Assembly (NCBI GenBank): GCA_018238625.1
Contig: JABCSY010000027.1
Location: 1 to 41,833 of the forward strand
Reading direction: 5' to 3'
Source of the DNA: Promethearchaeota archaeon
GTDB taxonomy: Archaea; Asgardarchaeota; Lokiarchaeia; Sigyniarchaeales; SOKP01
Length of the DNA: 41,833 nt
Of this stretch, positions 1-41,833 are shown piece by piece. The number at the start of each line of letters is the position of its first letter. The first letter of the stretch is position 1. A program made the position numbers and the translations under genes. A model generated the notes under the pieces. That model did no database searches. It was not told the origin of the DNA and saw only the letters and a program-made list of their open reading frames with translations.

Positions 1-2
1 AT

Positions 3-170
3 AAAAGAGAAATAAACGACATTATTACAAAAAAGGTAATTACTACTACGGACAACGAACCAATTGGACTTGCTACCAGACGAATGAAAAACAACAATAT
101 TTCAGCATTACCGGTTGTTGACGAACGTAAGAAAGTAATTGGAATAATTACTTCGGAGGAGTTGATGTAA
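3..170 (+). CDS. C-terminal CBS domain, 5'-truncated; probably the DUF39-CBS aspartate-semialdehyde sulfurtransferase (MA1821/MJ0100-like)
   Basis: Frame 3 reads KREINDIITKKVITTTDNEPIGLATRRMKNNNISALPVVDERKKVIGIITSEELM*, a typical CBS domain (LPVVD..VIGIIT). The family assignment rests on the adjacent NIL-ferredoxin gene. Confidence 0.75.
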   Translation, partial: KREINDIITKKVITTTDNEPIGLATRRMKNNNISALPVVDERKKVIGIITSEELM

Positions 171-567
171 TGCGACTGTAATTAATTGCACCTTACCGTT
201 CGGAGCTATAAGAGACATTGACGACTATTCGAAAATCATAAACGAGATTTTAAAATACGATATTACGTTTAACATTCTAAAGTTTTCTACGGGAACGAGT
301 GGCGTGAACTTCTTGTTAGATGTTCCTGAAAATAAAATGAAAATCATTACTGACGCTTTACAAAGAAACGAAGTAGTTGTAAATAAAAAGGGAAGGGTCA
401 TCGTTGACGACGATAAGTGTATTGATTGTGGTGCTTGCATATCTCTTTGCCCAACCGACGCTCTGCATTTTAACGTGGATGAACGCTTAGAATTGTCGTT
501 TGAAAAATGTATAGGGTGTTTATTATGTATCGATTCTTGTCCAAGGCAAGCTATTGAAAAAATGTGA
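170..567 (+). CDS. NIL domain + 2x[4Fe-4S] ferredoxin (MA1822/MJ0099-like); start uncertain
   Basis: Two CxxCxxCxxxCP motifs. The frame is open upstream of the called GTG304 back to 166 (..ATVINCTLPFGAIRDIDDYSKIINEILKYDITFNILKF..), which looks like a NIL domain. The ATG at 170 after SD GGAGG is one base out of frame. Confidence 0.8.
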
Positions 568-604
568 ATTTTCTTTTTAATAAATAAGAATAGTTTGAAG
601 GAAA

Positions 605-1618
605 TTATTGTTCTGTTATAATTCCAAATATCTCCTTAAGACGAGGGGTTTTTCTTCGCAAGGTAATACAGCGATCTTCTTCGCAACCTCGTAAAATTGC
701 GACTAATTCGTTAAGATGAATAGTTGGTATTTCTAGCTTTTCGCCAAACCATTTTTCGATATTATCTCTATATTCTGGTTTACTTAACGTATAAAGACAC
801 GTTGGGCAGGGCATTAGAACAAAGTCTGCTTTAACGTTTTCCGCGCTTTTTAGCTTGTTATAAGTGATTTCAAGAGCTTCGTGAGGGTTTATTAATAATT
901 GACTGGCCCCCCATCCGCAACAACTCTCTCTTTCTTTGTAATCGACGGGAACGCCCCCAAAAAGCTCAATGAGCGCCTCTAATTTAGTTTTACTCTCTAA
1001 AAAATCTTCTACGTTATTTTTATCTCTCGATAAATTTAAGTAATGACAACCGTAATGAACGGCCACTTTTAAGCCTTTTAAGTCGAACTTTAGAGCGTTG
1101 ACAAGGTCGTCTCGAATTAAGTATAAAAAATCTAAATCGTGAACTATTTTCAGTTTTGGATTTTCTAAAATGTCGTACATTCCAGGATATTTTTCCCTAT
1201 CAGCTTTTTTCTTGACTGAATTCAGGATATTCTGGGTTTTATTTCTCACTTCTGTATTTTTTAAAAAGTCTCGCCCTCTAAGCAGGGAATTGTAGCATCC
1301 GTTGCAACTAACTAACACGATATCTGCTTGCCGATTCATTTCACTAAGATTCCTCTCGTTAATTGCGGAAAATTGGGCTCTTGTTATTAGATTCCTCTGA
1401 AAAAACGTTCCACTGCAGCAAGATTGATCGTGACATATAGATACATCTAATTGTAGTTCTTCTAAGAGATCTTGAAAGCCCCATCTTACGCCTGGAAAAT
1501 ACTTTTCTAAACAAGCTTTAAATAGGCATAACTTCTTACCTTTAAAAAATTCTAAAGGATTTTCAGGGTATTTCTTTTTAATTTCTTGTAAATCTAAAGC
1601 TAAATTATTAAAATGCAT
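605..1618 (-). CDS. hdrB: Heterodisulfide reductase subunit B-like protein (two CCG domains)
   Basis: Motifs SCCSG..SCNGC and HYGCH..SCCGWG..PCPTC; directly downstream of the hdrC-like gene. Confidence 0.85.
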   Translation of the reverse strand: MHFNNLALDLQEIKKKYPENPLEFFKGKKLCLFKACLEKYFPGVRWGFQDLLEELQLDVSICHDQSCCSGTFFQRNLITRAQFSAINERNLSEMNRQADIVLVSCNGCYNSLLRGRDFLKNTEVRNKTQNILNSVKKKADREKYPGMYDILENPKLKIVHDLDFLYLIRDDLVNALKFDLKGLKVAVHYGCHYLNLSRDKNNVEDFLESKTKLEALIELFGGVPVDYKERESCCGWGASQLLINPHEALEITYNKLKSAENVKADFVLMPCPTCLYTLSKPEYRDNIEKWFGEKLEIPTIHLNELVAILRGCEEDRCITLRRKTPRLKEIFGIITEQ

Positions 1619-1651
1619 TTTATCCTATTCAATTAATCTTTTTTTTAATTT

Positions 1652-2188
1652 CTATTTCGATTTCTTCTTAGTTTTCTTGTTTTTTTTGCTTTGGTCGGTT
1701 TTACTTGCTTTAAACACATATTTTATTCGTGCAAAGTTACAAATCTCGTAGATTTCATCAACCCGCTCCTGTGGTAATTTACCTCCCAATGGGTCTTCTA
1801 CTACAGTACCTTGGGTTAAAAATCTCTCCGACATCTCGACGTATTTTCTCAAATCGCTATATTTTGGTCCAAAACCTTTTCTAAAAGATTCGTTCCTAAG
1901 GTTGATTATAAGTAAGGGGATGTTTATATTTTCTTTAGGACAAACTCGTTTACATCTTTCGCATAAATAGCAATACCAAATATCAGAATCTTTCAAAACG
2001 CTTTTATCGCCGCGAAGAACTTTCTTAATAATTTTTCTACTATTAAAGTTAGATACTTTCGCAGCAGGACAATCACCTACGCACTTTCCACACGAAATGC
2101 ATTGAATGATATTTTTATTTTCGTCCACATCATCAACGAGTTCTTCGTAAAATTCCCAATTCCAATCTAAATCTGTGTAATCGTCCAT
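1652..2188 (-). CDS. hdrC: Heterodisulfide reductase subunit C-like 4Fe-4S protein
   Basis: CISCGKCVGDCP and WYCYLCERCKRVCP. Start moved to ATG 2188 (MDDYTD) because the longer ORF overlaps the upstream gene and an AT-rich spacer. Confidence 0.85.
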   Translation of the reverse strand: MDDYTDLDWNWEFYEELVDDVDENKNIIQCISCGKCVGDCPAAKVSNFNSRKIIKKVLRGDKSVLKDSDIWYCYLCERCKRVCPKENINIPLLIINLRNESFRKGFGPKYSDLRKYVEMSERFLTQGTVVEDPLGGKLPQERVDEIYEICNFARIKYVFKASKTDQSKKNKKTKKKSK

Positions 2189-2303
2189 CTTATTAATTAT
2201 CTCAAAATTTATCCGGATTATTTCACTACTTAAAAGAGAATCATCATTGATAGTAAAAAAATTATTGCAATTAGAAATATAAGGATATAATAAAAAAAAA
2301 GAT

Positions 2304-3059
2304 TTATTTTTTAGTGAATATAGCGTGCATCCAGCTTGGAAGGATAAACCCTCCATAAAATTCGAGCGCACTGATTATTAATAATAATCGAGTTATAACT
2401 ACCATAATTGCTAACACGGGGTCAGTAGAAACTTCAAAAATCGTACCAAGTAATGAATCTAAAACAGCAGCAAGCGTGAAAGTGATAAAGGCCGCGCGAA
2501 GCAGTTTTCCTTTTAATACCACATCCCGATCTTCCGACTTCACTGATTTGTGAGCAAATTTAATTCCAGTTACAAACATAATTAGAATTACGATTAATAA
2601 AGTGATGCTAATAAATACTCCGAATTCCACGGTAAAAGGCCTTGACTGACTGATTATTCCTATTTGATCAATATCCGTAATTAATAGATAAAAGAAGATG
2701 ATTTCAAAAATTATGCCAAAAAAGACAGTTAAAATTACAGTTAATTTTTGCTTTTTTTTATTAATCATATCTGTGTAGGCGATTAGCCAAACTAAAAGGG
2801 CAACCGGCATAGTAACATTTCCGATAATAAAATACCACTCAATTGCAAGAGATTCGTGAAAAATTAGGTTCATAATAAAACTAAGTGAATCAGGAAACCA
2901 CGGCGTTGCAATTCCAATCCAGGAAAGACCTACAAGAATGTAAAGCCTCGATTTATATTGAAAATATTTAGATAGTATTGAAAAACCAATTATTAACGAG
3001 ATTATAACAAAGATTAAACTGAAACTCCCTTGTAAGTAATCTACAAGTTCTAATGCCAA
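2304..3059 (-). CDS. Hypothetical polytopic membrane protein (about 7 TM)
   Basis: About seven hydrophobic segments; TTG start preceded by AGGAG. Confidence 0.8.
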   Translation of the reverse strand: MALELVDYLQGSFSLIFVIISLIIGFSILSKYFQYKSRLYILVGLSWIGIATPWFPDSLSFIMNLIFHESLAIEWYFIIGNVTMPVALLVWLIAYTDMINKKKQKLTVILTVFFGIIFEIIFFYLLITDIDQIGIISQSRPFTVEFGVFISITLLIVILIMFVTGIKFAHKSVKSEDRDVVLKGKLLRAAFITFTLAAVLDSLLGTIFEVSTDPVLAIMVVITRLLLIISALEFYGGFILPSWMHAIFTKK

Positions 3060-3190
3060 AAATATCTCCTAAATTTGTTTTTTATGAAAAGTTAATGCTG
3101 ATCAAAATTTGATTTTAATATATTATAAAGGTTTTTGGAACTTAACTTTGTACTACATTTTAGGATAACATAGAATTAAGATTAATACAA

Positions 3191-4264
3191 TTAAATTACA
3201 TTATAGTCTAAAATTGACGGTTGGCTGTTAAGCGGGTTAATTAACAACTTTAAATGAAATAGGTATTGATCGAAAGAAATTTCATCCTTCTGATACCTTT
3301 CTACTAATAACTGAATAATGTAGTAGGGAGTAAATTTAATAAATCTAATATCGCTAAAGAGGTACACATTCCCTTTTGCTTCGAATATTAATTTTTTTTC
3401 CAATAATTCTTCAAATAGTTCTTCTTTATTACTTAAAATGTTAATGCTTTCATTTACAGTTAACTCATTCTTTCTTAGAGCTTTTATTAAGTTAAACACG
3501 TCCCTGTCAATTAGAAAATTAATAATTTCCTTATTTTCAATTTCTTGACTGCAATTATAATTAGAAAATAATTTAACAAATTCTTTTTTGAATTTTTTCA
3601 AGAGCTTCTCCTCTGTTCCCTCATCTGGTAATCTTTTAGGAGGTACTCTGGTATAGGATAAATCTTTAATTAAAAAATAGCATTCTTTACTTCCGGAAAC
3701 ATTTTTTTTTAAAATTAATTTTTCTCGGATGAAAGATATCAACAATAAATCAATATTGACGGTCGAAAAACCGTAATCTTGCCGGAGTGTTTCGGCTAAA
3801 TCTACTTTAGAAATTACGCCATTTCGCAGAATTTGTAATATGGTATATTTTATCTTTTCTTGAAAAAAATTAATTAAATCTTCTCCTTCATTTTTTTTAC
3901 TGTAATTCTTTATCGTATTAAATGCTTCAGAGATGGTTCTCGTAATTTTATTCGTGTTTATAAGTTCTAATAAGTTTTTAGTAATAACTGCTAATATGTC
4001 TGATGTAATTATCTCGCTAACTTTATTTTTAGACTTGAAAAATAAACACAAAAAATAAATTTCCCCTTCATACTCTTGAATAACAGAAATAATATTACCA
4101 TCGTTTTCTTTAAGTTCAATTAGCGCGTCCTCCTTATTTAAATCGTGTTGAGCCCAAATCTTCAGAAAGATGTCCTTCGAAGGATACGCTCCTTCAGGAG
4201 GGTATTGTATTATTGGTATTGGTCCGGTGCTTTTATTCCAATGAACTATAATTAATCGTTCCAT
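3191..4264 (-). CDS. Putative longin/uDENN-like N-terminal domain protein with winged-helix-like C-terminal part
   Basis: N-terminus LIIVHWNKSTGPIPIIQYPP resembles the beta1-GP-beta2-YP start of uDENN/NPRL2-type longins. ILQILRNGVISKVDLAETL..IDLLLISFIREKLI looks wHTH-like. Confidence 0.55.
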   Translation of the reverse strand: MERLIIVHWNKSTGPIPIIQYPPEGAYPSKDIFLKIWAQHDLNKEDALIELKENDGNIISVIQEYEGEIYFLCLFFKSKNKVSEIITSDILAVITKNLLELINTNKITRTISEAFNTIKNYSKKNEGEDLINFFQEKIKYTILQILRNGVISKVDLAETLRQDYGFSTVNIDLLLISFIREKLILKKNVSGSKECYFLIKDLSYTRVPPKRLPDEGTEEKLLKKFKKEFVKLFSNYNCSQEIENKEIINFLIDRDVFNLIKALRKNELTVNESINILSNKEELFEELLEKKLIFEAKGNVYLFSDIRFIKFTPYYIIQLLVERYQKDEISFDQYLFHLKLLINPLNSQPSILDYNVI

Positions 4265-4405
4265 TTTAGTGAGTAGTTAAACTATAATAATATATCAAAT
4301 CGATTTATAATGCAGAAAATTGTTAATTTATATAATTAAATAGACAAATTCAATATAAATTCTATTGCCAAAAATAATATGAAAATTTGAAAAAAATATT
4401 CTAAC

Positions 4406-4657
4406 TTAGAATAGACCAATATATTTTTTCTTAATAGCTTCTACGGTTTCTAGCAATAACTCGGCCATTCTTTTATCATCAGAAGGATTTACGCTCTCAA
4501 TAAAGTTTTTTATCATCTGATGAGCAAGTTCTTTGTCTTTTTGATTATATTTATGCTGTCTAAACTTAAATAAAAAGTAAAATTCCTCTTTTAACCAATT
4601 TAATTTTTGAACTAAACTATCTTCTAAAATATCGTTATAATCCCCGTATAAAAACAT
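4406..4657 (-). CDS. Hypothetical helical protein
   Basis: 83-aa ORF with AGGTG SD upstream of the ATG. Confidence 0.7.
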   Translation of the reverse strand: MFLYGDYNDILEDSLVQKLNWLKEEFYFLFKFRQHKYNQKDKELAHQMIKNFIESVNPSDDKRMAELLLETVEAIKKKYIGLF

Positions 4658-4797
4658 TTAGAACACCTTCTTATCGATTAAATTCACAATCAATTTAATT
4701 ATTATTATAGTAGTGTGTAACTTTAAATAATTTTGCAATATAATTCTTAAGTGATCCCAATTTAAGCTCTAAGACTAATTTTTTACTATCCATCTAT

Positions 4798-4983
4798 TTA
4801 GATATCGATCTTTCTAAAGTGGTATCTTGTTATCGTTTTAGAAAGTTCCCAAATAGATTGGATATTATTAGAATTGATCGCATGATTAAGTTCTTTGTAT
4901 AGTTTTGATAAGGATGGTTGATTATCCGTAAAATTCTCGCTTTTCTTAATACCTAGTTTTTCATCGTTATTCATACCAACCAT
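4798..4983 (-). CDS. Small hypothetical protein
   Basis: 61-aa ORF filling an intergenic gap, co-oriented with its neighbours. Confidence 0.45.
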   Translation of the reverse strand: MVGMNNDEKLGIKKSENFTDNQPSLSKLYKELNHAINSNNIQSIWELSKTITRYHFRKIDI

Positions 4984-5067
4984 TCAAATTTCAAAAATTA
5001 AAAACAGAAATAATATCACAATAACATACTTAGCTTCTTTAATCTCGAAAAAAAAAAAATGAGAAAA

Positions 5068-6357
5068 CTATTGTTCTAAGTAAAGAAATCTTTCCAGATA
5101 GTAAACCCAAACTTGCGAAAAAGTATTACCTACGATGAGATCGCTAGCATGTGCTGCAAATGGAAAGGTCAAGAGCATGCAGTTAACACCATTGGTATTT
5201 AACGCGCTTTTTATCGTTTCAGCGTTTATTAAAGGGACTAAATCATCTCTTAAACCCTGGAAAATTATAGCGGGTGGATCGGTCGCATCTGCTAAATTAC
5301 TGGGAGTGAATTTTTCGAACGCTAAAGGGTTTGATATTGGATCGCCAGGGATTAACCTTGATAAAGGTTCGCGAGTAAAATAAGGATCAGCGAAATTTGG
5401 AGGGTAAATTGGGATAATCCCTTTTATATTTAAAGCGTTACTAAAGTTTCCAGCAAAATAAGGGTCGTTATATCCTAACCCTATAACACCTGTCAAATGA
5501 GCACCAGCAGAGCCGCCCATGATAAAAACGGAGTCTAAATTCGCGTTATAAGTGCTTGCAAATGTTGTTTCTAACTGTTTGGTAAAGTTTCCTATTTGGT
5601 AAACCATATCGTGTAGAGTTAAATTCCCTCTAACGTGATCTGGAGTAGGAATAAAAGAAGAACCTCCAGCGTCTAACAGACCGTATTGAATATCGAACAC
5701 TACATACCCTTGAGCAGCAAGATACTTATTTAGTACTAATACGTTTCCTAAGCTTTTATCTCCAAATTGCCAACTTCCTCCGTGAATCTTAATAATTACG
5801 CTGTTATTTCCAGGCAATTGTGTCGTTGTAGATTTCGGATAATATACATCAAAATAGAGCTGGAATCCGTCGTTGTCGTAATATTTTACATCAGTTTCTA
5901 CATTGCAATCTCTATGTGAAAACCCTAAAAAGTAATTGTAAAGGTTAAATTGAGTAGGTAAAAAAAAAGAATCTACAGTTGAAGGTATTTGTGCTCTCCA
6001 ATTTTCGCCATATGCAACATTGAATTCATTTTCCGCGGTTTGGATTGAAATAGGCGTAGCTATTAATGGTAAGGCGTTAAGAAAGGTTAAGACTAATCCA
6101 AAAACTAATATACATTTTTTCACTAGACTTCTTCGTTTGATTTTAGGGATTAGTTTTACTAAAAGTATCGTTGTAGTAAGATATAAAAACATTAGAAAAC
6201 CAGAAATTTGAGCTATAAAATATGACAAAGAACTCGAAATCCCATCTTGAAGAGGAATAAATAATACGATTGTAAAGTAAATTCCAATGATAAAGGTTAA
6301 AAAACTTAGAATTACAAGTAAAAATTTTAGAGATTTCAGTAAGAATAGTTTATTCAA
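5068..6357 (-). CDS. Membrane-anchored alpha/beta hydrolase (HSL-like esterase/lipase)
   Basis: HGGSW oxyanion motif, GGSAG nucleophile elbow, DDLVP and AAH residues, three N-terminal TM helices. Start placed at TTG 6357 after SD GAGGTG, coupled to the upstream stop. Confidence 0.85.
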   Translation of the reverse strand: MNKLFLLKSLKFLLVILSFLTFIIGIYFTIVLFIPLQDGISSSLSYFIAQISGFLMFLYLTTTILLVKLIPKIKRRSLVKKCILVFGLVLTFLNALPLIATPISIQTAENEFNVAYGENWRAQIPSTVDSFFLPTQFNLYNYFLGFSHRDCNVETDVKYYDNDGFQLYFDVYYPKSTTTQLPGNNSVIIKIHGGSWQFGDKSLGNVLVLNKYLAAQGYVVFDIQYGLLDAGGSSFIPTPDHVRGNLTLHDMVYQIGNFTKQLETTFASTYNANLDSVFIMGGSAGAHLTGVIGLGYNDPYFAGNFSNALNIKGIIPIYPPNFADPYFTREPLSRLIPGDPISNPLAFEKFTPSNLADATDPPAIIFQGLRDDLVPLINAETIKSALNTNGVNCMLLTFPFAAHASDLIVGNTFSQVWVYYLERFLYLEQ

Positions 6358-6802
6358 ATTTCCATACACCTCTATTGTCAATGTTTAAAAATGTAGTAAG
6401 AGCAAGCTGCAAACTAACCATTTCGATTCCAAAAAATCCAATGATAATCATGAGAAAGGCTATAACGAAAATATATCCATTTAAAATGAATGCCGTAAGA
6501 ATTACGCCCCACAAAATCAATAAAACTCCGATTATGAATAAAATTATGTTGTAATAAGTTAATCTATTAATCCTTTTTCCTATTACGGTAGATTTATTAA
6601 GATAGGAATCGTCTATAAGAAGAATTACTATATTGAGGAACCAGGACGCGATTAATATAACTCCAAATATATCAAATATGAATGAATTAACTGGAAAAGA
6701 GAAATAGATGATTCCAAACGCACAACTTAGAATATGCAAAAATATACCTAATTGGCTAAGGTTTTTCGCTAACATTTTAGGAATATTGTTTTTTTCTAAC
6801 AT
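6350..6802 (-). CDS. Hypothetical 4-TM membrane protein
   Basis: Four hydrophobic segments; 3' end overlaps the start of the esterase gene. Confidence 0.75.
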   Translation of the reverse strand: MLEKNNIPKMLAKNLSQLGIFLHILSCAFGIIYFSFPVNSFIFDIFGVILIASWFLNIVILLIDDSYLNKSTVIGKRINRLTYYNIILFIIGVLLILWGVILTAFILNGYIFVIAFLMIIIGFFGIEMVSLQLALTTFLNIDNRGVWKFE

Positions 6803-6931
6803 TTTTTTTCAAGATTTCGTTTTAATTTTACTTAAAACTACTTTTGTTTTAATCACTAATAAAACTTTATGATGATAGGAATAAAGAAATATTTTATTAA
6901 ATCCTAATTAAACTTATTCTGAGTTAGTAGC

Positions 6932-7780
6932 TTAATCATTTTTCTGCGATTTCTTCTTTTCATAATGCTTGCTTGTAAGATAATATGCTACAAACATGAT
7001 GATTAAAACGCCTAACACGATTAATAGCACATTGTTGAAATTAACAGATAAAGCTTCAACTTGTTCAGTTGGTAAATCAATAAGGCTTACAGGAAAAGTT
7101 ATACCAACCGTAAAAGAGGCACCAAGCCAAGAATAAAAAAATGCTCTGGGTATTGAACCAATAAATGTTCCTAAAGAATATTTCTTAACATCTAAATCGA
7201 CAAGACCAGCTGTGTAAGAAATTGGATCAAAAGCTATAAAAGGCAATAATCTTGCGATGATAATCGCTGACATTCCATATTTATGGATAAAATCATCGGC
7301 TAAAGATATTGCACTTTTTCCTACAAACTTCTCAGCGAGTGGGCGACCACCTTTTCTACTTATATAATAACACAATAGAGCTGCGGCCATTGAACCAATA
7401 ACGCCCATAATTCCACCTCCAACTAATCCCCAAATCATTCCAGCTGCAAGAAGAACTATTTCGGAGGGGATTGGAACTAAAAGTCCTTGTATCCCCATTA
7501 TTAATATAAACAACAGAATACCAAAAATACCCCAAAGGTAAATTGGATTAATGAACCATTTTACTACTAAAGTTAGTAAAAATGTTTCGCCACCGCCTAA
7601 ATAAATATACCAGAGCAACCCTAGTGAAATAACTACTAATCCTATAAATAAGATAATGTATATAATGGTTTTAAAACTATACTGTGAAAAATTAAATAGG
7701 TTTCTAATATATTTCTTTAACTTAAAAGAAAAGGAATCGTTATTTTTATTACTTATTTCTTTATTTTCCATGTTTATCAA
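6932..7780 (-). CDS. VTT/DedA (TVP38/TMEM64, SNARE-associated) family membrane protein
   Basis: PIPSEIVLLAAGMIWG and ARLLPFIAFDPISYTAGL motifs. Confidence 0.9.
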   Translation of the reverse strand: MINMENKEISNKNNDSFSFKLKKYIRNLFNFSQYSFKTIIYIILFIGLVVISLGLLWYIYLGGGETFLLTLVVKWFINPIYLWGIFGILLFILIMGIQGLLVPIPSEIVLLAAGMIWGLVGGGIMGVIGSMAAALLCYYISRKGGRPLAEKFVGKSAISLADDFIHKYGMSAIIIARLLPFIAFDPISYTAGLVDLDVKKYSLGTFIGSIPRAFFYSWLGASFTVGITFPVSLIDLPTEQVEALSVNFNNVLLIVLGVLIIMFVAYYLTSKHYEKKKSQKND

Positions 7781-7811
7781 CCTTGTTTATCAAATCATTT
7801 AATAACCTTTG

Positions 7812-7860
7812 AGGGCTAATTTTACAAAAGAAGGATCGATTATAAATTAGCCCTTTTTTT
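7812..7860 (+). other. 11-bp perfect inverted repeat followed by a T-tract (hairpin/terminator-like)
   Basis: agggctaattt (7812-7822) and aaattagccct (7844-7854), then T run to 7860. Confidence 0.5.
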
Positions 7861-8032
7861 CATTATCTACATTGATATCTCCCAGTTCCTCATAGTTGGC
7901 AATTCTATAACTTTCAAATTATTCATGTAAAAATTATTGCGATTTCAGTCGCACCAATTTGTTGCTCTACCGATTTACTGTACTTGCAAAAGATAGTTCT
8001 CCAACTTCTTGCTGCACAGTGCCTTGAATATC

Positions 8033-8158
8033 TTAAGGGTATTCTTCCAGAAACCTATCAAGATCCCCCTCGTAGCTAAAAGCGCAGCAACATTGATACA
8101 TTACTGGGTTAAAAAGGAGGTTTTCCATACAGTCGCTGCAAATACCGATTTCATTCAT
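8033..8158 (-). pseudogene. Small Cys-rich ORF (41 aa), possibly the 5' part of a decayed gene
   Basis: MNEIGICSDCMENLLFNPVMYQCCCAFSYEGDLDRFLEEYP*; downstream DNA is coding-like in composition but broken by stops. Confidence 0.35.
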
Positions 8159-8207
8159 AAGAATTAATTAAAATAACTCATTTTTAAGCCTTACAAACAT
8201 TTTATTT

Positions 8208-8522
8208 TTATATGGTGAATCTTGAAAAGAAATTTCTAAGTTTTTTCAACATTGACTTTTCTGAACCCCATTTTATTTGTAATAATCCAGTAGCTCCTCC
8301 CGAAGCAATTATATTAATTAGACAGTTATTTTCATTCTTAAAATCAAATATTACTATTGCTGATAAATTAGAGCTAACTCGAAAATAAAATTCTTCAATA
8401 ATAAAAACTCTCGTAGTTCCATTAAAATTAATAAAACTAAAAGCTGGTGGAAATTTACTTGTGAACTTGCTGATTAATACCTCTGGATCTATACCTTCTA
8501 AAGTAAAAGATTCTTGCTCCAT
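8208..8522 (-). CDS. DUF6054-like small protein
   Basis: EEFYFRVSSNLS..IIASGGATG..WGSE pattern, matched to the family from memory. Confidence 0.55.
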   Translation of the reverse strand: MEQESFTLEGIDPEVLISKFTSKFPPAFSFINFNGTTRVFIIEEFYFRVSSNLSAIVIFDFKNENNCLINIIASGGATGLLQIKWGSEKSMLKKLRNFFSRFTI

Positions 8523-8600
8523 ATTTATAGATTAGTAAATTAACTATAAATAATTTAACATTTTTGAATAAAAAAAGTTAAAGTCTCTTTTTATTAAATA

Positions 8601-8708
8601 TGTAAGTTTTTCAGCTACTTAGTTGGAAGAATTGTAAGTTTTGTTTAATATTCTCACAATCATTTGTAAGTTTGAACCTTAAGTCATTATTCTTTTATTG
8701 CAAGTTTT
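8601..8708. repeat. Four phased 10-bp direct repeats TGYAAGTTTK in a divergent intergenic region
   Basis: Copies start at 8601 (tgtaagtttt), 8633 (tgtaagtttt), 8665 (tgtaagtttg) and 8699 (tgcaagtttt); spacing 32, 32, 34 bp. Confidence 0.65.
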
Positions 8709-8863
8709 CATAAAATAGTTTAAATAGCTTTAAAACCTATAAATTTTAAGAGTTTTGAAAAAATTTTATGAGCAAAAAAGAAAATTCTAAATTTGACAAA
8801 ATTCAAATACTTTCTATAAAAATTTGTTTTTTGCTAATAATTCAAAGCAGATTCATAATAATT

Positions 8864-9598
8864 ATGAAAAAACCACACATATTTGCTCACAGAGGAGGAA
8901 TGGGCAATTGTATAGAAAATACAATTCCTTGCTTTAAAAATGCGGTAAAAATAGGAGTAAATATAGAAACTGATCTCCAACTTACAAAAGACAATAAGCT
9001 AATCTGTTATCACGACCACCACATTAAAATAGATTCTGAATCGTATGATATAAAAAAACTAACATTGGTTGAGTTAAAAAATATCAAATTTGAGGATAAC
9101 CGAGAAATTCCAACGACCACCGAAGTGTTTAACGCTTTGAATAACCATGCTAACGATTTAAGGTATAGCTGCGATATTCGAGACATAAAAACGGGCTTAA
9201 AACTAATAGACATAGCTACAGAGTTCGGCATTCTTGATAAAATTGAAATTACGGAAAAAAACCATAATGTCTTGCTTAAGTTAAGAGAATACGATAATAG
9301 AATAAAGCTAGTCCATACATTAACTGATAAAATTTCTAGTATTAATGACAATATTGGTGATGTTAAAATATTAAAAGATTTAAAAATTGAAGCTATTAAC
9401 ATTCAAAGTTGGAGAGCTAATATCAAGAATTTAAAACAAATAATTGATCTTGGCTTTAAATGTTACGTGTGGGGGGTTAACAGTAAAGCTCGCATGAAAA
9501 AGGTTTTAAACTTAACTTATAATGGAGAGGTTGTGAGTGCTATTTACACAGATTACCCCGATATACTCGTCAAATTGTGTAAAGAAAAATATACTTAG
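8864..9598 (+). CDS. Glycerophosphodiester phosphodiesterase (GDPD)
   Basis: AHRG, ENT, IETD..TKD..HD and IYTDYP motifs; likely start ATG 8864 (MKKPHIFAHRG). Confidence 0.92.
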   Translation: MKKPHIFAHRGGMGNCIENTIPCFKNAVKIGVNIETDLQLTKDNKLICYHDHHIKIDSESYDIKKLTLVELKNIKFEDNREIPTTTEVFNALNNHANDLRYSCDIRDIKTGLKLIDIATEFGILDKIEITEKNHNVLLKLREYDNRIKLVHTLTDKISSINDNIGDVKILKDLKIEAINIQSWRANIKNLKQIIDLGFKCYVWGVNSKARMKKVLNLTYNGEVVSAIYTDYPDILVKLCKEKYT

Positions 9599-9715
9599 AA
9601 AATTTAGCTAAGAAAAAGAGAGATTAGAAAACAAAAAAGATATAAATAATTTCTAACAATCAAATTCATAATTAATTTCATTTTAAATAATAAAGAAAGA
9701 ATTCTGTGAAAAATT

Positions 9716-10510
9716 ATGTCTGAAAAAACAAATTGGTCCATGGTTACTTTGTTAACATTGCTTGTACTTATATCTTGGATAATCCTTGCGATAATATTTG
9801 GCATTTATGATTTAAATATTTCAATCGCAGTTGTCGATGAAGCCTCTGCTTGGGGGAACTTTGGTGCTGATTACGGGGAACTACCGGGTTATGCGCTAAT
9901 TGGAATCGCATTAGCAACTTTTATTGGTGGTTACATTAAAAATTTGAAATTACAAAAAACACCTGCCTTGATAATTATTGTTGTTGGATTGCTTTTTGTT
10001 ATATTCGATGATGATTTTTACGTAGGTTTCAGTTTAATTATTCCAGTGATAATTTATACGATTATAACTTGGAATAAAGATTGGAAAAATTACAGAACCT
10101 TAGCTGGTATAATTTCACTTTTAGCTATTATTCACCCTTTACTATTTGTACAAATTTTTAAGATTTTATGTGGAAGAGTTCGCTTCAGGAATCTTGATCC
10201 TGGGTTTACCAATTTTACACCCTGGTTTTTGCCACCTGGATTAAGCTGGGATAATAAGTCGTTTCCTTCAGGCCATACCGCAATGGGTTGGATGTTTCTA
10301 CCGTTGTTAATAGCTGTTAAAGACCGTGAAATCAAGGATCCTTATAGAATCGTAGTTACAGTTTTAGTAATTGGATGGGGTTTATTCGTAGGATTATCCC
10401 GAATTGTTGTTGGTGCTCACTATGCTTCTGATGTTCTCTTCTCGACGGGGATGGCAGCAATCGTAACCATACTTTTACTATACAAAAATTCATATCTAAA
10501 GAAAAAATAA
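9716..10510 (+). CDS. PAP2 family membrane phosphatase
   Basis: KILCGRVR, SFPSGH and SRIVVGAHYASDV motifs. Confidence 0.92.
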   Translation: MSEKTNWSMVTLLTLLVLISWIILAIIFGIYDLNISIAVVDEASAWGNFGADYGELPGYALIGIALATFIGGYIKNLKLQKTPALIIIVVGLLFVIFDDDFYVGFSLIIPVIIYTIITWNKDWKNYRTLAGIISLLAIIHPLLFVQIFKILCGRVRFRNLDPGFTNFTPWFLPPGLSWDNKSFPSGHTAMGWMFLPLLIAVKDREIKDPYRIVVTVLVIGWGLFVGLSRIVVGAHYASDVLFSTGMAAIVTILLLYKNSYLKKK

Positions 10511-10580
10511 CCTTTTTAATTTTTCTCAATTTTTTTTACTTTTAGGATTCAAATCAAGTTTTTGACGAGGAAAAAGATTT

Positions 10581-11243
10581 ATGAAAAAGATTTTTAAAGA
10601 TGTTTATCACGTTGGTGATTCGGGTTGCTCTGTATTTTTAGTGGACACTCATAGCGAAGACGGGCTTGTTTTGATCGATTGTGGAATGAGTCTTGAAATG
10701 ATTAAAAAAATCAGCAAACTAAATTTAAATCCCAAAAATATACAGCACTGTATATTAACTCACTTTCATATTGACCATACAGGCGCTTGTTTCGATTTAA
10801 AAAATTTTAACAAGCAAGTTAAGTTCTATGCTCACGATTTAGACGCCGATCCAATCGAGGAGAGTGGTCACGACGAGAAAACAGCCGCGTCTTGGTACGG
10901 AATTGATTACAAGCCCGTTAAATTAGAAAAAAGGTTTAAGGGAGATTTGGAAGTTTTACAATTAGGATACTACGAATTTCTATGCGTTCATACGCCTGGA
11001 CATACTCCTGGTTCAATATCAATTTTAATCGAAATTGAGAACACGAAAATTCTATTTGGACAAGATATTCACGGTCCTTTTTATGAAAGTTTTGGCTCCG
11101 ATTTAGAAGATTATCAAAAATCAATGCAAAAACTTTTAGATTTAAAGGCTGATATTTTATGCGAAGGTCATTTTGGCGTAATAAAACCAGCTAGCGAAGT
11201 AGAACGCTACATCAGAAACTACATGGAAAGCAATCGCCCTTAA
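10581..11243 (+). CDS. Metallo-beta-lactamase fold hydrolase
   Basis: THFHIDH, HTPGHTPG, GQD and EGH motifs. Confidence 0.92.
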   Translation: MKKIFKDVYHVGDSGCSVFLVDTHSEDGLVLIDCGMSLEMIKKISKLNLNPKNIQHCILTHFHIDHTGACFDLKNFNKQVKFYAHDLDADPIEESGHDEKTAASWYGIDYKPVKLEKRFKGDLEVLQLGYYEFLCVHTPGHTPGSISILIEIENTKILFGQDIHGPFYESFGSDLEDYQKSMQKLLDLKADILCEGHFGVIKPASEVERYIRNYMESNRP

Positions 11244-11389
11244 AGGATTTTACAATCTTGTCAAAAATGTAAAATCATAACCTATTCCTAATTTTAATTA
11301 TATTATTGATCTCAATTCTTTTAAAAGGATTTATTTTTTAATAGAAATAATATTTTAATACCGAATATTTTGCGTTTAGGAGATTTTAT

Positions 11390-12226
11390 TTGATAAATGA
11401 TTTCTTTGAATCGTTTAAACAAGCTAGAAGATTGTTTGAGTACGACTATATCTTTATAGATGGAGTATTTCTTACGATATGGCTTGCATTTTTGATAAAA
11501 TGCAAAAAATGGGCTCCAATCAAATTTGGAATAATTACTGGATTTTTAATATATACCATTGATGCAATAGCGTGGTTCAATATACCCGCAGGTTCTACTT
11601 ACCCTTCTGGCACATATATACGAGAGTATTGGATCGGAGGAATATATATGCCCCGCCCCTTAGGGGATTATTTTTGGATTAAATTTGGGGCAGATTTTAT
11701 GATGACTTTTTCTTACTCGATGTTTGCATTTGGCTGGCTATGGATAATGTTTGAAAATTTTGTAAAGAAAAATAAAAGAGAGATTGTCTTATTTACATCG
11801 CTCTTTTTTGGATTTTGGTTGCTAACACCCTTTCTATCTTTTTGGCTTCCGATAGATAATACAACAGTCGACACTGTTAGATATATGGACACTCAAATAA
11901 CAATTTGGATTACTAATGTAGTGATTGGTTATTCCATTTTGTTTTTAATATATGGGACAAATAAGTTTAATTGTAAAAATCCTAAAATAATCTTATATGT
12001 AATGATAATAGGATGTTTAGAATCTTTTTTTATGGAATTTCCTCTTTTAATATCCGGTATTCGGCCTACTGGTATACTGTTCCTATTTTTTGAAGTATTT
12101 ATTTTGTTTAATCAGGGCGCTCCGTACCTATATATTCTATTTGATAAAGTAATACCAATGCTTAGTCATAAAAATAAAATAGATCAATTAAAAGAAATAG
12201 AATTAGTAATTGAAAGAAAAAAATAG
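11390..12226 (+). CDS. Hypothetical polytopic membrane protein
   Basis: About seven hydrophobic segments; TTG start after AGGAG. Confidence 0.75.
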   Translation: MINDFFESFKQARRLFEYDYIFIDGVFLTIWLAFLIKCKKWAPIKFGIITGFLIYTIDAIAWFNIPAGSTYPSGTYIREYWIGGIYMPRPLGDYFWIKFGADFMMTFSYSMFAFGWLWIMFENFVKKNKREIVLFTSLFFGFWLLTPFLSFWLPIDNTTVDTVRYMDTQITIWITNVVIGYSILFLIYGTNKFNCKNPKIILYVMIIGCLESFFMEFPLLISGIRPTGILFLFFEVFILFNQGAPYLYILFDKVIPMLSHKNKIDQLKEIELVIERKK

Positions 12227-12258
12227 AATTAAATCAATAAAATCAATTTAAAACTTCT

Positions 12259-15200
12259 TTATATTTTACTTTTAATCAATTTTATATTGCTTTTAAGAAC
12301 TTTTGCTAGGGGAACTTTTCCTGAACCGCTCTGATTAAGCGTGTTTAGGGCGTCTTCATGAATTTTTAAAGCTTCAACGTAAGATTTTTGTTCTAAATAT
12401 GTTAATCCCAATTTATATTGACTGTCTGCTATTCCTTCGCTGTTTTCAATGGATTCGAATATTTTAAGGGCTTTACTACAGGTTTTCCACGCATCCGCGT
12501 ATTTCCCTTGATTGAGATAAGTTAAACCAATATTATTTATATATTGAGCTTTCTTATTCTTGTCATCGTTCTTGTCAGCTATTCTTGAGGCCTCTTCGAA
12601 ACGTTTTAACGCAACGGGATAATTAGCTTCGTCTAAATATATCAACCCTATATTGTTAAGGCTCTCTGCTTTTCGAGAGTAATTCTTTAACTCATTGTCT
12701 ATGTTCAAAGACTCTTCGAATGTCTTCAGCGCATCAAGGTATAATCCCTGATCTCTATAGATCATCGCAGTATTAAATAAATTTTCAGCTCTCTCATTTG
12801 ATGGTCCTAAAACTTTAAACAGTTTTGTTCCTCGATCGTACCACTTAAGAGCTTGGTTGAAGTCACCTCGATCTTGGTATACCAACCCAATTTTATTTAA
12901 ACAATATGTTTTACCGATCAAGTCTCCTCTTTTATCAAATAAATCAAGTGCGAGATTGTAACGTTTAAAAGCATCTCTATAGATGCCTTGCTCGTGGAAA
13001 ATGACACCTATATTACAAAGAATTCGTGCTTTCCTGTCATCGTCATAAATTTGTGTGGAAATCTTAAGAGCTTCGCTATACCACTTCAATCCTTCAGAAT
13101 AGTTATCTAAATTTTGATAAATTGAACCTATACTTTCAAAACAATCAGCGTTACCTTCAAGATTCTCAATTTCATCGAATAATTTATAAGCATCTTCGTA
13201 CCACTTTAGTGCTTCATTGAAATGCTCTTGAACTCTATAAATATCCCCAATTTTGCGTATAATTGTAGCTTCGTTAGTTAAATTCCCTAGTTGTTCCTCA
13301 ATTTCTAACGCTTCTCTATATTTTTCTAAGACTTCATTGTATTTCTTATGAACCAGAAAAACATTGCCAATACATAGAAGCCTTTGTGCTTTCCCTTTCG
13401 TATTTCCTAGTTGATCGTCAATTTTTAACGCTTCTTCGTACATCTTCAACGCTTCTGGAAATTTATCCTCGTCAAAATAGATATCTCCTATACTTGTGAA
13501 GATATCCGCTTTGGTTTCAAGATTTCCTATACTTTCTGAAACATAGATCGCTTCGTTATAATGTCTTAAAGCTTCTGGATAATGCTTTTGGGCTTGATAT
13601 ATTTTGCTTATAATAATAAGTATTTGAATTTGTTCATCGAGATGGCCTAATTCATCCGCTATCAGTAAAGCTTCTTCATAGCGTTTTAAAGCTCCAACAT
13701 AATCCCATTTTTCTCGAAATATATCGCCTATAATACTAAGACAGAGTGCTTTTTTGTGTAGGTTTCCAATTTGCTCAGCTGTTTGAACTGCCTCTTCAAG
13801 TACCTTTAGCGCTTCATTATCCTGTCCTATATAATGGTAGTTAATACCAATCAAATGAAGACTTTCAATTCTCCCTTCCATATTATTTTCTTGATCGAAG
13901 ATTTCAAGCGCTTCTTCAAATTTTTCCATAGCCTGAGAATACACGCCCTGATCTTGGAAAATAGATCCTATCTTGTTAAGCAATTCAGCCTTTTTCCCTT
14001 TTTTACCTAATTTATTAACAACCTCTAGAGCGCTCTTATACCTATTCAAAGCTTCTTTGAAGTTTGCTTGCTCGGCATAGTAATTTCCAATATTTTTTAA
14101 AGAGTCAGCATTTCCTTCAAGGTTTTCTGTTTCTCCATAAATTTCAAGAGCTTCTTGAAAATTTCTAAGTGACTCTAAAAACTTTCTTTGGTCCAGAAAA
14201 ATTTCTCCTATCACATTAAGAGTGGAGGCTTTGCTGTTTAAATCTTCATAGCGTTCAAATATCTCTAATGCCTTTTCAAATCGTCTTAAAGCTTTTAGAT
14301 ACATTTTTTGTTCTTTATGTATAAGTCCTATTTTTTTTAACACATCTACTTTCCCTTTAAGGTCTCCTACCTGATCAAAGAGTTTTAAAGAATCTTCAAA
14401 CCATTTTAATGCTTCAGAATACTTATCTTGATTTTGGAAAATTGTACCTATTTGGTTTGCGAAGTTGGCTTTTAACTCGATGTTCCCCAATTTTTCAGCA
14501 ATTTGAAACCCATCCTCAAAATAATCTAAAGCTTTGATGTAATTCCACTGGTCTCTGTAAATTATCCCTTGGATTTTTAGAGAATCCAATTTCCCTTCAT
14601 TATTTTTTAACCGATCATAAATCCTCAAAGCTTCGTTACACTTATCCAATCCATTTAGGGAATCGCCCATTTCATGAAATATGCGCCCTAAGAGATTAAG
14701 AATTGCTGCTTTATCTTCAAGGTTTTCTAATTGTTCGTTAAGATTCAAGGCTTCTTTAAGATATTTAAGAGCCTCGTTAAAATTCTTTTTTGCATAGTAA
14801 ATTTTCCCTATTTGCTTGTAATTAATCGCTTTATCGCTAAGATTTTCAAGCTTGTCATTAATTTTAATTGCAGCTTCGAAATACTTTAGAGCGTCTTGAT
14901 ATTTCTCTTGATATTGATAATTAATACCAATATGTTTGTATAATTTAGATTTTTCATAAAAATCTTTAATTCGCTCGTTTTCCTTTAAAGCAAATTCAAA
15001 ATTTTGCAAAGCCTCAGAATAATTTTTCTTAGCCTGGTGAATTAGGGCAATATATTTAAAAATTGAAGTTCGTTGAGGAAAGGTTTTTATTTTCAGCTGA
15101 ACTTGTAAAGATTTACGCAACCATTCTAAAGCATCGTTATAATTTAATTGAACGTAATTGATAATTCCCATTTCCATAAGAGCAATTGTTTTCCATTGGT

Positions 15201-16317
15201 TATCTCCCGAATCTTCACTTATCCTAAAAATTCTTTCCAAACACCTTAAAGCATCGTTATAATTTTTTGTCTCAAAGTAAATTTTATTAGATATAAACAA
15301 CTTAGTTAATTCGTTGGGTTCATCAATGTTATCTTTAAACCATTCCATTAAGTCAATAGAAAATTTATCTTTGCTTAATTTTTCTTTTTCCTTAAAGAAT
15401 TTCTCAAGAAATTTGGAAGTGTTCACGTTTAATCGAAAAACATTGACAGAACCATTTAATTGTTTAATTTCTGATAAGGATTGGTCTAATTTATTTAGAT
15501 TTTTAAGATCACTACTCTTTTGTGCGCCGAATTCATAGAGGTCTTCTCTTGATCCTCCGTTTGAAATGTGATTTATCCAGATTAAGTTTTTTAAATTTTT
15601 CATTATTTTAAGGGTCGCCATAAGGTCGAAATCGTTTTTACCAGAATAACCTAAAACTATAAGTGAACGGTCGTTTGAAATTTTATCTAAGAACTGTGCC
15701 TTATAGGGCTCTAATTGGACGATATTACTCTCTGTTTGGTTCAGCCCAATTAATTTTAAAGTGTTGATAAACGATGTTCTCGTATCTTCACCAGTGATGA
15801 TGTTTCTATTAGAACCATGTATTTTATAGACGGGTATCTTTCCATTTTTATATAACTTTTCTGGGTCACTGAATTTTTCGTAATCTTTTTTAGTAATTAC
15901 AGGAACAATCTTCTTCTTAGGAACATTAGATTGTAGTAGAGCATATTCTAATAGAAAATCGAAGTTACTGGTAATAACAAAATGCCCCTTTTTCTTCATC
16001 ATTTCAGCAAGAACAAAATGCTCAAGATTGGGTTTGTCACTTTTTGTGAAAAAGTTAAGAAATCGAAAATCGTCCTCAATCGAATTGTGAATAATTCCTG
16101 CTAAAACTTCAAACCTTAAATTCTGTAACTTCATGATTGCTTCGATCTCAGAATTAGCACAATAAAGCTTAATTAGTGCCTTCATCGTATCATTAGTTGA
16201 TGGTAATCGAGAAGGCGCCTCAACTGAAGCTCCCGCACCCATTAAAAAAGTAAGCTTTTCGTCTGATTCGAATAATTTTGTAACATTAAAATTTTTTGAC
16301 TTTTTAATTGAACTCAT
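12259..16317 (-). CDS. SIR2-like domain + long TPR array protein
   Basis: GAGAS, ITSNFD, KIHGS and LGYSG motifs in the first 250 aa or so, followed by roughly 24-25 repeats of 40 aa (A..L..IG.IY..Q..Y.EAL..FEEAL). Confidence 0.9.
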   Translation of the reverse strand: MSSIKKSKNFNVTKLFESDEKLTFLMGAGASVEAPSRLPSTNDTMKALIKLYCANSEIEAIMKLQNLRFEVLAGIIHNSIEDDFRFLNFFTKSDKPNLEHFVLAEMMKKKGHFVITSNFDFLLEYALLQSNVPKKKIVPVITKKDYEKFSDPEKLYKNGKIPVYKIHGSNRNIITGEDTRTSFINTLKLIGLNQTESNIVQLEPYKAQFLDKISNDRSLIVLGYSGKNDFDLMATLKIMKNLKNLIWINHISNGGSREDLYEFGAQKSSDLKNLNKLDQSLSEIKQLNGSVNVFRLNVNTSKFLEKFFKEKEKLSKDKFSIDLMEWFKDNIDEPNELTKLFISNKIYFETKNYNDALRCLERIFRISEDSGDNQWKTIALMEMGIINYVQLNYNDALEWLRKSLQVQLKIKTFPQRTSIFKYIALIHQAKKNYSEALQNFEFALKENERIKDFYEKSKLYKHIGINYQYQEKYQDALKYFEAAIKINDKLENLSDKAINYKQIGKIYYAKKNFNEALKYLKEALNLNEQLENLEDKAAILNLLGRIFHEMGDSLNGLDKCNEALRIYDRLKNNEGKLDSLKIQGIIYRDQWNYIKALDYFEDGFQIAEKLGNIELKANFANQIGTIFQNQDKYSEALKWFEDSLKLFDQVGDLKGKVDVLKKIGLIHKEQKMYLKALRRFEKALEIFERYEDLNSKASTLNVIGEIFLDQRKFLESLRNFQEALEIYGETENLEGNADSLKNIGNYYAEQANFKEALNRYKSALEVVNKLGKKGKKAELLNKIGSIFQDQGVYSQAMEKFEEALEIFDQENNMEGRIESLHLIGINYHYIGQDNEALKVLEEAVQTAEQIGNLHKKALCLSIIGDIFREKWDYVGALKRYEEALLIADELGHLDEQIQILIIISKIYQAQKHYPEALRHYNEAIYVSESIGNLETKADIFTSIGDIYFDEDKFPEALKMYEEALKIDDQLGNTKGKAQRLLCIGNVFLVHKKYNEVLEKYREALEIEEQLGNLTNEATIIRKIGDIYRVQEHFNEALKWYEDAYKLFDEIENLEGNADCFESIGSIYQNLDNYSEGLKWYSEALKISTQIYDDDRKARILCNIGVIFHEQGIYRDAFKRYNLALDLFDKRGDLIGKTYCLNKIGLVYQDRGDFNQALKWYDRGTKLFKVLGPSNERAENLFNTAMIYRDQGLYLDALKTFEESLNIDNELKNYSRKAESLNNIGLIYLDEANYPVALKRFEEASRIADKNDDKNKKAQYINNIGLTYLNQGKYADAWKTCSKALKIFESIENSEGIADSQYKLGLTYLEQKSYVEALKIHEDALNTLNQSGSGKVPLAKVLKSNIKLIKSKI

Positions 16318-16432
16318 ATATTCGCACCTATAAATTTAAAAATTTATGCTTATGTAAGAATGTTACTCTTGTCACTCTTAAAAAATTTTGCTTCATATTT
16401 TGAAATCAATATTAAACATTTAGCTATTGAAA

Positions 16433-17245
16433 TTAAAATTTGAAGAAATTATTGATCTCTTCGTGAATTTTTTCAACCTCTTCTTCTTGAATAATTTCGT
16501 GATCCATGTTGTCAATAATTACGATGTCTAAATTGCTTATTGAGTCTTGAAAAAAATCAGTAATTTCATTAACAGGAGTTATTTTATCTGAATCGCCAAT
16601 TATTATTCTTAAAGTTTTACAGTTAAGATGTTTTATCACTTCTTTTATTTGGTAACTCTTGTTTTTTAATTCGTTTTTAGTTTTCTTAATAAAATCATCT
16701 ATATTTTCTATTCCTTTTACATTTCCTGGAAGAAATTGGTTTATATAACGCAAAGATTTTGAGAAATCAATATGATACGCATGTTTTTCTAAATTAATAA
16801 TTGGACTTATAAGCAAGATTCTATTTAAAACCTTTATTTTTGAACTTAGAATGAGCGCTATGTACGCTCCAAAATCGTGAGCAAGAAGATTTACGTTGTT
16901 TAAATCAAATACATTTCGTTCTGCCATTTTTTTGACAAATTCGATAATTTTGATGGAATCTGATACTTGAGACGTTATAGATACTTCCCCTTGACTATAT
17001 CTATATCCTCTGAAATTAAAAACTAGAAAGGAATAACCCACGTCTAAAAGATATTGGTGATTTTTAACGATTTCTTTTAACGCAAATAATTGTGGGAAAC
17101 CGTGGAAATAAATTATTAATGGATAAGGTTTATGAAAAGTTGCTGGAGGAAAATAAAGCATGCCTTTAAAGATTTGATTTTGGTTATGTATTTCAACCTC
17201 AGATACCTCGTATATGCCGTCATATTGTTTTTCTTTAAATTCCAG
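16433..17245 (-). CDS. Alpha/beta hydrolase fold protein with atypical nucleophile motif
   Basis: FHGFP, FNFRGY, AHDFG (Asp in place of Ser), D and H near the C-terminus. The frame is open upstream of ATG17161 to a CTG at 17245 preceded by GGTGA. Confidence 0.75.
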   Translation of the reverse strand: MEFKEKQYDGIYEVSEVEIHNQNQIFKGMLYFPPATFHKPYPLIIYFHGFPQLFALKEIVKNHQYLLDVGYSFLVFNFRGYRYSQGEVSITSQVSDSIKIIEFVKKMAERNVFDLNNVNLLAHDFGAYIALILSSKIKVLNRILLISPIINLEKHAYHIDFSKSLRYINQFLPGNVKGIENIDDFIKKTKNELKNKSYQIKEVIKHLNCKTLRIIIGDSDKITPVNEITDFFQDSISNLDIVIIDNMDHEIIQEEEVEKIHEEINNFFKF

Positions 17246-17347
17246 TATTTTTTCACCACAATATAATAATGTAATAAAAAAATTTATCTAATTTATTTAA
17301 TAGTGTCAAATATTAGAATAATATTATAAATTTCGGATACTATTAAA

Positions 17348-18211
17348 ATGAGATTTGAAGATTGGCACACTCATAACTCACTTTGTCGGCATGCAAAAGG
17401 CTCAATTGAGGATTATGTTAAAAAAGCTGTTGAGCTTAAGTTAAGCGTTATTGGAGCGAGTGATCATTTTCCTTACGGGTTTTTAAGCTCAGAAATATCA
17501 TCTCTTGATGATATACCATATAAAAGGTATGCAATGACCTTAGATGAAGTTGATGGATATATTTTAGAATTAGAGCATCTTAAAGAAAAATACAAGGGTA
17601 AAATTCAAATAAAATCCGCTTTTGAAATTGATTTTTTTAAGAATCAAGAACATGTTCTTAATCGATACCTTAAAAATTACATTAACAAACTTGACTACAT
17701 TTTAGGATCTGTTCATGTGTTGTTTGGAAAGGCAGGTATCTTTGCTTTTGACGATGGTCGATTTCTAAATAAGTATAAAGTATACGATAATAACGACGAA
17801 ATTTATCTTGAGTTTTACAACACCTTACAAGATATGATTAAATCAAAAAAATTTGATTTTGATATTGTAAGTCACTTTGATTTACCTAAAAAATTCGATA
17901 AAAGGGCTGAAACCTACGACCTTATCATGGAAAAAGTAGTAGAGACTCTTGAACTAGCAAAAAAAAGAGATTTAACCATTGAAATTAATTCTAGTGGTTT
18001 GAGAAAAAAAATTAGAGAACAATATCCAAGTGTTGAGATTATTGAAAAAATGTACGAGTTAGATATCCCCGTTTTGTTAGGTTCAGATGCACACCAAATT
18101 AATGAAATAGCTTATGAGTTTAAGTATATAATAGGATTATTAAAAAATATTGGTTATAATCAGCTTGCACATTACAATAAAAGAAATAGAACATTTATAG
18201 AAATTGATTAA
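17348..18211 (+). CDS. hisJ: Histidinol-phosphatase, PHP/HisJ family
   Basis: DWHTHNSLCRHA, SDHFP, GSVH, HFDLPKKF, EINSSG and GSDAH motifs. Confidence 0.85.
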   Translation: MRFEDWHTHNSLCRHAKGSIEDYVKKAVELKLSVIGASDHFPYGFLSSEISSLDDIPYKRYAMTLDEVDGYILELEHLKEKYKGKIQIKSAFEIDFFKNQEHVLNRYLKNYINKLDYILGSVHVLFGKAGIFAFDDGRFLNKYKVYDNNDEIYLEFYNTLQDMIKSKKFDFDIVSHFDLPKKFDKRAETYDLIMEKVVETLELAKKRDLTIEINSSGLRKKIREQYPSVEIIEKMYELDIPVLLGSDAHQINEIAYEFKYIIGLLKNIGYNQLAHYNKRNRTFIEID

Positions 18212-18262
18212 AATATGAGATGTTTTTGCTCATCAGATAAAAAACACATAAAAATAAAAGCT

Positions 18263-19219
18263 TTATTCTATTTTCCGTGAACGTAGCCATCCTTCCATAA
18301 CTAAACTCCGTAGCAATCGCTGATGTTTGGAGTCTCTTGTATGGATAACTAAATTTTTATTTTCGCTTTCTCCTCGAATTGCGAATAGTAGCTCCTCTCC
18401 ATCCCTATCGATAACAAATCTATCTTTCTGTTCGTATAATCTTATTGATATATTATCTAAACTTCCAAATTCTTCTAAAAGTTCCGCATCATCTTCAAGA
18501 CTGGGGTCAATTGAACTAGAGACCTTCATATTAACAGACGATCGTACCTCATATAAATGTAGCTCCTGCAAGTCCTCTATGTCGGGAACAGCAATAGTTA
18601 TGTTATGTAGCGCTTTACTTAGTATATCTCTCATTTTTTTCAAAATATCTGCCTTAGAAACCTCTATGTCTGTCCAGTCTACAATTTTAGGACCCGAAGC
18701 TGAAGCTAGGTTATTTCTTAACTTCTCATTTTCCGTCTCTAACGCTTCTAAATCTTCATCCGCTGTTTCTAATTCTCCACTTAATATATTGAGTTTTTCC
18801 TGAAGATTTTCGATTTTTCCATCTTTTTCCATTATAAGATTTTTCTCAACCGTAGAAGAAGCCAATTCTTTCAATTGTTCCTCTTTTAAGCTGACAGACT
18901 TTTCTAAAGTCTTGATTTTCTCGTTTTTAATTTTTAAAGAATTGTGGAGTGTTTCAACTTGTCCATCTTTTAAATCCATTGAGGATTTGATAGTTTTTAT
19001 TTGATCGTCTTTAAGGCTTAGAGAACTCTTCAAATTTTCAATTAGATCGTCTTTAATTTTCAATTTGAGGTCAATATCTTCGAACTTTTTCAATCCTTCT
19101 TCTATTAACAAAAGTCTTTTCCGTAATTCGTTAATAACTTTTTCTTTTTGTTTTAGTTCCTCTTGTAGATTGGCTATATAATCTTTATTTGGCTCAGTTA
19201 GGTTGTTTAATTCATCCAT
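18263..19219 (-). CDS. Long coiled-coil protein with C-terminal alpha/beta (PLD/TrmB-like) domain
   Basis: Heptad-rich residues 10-175 containing 14-aa repeats. The C-terminal NITIAVP..RFVIDRDGEELLFA pattern resembles a PLD-like fold without an HKD motif. Confidence 0.6.
   Translation of the reverse strand: MDELNNLTEPNKDYIANLQEELKQKEKVINELRKRLLLIEEGLKKFEDIDLKLKIKDDLIENLKSSLSLKDDQIKTIKSSMDLKDGQVETLHNSLKIKNEKIKTLEKSVSLKEEQLKELASSTVEKNLIMEKDGKIENLQEKLNILSGELETADEDLEALETENEKLRNNLASASGPKIVDWTDIEVSKADILKKMRDILSKALHNITIAVPDIEDLQELHLYEVRSSVNMKVSSSIDPSLEDDAELLEEFGSLDNISIRLYEQKDRFVIDRDGEELLFAIRGESENKNLVIHTRDSKHQRLLRSLVMEGWLRSRKIE
18848..19057 (-). repeat. Five tandem 14-aa (42-bp) coiled-coil repeats
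   Basis: IKDDLIENLKSSLS / LKDDQIKTIKSSMD / LKDGQVETLHNSLK / IKNEKIKTLEKSVS / LKEEQLKELASSTV. Confidence 0.75.
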
Positions 19220-19306
19220 CTTAAAATACTAGATTTTATTCTCTATTTTATGAATAATAATAAAAGAATTACTTTTTAATTCTTAGCTAAATATGGATAT
19301 CTTCAT

Positions 19307-20143
19307 TTATAAAAAAGAGGAATTTTTATCAATATACCTAAACCTTTTGTCCATTTTGATAATATCCTCCATGAATGTCAAATGGTAACTTCCAATATTC
19401 TCTATTGTTATATCGCGGTCAATAATATTTATCCCCCTTACTATATCGCCCTTCTTAATAGATGCTTTAATCGAATCTTGCATTTCTTTTTCTCCTCGAA
19501 AAGAAAAATCAACTTCCAAATAATATATAATTTTTTGATTGAATATGTAGAAGGGAAGGGAATAATATTCGCTTAAGATTTGATTTTCTTCTGGTTTCTC
19601 TACAATATCAACAATCTTTAATCCGTGCTTTATATCTGAATCTCTATTTAATTCTGAATCTTTAGAAATCTTAACGTTTCCGTGCCCGATAGCAATTTTT
19701 TTATCTTTTGATTTCATTAAACCTAGGATTATGTCCGCACTCGCGTTTTTGTACAAAGAAAACATCTGATTGATTTTTTGTTTTGAAAAAACAACGTCTG
19801 CGGCAGTTACAAAAAAATTGAATTGTTTTTGCTTTTTTTCTTTAAATTGATTAAGACATAATAAAAGACCGTCTGCCATCCCCAACTGGTTTGTTTGCTC
19901 TATAAACTCTAATTCAATATCTTGAATTTTAAATAATTCCGTTTTAATTGCTTGTTGTTTATAGCCAACTAATATAATAAATTTAATAAATCCCGCTTCT
20001 TTAAAGGTGTGAATAATGCGGGATATTATCGGTACTCCATTGATTTTAATTAATGGTTTAGGAATTGTATTAGATAAAGGTCTTAATCTCGTTGCTTTAC
20101 CTGCTGCTAGTATAATTACATATGTGTTTATTGAAGAAGGCAT
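19307..20143 (-). CDS. Sugar-phosphate nucleotidyltransferase (NTP_transferase family)
   Basis: ILAAGKATRLRPL..PKPL, Q..QLG and VEKP motifs. Confidence 0.9.
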   Translation of the reverse strand: MPSSINTYVIILAAGKATRLRPLSNTIPKPLIKINGVPIISRIIHTFKEAGFIKFIILVGYKQQAIKTELFKIQDIELEFIEQTNQLGMADGLLLCLNQFKEKKQKQFNFFVTAADVVFSKQKINQMFSLYKNASADIILGLMKSKDKKIAIGHGNVKISKDSELNRDSDIKHGLKIVDIVEKPEENQILSEYYSLPFYIFNQKIIYYLEVDFSFRGEKEMQDSIKASIKKGDIVRGINIIDRDITIENIGSYHLTFMEDIIKMDKRFRYIDKNSSFL

Positions 20144-20221
20144 AAAATCAAGCGTTTTTTTATATCCTATTTTTACAAATATAAGAATATCTTTAAATTT
20201 GATTACTATTATTATAATTTC

Positions 20222-20956
20222 ATGAGTTCTGATGAAAATATAAAAAAACTAAATAAAGAACTATCTGAATTATTAGAAAAAGAAATTAATAACAGAAAAA
20301 GCATTCTAGGCATCTCAATTTCAACTCACGGCGGAACACATCTCGTTAGTAAACTAAAAGAAGACATTACAATGACAAACTCTGAGATCTCTGCTGCGAG
20401 TAGTAGCTTAGTTTTTATATCTTCTAAAATATTAAAAGACTCGCTAAACCAGCAAATTTCGTATAATTTGATCACGGGAGAAAAAAGAATAATTCTATCT
20501 ATTTTAACTGAAAATATCGCTCTTATCGCTTACCTAAATAGAGAGATAGCTGAGCTTGAGGGTTTAGATTCTTATATAACTTCCTTGAGGAGATTTGCGG
20601 TAAAGATTTCTGCATTCGTAGAGACTAGCGATCTTATTAAAGAAGAAGTCTTCGTAGCCATTAAAAGATCAATCCCAAACGCATTAGTTATCGCGATAAT
20701 TACTAAAGATGGTTTGCCAATTAAAGTTCAATCTACTATGCCAGAGCCTATACTTTCAGCAATGACTTCCGCTATTTTCAATTTAGCGGGGATCCTTTTG
20801 GAAGAGGGATTAGAATTCTCGATTATAGGGGGCGAAAACGGTTCAATAATTATCCACGAATTAGATGAGAGTAGGATACTCGCAATCGCAGTTCCAGAAG
20901 CAGACGAGAGAAAATTAGGCTCCTACATTGCTAAGATTAAATCAATTATCAAATAA
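20222..20956 (+). CDS. Tandem roadblock/LC7 domain protein
   Basis: Two roadblock-like units (ILGISISTHGGTHLVS..ISAASSSL; VIAIITKDGLPIK..LSAMTSAIF..IIGGENGSIII). Confidence 0.8.
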   Translation: MSSDENIKKLNKELSELLEKEINNRKSILGISISTHGGTHLVSKLKEDITMTNSEISAASSSLVFISSKILKDSLNQQISYNLITGEKRIILSILTENIALIAYLNREIAELEGLDSYITSLRRFAVKISAFVETSDLIKEEVFVAIKRSIPNALVIAIITKDGLPIKVQSTMPEPILSAMTSAIFNLAGILLEEGLEFSIIGGENGSIIIHELDESRILAIAVPEADERKLGSYIAKIKSIIK

Positions 20957-20966
20957 ACTCTTAGAA

Positions 20967-22214
20967 TTATTTAATAATCTTTTTAATTTCATCAGCTACC
21001 TTTAGGCTTCCAAAATATGAACCAGAAAAGGTTTTAGCTTTAATTAGAATTGTACATAAAGGTTCTTTTTTGGAGATGTTTTTAATAGGTTCTGATTTAT
21101 CGTGTATGTATTTGAGATCGTTAATTTTGTTTAATTTGCGCTTATCAATTTCTTTTGGAGCAAAGAAAATCATCTTAGTAGCGAAATTTTCTATTTTTGA
21201 CTCCTTCAATTTCTCTTTAACGTATTCCCATCCTTCGAGGTCAAAACTCTTTACATGTAAATCTAACAAATTTATGTTCATTGCCTCTTCAGATACTCTG
21301 ATTGACCCCGGTATTCTTGGATTTATTTCCATTAAGTAAGGATAATGATCTTTTAATACAAAATCAAATCCATTGATTCCTCTTAATTTTAGTTTGATTG
21401 ATAATTTTAGCGAAATCTCAGCTATTAATTTTTTGTCCTCTTTAATAATATTAGCAGGCACTATATTCCCGCAATACATGAATTCTTTTGGGGCGTTAAG
21501 GAATTTTTCTCCGACTATTTGACGATTAATAGATATTACCTTGCTTTCTATTCCGTTAGATATAGTTGTACAACTTATTGGTAAACCTTCAATGTATTCT
21601 TGAACTAACCAATCTGTAGGATCAAAGTCTTGAGTTCTAATTACATTAAGAATAAAAGAAAATTCATCTCTATTATTTATTTTATATACATTAATTCCAC
21701 CAGAACCGCTTAGTTTTTTAAAAACAAAAGGATAACTTAATTGATTTATTTTGGATTTGACTTCGTCATATGAAGTTGAAGAAGGAACCTTGAATCCTAA
21801 ATTTTTCAAAAAATTGAAAATATAATCTATGTTGCGGCTCTTTTTAATTGCGTCTAAGCTATTATTAAGATTAAGGATTTTGTAATTTTTTCGATTTATC
21901 TCATTTAAAATAAGTTCTCTTTCTTCAAAAGCATCGTCTAAACCACTTCCGATAATTAGATACTTAATTTCAGGATGTTTGGCTAAAAGTTCCAATATAA
22001 GGTTTGGAAGGTATTCGCTATAATTATTTTTTATAACTTCGTAGTTAGCGTTTAATATTTTGGTAAGAATTAAACAATCTTTAACGCACGGATAAAGGTC
22101 TAAGTCTCCAAAGAAATCTACTGCATACACTTGGTAACCAGCTTTATATAACGAATAAGCTAAGGGGCGTGTGTTAAATCCAGCTACTAAAACAGATTCT
22201 ACTTTATGACCCAT
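20967..22214 (-). CDS. ATP-grasp protein (archaeal/methylotroph C1-cofactor-linked type)
   Basis: RPLAYS..AVDFFGDLD, KKLSGSGG, QEYIEG, GINGFDF and EINPR motifs. Confidence 0.85.
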   Translation of the reverse strand: MGHKVESVLVAGFNTRPLAYSLYKAGYQVYAVDFFGDLDLYPCVKDCLILTKILNANYEVIKNNYSEYLPNLILELLAKHPEIKYLIIGSGLDDAFEERELILNEINRKNYKILNLNNSLDAIKKSRNIDYIFNFLKNLGFKVPSSTSYDEVKSKINQLSYPFVFKKLSGSGGINVYKINNRDEFSFILNVIRTQDFDPTDWLVQEYIEGLPISCTTISNGIESKVISINRQIVGEKFLNAPKEFMYCGNIVPANIIKEDKKLIAEISLKLSIKLKLRGINGFDFVLKDHYPYLMEINPRIPGSIRVSEEAMNINLLDLHVKSFDLEGWEYVKEKLKESKIENFATKMIFFAPKEIDKRKLNKINDLKYIHDKSEPIKNISKKEPLCTILIKAKTFSGSYFGSLKVADEIKKIIK

Positions 22215-22259
22215 TAATTAAATAATAAAATAAGAACTTTAAGAACTTAATTCTTAAAA

Positions 22260-24502
22260 TTAAAGGATTTTCTTAAGTTCTAAAATTAAGTTTTTAGGGT
22301 TAATGCCATCGAATTGAAATATTTCTGCTTTTCCGTATTCTTTAAAGTTTCTTTTAATGTTGTCCGCTGCGAAGGTATTTACACCCAACGATTTTGTCGC
22401 GTATGACTTCCGCGGCTCTAAAACGACCATATGTGCTCCTTTCTTGGATAAATTCTTTGTTAATGCTTTTAATTCGTTAATAATTAATGTGTAGTCTGTT
22501 TGAACTTGAGCAATTAAATCAGGAAATTTATAGGAAATGTTAGCTCCGCAATCCGAACAGACGAAAACAACGGGAATCATATTTCTATTCTTTAGTTTTT
22601 CAGTGTTTATAAGCTTTAAGCATTTTATCAACGCTGCGGCCATAGGCGTGTAAGACTTTCCTTTAATCTTTTTCATTTTATTTACAGCAGTTTTAAAGTA
22701 AACCGTAGGTTTCTGAAGAACGATGGCTTCTTTTCCTCGAAAGATGATGAGGCTTATTTTATCCTTTTTCCGGTATCCCTCTCGTTGTAACGATAGAATA
22801 ACATCTGTCATTTGTTTAATTACGTAATGCATCGAAGCGGAACTGTCGAGTACAAAAAATAAAACTAATGGCGCGCGATATTCGTATACTTTGTCCATTA
22901 AATCGTATTTGTCAAATTTTATTGGAAAGTCTATATCCGTTTGATTGTATATAGTATTTTTCAAATAGGTCCTTATCGTTGCGTCAAGAGCTATGCTTTT
23001 AGGTCGATTAATAGGCTGTCGATATGAAACATACCTCCCCTTTTGAGAAGAAGCTATTTTTATGCGCCGCCCAATTCCTCTACCTCCGTAATCAGATATT
23101 TTTCGATCTTTTCGAATATTATCTAGTATCGAAGTCATTTTTTTTTCCATATTGTAAATTAATGGCATCGAACTTAATCCGTTATCAAAGAAATTAAAAT
23201 CTCGCTCTTCAATTTCGGGAATATCTTTTACTTTCCAGCCTCCACCAGGCGTTGGGTTTCTTTTTTTATTATCAGGGTATTTAGGGGGTGGAAGTTTCTG
23301 TTCTTTTGACTCTGGAATGTCAATTTTTCTTGGATCAACAGATTGTCTTTTGAATTCCTTTTGAGGGGTGTCATCGTGCTTTAACGGACCTTCAGTTTCT
23401 CTATTTGGTTGATAAATATTTGGATCCTCGTAAGCTTTTTGTATCTTTCCGTAAACTTCAAAGATTTTCGCTTTAACTTCTTCAGGAGTCATCTCGTAAT
23501 GGAGCGAGCGAATTCTATGTTCAAACACTAATTCCATAGCCGCATTTAAATCTTCTTCAATAACTTCCTTTCGACCGTTTAAAGCAGCGTGAGCTCTCGC
23601 GCATCGTATAAACGTAATATCTGCTCTTTGTGAAAAAATATCCAATTCGCTAACTAATTTAGATACGAATTCGTAAACGGTTGAGGGAATTTGGACTTCC
23701 TTTATAATTTGACGAGCATTCACGATTTTCTTTTTTAAATCTTCTTGTTCTTGCTCGTACTTCTTAATAAAATCCTTTGGGTTATCGTTAAAATCAATAA
23801 CACTCTTAGTTATTTCTGCTCGTAACTTGCTATCTCTAGGTGCTTTTATCTTAACCTCTAATCCAAGACGATCGGCTATCTGCGGTCGGAGCTCTCCCTT
23901 TCCGAATCCTAATTCGATATGAAAGTAGGATCTTCGGGGTTCATGCTTCCGACTAATACAAATCGAGATGGATGAGCAACTGAAATTCCTTCACGTTCTA
24001 TGATGTTAACACCAGAAGCAGCGGAATCTAAAAGCACATCAACAATATGATCTTGTAATAAATTAATCTCATCGACATATAAAATTCCTCGATTTGCTTT
24101 AGCAAGTAAGCCGGGATGAAGACTTCGGATTCCTTCAGTAAGTACTTTATCAATAGACAGTGAACCGCAGACCATATCTTCGGTTACTCCTAATGGTAAG
24201 TCAACGATAGGCATGCTTCTTTTAATTTTTTCCAAAGTTCCATTCTTATGTTTAATACGACACTCATCACACAAATCTTCAATCTCTGAACTTGGTTCGC
24301 ATGAAAATACGCATTCCTTAACCGCATCAAGCTCAGGCATTAGTTCAGCTAAGCTCCTCACAGCAGTCGATTTTCCAGTTCCTTGTTGCCCAGTTAGTAA
24401 TACTCCACTAATTTGAGGGTCAATAACATTTAAAATGAGAGCCATTTTCATTTTATCTTGACCGAGTATTGCTGTAAATGGGAAATTAATCCTTTTTACC
24501 AT
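22260..24502 (-). CDS. ChlI/ChlD-like chelatase-family AAA+ ATPase fused to vWA; predicted spliced CDS join(23932..24502,22260..23899), 736 aa
   Basis: FPFTAILGQ, Walker A GQQGTGKS, PGLLAKANRGILYVDE, NPEEGELRPQIADR (after removing the 32 nt), RAHAALNGR, Pro-rich linker, MIDAS DSSAS. The spliced length of 2211 nt is in frame with no stops. Confidence 0.88.
23900..23931 (-). other. Putative 32-nt bulge-helix-bulge/loop (BHB/BHL) mRNA intron
   Basis: Sense sequence AUCCUACUUUCAUAUCGAAUUAGGAUUCGGAA. Central helix CCGA/UCGG, bulges AG^A and AA^A, intron stem UCCUA/UAGGA, exon-exon pairs CC/GG. Carries an in-frame UAG. Confidence 0.8.
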
Positions 24503-24637
24503 GACGAGTTGAGAAAAACTTCATTTGTATTAAAAATTTCCCCTAATTACAAATTATTATAGTTATTAATTAATTTAAAAGAAAAATGAGGTTGGTTTTT
24601 TCAAATATGAAAAATTAATTATTTAGTTTTAAGAATC

Positions 24638-25588
24638 TTAGAATTTGTTAGCAATTTCTGCCAATTTTACGCCTAGTTTTTCAACAGTTTCGTCCCATTT
24701 AGACATTATCTCTTTTATTTTCGGAACAATACTTTCTCTTTCTTTATACTCCAAATAATTCGTGAATTCCTTGATATTTTCTATTTTAATAAAAGTTTCA
24801 GCCACAAATTTGCGAATATCTCGAGTCTGAATGTTTAAAACTTCTTCTACTCTACTCGATTCCCCCTTTCTAAGTAACGTAGTTAAATACTCTTCCGTTC
24901 CTTGCAATAACGAATTCAGTTCGTTAACCCTATCGGTTACGAACTTATCGTATGTTTCAAATATGTTGTCTTTAGGGAACATATTAGTAATGTCGATTAC
25001 AAATTTCTGCGTTAATACGACCAATTGCTCCATGCTTTCATATCCTTCAATTTTGTAGTCTGTAGTATGATACGATGCCTGAATTCCTTTGGTAACATCA
25101 TCTAATCTAAATATCTTAAAACCAGGATCGTTTTTCAGCGGTTTCAATGGATCCCCTTTTTTATTAGGAAGCTCTATTTGTCTTACTAACCTATCTGGAT
25201 TAAACACGAGCGATATCGCGAGCGGATTATTGATTTGATAGCTCAATGTCGTTTTGATATCTATGTGGCTCATCATAATTTTGAATCCGGGGTGAGAGTG
25301 CCACCATCCTACTGTAAATTCGTTCCTCGAAAACGCTTCGTCGTCTATAATATATAGTGCTTCGTAATCTTCGTCGCTCCACTTATATTGATCGATAACA
25401 GCGTCTTTATCTAATTTTTGATGCATTATAGGGTAAGCTTTTGTAATAAGGACGTCTTTTCCTTCGTTTTTTCCTATAAAAATGCCTGAAACTTCAAGCC
25501 AATCGTCTTTATCAATGCGTCTATTAGCCTGTCTCACGCAAGCAGCTACTATAGTTAAATAAACATCTTTAGGGATAAGAACTGTCAT
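24638..25588 (-). CDS. MPN/JAMM metalloprotease (Rpn11/CSN5-like) with helical C-terminus
   Basis: LEVSG and VGWWHSHPGFKIMMSHID form a complete E..HxH-x7-S-xx-D motif. Confidence 0.9.
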   Translation of the reverse strand: MTVLIPKDVYLTIVAACVRQANRRIDKDDWLEVSGIFIGKNEGKDVLITKAYPIMHQKLDKDAVIDQYKWSDEDYEALYIIDDEAFSRNEFTVGWWHSHPGFKIMMSHIDIKTTLSYQINNPLAISLVFNPDRLVRQIELPNKKGDPLKPLKNDPGFKIFRLDDVTKGIQASYHTTDYKIEGYESMEQLVVLTQKFVIDITNMFPKDNIFETYDKFVTDRVNELNSLLQGTEEYLTTLLRKGESSRVEEVLNIQTRDIRKFVAETFIKIENIKEFTNYLEYKERESIVPKIKEIMSKWDETVEKLGVKLAEIANKF

Positions 25589-25803
25589 ATTTTAATTATA
25601 AATATATAGTTTTTTGATAACTTTATACTATTACGTGTATTTATGTGTTATTTTTTGAAGAATTTTTTTTATTATAAAAAAACCAAACACCCACAAATAC
25701 TAATTTATATAAATTCAAAAATTATGATTATATTATTACTTTTAATTAAATTAACTGCAATTCCAACTAATTTAAATCGTATAGCAAAGGATAGTTGATT
25801 AAA

Positions 25804-26454
25804 ATGGCAGAAAAAGGATTTGAACCGTTATCGAGTCAGTTAGGGATCCCTGGAACGTCGTACAGAGTCCAATTAGGGCTTATAAACGACAAGTTTGCAA
25901 CTCGTTTGCTAAAAGGAAAGTCTATTATTGACTCATATGTTTTTAAGGATGAAGATATAAGTGAATCTGGTATTCCTAACCAAAATCTTATAGTTGGCTG
26001 GGTGTTGCGAACGGTAGCAATCCCAAATATAAATCCTCATCAAGTCATGAAAACCACCCAAGCTTTGGTAAAGCAAGCTATTGCGAAAAAAGAACAAAAA
26101 AAAGTTGTTGCCCCTGTTTCGGAAACTAGTAAAGTAGAGTTAGAAAAGGTTCCTGAAAGCGAATTAAAAAGACCAAAAGTGACAGGGTGGGTTAAAGAGG
26201 AGGGGATGAAGTCGATCCAAGAACTAGAAGAAGAAAAGCGCCAAGCTTTCCAAGAGAGAATGAAGATAATAAAGGAGGAAAAACGGGCGCAATCGGGCGG
26301 TACTGCTCCATCTATGTTGAGAACTACAAGAAAATTGCCTACGATTCCAAAAGGAGAAGGGGTTTCATCTTCTACATTTTGCCCTAGTTGTGGAAAAGAC
26401 TTGGATTGGAAATATTGTCCCTACTGCGGAAAACCTTTACCATCACCCAATTAA
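25804..26454 (+). CDS. Hypothetical protein with C-terminal double zinc ribbon
   Basis: FCPSCGK..YCPYCGK at the C-terminus; charged, low-complexity middle; globular N-terminus. Confidence 0.8.
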   Translation: MAEKGFEPLSSQLGIPGTSYRVQLGLINDKFATRLLKGKSIIDSYVFKDEDISESGIPNQNLIVGWVLRTVAIPNINPHQVMKTTQALVKQAIAKKEQKKVVAPVSETSKVELEKVPESELKRPKVTGWVKEEGMKSIQELEEEKRQAFQERMKIIKEEKRAQSGGTAPSMLRTTRKLPTIPKGEGVSSSTFCPSCGKDLDWKYCPYCGKPLPSPN

Positions 26455-26672
26455 TGAAATTTTGATTTTATTTTATATTTCCTTATTATAACTACTTCTT
26501 AATTTACATTTTAATACTACTTTTTTGAAATATGTATAATCAATTTTCTAAATTTTCAATTACCAATAAAAAAGATATAAAATTATATTTTATATTAAGT
26601 GTTTAAAATTAAAATGGTTTAAAGTATAAATATAACAAAAATATTTTGTTTAAATAAGTAAAGTGATTGAAA

Positions 26673-28127
26673 ATGGGGAAAGATGTGGATAACAGCGTAG
26701 TAATGATCAAATCTCTCGCGTATTATAAGATGATATTACACGTATTACGTTTTGGAAATAAAGCCCGAAATAATTCTCAATGTATCGAAGTAATGGGAGT
26801 ACTTATTGGACACCTCGAAGATGGCGAAGATAAAAAATTTAAGAATGTCATTATTGAGGATGCCATACCAGTTTCTCATGGGAGCAGCGTAGAAGTAGAA
26901 TTCTCGATTAACGATTATATATTTTTTGAAAAAGCGAATTCCATGTTCTTAGAAAAGAATTGGTTCATGGTTGGCTGGTATCATTCACATCCAAATTTGT
27001 TTCAGCACAAAATTTTCTTTTCACCTACAGACGTTAAAAACCAGTTTGGTTGGCAAAACGAATTGAACCCTAGTGGAATCGCGTTGGTTTTTGATCATGC
27101 TTATTTAGATAAGTCCGACGATCCTGGATTTAGAGCAATTCGATTGACTAATCCATCAAACATTCGAGATTCAAATGTTCACCAAGTTAAGACAATTGTT
27201 GAGACACCAGATAATTTTGACTATTACTTTAAAATTATAGAATTAATAAATAATGTACACTCGAGAGAACCTCCCATCACTGAGGAGAACGAAACGGTGG
27301 GCATATTTGGGGATGTAAAGGTTCCTGAGCTTAGCCAATTGCAGTTTAAGCAGCCAGAAATAAATCCACGTAAAATAGTTGATTCTTTTCAAGTAGGACT
27401 CGCTAATTTTTTGGATTTATCGTTAACTCCTTTAATAAGTTTCCTAAATTCTCTTAGCGTAAATATTTCAGCAAATATAGAAGGTAATAATATAAAAATT
27501 AGAAAAGATTTAACTCTTTTAAAAGAAATGATAAACGCGGGAATTGATAAAATACAGAGGAAATACAAGGACGATTTAAATTCTGAGTTATTCAAGGCGG
27601 AAGGGTATGTAGACGATTTCCTAGACCAAATTGACGGATATCAAGCAGAAATTGCCGAGTTACTAAAAGAGATTAATGTTATCGTTAAAGAAAAAGTTGA
27701 TACGCTATTTAAAGAAAAGTTCGAAGGGGTAATAAATGATTTCTCGAGAGATTTTGATGATTGCCAGAAAAAATTGATAAATTATAATGGTGGTGTGTCT
27801 GTTAATCTTAGTAATTTAGAGAAACTAGAAAAATCATTAAGTTCCTTATCTGAACAAATAAAATCAGTAAAAAATGCCACTCTTGATAAGATAAAAACAA
27901 TGCAAAAAGAAACTTACGATATGACTTCAAAAAAACACAATATAGCATTAAATAACTTGAACAACCTTAATAAAAAGTCGCAAAAATTCTTAACGAATTT
28001 AAAAGCCGCTGTTTTGATTTTGGAGGGGACGAAAGCTCCTATTTTAGAGAAAATTGATAAATTAGAATCTGAAAAAAAACAACTATTACTAAAAATTAAG
28101 AAGCTAGAAGAGGGAGGTAACAAATAA
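26673..28127 (+). CDS. MPN/JAMM domain + long coiled-coil protein
   Basis: IEVMGVLIG and VGWYHSHPNLFQHKIFFSPTD, followed by about 250 aa of heptad-rich helix. Confidence 0.88.
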   Translation: MGKDVDNSVVMIKSLAYYKMILHVLRFGNKARNNSQCIEVMGVLIGHLEDGEDKKFKNVIIEDAIPVSHGSSVEVEFSINDYIFFEKANSMFLEKNWFMVGWYHSHPNLFQHKIFFSPTDVKNQFGWQNELNPSGIALVFDHAYLDKSDDPGFRAIRLTNPSNIRDSNVHQVKTIVETPDNFDYYFKIIELINNVHSREPPITEENETVGIFGDVKVPELSQLQFKQPEINPRKIVDSFQVGLANFLDLSLTPLISFLNSLSVNISANIEGNNIKIRKDLTLLKEMINAGIDKIQRKYKDDLNSELFKAEGYVDDFLDQIDGYQAEIAELLKEINVIVKEKVDTLFKEKFEGVINDFSRDFDDCQKKLINYNGGVSVNLSNLEKLEKSLSSLSEQIKSVKNATLDKIKTMQKETYDMTSKKHNIALNNLNNLNKKSQKFLTNLKAAVLILEGTKAPILEKIDKLESEKKQLLLKIKKLEEGGNK

Positions 28128-28129
28128 AG

Positions 28130-29512
28130 ATGACGGAAAACAATAGAGAAATTAGCGAGAAAGGTAGAGTTTTCATTGAAATGACTCCTTTTAAGGATAT
28201 GTTTACCCATGTATTAAGGTTTGCTAACGTTGTACTAGAATATAACGAACAGGTTCTTGGATTTTGCATTGGAAAAAAGAACCCTGATAACGATAACATT
28301 ACCATAACAAAGATTATTCCAATCACGCATGGAGATGAAGTAGAATTAGGTTTTTCGGAAAAGATTCACAAATCACTTATTCAAATCCAAGAAGAAGCTT
28401 CAAACGAGAATCTTGTAGTCGTAGGATGGTATCACTCGCATCCTGAGGCTGAAACCCTTTTCTTTTCTGAAGTTGATAAAAAAAATCACCTTTATTTTCA
28501 GAACGAAAAATTCAAATATGGATTTGGAATTGTTTTCGACCATTCCAAAATGAAAAAATCAGATAATTTTGGTTTAGAAGTTTTTCGATTAGAAAATTTC
28601 TCAAAAGGAGATAAAAGCGATTATATAAGAGTTAAACACGAAATAGAGGTACCAAACTCTTTAGACTTTTATAAATGGGTTCAGAGATTCGTTGAATATG
28701 GACAAACAAAAAGTCCTATAATAATTAAGGAAAGATTAGAATTAAGAGAACAAGTTCCGCGCGACCTTCAAGAAATTCCGATGTCCACGGAGCAATTGGA
28801 AATGGAAATCGATTTAGAATACCAAGATATTAATCCAGTTGCAGATGGTTTTAAAAAAGGATTACAAAATTTTTCGAACTTAGTTTTAAATGATTACAAA
28901 TCGGAATTAGAAACTTGGTCGTCTGAATTTAACGACGGCGCGTTAAAAGGTCTAAATAAAATTAGTGACTCGCTAGCACAAATGAATTTAACAATAGATA
29001 ATGGTTTTGAAAGAGTAGAAAAATGGATCGAAACGAAGTTTAAAGAAAGAATTAACGAATATAAAGAAAAAGTAGAAGGATACGTAAATAAGCGCCTTTC
29101 AGGACAAGAAAGTTTGAAAGCTAATACAAGCGAAACTAAAGAAATCTTAACGAGCGAGATAAACAAACACTTAGAGCAGAGTATCGATTATATCACTAAG
29201 TCGATTAAAAAAGATCTCAACGAGATTATTAACAAACTATACGAAGTTTCGATGCAAGATGCGAAGATAAAAGAAAGAATTGAAATTTCAACTAAAGAGA
29301 TTTCAAGTTTGACGGAACAAATCCAAAATCTCTCGATTGATATGTTGAAAGGGATAAGTGCGATAAACCACCCTTTCGAAACAAATCTATCTACTAACTA
29401 CGATAAATTAATCACGGAACTTGAACCATTCAAAGACAATTTTGACGAATTTGAGACATTTATTGAGAGGTTGCAAAAGATAATTCCTGATTTTCGCAAT
29501 ATTAAAAAATAG
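28130..29512 (+). CDS. MPN domain + long coiled-coil protein (paralogue; Gln at the canonical catalytic Glu position)
   Basis: EQVLGFCIG and VGWYHSHPEAETLFFSEVD; starts 2 bp after the upstream paralogue, with GGAGGT SD. Confidence 0.88.
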   Translation: MTENNREISEKGRVFIEMTPFKDMFTHVLRFANVVLEYNEQVLGFCIGKKNPDNDNITITKIIPITHGDEVELGFSEKIHKSLIQIQEEASNENLVVVGWYHSHPEAETLFFSEVDKKNHLYFQNEKFKYGFGIVFDHSKMKKSDNFGLEVFRLENFSKGDKSDYIRVKHEIEVPNSLDFYKWVQRFVEYGQTKSPIIIKERLELREQVPRDLQEIPMSTEQLEMEIDLEYQDINPVADGFKKGLQNFSNLVLNDYKSELETWSSEFNDGALKGLNKISDSLAQMNLTIDNGFERVEKWIETKFKERINEYKEKVEGYVNKRLSGQESLKANTSETKEILTSEINKHLEQSIDYITKSIKKDLNEIINKLYEVSMQDAKIKERIEISTKEISSLTEQIQNLSIDMLKGISAINHPFETNLSTNYDKLITELEPFKDNFDEFETFIERLQKIIPDFRNIKK

Positions 29513-29537
29513 TTTTTTCTTCAATATTTTTAGACTA

Positions 29538-29861
29538 CTAAAAATACTTAAGGCTGGAAACTTTCGAAATTTGCAATTTATATTTAGGAATACGAGTAGA
29601 TAATTTTGCTAATTGATTTCTTTTCGCTACTGAGCTTAGTACTCTTCCAATTCGATCCACTTTAATATCTATTGCAAAATTATCTTTTAAAATGGAATTT
29701 ACTTTGTAGGAAGATAGAATAACTACACTGGAAATGTTTTTCTCGCACAACATTTCAATAGCTTGTTTAACTAGCTTTGTTAACGCTTCTTTATCTGGTT
29801 GATGTTGATTTTCCATATGCACTATATTATTATTTTTGAGTCCTTTTAAAATTTTCACCAA
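29538..29861 (-). CDS. Small basic hypothetical protein, possibly winged-helix
   Basis: Helix pattern SSYKVNSILKD..KVDRIGRVLSSVAK; the start may be the internal Met. Confidence 0.55.
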   Translation of the reverse strand: MVKILKGLKNNNIVHMENQHQPDKEALTKLVKQAIEMLCEKNISSVVILSSYKVNSILKDNFAIDIKVDRIGRVLSSVAKRNQLAKLSTRIPKYKLQISKVSSLKYF

Positions 29862-29974
29862 TAAAACAACATGTGATATGCAATTTGGTTCGTTTTATTT
29901 AATTTAATTCATTTAAAAAAATAATCAATTTTTTTTTTTGATGCTCTACAATATTCTGTCCTATAGTCTGAAAA

Positions 29975-32314
29975 ATGAAACTTATAGAAATTATAACAAA
30001 AATTAAGAATACTTTACAACATATTATTCGAAAAATTTTTATTCACGAATTATATGTTGAGGGAAAGGAACCTCAAAAATCGTACTGTTTTGAGAGAAAA
30101 TTTTTTGGATTATATGTTATATTTGTATTATATTCGTTATTACTTTTATTTGGAATAAATTTTCCGGGGTCTTATCTATACATCCTTACCTTTGGAAACC
30201 CGTTTGTTTTTTGTAATGCATTAGTAATTTTTTTCCTTGCATTGTCTTTATTATATAGTGTTGATAAAATTAGAGTTTTCATTTTCGAAGAGTACACAGC
30301 GATTAAACAGGTTGCTTTATATATCGTAATGATGGCTGGTATCTATTTGTTTTCTTTGTTTTTATATTCAATAAATCTTAACTTTATAAGCTATTTATTA
30401 GGATTATCAACGGTGTGGCTTGTTCTATTAAGTATTAGGTTCTTTATGTATTCAAGAAAGTTTGCTACAAAAATCGAAGCCAGACTCATAACAAAGTATT
30501 CGGCATCTCGTGGATTTTTAGCTTTTATCGCTCCATATTTTATATTAGGGGTGCTTGTTACAATATCATTATTTTACCGAGGATTATTAGTTTTCATTTC
30601 ATTAGATTTTTTTGGCCCATTTGCTCCTGAAGAAGCAGTATATGTTTATATTTTAGAAATGCGATTAATCATGCCTCTTATTTATTTCAGTTTAATATTA
30701 ACGCTATTGTTTATCATTTTTGAGTACGTTTTTACAAGACGCCGAGCTGAAACAAGAAGAGCCGGTTTATTTGACAATTATACCTTTTCTTTAATTGTTT
30801 TATTTATTTTTTTCTTTCAAGTATTTCAATTAACTATGTTTCTGGTGTTAAACCCAGCCACTATCACTGCACTAAAGGCTAGAGTTGGCGATACAAGCTC
30901 GACAATATGGGTTATTCTCATTGTTGAGTTTGCCTTCTCAATGTATTTCCTATATAGAATTGTAAAAAAATTGGGGCGTTCTTTAGAATGGAGATTCCTT
31001 ATATTTAAAAGAGATGGGCTAATTTTACTAATTTTAGGGTGCGTTTTTGCGCAAACTCTAACGCGGTTTGCTCTACAAACTCAAATTCCAAATCAAGAGA
31101 TTACACTTCTTGGTCAGTTCTTTATGGCTGATAAATATATTGTTTCTTTAATAATGATAATTTTCCTTGGAAGTACATTGTTATTTTACTATTTAAAACC
31201 ACACGAAACATCTATGTTCATTCGTCTACAGAAAGAAACGGTTAGCCAAGAAGAAAAAAGCAAGGACATTATTTATCAATTGATAAGAAGCGAATACATA
31301 AGAAGAGGTAGAGCTTATCCTCTTGAAATCTTAGATCGGGAGTTAATTAGAACAACAAAACTTCCAAAAAATAAGGTTTACTCAATAGTTGAGAATTTGG
31401 CAAAAATTGACATGGACATTCTTTTGACTGAAAAGAAAGATGAAAATGGGACTATGGTAAAGATAATAGATTTTACTTCCGTTACAGAAGGTTACGATAA
31501 AAAAGGAATCGCTCATAAAAAAGCAAAAAAGTATCTATCAGAAAGGCTCTATACCACTATGACCAAGAAAAAAAGCAGCAATCTTAATTTAAGCACTACT
31601 AACAACAACGATAAAGCTTCGGATCAATTTCTAACTTCCCTTTCCACGGATTATGGCAAGAAACAAAAAGATGAGACGCTTTTTGGGCAAAAACAAAAAG
31701 AAACCATAATTACTTTCACTAAAAAAGAAATCCCTACTTCTTTAAAAAATTTAATTATAGATGTTTTAAAAAAAGAATATTCATACCGAATTGAAAACGA
31801 AGAGAAGTATCCGGATTTCCATTTTAATATATCAGAAATTGCTTCTCAAGTTCAAATAGAAACCCGCATCTCTCCAGGTGAACTCTATCCAATTTTAGAG
31901 AGTATTAACGGATCAGATTTAGAATTTAGTTTATTTGAAAATCCAGAAGAACCAGAAGATAAAAAGGTTAGCTTTTTCCCGGTCGCAGACGACGATTTAA
32001 GTTATTCACTTGCAAATTTCAGACCTGAAGAATACAAAAAAGTTAGAAGTAAGGTACTAAAGAATTACATGAAATTTCTAAAAAGAAAGAAAGCAAGAGC
32101 TATTTTTTCTAGGCTTAGGAAAGAAATTGGTAATAAAACAGAAGAGCAACAAGTTTGGAACACACTATATAAAATTTTGAATAATCATTACCCTTTACAT
32201 CTAGCTGTACTTGAAAGAGTAAAATTAGGGGAAGATTTGCCAAAAGTTATCAAAGTTTTTCCTAAAAAGGATATTAATGTATTTAGTATTGAATCTAAAG
32301 CTAAAGCTAAATAG
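29975..32314 (+). CDS. Large membrane protein (about 11 TM) with cytoplasmic C-terminal region containing two wHTH-like units
   Basis: Hydrophobic first 410 aa or so; similar units IIYQLIRSEY..LPKNKVYSIVENL and LIIDVLKKEY..ISPGELYPILESI. Confidence 0.7.
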   Translation: MKLIEIITKIKNTLQHIIRKIFIHELYVEGKEPQKSYCFERKFFGLYVIFVLYSLLLLFGINFPGSYLYILTFGNPFVFCNALVIFFLALSLLYSVDKIRVFIFEEYTAIKQVALYIVMMAGIYLFSLFLYSINLNFISYLLGLSTVWLVLLSIRFFMYSRKFATKIEARLITKYSASRGFLAFIAPYFILGVLVTISLFYRGLLVFISLDFFGPFAPEEAVYVYILEMRLIMPLIYFSLILTLLFIIFEYVFTRRRAETRRAGLFDNYTFSLIVLFIFFFQVFQLTMFLVLNPATITALKARVGDTSSTIWVILIVEFAFSMYFLYRIVKKLGRSLEWRFLIFKRDGLILLILGCVFAQTLTRFALQTQIPNQEITLLGQFFMADKYIVSLIMIIFLGSTLLFYYLKPHETSMFIRLQKETVSQEEKSKDIIYQLIRSEYIRRGRAYPLEILDRELIRTTKLPKNKVYSIVENLAKIDMDILLTEKKDENGTMVKIIDFTSVTEGYDKKGIAHKKAKKYLSERLYTTMTKKKSSNLNLSTTNNNDKASDQFLTSLSTDYGKKQKDETLFGQKQKETIITFTKKEIPTSLKNLIIDVLKKEYSYRIENEEKYPDFHFNISEIASQVQIETRISPGELYPILESINGSDLEFSLFENPEEPEDKKVSFFPVADDDLSYSLANFRPEEYKKVRSKVLKNYMKFLKRKKARAIFSRLRKEIGNKTEEQQVWNTLYKILNNHYPLHLAVLERVKLGEDLPKVIKVFPKKDINVFSIESKAKAK

Positions 32315-32372
32315 ATCTTGTACGTTTTGTTTTTAATTTTGGTAATCTAAATATTAACTAATTTGAATTAAA

Positions 32373-33653
32373 ATGACGATCAAAAACAAAAAGTATTCGT
32401 TGAGAAATACATTCATCGGTTTGTCCTCTTTTCAATTACTCGCAATGTTTAGAAGAGGTTTGTTTTATACTTATTTATCAATTTATTTAAGAGATTTTTT
32501 ACATTTATCCGTTACTGAAACGACTTTATACGCTACGCTTCCAATGATAATGAGCGTGATTTTTCAAAATTTTGTTTGGGGCCCTTTAAGCGATAAATTT
32601 CAGAAGCGAAGAACATTCATCATTTCAGGCGAGGTTCTAGCAGGAATAGGGACTACATTAGTATGGTTTATACACTCGTTATTTTCGGATTTAATTGTTG
32701 CAGGATATGTTATTATTTTTGGCTTAATGTGTATAGAAGCGTTTTGGTCGATGTCAAATATTAGTTGGAGCGCTCTCATTAGTGACATTTATCCTTCTTT
32801 AGAGAGAAGCAAAGTTATGGGTCAATTAACTAGTGTTGGAGGATTTGGTCGCATAATTGGAATTTCTTTAGGGGGATTGCTCTATAATAGTGGTTTTGGA
32901 TTTCGAGATGGCCCTTTGTTCGTAGTAGCATCACTCGTTATGTTTGCTTCTACCATTCCAATGTTATTTACACCAGAAGGAGGAACACATTTTGAGCAAA
33001 AATTAGAGGAAGGGATTAATGATAAACCAACGAAAAACGATAATTTCAAAGTAATCTTTACAATCTTTCTAATTTCGTTAATATTCATAAATTTCGGACG
33101 CAATTCCATAGCAACTATCTACAGTCAGTATCTAATTTTAGAAAGCGGTTTTGGTGTAGATAGCTTAATGCTAAGTTATATTGCCAACGCTCGCTCGTTA
33201 GCAGTATTGACGATTGGATTTATCGCAGGTATTTTAAGCAGAAAAGTTGGACATTCTCGTACTCTTATACTGGGTGTGATATTAGCAATTATCGCTTTGA
33301 CGATTACTGCTCTGACAACAACTTTACCATTTATATTTATGGGGAGTTTTTTATTAGGCATGTCTGAAGTTATTATTTTTGCGTCGTCTTATGCGATTGC
33401 TTCTGATTTAATACCTTCAAGAATCAGAGCAAAAATGTTTGGAGCGTATAATACAACCTTTTTTCTTTCCTGGGGATTGTCTTGTACGATTATCTCAGGA
33501 CCTTTAATTGATTTTTTAATCTATGAAGGATTCGGTGAGGTATTCGCATATCAGGCTGCTTTTCTCGTAGGAGCACTGATAACTGGGATTGGCTTAATTA
33601 TATTTTTAGCGCTAGAAATATGGATTAAATTAAAGAATTTTAAAAAAAGTTAA
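32373..33653 (+). CDS. MFS transporter
   Basis: About 12 TM; motif A WGPLSDKFQKRR and AGILSRKVGHSR. Confidence 0.92.
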   Translation: MTIKNKKYSLRNTFIGLSSFQLLAMFRRGLFYTYLSIYLRDFLHLSVTETTLYATLPMIMSVIFQNFVWGPLSDKFQKRRTFIISGEVLAGIGTTLVWFIHSLFSDLIVAGYVIIFGLMCIEAFWSMSNISWSALISDIYPSLERSKVMGQLTSVGGFGRIIGISLGGLLYNSGFGFRDGPLFVVASLVMFASTIPMLFTPEGGTHFEQKLEEGINDKPTKNDNFKVIFTIFLISLIFINFGRNSIATIYSQYLILESGFGVDSLMLSYIANARSLAVLTIGFIAGILSRKVGHSRTLILGVILAIIALTITALTTTLPFIFMGSFLLGMSEVIIFASSYAIASDLIPSRIRAKMFGAYNTTFFLSWGLSCTIISGPLIDFLIYEGFGEVFAYQAAFLVGALITGIGLIIFLALEIWIKLKNFKKS

Positions 33654-33910
33654 TTCATCTAATATTATAGGGGTAGGAATATAAAACAAATTAGCACTTA
33701 AATTATTTTTTTCTTTAAAGTTTCGACGAAATTATTTAATAATTCTTCTATTCTAATTTTTCTTGTTTTAGAAAAAGATGACTATTTTGTTGATTTTAGT
33801 TTCAAATATTATTTTATTATATGAAAGATTCATTTGTGAATAAATTTAAATATCCATAACACTTTCTTTTTCACAATTTAAAACAATTACTCTAAAATGT
33901 CTGAATTTAA

Positions 33911-34237
33911 ATGCAAGAAACAGTTGAAATAATAGAAATTCTCAAAGAATTTAAAACAAACATTAAAAAATTATATGGAGATAAACTTTCGAAGATTATA
34001 CTCTATGGTTCTTACGCCAGAGGTGAACAAACAGAAGATTCTGACGTAGATTTAGCAATAATCCTTAAAGGAGATATTAGACCTTTCAAGGAAATAGATA
34101 AAATGACGGCTATTGCGGGAGAGATTGATTTAAAATATAATATTCTACTCTCTCTTCATCCCGTTTCGGAAAAAGATTATGAATATAGTAAAACTCCCCT
34201 ATTATTAAATATTCACGATGAAGAAGTTATAATTTGA
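33911..34237 (+). CDS. Minimal nucleotidyltransferase (MNT) antitoxin
   Basis: LYGSYARG..DSDVDL motif. Confidence 0.92.
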   Translation: MQETVEIIEILKEFKTNIKKLYGDKLSKIILYGSYARGEQTEDSDVDLAIILKGDIRPFKEIDKMTAIAGEIDLKYNILLSLHPVSEKDYEYSKTPLLLNIHDEEVII

Positions 34238-34629
34238 ATAAAATCGATTTAAAACCCTTAGTTGACAAAGCTAAAAAATTTATATCAACTGCTAAATTAT
34301 TGTTAGATCACGGAGATTATGATAGTTCTGTTTCTAGAACTTATTATGCGATGTTTTATATAGTTGAAGCAATTCTCCTAACCAAAAATCTTAAATTTAA
34401 ATCTCATCGTGGTGTTATTTCTGGTTTTGGGCAACATTTTATTAAAACAAAAATTTTTCCAAAAGATATGAGTGATCATTTAAGAAATGCGATGGATAAA
34501 AGATGTGAAGGGGATTATGAATTTACTACATCGGTAAATAAGGACGAAGCTAACAATCTATTGAAAATAGAACAAGAATTTATTAAAAAATTGATTCAAT
34601 ATCTAGAAGAACAAAAACATATTTATTAA
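34234..34629 (+). CDS. HEPN domain protein (MNT-HEPN pair)
   Basis: SRTYYAMF, KSHRGV and R..GDY motifs; overlaps the MNT stop codon. Confidence 0.9.
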   Translation: MNKIDLKPLVDKAKKFISTAKLLLDHGDYDSSVSRTYYAMFYIVEAILLTKNLKFKSHRGVISGFGQHFIKTKIFPKDMSDHLRNAMDKRCEGDYEFTTSVNKDEANNLLKIEQEFIKKLIQYLEEQKHIY

Positions 34630-34666
34630 AAAAATTAGAATTAGAAAAAAAATAGTAAGGATTTTA

Positions 34667-34855
34667 TTATTTACAACAATCTCCACATTTGAGTTCAGAT
34701 AGGCTTACATATCCGCAGTCTTCGCCCATAAAACACTCGAGTTCGTTTTTCTCTTCGTTAAAGACCATATCTTGGGCACAACACTGAGGAAGAGTTTCAA
34801 TTACTTTTCCACATCCACTACATTTGTATATTTCCATGTTTTCCATTTTATACAT
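34667..34855 (-). CDS. Small Cys-rich metal-binding protein
   Basis: CSGC, PQCC, CFMGEDC and CGDCC (9 Cys); GGTGA SD suggests the start is the second Met. Confidence 0.75.
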   Translation of the reverse strand: MYKMENMEIYKCSGCGKVIETLPQCCAQDMVFNEEKNELECFMGEDCGYVSLSELKCGDCCK

Positions 34856-34878
34856 TCACCTTTTTTTTTCGGATTGGT

Positions 34879-34983
34879 TTATTCAATGATTTCCATCGGT
34901 TTACGGTGATGTTCGTGGATTTTTTGAGCTCCACAAAACGCTCCCATCCAACAAACTTTTTGTCCTAAATTAATAAAAAACAC
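34879..34983 (-). CDS. 34-aa mini-protein or remnant related to the downstream Cys-rich protein
   Basis: GTG start; MFFINLGQKVCWMGAFCGAQKIHEHHRKPMEIIE*. VCWMGAFCG matches ECFMGEDCG of the neighbour. Confidence 0.5.
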   Translation of the reverse strand: MFFINLGQKVCWMGAFCGAQKIHEHHRKPMEIIE

Positions 34984-35174
34984 CTAAATTATTATATTTT
35001 TTATTATATTATAAAATCCAGAATACTAACATGATTATTTTTTAAAATTTAAAATTTAATTTGATTTATTTTTCATAATTCTCTTATCTTAAGCAACGAA
35101 ATGTGAGATTAGTAGTCAAAAAGATTTCGATTTAAAAAAATGCTAAGAAAAAAAAATAAAAGAAAAATGATTAA

Positions 35175-38100
35175 TTACTTCCTAAGTTTCCTTTTGGTAA
35201 GGATTAAAGTTACAACGAGAGTTATTCCGATTAAAGCGATTAAATTATATCCGGGAATGCCTGGAGGAGTTTCTATATTTGTGGTGATTTTAGTTACAAT
35301 AACCGATGCTACAGCTATATTTCCAGCTTTATCTTTTGCGTAGAATCTTATGGTTATCGGGCCGTCTGGAAGTGTTTTCCACTCTAATTGATCAATAACT
35401 CCTGTCAGTTCTGTTATGGTAAAATTAGTATTCCCATTATCGAGACTATACCAAAATTCGGCTAGGTTCGGCTCTTGAATAGAGATACTGAAAATAGGTG
35501 CGTAATCAAAAATCTGTTCGCCAAAGTCAGGGGTTTCAATCGTTATGATTGGAGCATAAATATCTTTATTAATCAGTACTTCAGAAAAAGCTTCATTTCC
35601 TCCTTTATCTTTTACGTAAAATCGAATAACGACTGAATCGTTTCCATACTTACTCCATTCGAATTGATCAATAAGTCCTATAAATTCAGTAAAGTAATAG
35701 TTATTTATCCCATAGTCAAGAGTATACCACATCAAGTCTATATTAGGTTCCTGAACCGAGATATTGAAAATAGGAGCCTTATTGTTGGCAAATCCATCCA
35801 TTTCAGGAGAGTTAATAGTAATAATTGGTATATCAATGTCTTTTAAAACGGTTACCTCAGCATAATCTTCATTTCCTGCTTTGTCACGAGCATAAAATTT
35901 TATTGTAACATCTCCAGTACCTTTCTTATTCCATTCTGTTTGATCAATATCTCCAGTAAAACTAAATATAGGGATATTAGTTAAACCATTATCTAAAGTA
36001 TACCACATTATATCGAAATTCGATTCTGTTACCGAGATTTCAAAGCTAGGAGCATCAGCTCCAAACACCTCATTCTCATTAGGAGAAATAATAGTGACAA
36101 TTGGATCAATAAGATCTTTTATGACTATTACTTCAGTATAGTCAGTATTTCCCATTGTATCGTTTGCGTAAAATCTAATCGATACAGTTCCACTTCCTTT
36201 TTTGTTCCATTCTGTTTGATCAATATCTCCAGTAAAACTAAATATAGGAATATTAGTTATCCCATTATCTAAAGTATACCACATTGAATCTAGATTAGGA
36301 TCAGTAACTAAAATATCATAACTAGGAGTATTATATCCAAATATAGCATCATCAATTGGTGTATTGACTTGAATAGTGGGATCAGTTATATCCTTTTCTA
36401 CTGCTATTTCTGCATATCCTTTATTTCCCAATGTGTCATTTGCATAAAATCTAATCAACACTATTCCACTTCCTTTTTTGTTCCATTCTGTCTGGCTAAT
36501 ATCTCCAGTAAAATCGGAAGCTGTAATGTTGTTTATGCCATCATCGAGAGTGTACCACATTGAATCAAAATCGGGCTCAATAACAGATACATTGAAATAA
36601 GGAGCTGTAAATCCAAAAACCTCATTCTCTAACGGATCATTTATGATAACAATTGGATCACTAATTTCTTTCCTTATGGTTACATCTGCAAATGCAGCGT
36701 TCCCTGCTTTATCTAATACATAGAATCTGATATCAGCTGTTCCATTCCCTATTTTATTCCATTCTGATTGATTTATAGTTCCGTTAAAAAGCGTATGTGT
36801 TATATTTGTTATGCCGTAATCCAATGTGTACCACATCAGATCGATATTAGGTTCTATAATTGTGAGATTAAATTCAGGGGCAAGTTTACCAAACAATTCA
36901 TTTTCAAAAGGTGAATCTATAGTTATAAGGGGTAGTACTGTATCTTTTTTGATTGTAACATCAGAATAACTTGAATTTCCCAAAGTGTTATTAACATAGA
37001 ATCGAAGGTATATATCTCCATCTCCTTTCTTATCCCATTCCGTCTGATTGATAGTTCCTATCAACCCCGAAAATGTAATATTTGTAACTCCATCATCAAT
37101 TGTGTACCAACTAGTATTTATTGATGCGCCAAAAATGGAAAGCTCAAAATCGGGAGCTCTCACTCCGAACACTTCATTTGGGGTCGGTTTTATTATGGAT
37201 ATGATAGGAGAAATCTGATTTGGAATCTCTTCTCCAATAGAGACTTCTGGTAGCTGATCAGACCACTTGTGAACTACAACCCAATCAATCCGGATATCCA
37301 CTTCATCAGTTTTATCTAACCAAGTTCTAACTCTCATCGATCTGCCTGGAATACCGATGCTCTCGTTATTAGAGGATATAATAGAACCCCAGTGAGTTCC
37401 AGGACCATAATAAGCCGTATGTGCAAAAAATCTAACAGGTAATGGTCCAGAGGGATTATTTGTATCATCGGAGTACAACACATCATTTTCATAGTAGGGT
37501 GCTGAAGTTGAATTTATCCAATGCATCTGACCTATGAGCCAATTATTCTCAGATGGTGTAAAAAATGCTCCTCCAGTAATAGCATGATAACCATATGTTT
37601 GTCCATGTTCTATATAATAATCATGGAACCCATAATTCGCTCTTTCGTAAAACACGCTCGGGGGTCGGGTATAAAGTCTTACTTGGCTATTAGATACTGT
37701 TATACTGCTATATTGATCATCATCAGTATTCCATTTTGTGAGATTGAGACTCGAGCCTTCAAAATCATCGAAAAAGATAAAAACATCCTCTCCGTTACTC
37801 TCTGATAATGCTTGGGAGTTTCCGTAATACATGTAAATTGAAGATGTTCCAGATACTGGGACATTTACCCATACAATCGAATCACCTCCATAAACCCAGG
37901 ATTCGATCCAATAGCTTGACTTTTGATTATTCTGGTCATAAAATCGTAAATCACTACCGTCAGAATTCGCATTAGCGTATTCAAAGTTAATATCGTTCAG
38001 CATAACCTTGATTTGAAAATTGTTTTCAGGTGTTGATGGATTAAATATAAGCTCTCTGAAATAAAGCCAATCCTCCTCTGGAAGGGGTTTAGTATCGACT

Positions 38101-39137
38101 GTAAACCATCTCAGATTTGATGCATAATTATCTCCTAATGTATCGTTTCCAAAGATTTGAACATTATGAACTCCGTTTGAAGGCATAGGAAACGTGTAAT
38201 TCCCCGATATTGTTACATTATCTTGTCCGTCTAATGAATACCCTTGCCATTGTAAAGGAGTGGTACTGTCATAGCCTAGTAGTAATCCTTCGTTTAAATT
38301 GTCGCCTATATTATAATTAGGGTTCCAACTAAACCCAAATGCGTCCCAGAATGTATCCCCACCATAATCGTTTAAGTTCGTCCCGAAATACATCTCATCG
38401 AGAGTTGATAAATCATTCTCAAATTCAATATTTTCAACGCGACCGACTTCAGTTCCTAAATCATTAGTTATAACCCATGTAAATTGTCCTTTAAGCCCCT
38501 CATTACAATCAAAACTTATAGAATGATGGTACCAATCTCCGAGGATAATAGTAGCTATTTCTTGCCAATTTGATCCATCATAATATACAATCTTTCCATC
38601 ATGCAACTGAATGGTTATTCTAAACGCTATTGTATTGTCCGAAGCACGAAGTTGTAAATAATGCCTCTGAAGAGTAGAACCACCACCATTATACGCTGAC
38701 CATAGATAAAATTCAATTGTTCCTATAGCTTGCGGATTATCGAAATTATGAACACCCCAAGTATATGAACCACCTTGAGCATCAGCCATTTTTATAAAGT
38801 CTCTATGCCCATAAGAAATTCCCTTAACCGATTTAATCCAACAATAAGTTCCTTGAGAATAACCTTGATATTCGTCAAAAAATCTCATAGCTGAACCATA
38901 ATTCCCCCCGGGATCATCCTCAAATCCATATGTTGCGGGATAGTAGCCGCCCATAGGCTCAGTGTAAGTCTTATTTTCGGGTGTTATGATGATTATCTCT
39001 CCGTCGTTCGATTTTGGATTATTAAAATCTTCTGCATCTTGAATTACCATTGGCGAAGAAAAGATCATTTCAAATAAGGGTCCGCATGTCAGGAGTAGGA
39101 GAAAAACCACGCTATACGCAATTTGTTTATTTTTAAT
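35175..39137 (-). CDS. Large cell-surface glycoprotein: signal peptide, lectin/LamG-like insert, DUF2341-like domain, seven Ig-like repeats, Loki-CTERM-like sorting tail
   Basis: N-terminal KNKQIAYSVVFLLLL signal; DGSDLRF..YWIESW..WVNVP..YMYYGN; seven 92-aa repeats with WYTLDxG and FYAxDxxGN; many NxT/S sequons; tail PPGIPGYNLIALIGITLVVTLILTKRKLRK. Confidence 0.88.
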   Translation of the reverse strand: MKNKQIAYSVVFLLLLTCGPLFEMIFSSPMVIQDAEDFNNPKSNDGEIIIITPENKTYTEPMGGYYPATYGFEDDPGGNYGSAMRFFDEYQGYSQGTYCWIKSVKGISYGHRDFIKMADAQGGSYTWGVHNFDNPQAIGTIEFYLWSAYNGGGSTLQRHYLQLRASDNTIAFRITIQLHDGKIVYYDGSNWQEIATIILGDWYHHSISFDCNEGLKGQFTWVITNDLGTEVGRVENIEFENDLSTLDEMYFGTNLNDYGGDTFWDAFGFSWNPNYNIGDNLNEGLLLGYDSTTPLQWQGYSLDGQDNVTISGNYTFPMPSNGVHNVQIFGNDTLGDNYASNLRWFTVDTKPLPEEDWLYFRELIFNPSTPENNFQIKVMLNDINFEYANANSDGSDLRFYDQNNQKSSYWIESWVYGGDSIVWVNVPVSGTSSIYMYYGNSQALSESNGEDVFIFFDDFEGSSLNLTKWNTDDDQYSSITVSNSQVRLYTRPPSVFYERANYGFHDYYIEHGQTYGYHAITGGAFFTPSENNWLIGQMHWINSTSAPYYENDVLYSDDTNNPSGPLPVRFFAHTAYYGPGTHWGSIISSNNESIGIPGRSMRVRTWLDKTDEVDIRIDWVVVHKWSDQLPEVSIGEEIPNQISPIISIIKPTPNEVFGVRAPDFELSIFGASINTSWYTIDDGVTNITFSGLIGTINQTEWDKKGDGDIYLRFYVNNTLGNSSYSDVTIKKDTVLPLITIDSPFENELFGKLAPEFNLTIIEPNIDLMWYTLDYGITNITHTLFNGTINQSEWNKIGNGTADIRFYVLDKAGNAAFADVTIRKEISDPIVIINDPLENEVFGFTAPYFNVSVIEPDFDSMWYTLDDGINNITASDFTGDISQTEWNKKGSGIVLIRFYANDTLGNKGYAEIAVEKDITDPTIQVNTPIDDAIFGYNTPSYDILVTDPNLDSMWYTLDNGITNIPIFSFTGDIDQTEWNKKGSGTVSIRFYANDTMGNTDYTEVIVIKDLIDPIVTIISPNENEVFGADAPSFEISVTESNFDIMWYTLDNGLTNIPIFSFTGDIDQTEWNKKGTGDVTIKFYARDKAGNEDYAEVTVLKDIDIPIITINSPEMDGFANNKAPIFNISVQEPNIDLMWYTLDYGINNYYFTEFIGLIDQFEWSKYGNDSVVIRFYVKDKGGNEAFSEVLINKDIYAPIITIETPDFGEQIFDYAPIFSISIQEPNLAEFWYSLDNGNTNFTITELTGVIDQLEWKTLPDGPITIRFYAKDKAGNIAVASVIVTKITTNIETPPGIPGYNLIALIGITLVVTLILTKRKLRK
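35929..36285. repeat. Near-identical 81-bp segments in adjacent Ig-like repeats
   Basis: 35929-36009 and 36205-36285, offset 276 bp, 3 mismatches by eye. Confidence 0.8.
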
Positions 39138-39249
39138 TTTTTATCACTTCCTTGATTTTTGTCAAAATCGTTATTAAGTAAATAGGTTAAGCTTCTATTT
39201 ATACTTTTTATAGAGAGGAAAAAATGCCACTAAGATAGAAATAAATATG

Positions 39250-39285
39250 ATGGGTGATTATATGGGAATGGGTGTTTAAATGGGA
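39250..39285 (+). promoter_or_regulatory. 18-bp tandem repeat spanning the AbrB SD and start codon; possible operator
   Basis: atgggtgattatatggga followed by atgggtgtttaaatggga (16/18 identical). Confidence 0.45.
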
Positions 39286-39522
39286 AAGGTTGAAATTGAC
39301 GATCGTGGGAGAATAACTCTACCATCAAAAATACGAGAAAAACTCTTGATAAAGTCAGGGGACAAATTATCGATTAAGGTTAACGGGGATAATTCTATTA
39401 CGATTAAGAAAAGTCCTACAAAAGAACAGATTTTCAAAGAGTTAGTAGGCTGTATAACTACTCCTATTGAAGAAAAGGCTACACCGGAGATGATAAAGAG
39501 CATATGGAAACAAAATCCGTAG
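39280..39522 (+). CDS. vapB: AbrB/MazE-family antitoxin (VapB-type)
   Basis: VEIDDRGRITLPSKIREKL.I..GD motif. Confidence 0.9.
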   Translation: MGKVEIDDRGRITLPSKIREKLLIKSGDKLSIKVNGDNSITIKKSPTKEQIFKELVGCITTPIEEKATPEMIKSIWKQNP

Positions 39523-39935
39523 TTTTTATTGATTCCAATTATTGGATTTATCTCTTCGATAAAACTTGCGATGAACATGCTTATGTTGTCGACCATTTTA
39601 AAGATTTATACGATACCGCTTCATTAGCTTTAAATACTATTGTCATGATTGAAGTGATGCATTATTTAGTTAAACGATTAGGACCGACTGTTGCGAAAGA
39701 AAAATGGCAAGTGTTCTCTTCAATCGATTTCATTATAGGAAATCTTGAATTCGAACAATTAGATCCGATTTTTGACGTCTTATCTAAATTTTCACATACA
39801 GGTATTGGCGGAAGAGATGCTACTATTTTAAGCTTTATGAAAGAACAGAATATTACGAAACTATGTACCCACGACAACGCATTTACCAAGATACCTAATA
39901 TTGAAATAATTGATCCTATACCAAAAGAGAATTGA
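39504..39935 (+). CDS. vapC: PIN-domain toxin (VapC)
   Basis: VFIDSN, IEV, RDATI and THDNAF motifs; overlaps the antitoxin gene. Confidence 0.92.
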   Translation: METKSVVFIDSNYWIYLFDKTCDEHAYVVDHFKDLYDTASLALNTIVMIEVMHYLVKRLGPTVAKEKWQVFSSIDFIIGNLEFEQLDPIFDVLSKFSHTGIGGRDATILSFMKEQNITKLCTHDNAFTKIPNIEIIDPIPKEN

Positions 39936-39970
39936 TGTGCAAGTATTCGAAAAAAGAAAAAAAATAGTTA

Positions 39971-40099
39971 TTAAGATTTCACGCGTTTTCTGATAAGAAG
40001 AGCAGATATTATATCGAGGGCTCCCAATAAAAGGTAGAGATCGTAGCCGGGAATGCCCGGAGGAGCGGGGGGTGGTTCTTCTGAACTGTCTTTAATCAA
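39971..40099 (-). pseudogene. Orphan surface-protein C-terminus (Loki-CTERM-like tail), copy 1
   Basis: LIKDSSEEPPPAPPGIPGYDLYLLLGALDIISALLIRKRVKS*; no gene body upstream, where an in-frame stop lies about 13 codons away. Confidence 0.8.
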
Positions 40100-40247
40100 T
40101 AAAGAAACATTTGAAAAGAGTGTTTTAAAAACATAGATTTATATTTCTTTTTTTTATGACATCTTAATAAAAGAAAAATATGAGAGATTTATATAAATAG
40201 GATGAGAAATACCTATATTTTAAGATAACAGAAAAATATTTCCTAGA

Positions 40248-40658
40248 ATGAAGCGAAGAGATCAATATATCCGAAAATTAGAATTTATCGCAGATAAAAT
40301 TACTGTCTTACCTGAAAATGTAAAAGACAATATATTTTTGATGGATGCATTATTTTACAGGCTGCAAGTTTCTATTGATGCTGCTATAGATATTATTGCC
40401 ATGCTGAGTAAAGATCTAGGAATTACAGTGAAAGATGATTATTCAAATATTGATGAGTTGGAGAATCTCTACATATTTCCAGGAGACTTTCTCAATGAAA
40501 TCCGTCGTCTAAATGGTTTAAGAAATGTTTTGGTTCATAGATATAATAAAATTGAAGAAGAATTAATTGTTTCAGAAAGGGATCATTTTGTAGAAGTTTT
40601 GAAAGAATTTATTAAAATTGTGGAGAAATTGATTAATGAACAGCTTAAATTACCTTGA
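40248..40658 (+). CDS. HepT-like (DUF86) HEPN ribonuclease toxin
   Basis: GLRNVLVHRY, an Rx4HxY motif. Confidence 0.92.
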   Translation: MKRRDQYIRKLEFIADKITVLPENVKDNIFLMDALFYRLQVSIDAAIDIIAMLSKDLGITVKDDYSNIDELENLYIFPGDFLNEIRRLNGLRNVLVHRYNKIEEELIVSERDHFVEVLKEFIKIVEKLINEQLKLP

Positions 40659-41058
40659 TGATTTACGGATTGATCTAAAAAAACTAAAAAAATTTCAAGC
40701 TGTAATTTATGGAAGTATTCTTTCTGAATATTATATTCCACAAAAATCTGATATCGACATTGCTATTGTAACTCAAAATAGAGATAATAAGAAAAATATA
40801 TTTACTTTGAGAAATCTCGCAGGAGAAGTTAGCAATAAATATGATATAAAAATTTTTGAATTACTACCTTTGTACTTAAAAATAGAAATTATCGACAATT
40901 ACCAAGTGCTTTTCGGTAATCCTCTTGACATTTCAGAATATTTCTATCAATATCGCTCAATTTGGAAAGACATGACCCATAGAGTCGAAGCTAATCGCTT
41001 CAAAAATATAAGTGAAAAATTAGAGCTGCTAGAGAGAAGAATAGAACGTATTCAATAA
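40636..41058 (+). CDS. MNT nucleotidyltransferase antitoxin
   Basis: IYGS..SDIDI, YDIKIFELLPLYLK; overlaps the toxin gene. Confidence 0.88.
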   Translation: MNSLNYLDDLRIDLKKLKKFQAVIYGSILSEYYIPQKSDIDIAIVTQNRDNKKNIFTLRNLAGEVSNKYDIKIFELLPLYLKIEIIDNYQVLFGNPLDISEYFYQYRSIWKDMTHRVEANRFKNISEKLELLERRIERIQ

Positions 41059-41104
41059 AAAACTTTTTTCCAAAAGAATTTAAGAAAAGAAAAAAGAAGT
41101 TAAA

Positions 41105-41221
41105 TTAGGATTTCACGCGTTTTCTGATAAGTAGAACGGATATTATGCTGAGAATTCATAATAAAAGGTAAAGATCGTAACCTTGTATGCTTGGTGGCGG
41201 TTCTTCGGGTAAAGAATCTAA
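41105..41221 (-). pseudogene. Orphan surface-protein C-terminus (Loki-CTERM-like tail), copy 2, with internal stop
   Basis: LDSLPEEPPPSIQGYDLYLLL*ILSIISVLLIRKRVKS*; TGA at 41156-41158 where copy 1 has GGA. Confidence 0.8.
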
Positions 41222-41277
41222 CCCTTACTCATAATAGTATTACGGCAAATAGCCTATTTTATCTGTTTTTGGATGAA

Positions 41278-41610
41278 TTAAATCCTTAATTTTCCAAATA
41301 GGAAGAATAAGAGAAGAGTTAACGTGATAAAAATCGGGAAACTGATCAAAGATAGGAAAATTATCGCAATTATGACGTAATAGTCAGCAGAGCTAATTGC
41401 CTGAAGAAAAAGATCACCGATCCCATCAAAGCTAAACATTATTTCGGTTTGAATTAAGAATGCTAATACTATTCCGTAACTAAGTCCAACCAATAATTTG
41501 AACACTCTGGTGGAACGCCTTTCTGAAGTTTCTTTTGATAAATTTATAAGATACATGCGTACTAATAAAGTTGTTATTGCTGTAAGTTTTTCAACAAATT
41601 AAACATCCAT
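41278..41610 (-). pseudogene. Small membrane protein, probably 5'-disrupted
   Basis: The 92-aa hydrophobic ORF extends upstream in frame to ATG 41610 through one TAA (MDV*FVEKLTAITTLLVRMYL..). Confidence 0.45.
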
Positions 41611-41618
41611 TTTCGTAC

Positions 41619-41644
41619 ACTCGAAAAATTTAAATATTTCGAGT
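41619..41644. promoter_or_regulatory. 26-bp palindrome centred on a TATA box; candidate autoregulatory operator
   Basis: actcgaaaaattt|aaatatttcgagt, 12 of 13 pairs; tttaaata lies about 25 bp before ATG 41660. Confidence 0.6.
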
Positions 41645-41659
41645 ATATTATTATTTATA

Positions 41660-41833
41660 ATGATAACTAACACTGATACCATAATTTTGAAGGTTGGTTC
41701 TAAAGGAGAAATCTTTCCCCCCAAAGAAATTCGAGAAAAACTTGGATTTAAACCGAATCAGCCAATATTATTATACATTCATCAAGATCAACTAATTGTG
41801 AGAAAAATCTACTCCATAGAGGAGATATTAAAT
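41660..41833 (+). CDS. AbrB/MazE-family antitoxin, 3'-truncated by the window edge
   Basis: MITNTDTIILKVGSKGEIFPPKEIREKLGFKPNQPILLYIHQDQLIVRKI..; not in the ORF track. Confidence 0.85.
   Translation, partial: MITNTDTIILKVGSKGEIFPPKEIREKLGFKPNQPILLYIHQDQLIVRKIYSIEEILN

What the first reader, a model, noticed from the sequence alone, without database searches (positions are those of the whole stretch)
23880..23950. Candidate bulge-helix-bulge intron inside a protein-coding gene (ChlI/ChlD-like AAA+-vWA) of an Asgard-type archaeon
Seen: minus-strand RNA reads GGA AGC AUG AAC CCC GAA G^AUCCUACUUUCAUAUCGAAUUAGGAUUCGGAA^AG GGA GAG CUC CGA CCG CAG. The 32 nt between the carets (23931-23900) add a UAG and a frameshift in the middle of a conserved chelatase motif. 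The junctions fold into a 4-bp central helix CCGA(23937-34)/UCGG(23905-02) with 3-nt bulges AGA and AAA. These are flanked by an intron stem UCCUA/UAGGA (plus UUC/GAA) and exon-exon pairing (CC/GG, then GGAAGC/GCUCC). Established: archaeal splicing endonuclease EndA cuts after the second nucleotide of each bulge. Applying that rule gives GAA GAG GGA GAG, i.e. NPEEGELRPQIADR, and a stop-free 736-aa ORF joining both ORF-track pieces. One extra U (23906) opposite the 5' bulge makes it a relaxed BHL-type motif, the kind handled by broad-specificity endonucleases. The well-known archaeal mRNA intron is in cbf5 of Thermoproteota, and I do not know of one in this gene family. Inference: tRNA-type mRNA splicing of a non-cbf5 gene in an Asgard lineage, possibly as a regulatory switch, and probably mis-annotated as split genes.
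Basis: partly seen in the sequence, partly recalled or inferred. Interest (0 to 1): 0.95.

Follow-up and report, generated by a model that had tools for sequence, protein, structure and literature searches.

The report
tRNA-type mini-intron in Asgard chelatase gene
A 32-base insert that breaks a chelatase-like ATPase gene of an uncultured Asgard archaeon has the RNA shape cut by the tRNA-splicing enzyme, is kept in seven related species, and is missing exactly from one RNA-library contig, so the message is very probably spliced, which is rarely reported in archaea.

Summary
On the minus strand, 32 nt (23931..23900) interrupt a ChlI/ChlD-like AAA+-vWA gene inside MNPEE|GELRPQ. Removing them gives a 736-aa ORF. 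The two pieces abut on one profile, at positions 181 and 182. The unconstrained fold is a near-canonical bulge-helix-bulge motif whose rule-based cuts equal the insert's ends.

The same 32-nt insert sits at the same site in 7 of 42 genomes of the genus and 0 of 112 others in the order, and in 5 metagenome contigs. Both exons are under purifying selection (dN/dS 0.04-0.12). Four synonymous sites within the motif (two base-paired, two in the bulges) are frozen in 7 of 7 carriers. One stem pair changed compensatorily. The genome encodes a two-subunit EndA and RtcB. One metatranscriptome contig, about 97% identical, skips exactly these 32 nt.

Best reading: an EndA/RtcB-spliced mRNA intron (0.85). 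The RNA evidence is a single contig. A regulatory role is untested. In the papers searched only cbf5 has such a coding-sequence intron. Earlier notes of this scan report similar introns on other Asgard DNA.

The parts
23932..24502 (-). 5' exon of the ChlI/ChlD-like AAA+-vWA gene (ATG at 24502; last exon base G23932; codes residues 1-190 plus the first base of Glu191)
   Evidence: ORF and translation. Pfam Mg_chelatase and AAA_5. TIGR02442 profile positions 1-181. dN/dS 0.04-0.10 among carriers.
23900..23931 (-). 32-nt bulge-helix-bulge intron (equivalently 23899-23930, because an A flanks both ends); carries an in-frame UAG and shifts the frame by 2
   Evidence: sequence, length. Absent from 25 of 30 orthologous loci and present at the same site in 5. 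Present in 7 of 154 genomes of the order. Skipped exactly in one RNA-library contig. 23-32 of 32 bases identical between carriers whose third codon positions are only 40-59% identical.
22260..23899 (-). 3' exon (A23899 G23898 complete the Glu191 codon; AAA lid, linker and vWA domain; stop codon at 22262-22260)
   Evidence: Pfam AAA_lid_2 and VWA_2. TIGR02442 positions 182-622. dN/dS 0.07-0.12. The 57 codons from two codons past the junction to just before the first possible start codon show dN far below dS.
23934..23937 (-). Central 4-bp helix, 5' strand (CCGA, exonic)
   Evidence: Pairs with 23902-23905 in the MFE fold. Invariant in 7 of 7 genomes and 5 of 5 metagenome contigs.
23902..23905 (-). 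Central 4-bp helix, 3' strand (UCGG, intronic)
23931..23933 (-). 5' bulge A-G|A; predicted cut after G23932. U23906 lies opposite it (relaxed form).
   Evidence: Position 23931 is A, U or G among carriers while U23906 never varies. The cut position is the one that restores the frame and matches the RNA contig joint.
23899..23901 (-). 3' bulge A-A|A; predicted cut after A23900
23938..23939 (-). Outer (exon-exon) helix, 5' strand CC: third base of the Asn codon and first base of the Pro codon
   Evidence: Pairs with GG 23897-23898. AAC is kept in 7 of 7 carriers, against AAT in 14 of 21 intron-less loci at this site.
23897..23898 (-). Outer helix, 3' strand GG (last base of Glu191 GAG and first base of Gly192)
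   Evidence: GAG in 7 of 7 carriers, against GAA in 17 of 21 intron-less loci.
23907..23930 (-). Intron hairpin: UCCUA 23930-26 with UAGGA 23911-07, and apical UUC 23923-21 with GAA 23915-13
   Evidence: Pair 23929/23908 is C-G in 4 distinct sequences and U-A in 2 (compensatory). Pair 23930/23907 is U-A, or U-G in one.

Best explanation
The gene is one functional ChlI/ChlD-like AAA+-vWA ATPase gene interrupted by a 32-nt archaeal bulge-helix-bulge intron.

Proposed mechanism:
1. In the pre-mRNA, exon bases CC-CCGA pair with intron UCGG and exon GG, and the intron forms its own hairpin.
2. This presents two 3-nt bulges four base pairs apart.
3. [quoted passage not shown]
4. RtcB joins the exons to give GAA-GAG-GGA (..MNPEEGELRPQ..) and a 736-aa product. 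It probably also circularises the intron.

Shown here: the anatomy, the exact frame restoration, conservation with selection on both exons and on the motif, the presence of the enzymes, and one RNA-library contig with the joined form. Inferred: that EndA and RtcB are the enzymes acting, and that splicing happens in the cell.

Unspliced message would give only a truncated 197-aa fragment. Whether this is used for regulation is unknown.
For: 1. Exact restoration. Removal of 23931..23900 gives a 736-aa ORF. The N piece matches TIGR02442 positions 1-181 and the C piece positions 182-622, with no gap or overlap.

2. Motif. The unconstrained MFE fold gives outer helix, 3-nt bulge, 4-bp helix, bulge and intron stem (z -2.61). 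The 'cut after the second bulge base' rule reproduces the insert ends that intron-less orthologues define.

3. Conservation. The same 32-nt insert is at the same site in 5 of 30 loci. It is in 7 of 154 genomes of the order, all in the genus (7 of 42), with 0 hits for the reversed control pattern. It is also in 5 metagenome contigs.

4. Not a pseudogene. Pairwise dN/dS among carriers is 0.04-0.10 in the 5' exon and 0.04-0.12 in the 3' exon wherever dS was not saturated. The 57 codons from two codons past the junction to just before the first possible start codon have dN 0-0.06 against dS 0.13-3.1 in informative pairs.

5. RNA-level constraint. The codons AAC CCC GAA GAG are identical in 7 of 7 carriers. 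None of the 21 intron-less loci has that combination. The six core pairs never vary. One stem pair changed C-G to U-A and one changed U-A to U-G, and 97.6% of cells are paired, against 17-62% when partners are slid by 1-3 columns. The intron is 31 of 32 identical between G000 and G023, where third codon positions are 49% identical.

6. Machinery. There are two EndA paralogues (97.7 and 73.8 bits). One is closest to the catalytic subunit of Aeropyrum pernix EndA (3p1z_B, E 8e-35) and aligns through the loop region; that this loop is the L1 specificity loop is my reading of the alignment. The other has Ser at the position that aligns with the M. jannaschii His, so it looks like a beta subunit; which His is catalytic is recalled. 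RtcB scores 556.8 bits. Passages of PMC5829648 say that Asgard archaea have (alpha-beta)2 EndA with the L1 loop, the types that cut relaxed motifs.

7. RNA. In metatranscriptome run X20, a 240-nt contig (depth 5.3) lies on 23752-23898 and 23931-24022. It skips 32 nt with 1 nt of placement freedom, which equals 23900-23931, and has 7 other letters in 239.

8. No near-identical uninterrupted allele was found. Among the 120 best longer proteins listed, the highest identity to the 5' exon product is 88%.
Against: - The RNA evidence is one short, low-depth contig from one library. Such libraries can hold DNA, the contig differs from the window at 7 of 239 bases, and no DNA run of the same sample was laid.
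- An uninterrupted protein 92-93% identical to the spliced product of carrier G023 exists (P0005). Intron-less close relatives therefore do occur, and one for G000's species cannot be excluded. One search lists only cluster representatives and scored only 8000 candidates.
- The motif is not strictly canonical. The outer helix has only 2 conserved pairs, and the 5' bulge faces an extra U or shrinks to 2 nt when A23931 pairs with U23906.
- Covariation is thin: one compensatory pair, probably one event. 24 of 500 shuffles reach the covariation score.
- The high conservation of the intron could partly reflect recent exchange between species, because the gene is mosaic.
- No unspliced transcript, no circular intron, no enzymology and no peptide was seen.
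Confidence: 0.85

Rival explanations
1. The insert is a tolerated gene fission. The 197-aa N piece and a separately initiated C piece are made as two proteins, and no RNA splicing occurs.
For: Gene callers would report two ORFs. ChlI-like and ChlD-like modules exist as separate genes in many organisms (established knowledge). Fused and split arrangements of other families occur in this genome.
Against: The break lies inside the AAA+ core, between profile positions 181 and 182, and not at a domain border. The first possible start codon of the C piece is 58 codons downstream, yet those codons evolve with dN far below dS. The frozen synonymous sites and the conserved hairpin have no explanation under this reading. 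An RNA-library contig has the joined form.
Confidence: 0.04
2. Translational recoding: ribosomes pass the insert by a -1 frameshift or by hopping, as in phage T4 gene 60, without any change to the RNA.
For: The target frame is open for about 24 codons upstream of the junction, so a -1 shift before the UAG would give a readable product. A stable hairpin sits in the insert.
Against: I see no slippery heptamer in CCC GAA GAU CCU ACU UUC AUA UCG AAU UAG (reading). A hop from GAA (23935-33) to GAA (23902-00) would resume in the wrong frame (AGG GAG AGC; reading). A frameshift product would carry about 10 extra residues inside the conserved NPEEGELRPQ motif. The intron-coded peptide is not conserved (DPTFISN, DPIFTAN, VSQFNSN, GSQFVSN). 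The RNA-library contig lacks the 32 nt.
Confidence: 0.04
3. The gene is a pseudogene, or the insert is a decaying insertion scar.
For: A stop codon and a frameshift lie in the middle of a conserved motif. The genome has a 656-aa paralogue on another contig that might cover the function.
Against: Seven species keep the insert at exactly 32 nt, and both halves stay open for all codons held. dN/dS is 0.04-0.12 on both sides, with dS saturated between the carrier clades. The insert is more conserved than synonymous sites.
Confidence: 0.03
4. The insert is an assembly or sequencing artefact.
For: The genome is a metagenome-derived assembly of 201 contigs with 7.6% estimated contamination.
Against: The same insert is present in 7 separately assembled genomes with their own substitutions and in 5 metagenome contigs.
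Confidence: 0.005

Closest known systems
BHB intron in the cbf5 (pseudouridine synthase) pre-mRNA of Crenarchaeota (Watanabe 2002, recalled; Yokobori 2009, PMC2738675, abstract read)
   Same: It is a short tRNA-type intron inside a protein-coding sequence, in hosts with hetero-oligomeric EndA. Its distribution is patchy, with lineage-specific loss inferred from a gene tree.
   Different: The gene family differs (AAA+-vWA chelatase-like ATPase). The phylum differs (Promethearchaeota/Asgard, from marine-sediment and cold-seep metagenomes by the run labels). The distribution is much narrower (7 of 42 genomes of one genus). Splicing of cbf5 was shown experimentally; here it rests on one RNA-library contig.
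BHB intron in the 5' UTR of HVO_1309 mRNA, Haloferax volcanii (PMC7714728, passages read)
   Same: An mRNA is a substrate of the tRNA splicing endonuclease.
   Different: That intron lies in the untranslated leader and was confirmed in vivo and in vitro. This one lies in the coding sequence and decides whether the full protein can be made.
Non-canonical BHB introns of Asgard tRNA genes (bioRxiv 10.64898/2026.10.13.758758, passages read; PMC5829648, passages read)
   Same: The same host group, the same presumed enzyme ((alpha-beta)2 EndA; two full-length paralogues in 44 of 60 genomes in that preprint), a similar intron size class, and repeated gains and losses.
   Different: Those introns are in tRNA genes, where the exon half of the motif comes from the tRNA body. 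Here the exon half is built from codons, whose synonymous sites are frozen.
Unconventional HAC1/XBP1 mRNA splicing in eukaryotes (IRE1 cut, ligation by Trl1 or RtcB; recalled, with RtcB/XBP1 mentioned in the abstract of PMC8718801 listed)
   Same: A short intron is cut at stem-loop structures by a protein endonuclease. The ligase is of the tRNA-splicing kind, and the frame change decides which protein is made.
   Different: The endonuclease (IRE1) and the motif are different. In eukaryotes the event is a regulated stress switch, and no regulation is shown here.

Membership tests
Archaeal bulge-helix-bulge (BHB/BHL) intron | [quoted passage not shown] | tested here: met
   CCGA/UCGG with bulges AGA and AAA. 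The 5' bulge faces an extra unpaired U23906, or is 2 nt if A23931 pairs, so this is the relaxed form.
Archaeal bulge-helix-bulge (BHB/BHL) intron | Flanking helices h (exon-exon) and h' (intron) of at least 2 bp | tested here: met
   CC/GG is invariant in all carriers. The intron stem has 5 bp plus a 3-bp apical stem, with 95.8% of cells paired. The '2 bp minimum' is recalled from Marck and Grosjean 2003, which I did not read here.
Archaeal bulge-helix-bulge (BHB/BHL) intron | Cuts after the second base of each bulge give a functional joined RNA | tested here: met
   736-aa ORF. Profile positions 181 and 182 abut. The junction sequence NPEEGELRPQ equals that of 25 uninterrupted orthologous loci, apart from E/D at one position.
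Archaeal bulge-helix-bulge (BHB/BHL) intron | Host encodes the splicing endonuclease and an RtcB-type ligase | tested here: met
   Two PF01974 genes over the cut-off, alpha-like and beta-like. RtcB over the cut-off.
Archaeal bulge-helix-bulge (BHB/BHL) intron | Spliced RNA (and circular intron) observed | tested here: inconclusive
   One RNA-library contig skips exactly the 32 nt. It is a single contig with no matched DNA control and no raw reads. The circular intron was not looked for.
Archaeal bulge-helix-bulge (BHB/BHL) intron | Cleavage by EndA in vitro | not testable with these tools
   Needs recombinant alpha+beta EndA and a transcript of 23955-23880.
ChlI/ChlD-type chelatase ATPase (TIGR02442 'putative cobaltochelatase') | Whole-protein score over the curated cut-off (779.45 bits) | tested here: inconclusive
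   The pieces score 285.3 and 277.0 bits separately and cover profile positions 1-622 of 641. The joined protein was not scored, and the simple sum of 562 is below the cut-off. I therefore call it ChlI/ChlD-like and not a cobaltochelatase.
ChlI/ChlD-type chelatase ATPase (TIGR02442 'putative cobaltochelatase') | AAA+ module, AAA lid and C-terminal vWA domain in one chain | tested here: met
   Mg_chelatase and AAA_5 in the N piece; AAA_lid_2 and VWA_2 in the C piece.
ChlI/ChlD-type chelatase ATPase (TIGR02442 'putative cobaltochelatase') | Genomic link to a CobN/ChlH-type large subunit or a tetrapyrrole pathway | tested here: not met
   Ten neighbouring ORFs were scanned. They hold ATP-grasp, NTP transferase, PHP, hydrolase, TPR and Roadblock domains and three JAB/MPN proteins, but no CobN. 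The rest of the genome was not searched for CobN.

The most novel reading that the evidence does not exclude
This gene may be a site of active intron turnover in Asgard protein-coding DNA.

One clade of the genus carries the 32-nt intron. A sub-lineage within that clade lacks it but carries a different 30-nt BHB-like insert 157 codons downstream. An uninterrupted relative of one carrier also exists.

The segment from the promoter through the 5' exon and intron to about 90 nt of the 3' exon behaves as an exchangeable block between species whose flanks are about 95% identical.

The reading is that mini-introns spread by homologous recombination with co-conversion of flanking exon, without an endonuclease gene of their own, and are lost precisely. 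That would give a prokaryotic model for gain and loss of introns in the lineage nearest to eukaryotes.
Probability: 0.25. Interest if true: 0.85.

Novelty: new member of a known kind. Interest (0 to 1): 0.75.

Why it matters
In the papers I could search, a BHB intron inside an archaeal coding sequence is documented only for cbf5 of Crenarchaeota, plus one 5'-UTR case in Haloferax (passage).

A second gene family, in Asgard archaea, would show that the tRNA-splicing machinery edits messages in the closest prokaryotic relatives of eukaryotes. It would also show that codons can be constrained by a splice motif.

It matters for annotation too. Such genes are called as two fragments or as pseudogenes, so gene content and pathway calls for these genomes are biased.

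The presence/absence pattern within one genus (7 with the insert, 32 without it at this site, 4 of those with a different insert) offers a tractable system for studying intron gain and loss.

Tried and rejected
1; my first DNA pattern for the intron was mis-specified and matched nothing, not even the window's own genome. It was corrected.

2. Read laying: RNA runs X17 and X18 cover only 22404-23575. X19 (probably DNA) does not cover 23786-24631. They say nothing about the junction.

3. Genome-wide search for further coding-sequence BHB introns in G000.
   - (a) A structural rule plus an ORF-joining rule gave 7327 hits, mostly ordinary adjacent genes. After a no-start-codon filter 726 remained. 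Among the roughly 180 of them with intron length up to 70 nt that were printed, only the finding has a central helix with 3 G-C pairs and no G-U.
   - (b) A paralogue-spanning screen examined 3665 adjacent ORF pairs. In 24 of them a paralogue covers both ORFs. The finding was recovered. The other pairs that I inspected were adjacent genes with their own ribosome-binding site and ATG, or single in-frame stop codons.
   - Both screens are insensitive, so 'none found' is weak.

4. Is the intron a multi-copy mobile element? Its conserved core matched 8 of 42 genomes. Seven are this gene. One (G140) lies antisense inside an uninterrupted ORF, which is a chance match.

5. Homing-endonuclease neighbour, a lead from earlier scan notes. 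There is no room in the 135-nt upstream spacer of G000. The alternative upstream gene of four carriers has no Pfam family. The lead is rejected for this locus.

6. Rfam: no family matches 23600-24200 at E up to 1. There is no tRNA gene in the window.

7. The search of earlier findings by place and by sequence returned nothing for this genome or stretch.

8. ARAGORN on the genome gave only 30 tRNA genes, 11 with called introns, several of them doubtful. I did not use this as evidence.
Full report
**What is in the sequence.**
Read on the minus strand, the window holds an ATG-started ORF, 24502..23909 (197 aa, ending ..GSMNPEDPTFISN*). A second open frame runs from near 23897 down to the stop at 22260. 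The first piece carries Pfam Mg_chelatase and AAA_5. The second carries AAA_lid_2 and VWA_2. Against NCBIfam TIGR02442 (a ChlI-ChlD fusion, 'putative cobaltochelatase'), the first piece aligns to profile positions 1-181 and the second to 182-622. The break is therefore seamless and lies inside the AAA+ core, in the motif MNPEE|GELRPQ. Removing exactly 23931..23900 (32 nt) gives a 736-aa ORF.

**The fold.**
Without any constraint, the minimum-free-energy fold of 23955..23880 has these elements:
- CC/GG (23939-38 with 23898-97);
- a 3-nt bulge AAA (23901-23899);
- CCGA/UCGG (23937-34 with 23905-02);
- a bulge AG(A) (23933-31);
- an intron hairpin.

The energy is -24.5 kcal/mol, with z -2.61, and 3 of 200 shuffles fold as well. 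I checked the strand order against the layout of a canonical tRNA intron (recalled): flank helix, 4-bp helix, bulge, flank helix on each strand, read 5' to 3'. It fits. The rule 'cut after the second bulge base' gives 23932|23931 and 23900|23899. These are the ends that intron-less orthologues define independently. In a scan of the whole genome, a permissive version of the motif was met by about 7 in 10,000 arbitrary cut-site pairs (my arithmetic). The coincidence is therefore not expected by chance.

The motif is relaxed. U23906 faces the 5' bulge. Position 23931 is A, U or G among species while U23906 never changes.

**Comparative evidence.**
The 197-aa piece matched in 38 of 41 genomes, G000 included (40 relatives plus G000). 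Of the 30 loci fetched, 5 carry a 32-nt insert at the same site and 25 read MNPEEG(E/D)LRPQ without interruption. A DNA pattern for the insert found it in 7 of 154 genomes of the order. All 7 are in the genus (7 of 42), and the reversed control pattern gave 0 hits. It also found 5 metagenome contigs.

A protein survey of the genus found the gene in 39 of 42 genomes:
- 7 are split at this site.
- 26 are uninterrupted and full-length.
- 4 have a single in-frame TAA elsewhere in the gene.
- 2 are partial and uninterrupted at this site.

Among the carriers, both exons stay open for all codons held. Their dN/dS is 0.04-0.12, with dS saturated between the two carrier clades. The 57 codons from two codons past the junction to just before the first possible start codon also show dN far below dS. 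So that stretch is translated although it has no start of its own.

The codons that form the exon half of the motif are AAC CCC GAA GAG in 7 of 7 carriers. The 21 loci without the insert use AAT/AAC, all four Pro codons and GAA/GAG, and none has that combination. In the intron, one stem pair is C-G in four distinct sequences and U-A in two, and another is U-A or U-G. The six core pairs never vary, and 97.6% of cells are paired, against 17-62% when partners are slid. Covariation is thus real but thin: 24 of 500 shuffles reach the score. The intron itself is 23-32 of 32 identical between carriers whose third codon positions are only 40-59% identical.

**Machinery.**
The genome (4.29 Mb, 201 contigs, 97.9% complete, 7.6% contamination) has two tRNA-intron endonuclease genes over the Pfam cut-off. 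The 200-aa one is closest to the catalytic subunit of the heterotetrameric Aeropyrum pernix enzyme (3p1z_B) and aligns through the loop region of that enzyme. The 201-aa one has Ser where the M. jannaschii enzyme has the His that I recall as catalytic, which suggests a structural beta subunit. RtcB is present. Passages of PMC5829648 state that Asgard archaea have (alpha-beta)2 EndA with the L1 loop, and that only such broad-specificity types cut relaxed motifs. A 2026 preprint reports heavily interrupted tRNA genes and two EndA paralogues in 44 of 60 Asgard genomes.

The closest named relatives of the gene are titled Promethearchaeota or Promethearchaeia. The neighbourhood holds three JAB/MPN proteins and a Roadblock domain. 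'Asgard-type' is therefore right.

**RNA.**
The stretch is held by 20 public runs from 12 studies, mostly DNA. I laid the four RNA or possibly-RNA runs. In metatranscriptome run X20, a 240-nt contig (depth 5.3) lies on 23752-23898 and 23931-24022. It skips 32 nt with one base of placement freedom, which is the predicted intron, and shows 7 other letters in 239. A second X20 contig also lacks the 32 nt but differs in 25 letters around the site. Its codons read AAT CCT GAG GAA GGC, so it comes from a diverged intron-less relative. The other three runs do not cover the junction. No unspliced RNA contig was seen there.

This is the first direct hint of the joined form, but it is a single contig from a library that may hold DNA.

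As a control, I asked whether an uninterrupted near-identical allele is on record. Among the best 120 longer proteins listed, the highest identity to the 5' exon product is 88%. However, an uninterrupted 735-aa protein 92-93% identical to the spliced product of carrier G023 does exist. Close intron-less relatives therefore occur.

**Rivals.**
- Gene fission into two proteins is contradicted by the position of the break, by selection on start-less codons, and by the frozen motif.
- Frameshifting or hopping is contradicted by the absence of a slippery site, by the wrong landing frame, by the unconserved intron-coded peptide, and by the RNA contig.
- A pseudogene is contradicted.
- An artefact is contradicted by 7 genomes and 5 contigs, each with its own substitutions.

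**History of the intron (partly unexplained).**
On a DNA tree of the 5' exon, the 7 carriers and 3 genomes with the other insert form one clade (SH-aLRT 87). The intron needs two changes on that tree, for example one gain and one loss. The 3' exon tree is discordant. G000, G131, G008 and G016 group together (support 100) next to intron-less genomes, while G023 and G006 fall elsewhere.

A sliding comparison shows that G000 and G008 are 86-98% identical upstream of the gene and 90-99% identical from about 120 nt past the intron start onward. From just upstream of the ATG through the intron to about 90 nt beyond it, they are only 58-81% identical. The gene start plus the intron thus behaves as an exchanged block. 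No endonuclease gene is associated with it, and the intron core occurs in no other gene of the genus.

**A second insert.**
In 4 of 42 genomes of the genus (G001, G015, G022, G146), the same gene lacks the 32-nt intron. It has instead a 30-nt insert with an in-frame TAA between ..EVYGK and IEKA... By hand it parses as a weaker BHB-like motif: CGG/CCG plus an A.G mismatch, two AAA bulges four positions apart, and an AGAG/CUCU hairpin. Its rule-based cuts remove exactly 30 nt. The programs did not fold it that way, and there is no RNA evidence. Public records file these genes as 348-aa proteins.

**Literature and earlier notes.**
Six full-text searches found no report of a BHB intron in an Asgard protein-coding gene. 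A 2020 paper states that, besides its own 5'-UTR case, only the cbf5 intron was known (passage).

Earlier notes of this scan, which are unchecked AI notes, describe similar 18-33-nt introns in other Asgard and DPANN genes on other DNA. One has an RNA-library contig, and some sit next to homing-endonuclease cassettes. I tested the cassette idea here and found no endonuclease.

**Verdict.**
This is a new member of the known kind 'BHB intron in an archaeal pre-mRNA', in a new gene family and a new phylum. The comparative support is strong, and the RNA evidence is single and not yet decisive. A regulatory role remains speculation.

Noticed in passing
L042:1501-1544 (G022), L041 (G001), L043 (G015), L044 (G146); the equivalent site in the window is near 23445 on the minus strand: In four genomes of the genus, the same gene has a different 30-nt insert with an in-frame TAA, between EVYGK and IEKA. 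These genomes lack the 32-nt intron. By hand it parses as a relaxed BHB (CGG/CCG plus an A.G mismatch, two AAA bulges), and its rule-based cuts remove exactly 30 nt. The products are filed publicly as 348-aa proteins.
   Followed up: partly
window about 23810-24640 compared with L013 (G008) and L014 (G016): Mosaic gene. G000 and G008 are 86-98% identical upstream of the gene and 90-99% identical from about 120 nt past the intron start onward. Across promoter, 5' exon, intron and the next 90 nt or so, they are only 58-81% identical. The 5'-exon and 3'-exon trees disagree.
   Followed up: partly
protein P0005 (735 aa, from public metagenome assemblies): An uninterrupted protein 92-93% identical to both spliced halves of intron carrier G023. 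The intron is therefore present or absent between quite close relatives. Its DNA could not be fetched.
   Followed up: partly
G000 contigs C32, C119 and C26 (minus strands; outside the window): Three paralogous genes have a single in-frame TGA in the motif ..PTDDC(S/G)I[TGA].. at a position where an 810-aa paralogue on C48 has a residue. This looks like selenocysteine in HdrA-like proteins. The HdrA and Sec assignments are from recall, not from a search.
   Followed up: no
L004, L014, L034, L005 upstream of the gene (oriented positions 1-1420): Four of the seven intron carriers have, in place of the JAB/MPN gene found upstream in G000, G008 and intron-less G002, an unknown gene of about 474 aa. 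It ends ..ELTKKGxxALSxxxYFKxYYS and has no Pfam family. G131 differs from G000 here although the chelatase-like gene is about 97% identical.
   Followed up: partly
window 24638-25588 (-), 26667-28127 (+), 28130-29512 (+), 20222-20956 (+): Three JAB/MPN-domain proteins and a Roadblock/LC7-domain protein cluster around the gene. There is also a 1352-aa SIR2-like plus TPR protein at 12259-16317.
   Followed up: no
run X20, record 14, laid on window 23838-24024: A second RNA-library contig lacks the 32 nt but has 25 different letters at the site. Its codons read AAT CCT GAG GAA GGC, so it comes from a diverged intron-less relative in the same sample.
   Followed up: no

Follow-up and report, generated by a model that had tools for sequence, protein, structure and literature searches.

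Do two abutting MPN/JAMM genes of an Asgard archaeon, one with the catalytic glutamate and the other with glutamine in its place, encode the two subunits of a single enzyme, and is such an enzyme a parallel to the active/inactive MPN pairs of eukaryotes? The eukaryotic JAMM deubiquitinases of the proteasome lid, the signalosome, BRISC and BRCA1-A each operate as an enzyme with a dead paralogue, and BRCC36 together with Abraxas or KIAA0157 (ABRO1) forms the core of BRCA1-A and BRISC. The origin of these obligate pairs is usually inferred from end states that are more than 1 billion years old.

The genes lie in a 41,833-nt stretch of DNA from a Promethearchaeota archaeon (GCA_018238625.1, JABCSY010000027.1:1-41833), the whole of which is referred to here as the window. 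An earlier, sequence-only reading had proposed that the pair forms an active/inactive heterodimer comparable to the eukaryotic ones. This proposal is supported by four independent computational lines, namely conserved linkage, asymmetric constraint on the active sites, a co-folded complex, and conservation of the interface in the partner with the eroding active site. The two proteins, B and C, are probably the subunits of one stalked MPN+/MPN- heterodimeric isopeptidase. No published description of the system was found in the full-text literature, the coverage of which leaves out most subscription journals.

Organization of the Locus

All three MPN/JAMM open reading frames described at the outset, here called A, B and C, are present, and their products pass the Pfam JAB/MPN profile (PF01398) with 52.3, 51.5 and 42.1 bits (E-values 6e-14, 1.1e-13 and 8.9e-11), the curated cut-off being 22.5 bits. 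The threshold of UPF0172, a related MPN-fold family, is likewise passed by B and C, with lower scores than for PF01398. A search of NCBIfam returned only sub-threshold matches for A, B, C and their neighbours. Gene A (24638..25588, minus strand, 316 aa) is divergently transcribed from a zinc-ribbon gene (25804..26454, plus strand) that encodes about 216 aa from the ATG at 25804, its longest reading frame starting from the TTG at 25795. Gene B (26673..28127, plus strand) encodes 484 aa from the ATG at 26673 or 486 aa from the TTG at 26667, and gene C (28130..29512, plus strand) encodes 460 aa.

The stop codon of B ends at 28127 and the ATG of C lies at 28130, which leaves the gap of 2 nt that had been reported. 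Within the 3' end of B, a Shine-Dalgarno-like purine run (GAGGGAGGT, 28110..28118, plus strand) is found 11 nt before the ATG of C and constitutes a candidate signal for coupled translation. The sequence contains no T-run between B and C, and a T6 run directly after the stop codon of C (29513..29518, plus strand) is a candidate archaeal transcription stop. Given the 2-nt gap, the purine-rich run before the ATG of C and the T-run after C, both genes are probably expressed from one transcript.

The zinc-ribbon gene is located beside B in most loci of the family. Its product combines an N-terminal β+α domain (AF2 pLDDT 88-90 over residues ~10-100) with a C-terminal CPxCG..CPYCG ribbon that follows a charged linker; Pfam zinc-ribbon matches are weak and below the cut-off. 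The 28 rows of its alignment (A4) have a mean column identity of 57%. The best Foldseek match in the PDB has an E-value of 0.13 and the best hit of a wide VIA-align search, a de novo design, has a Z of 6.1 where the noise level of the tool is 7-8, so no fold is assigned. An Atlas search returned only the protein's own cluster.

Architecture and Active Sites of the Three Proteins

Protein A displays the canonical JAMM motif that had been attributed to it, with the catalytic Glu in WLEVSG followed by HSHx7SxxD, and ends in a helical tail of ~110 aa. Its best PDB sequence match is CSN5 (1e-9), and the E-H-H-S-D pattern is intact in 31 of its 32 orthologues. It aligns to B and C over the MPN domain only and forms a clade of its own (support 99). 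Judged from its sequence, A is a separate, more distant and presumably fully active MPN+ paralogue that stands outside the B-C pair.

In the AF2 model of B (m564f81e93757; pLDDT 72.7 overall, mostly 70-90 in the head), an MPN head (aa 1-200) is joined by a linker (200-245) to a single long helix (246-485). The head is predicted to adopt the MPN fold: the top Foldseek matches of the model are CSN5, BRCC36 and Rpn11 chains (E 4e-9 to 1e-7), and the best PDB sequence match is CsRpn11 (PDB 6fju, 1.6e-7). The catalytic positions (26787..27032, plus strand) comprise Glu41 in CIEVMG (26787-26789), His106-Ser-His108 (26982-26990) and Ser119..Asp122 (27021-27032), so both the retained Glu and the longer HSH-to-SxxD spacer of the sequence-only reading are borne out. 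The spacer has 10 residues, 3 above the canonical x7. The additional residues, an FQH insert, are present in 14 of 48 orthologue rows, all from near relatives, and the other 34 have x7; in the model, residues 112-114 of this region have a pLDDT below 50.

In protein C, a linker connects the MPN head to a helical stalk of ~228 aa, and the best PDB sequence match of the protein is zebrafish BRCC36 (4.8e-5). Translation places Gln41, within NEQVLG (28250-28252), in the column of the catalytic Glu, and both His102-Ser-His104 (28433-28441) and, after a spacer of x8, Ser113..Asp116 (28466-28477) are retained, as first read (active-site positions 28250..28477, plus strand). The MPN+ motif residues (E ... 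HxHx7Sx2D) are thus complete in A and in B, here with the x10 spacer of B, and incomplete in the window's C, the sole lesion of which is Glu to Gln, the zinc ligands being kept.

Spread, Linkage and Origin of the B-C Pair

B and C align with each other over 416 aa with 29% identity (E 3e-33), tails included. Among the six MPN paralogues of the genome they form sister clades (support 85 in a tree without eukaryotic sequences), the C clade having a support of 98. Across 201 sampled genomes of the phylum, C-type matches over the full length were found in 39 of the 40 genomes of the window's Lokiarchaeial family, which cover 8 genera; outside this family there is one full-length relative, in a sister-family genome, and elsewhere the matches are at the level of the MPN domain only. 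The query used found neither a B-type nor a C-type match in G138, a family genome that is 99% complete.

Conserved linkage had been named as a check on the heterodimer, and in 37 of 37 family loci B immediately precedes C on the same strand; the two are -8 to +12 nt apart in 36 of these loci and 6046 nt apart in one. The two genes still abut where A is absent (L025, L040-42) and at a locus without any of the usual neighbours (L015). Taken by itself, this adjacency carries less weight than it seems to, because synteny within the family extends to all 10 genes of the neighbourhood. The synteny favours an alternative in which B and C are tandem duplicates that act as independent enzymes, each a homodimeric coiled coil with its own substrates; adjacency would then reflect duplication and synteny, and C would be drifting to loss or to a new specificity in some lineages. 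This alternative is considered unlikely. The gap remains within its narrow range although distant C orthologues are only 26-40% identical, and the trees of B and C contain matching subclades.

The single-copy gene of the sister family (L049) groups with B (support 97), not outside B+C. This position could mean an older duplication followed by loss of C, or it could be caused by the outward pull of a fast-evolving C; over the same 22 loci, the subtree length is 15.0 for C and 10.5 for B, which makes that of C 1.4 times longer. Most likely the pair arose by a duplication of its own. Since B and C are sister clades and are confined to one family, apart from the single-copy gene of the sister family, orthology with one of the eukaryotic pairs is improbable, the evidence leaning against it.

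Asymmetric Constraint on the Active Sites

The E-H-H-S-D pattern of B is intact in all 48 readable orthologue rows, a 49th (L045) being broken, and E41, H106, S107, H108, S119 and D122 are invariant columns of the alignment (A2). In C the pattern is intact in 9 of 47 rows, and lesions occur at all five positions (one B and one C row in these counts are exact duplicates, L007 being identical to L012). The variants are QHHSD (14 rows), EHRSD (6), EHHTD (4), ESHSE, EVHTD and EIHND (2 each), and QHHAD, ESHSA, ELRTT, EIHTD, QCHTD, EIHRD, KLHTD and EIHVD (one each); the Asp is kept in 43 of 47. Mapped on the tree, the E, H, H, S and D columns changed at least 3, 7, 2, 7 and 3 times among 23 C rows and not once among 24 B-labelled rows, which include the sister-family gene. 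At least 22 changes thus stand against none, an asymmetry of constraint that is a feature of the MPN+/MPN- class. Parsimony on a quick tree counts only 3 state changes between intact and non-intact sites, and many independent losses of the whole site are therefore not claimed. The argument for decay of C rests on the per-column counts and on the variety of the lesions.

The sequence-only reading had raised the possibility that the adjacent Glu (E40) substitutes for Gln41. This is unsupported: Glu or Asp precedes the Gln in 14 of the 16 Gln-bearing rows, all from one close clade, and the two rows outside the window's clade (L024 and L045) have no acidic residue at this position.

The 9 rows with a complete JAMM motif, in whose species C may be an active enzyme, and the zinc ligands preserved in the window's C are again what independent enzymes would lead one to expect. 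Against this, the reading frame of C is intact at 441-471 aa in all complete family copies despite the varied catalytic losses, and it is therefore under selection for something other than catalysis. The constraint on B bears on a further alternative, a non-catalytic tether, filament or scaffold in which the MPN heads are mere protein-binding modules, as they are in eIF3f/h and Prp8. Such a purely structural role is very unlikely, as the five catalytic residues of B are invariant in 48 of 48 rows while the remaining protein drops to 31% identity, which is hard to account for without catalysis.

Predicted Complex and Stalk

Structure prediction of the heterodimer had been suggested as a check. 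Full-length B and C were co-folded in three runs with purpose-built alignments and 3 controls, and the complex obtained ipSAE scores of 0.65, 0.62 and 0.62 (median 0.62; best control 0.00), which may have been helped by the MPN heterodimers already solved. Of 157 solved complexes, 116 attain the mark used for ipSAE, as do 2 of 215 mismatched pairs. At least 66% of the contacts are common to the runs, and the partner pLDDT is at least 64. The predicted contacts involve helix α1, the post-MPN helix, and a stalk in which both chains run parallel and in register (B271-445 with C271-444). The contacts of lowest error are made by residues 180-191 and 193-200 of B (e.g., B190-C183 at 2.2 Å), and the interface residues of C are 174-178, 180-185 and 187-193. 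The post-MPN helix of B (aa 180-200, ETPDNFDYYFKIIELINNVH; 27204..27266, plus strand) forms the core of the interface in this prediction, and the corresponding helix of C (aa 174-198, including EVPNSLDFYKWVQRFV; 28649..28723, plus strand) is its predicted counterpart. The motif that B and C had been said to share after the MPN domain is real and belongs to this core (helix B 184-199).

Several observations would also suit separate homodimers. Close relatives of a true partner can pass the co-fold as well, so B/B or C/C may score as high as B/C; the stalks have no charge complementarity that would favour hetero-pairing, the C tail being the more acidic in only 26 of 46 pairs; and CsRpn11 of Caldiarchaeum forms an H1/H4 homodimer in the crystal, but is reported to be a monomer in solution (PMC6043591). 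Tail positions in contact are more conserved than other tail positions, which is expected for homodimers too. In the head of C, the interface residues are better conserved than the other positions (0.69 vs 0.60, p 0.004), which argues against independent enzymes. The head of B is conserved uniformly (0.73 vs 0.73).

The coiled coils of about 250 aa noted in the sequence are recovered as one unbroken, amphipathic AF2 helix of ~240 residues in B (aa 246-485; 27402..28121, plus strand) and as strongly amphipathic tails in both proteins. Their hydrophobic periodicity is 3.62-3.64 residues (3.62 in B), with a power of 20-21 compared with a 99th percentile of 8.7 for shuffled sequences. The tail of B has 241 aa in 35 of 46 orthologues, that of C 225-229 aa in 46 of 46, and the tip of the rod is better conserved than its middle. 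Conserved rod lengths, a conserved tip and a weak similarity of the tails to apolipoprotein, ATG17 and SMC-like helical proteins (Pfam/NCBIfam, far below cut-offs) are the points that speak for a tether or scaffold. A filament, the other possibility in the sequence-only reading, finds no support, as no repeat or assembly feature pointing to one was seen.

The Ubiquitin System and the Candidate Substrate

The window had been described as devoid of ubiquitin, E1 and E2 genes, and all genomic matches to PF00240, PF00179 and PF00899 are indeed on contigs other than that of the window. Elsewhere in the genome there are 4 ubiquitin-family matches, 3 E2 matches above the cut-off and several E1-like genes. 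One ubiquitin-like protein, of 83 aa, has a C-terminal GG, and two more terminate in AG and AGYF. A canonical ubiquitin operon on another contig (C50) includes its own 262-aa Rpn11-like MPN gene beside ubiquitin-like, E1 and E2 genes. No ubiquitin-system gene adjoins the B-C pair, and for this reason a ubiquitin-like conjugate as its substrate is a guess.

The pair may instead be a heterodimeric JAMM peptidase with a substrate that is not ubiquitin-like; candidates could be another isopeptide, a peptide tag, the zinc-ribbon protein or a 779-aa membrane protein. The lack of ubiquitin-system genes on the contig and the presence of an MPN gene in the canonical operon agree with this reading, and the zinc-ribbon and membrane-protein genes are conserved neighbours; this conservation, however, is block-wide and singles out no partner. 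The closest matches (Rpn11, CSN5, BRCC36 and AMSH) are all ubiquitin- or Nedd8-specific, and the ubiquitin-like and E2 genes of the genome exceed those of the operon. A substrate of another kind is considered unlikely, and a ubiquitin-like one is retained in the model below.

Comparison With Known MPN Pairs

On the best reading, the design of B-C is closest to that of BRCC36-Abraxas/KIAA0157. Both combine an MPN+ enzyme with an MPN- paralogue-like partner, in both the post-MPN helices of the two subunits form a coiled-coil bundle (predicted for B-C), and the top matches, by sequence and by fold, include BRCC36 chains. The MPN-MPN contact of the BRCC36 type is centred on the α1 helices, in agreement with the predicted α1, post-MPN and stalk contacts of B-C, and the dimer geometry of Rpn11-Rpn8 and CSN5-CSN6 is reported to be distinct from it (PMC4579573). 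The pseudo-DUB KIAA0157 carries His to Cys, His to Arg, Glu to Asn and Ser to Thr changes and keeps the Asp (PMC4579573); the orthologues of C share with it His to Arg, His to Cys and Ser to Thr, together with the retention of Asp in 43 of 47 rows. By contrast, the two helices of the BRCC36 bundle fall far short of the ~230-240 residues of the B-C stalk, and the closest relative of B is C and vice versa (in the tree without eukaryotic sequences), the pair being confined to one archaeal family. Several C orthologues also are still intact, which suggests that the decay of C is recent and ongoing.

Rpn11-Rpn8 and CSN5-CSN6 resemble B-C as active/inactive MPN heterodimers with C-terminal helices. 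Within the PDB, B is closest in sequence to Rpn11 and A to CSN5, both of which are top fold matches too. These pairs, however, reside in lids built with PCI subunits, where their C-terminal helices enter a multi-subunit bundle, whereas B-C is predicted to form a two-chain rod and its contig has no PCI-domain gene: none of the 10 open reading frames scanned with Pfam between 20222 and 32314 matches a PCI domain, and PF01399 matches in the genome are restricted to other contigs. The Rpn11-like JAMM proteins of archaeal operons (CsRpn11 and those of Asgard ubiquitin operons) belong to the same domain family as B. CsRpn11 is reported to be short and to work alone (PMC6043591); B and C differ from it as a long-stalked, abutting pair with one decaying member, outside a ubiquitin operon.

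A Model for the B-C Pair

In the proposed heterodimeric isopeptidase, B and C would dimerize side by side, α1 and the post-MPN helix of each subunit forming a four-helix joint between the MPN heads. The helices of ~230-240 residues would pair parallel and in register into a rod of ~26-35 nm. B would carry the working zinc site (Glu41, His106, His108, Ser119 and Asp122) and cleave an isopeptide or peptide bond, most likely the one that follows the C-terminal Gly of a ubiquitin-like protein, given that several proteins of this type are encoded in the genome along with E1 and E2. C would no longer be required as an enzyme and would be kept as a structural or allosteric partner, comparable to Abraxas or KIAA0157 for BRCC36 and Rpn8 for Rpn11. 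The window's C may represent an early stage of decay, in which the zinc ligands are intact and the general-base Glu is now Gln. The rod, with a length conserved far better than its sequence, is probably a spacer or anchor that fixes how far the head stands from some other structure.

A bolder version, which we put forward tentatively and hold to be unlikely, is a convergent "enzyme plus dying twin" deubiquitinase mounted on a molecular-ruler rod of ~30 nm, whose conserved tip would bind an anchor, for example a membrane, the cytoskeleton or a large complex. If true, it would imply that ubiquitin-like tags are removed at confined sites in an archaeon related to the ancestor of eukaryotes.

One Asgard family appears to hold every stage of pseudo-enzyme pairing in living genomes: a single copy in the sister family, two intact sites, loss of the general base as in the window, and loss of the zinc ligands. 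The origin of pseudo-enzyme partners thereby becomes testable through the comparison of natural orthologues. For the thinly characterized ubiquitin-like systems of Asgard archaea, the B-C pair would add a stalked and probably localized isopeptidase.

The Three MPN Genes and the MPN Set of the Genome

Translation of the window contains the three MPN/JAMM open reading frames that the sequence-only reading had placed there: gene A (24638-25588, minus strand, 316 aa), gene B (26667 or 26673 to 28127, plus strand, 486 or 484 aa) and gene C (28130-29512, plus strand, 460 aa). All three proteins belong to the JAB/MPN family, with Pfam matches above cut-off (6e-14, 1.1e-13 and 8.9e-11, respectively). 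Their motifs are also as first read: A carries a canonical E..HSHx7SxxD, B has Glu41, His106, His108, Ser119 and Asp122 with a spacer lengthened by three residues (FQH), and in C the Glu column is occupied by Gln41, with His102, His104, Ser113 and Asp116 retained. The FQH insert occurs in 14 of 48 B sequences, all from near relatives, and the other 34 keep the canonical x7 spacing. B and C are full-length paralogues whose tails also align (29% identity over 416 residues, E 3e-33), whereas the relatedness of A to B and C is confined to the MPN domain in pairwise alignments. The best solved relatives found in a PDB sequence search are all eukaryote-type deubiquitinases or deneddylases, namely CSN5 for A (1e-9), Caldiarchaeum Rpn11 (1.6e-7) and yeast Rpn11 for B, and zebrafish BRCC36 for C (4.8e-5).

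The assembly (4.29 Mb in 201 contigs, 97.9% complete, 7.6% contamination) holds six MPN genes, the remaining three lying one each on contigs C50, C63 and C97. The C50 gene encodes a 262-aa Rpn11-like protein and adjoins two Ub-like genes, E1 and E2 in a canonical Asgard ubiquitin operon (C50:14644-19939). The two Ub-like proteins of this operon have acidic N-terminal extensions and end in AG and AGYF; a separate Ub-like gene (C7:33220-33471, 83 aa) ends in GG, and additional E2 matches are found on C185 and C91. The other two MPN genes are long paralogues with a complete site (MPN+): one of 520 aa with a long C-terminal extension (C63:38661-40223, minus strand) and one of 418 aa that is extended at the N-terminus and has a charged tail (C97:24353-25609, plus strand). 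A-type proteins are nearer to these two than to B or C, and the third MPN match in most genomes of the window's Lokiarchaeial family is an open frame of about 510-570 aa, within the size range of the C63 gene. Whole-genome profile searches give no ubiquitin, E2 or E1 match on the window's contig (C82), in line with the earlier remark that the window has no such gene.

Conservation and Decay of the Active Site

The five catalytic columns (Glu, His, His, Ser, Asp; EHHSD when intact) were scored in MAFFT alignments of every orthologue reaching at least 85% of query length. The pattern is intact in 48/48 readable B rows (a 49th, L045, from a 3.5-kb contig with in-frame stops, was left out as broken) and in 31/32 A rows, the last reading EHHTD. 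Only 9/47 C rows are intact. Recurrent variants among the other 38 are QHHSD (14), EHRSD (6), EHHTD (4), ESHSE (2), EVHTD (2) and EIHND (2), and QHHAD, ESHSA, ELRTT, EIHTD, QCHTD, EIHRD, KLHTD and EIHVD occur in one row each. The rows include one exact duplicate in B and one in C (L007 = L012).

A quick IQ-TREE analysis covered 62 non-redundant rows (23 of 47 C, 23 of 49 B, the sister-family locus L049, 10 of 32 A and 5 other paralogues). With L049 labelled as B, the C rows need at minimum 3, 7, 2, 7 and 3 changes at the five columns and the B rows none. Under a coarser "intact versus not" coding only three changes are needed on the same tree, so the claim made here is one of many lesions of different kinds and not of an exact number of independent inactivations. 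The overall rate of evolution is also higher in C, with a subtree length of 15.0 against 10.5 for B over the same 22 loci. Having lost the general base alone and kept its zinc ligands, the window's C lies at the mild end of this decay series. C is intact in L017 and L022, among other loci, and has lost its zinc ligands in L023. The adjacent Glu40 had been proposed as a possible substitute for Gln41, and an acidic residue does stand at position -1 in 14 of the 16 Gln-bearing C rows; these all form one close clade, and the Gln-bearing rows outside it (L024 and L045) have none, so compensation by Glu40 finds no support.

Distribution and Linkage of B and C

When C was searched against a sample of 201 genomes from the phylum, full-length C-type genes were found in 39 of the 40 genomes of the window's family, across 8 genera; the fortieth (G138, 99% complete) gives an MPN-level match only. 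The sister family has one full-length relative, in one of three genomes, and beyond these two families the sample yields domain-level matches only.

Gene order was compared in 37 family loci and the sister-family locus, with a further 11 loci from near relatives. The synteny check suggested at the outset gives a uniform answer: in every one of the 37 family loci B immediately precedes C on the same strand. Between the stop of B and the start of C, 36 of these loci have -8 to +12 nt; the exception is L038, with 6046 nt. Most loci share the order Roadblock, ATP-grasp, ChlI-VWA, A, Zn-ribbon, B, C, 107-aa gene, 779-aa putative membrane protein and MFS transporter, and because this whole block is syntenic the adjacency of B and C is by itself weak evidence. 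B and C still abut at loci lacking A (L025, L040-42) and at one without any of their customary neighbours (L015). At the sister-family locus there is a single B-like gene (456 aa), no C and none of these neighbours. Insertions into the block separate B from C by about 6 kb in L038 (G144:C10), the Zn-ribbon gene from B by about 4 kb in L035, and the ChlI piece from A by about 4 kb in L001 (L001:935-4943).

In the window, a GAGGGAGGT run lies inside B, 11 nt ahead of the ATG of C, a T6 run directly follows the C stop, and the Zn-ribbon gene and B are set apart by T-runs and an AT-rich stretch with TATAAATA. These features, read from the nucleotide sequence, would fit a B-C bicistron.

Neighbouring Genes

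The gene between A and B (25795-26454) encodes a protein that ends in a zinc ribbon and surpasses both B and C in conservation (57% mean column identity, 28 rows). Its N-terminal domain of about 100 aa is confidently predicted as three long and one short β-strand followed by two helices, includes an invariant IPNINPHQ.MKT and conserved VPE..LKRP..GW and LP.IP motifs, and has no match above noise among PDB folds. Upstream of A, a 32-nt insert at 23900-23931, right after the GSMNPE codons, divides the ChlI/MoxR-AAA and VWA gene (22260-24502, minus strand) into ORFs of 197 and 487 aa; deleting these 32 nt brings the gene back in frame. In 26 of 29 related loci the gene is a single ORF of about 735 aa that lacks the insert, and the same insert is found at the same codon in L001, from a near relative, and in L024, from a much more distant species of the genus. 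The insert is unique in the genome and with its flanks is predicted to form a hairpin (-19 to -24 kcal/mol), which makes it a candidate for a bulge-helix-bulge-type mRNA mini-intron or a conserved programmed split. The two genes that come after C in nearly all family loci encode a 107-aa protein with a weak DUF5797 match below cut-off (29538-29861, minus strand) and a 779-aa protein (29975-32314, plus strand) that matches no Pfam or NCBIfam family and whose N-terminal half seems, by eye, rich in hydrophobic stretches.

Structure of B and C and Their Predicted Binding

AlphaFold2 models B (31-row alignment, mean pLDDT 72.7) in three parts: an MPN head (1-200), a low-confidence linker (200-245) and one unbroken helix (246-485). 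The Foldseek neighbours of this model are chains of CSN5, BRCC36, Rpn11, CSN6 and Rpn8 (E 4e-9 to 1e-7). The strong hydrophobic periodicity of the tails (A aa 205-316, B aa 246-485, C aa 232-458) peaks at 3.62-3.70 residues (3.62-3.64 for B and C), with a family-averaged power of 20-21 in the B and C tails against a shuffle 99th percentile of 8.7; at exactly 3.50 the power is almost nil. Such values resemble those of hendecads, of untwisted packing or of apolipoprotein-like amphipathic helices more than those of a heptad coiled coil of the classical kind, and the weak Pfam ApoLp-III and ApoA1 matches of the tails may reflect this periodicity. It suggests a pairing that is nearly untwisted or mixes heptads and hendecads rather than a pure heptad coiled coil. 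Tail length is constrained far more tightly than sequence: it is 241 aa in 35/46 B orthologues and 225-229 aa in 46/46 C orthologues, with a column conservation of only about 0.5. The C-terminal tips of the tails are conserved, and the paired stalks would form a rod of about 26-35 nm. Charge complementarity between the two stalks was looked for across family pairs and none was found.

Structure prediction with full-length B and C, supplied with separate alignments of 31 and 34 rows, agrees with the proposed heterodimer, giving ipSAE values of 0.65, 0.62 and 0.62 (median 0.62) against 0.00 for the best of three controls, in which the partner (two) or B (one) was swapped, the partner for unrelated proteins. 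In the calibration of the tool, 116 of 157 solved complexes score at least this high, as do 2 of 215 mismatched pairs. The ipSAE value is a measure of model confidence; close relatives of a genuine partner pass as well, and solved MPN heterodimers known to the model may contribute to it. Contacts overlap by at least 66% between runs, with a partner pLDDT of at least 64. Confident predicted contacts fall into three groups: helix α1 (B 19-34 / C 21-36), a post-MPN helix (B 180-200 / C 174-198) that coincides exactly with the shared B/C motif picked out in the sequence-only reading, and the stalks, which run parallel and in register (B 271-445 with C 271-444). Head conservation is higher at the interface than elsewhere in C (0.69 versus 0.60, one-sided Mann-Whitney p 0.004) and uniform in B (0.73 versus 0.73), a pattern that fits retention of C on account of its interface rather than its active site.

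Comparison with Known MPN Systems and Origin of the Pair

In the sections of the BRCC36-KIAA0157 study consulted here (PMC4579573), each subunit is described as an MPN domain followed by helices that form a coiled-coil bundle, and the contact between the MPN domains is centred on the α1 helices; the contacts predicted for B and C would be of the same kinds. The pseudo-DUB KIAA0157 is described there with His->Cys, His->Arg, Glu->Asn and Ser->Thr lesions and a retained Asp. C orthologues show similar lesions, His->Arg (six EHRSD rows and ELRTT), His->Cys and Ser->Thr, and likewise keep the Asp in 43/47 rows. Excerpts of a second study describe Caldiarchaeum Rpn11 as a monomer in solution and an H1/H4 dimer in the crystal, and place Asgard JAMMs between Rpn11, BRCC36 and AMSH (PMC6043591).

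Orthology of B-C to a particular eukaryotic pair seems unlikely, as judged from a tree of archaeal sequences, since B and C are sister clades among the paralogues of the window's genome (support 85), share a common stalk, are confined to one family and include several intact C's. The single copy of the sister family groups with B (97), which may mean that the duplication is older and that C was later lost, or that the faster rate of C distorts the tree. A lid-type assembly is argued against by the lack of any PCI-domain gene on contig C82 in Pfam and whole-genome profile searches.

A Putative MPN+/MPN- Pair

Asymmetric site constraint, linkage and co-folding together lend computational support to the active/inactive MPN heterodimer first proposed from the sequence; as a candidate member of the MPN+/MPN- class (site complete in one partner and lost in the other), the pair shows the asymmetric constraint directly and the binding as a model. 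A full-text search covering few subscription journals turned up no publication that describes an archaeal MPN+/MPN- pair or Asgard MPN proteins on stalks. A passage of one preprint goes no further than a Jab1/MPN gene in a Borrarchaeia ubiquitin cluster (10.1101/2023.07.25.550441), and a term search of the available text of a 2026 structural-clustering preprint (PMC13734099) returns no occurrence of MPN, JAMM, BRCC36, Rpn11 or CSN5.

The most probable mechanism, held with moderate confidence, is that B-C is a heterodimeric isopeptidase, in which B would be the enzyme, C its decaying structural or allosteric twin, and the tails a stalk made of two chains and fixed in length. Its substrate may plausibly be ubiquitin-like. 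The main value of B-C lies in the natural series that it offers for the origin of enzyme/pseudo-enzyme pairs.
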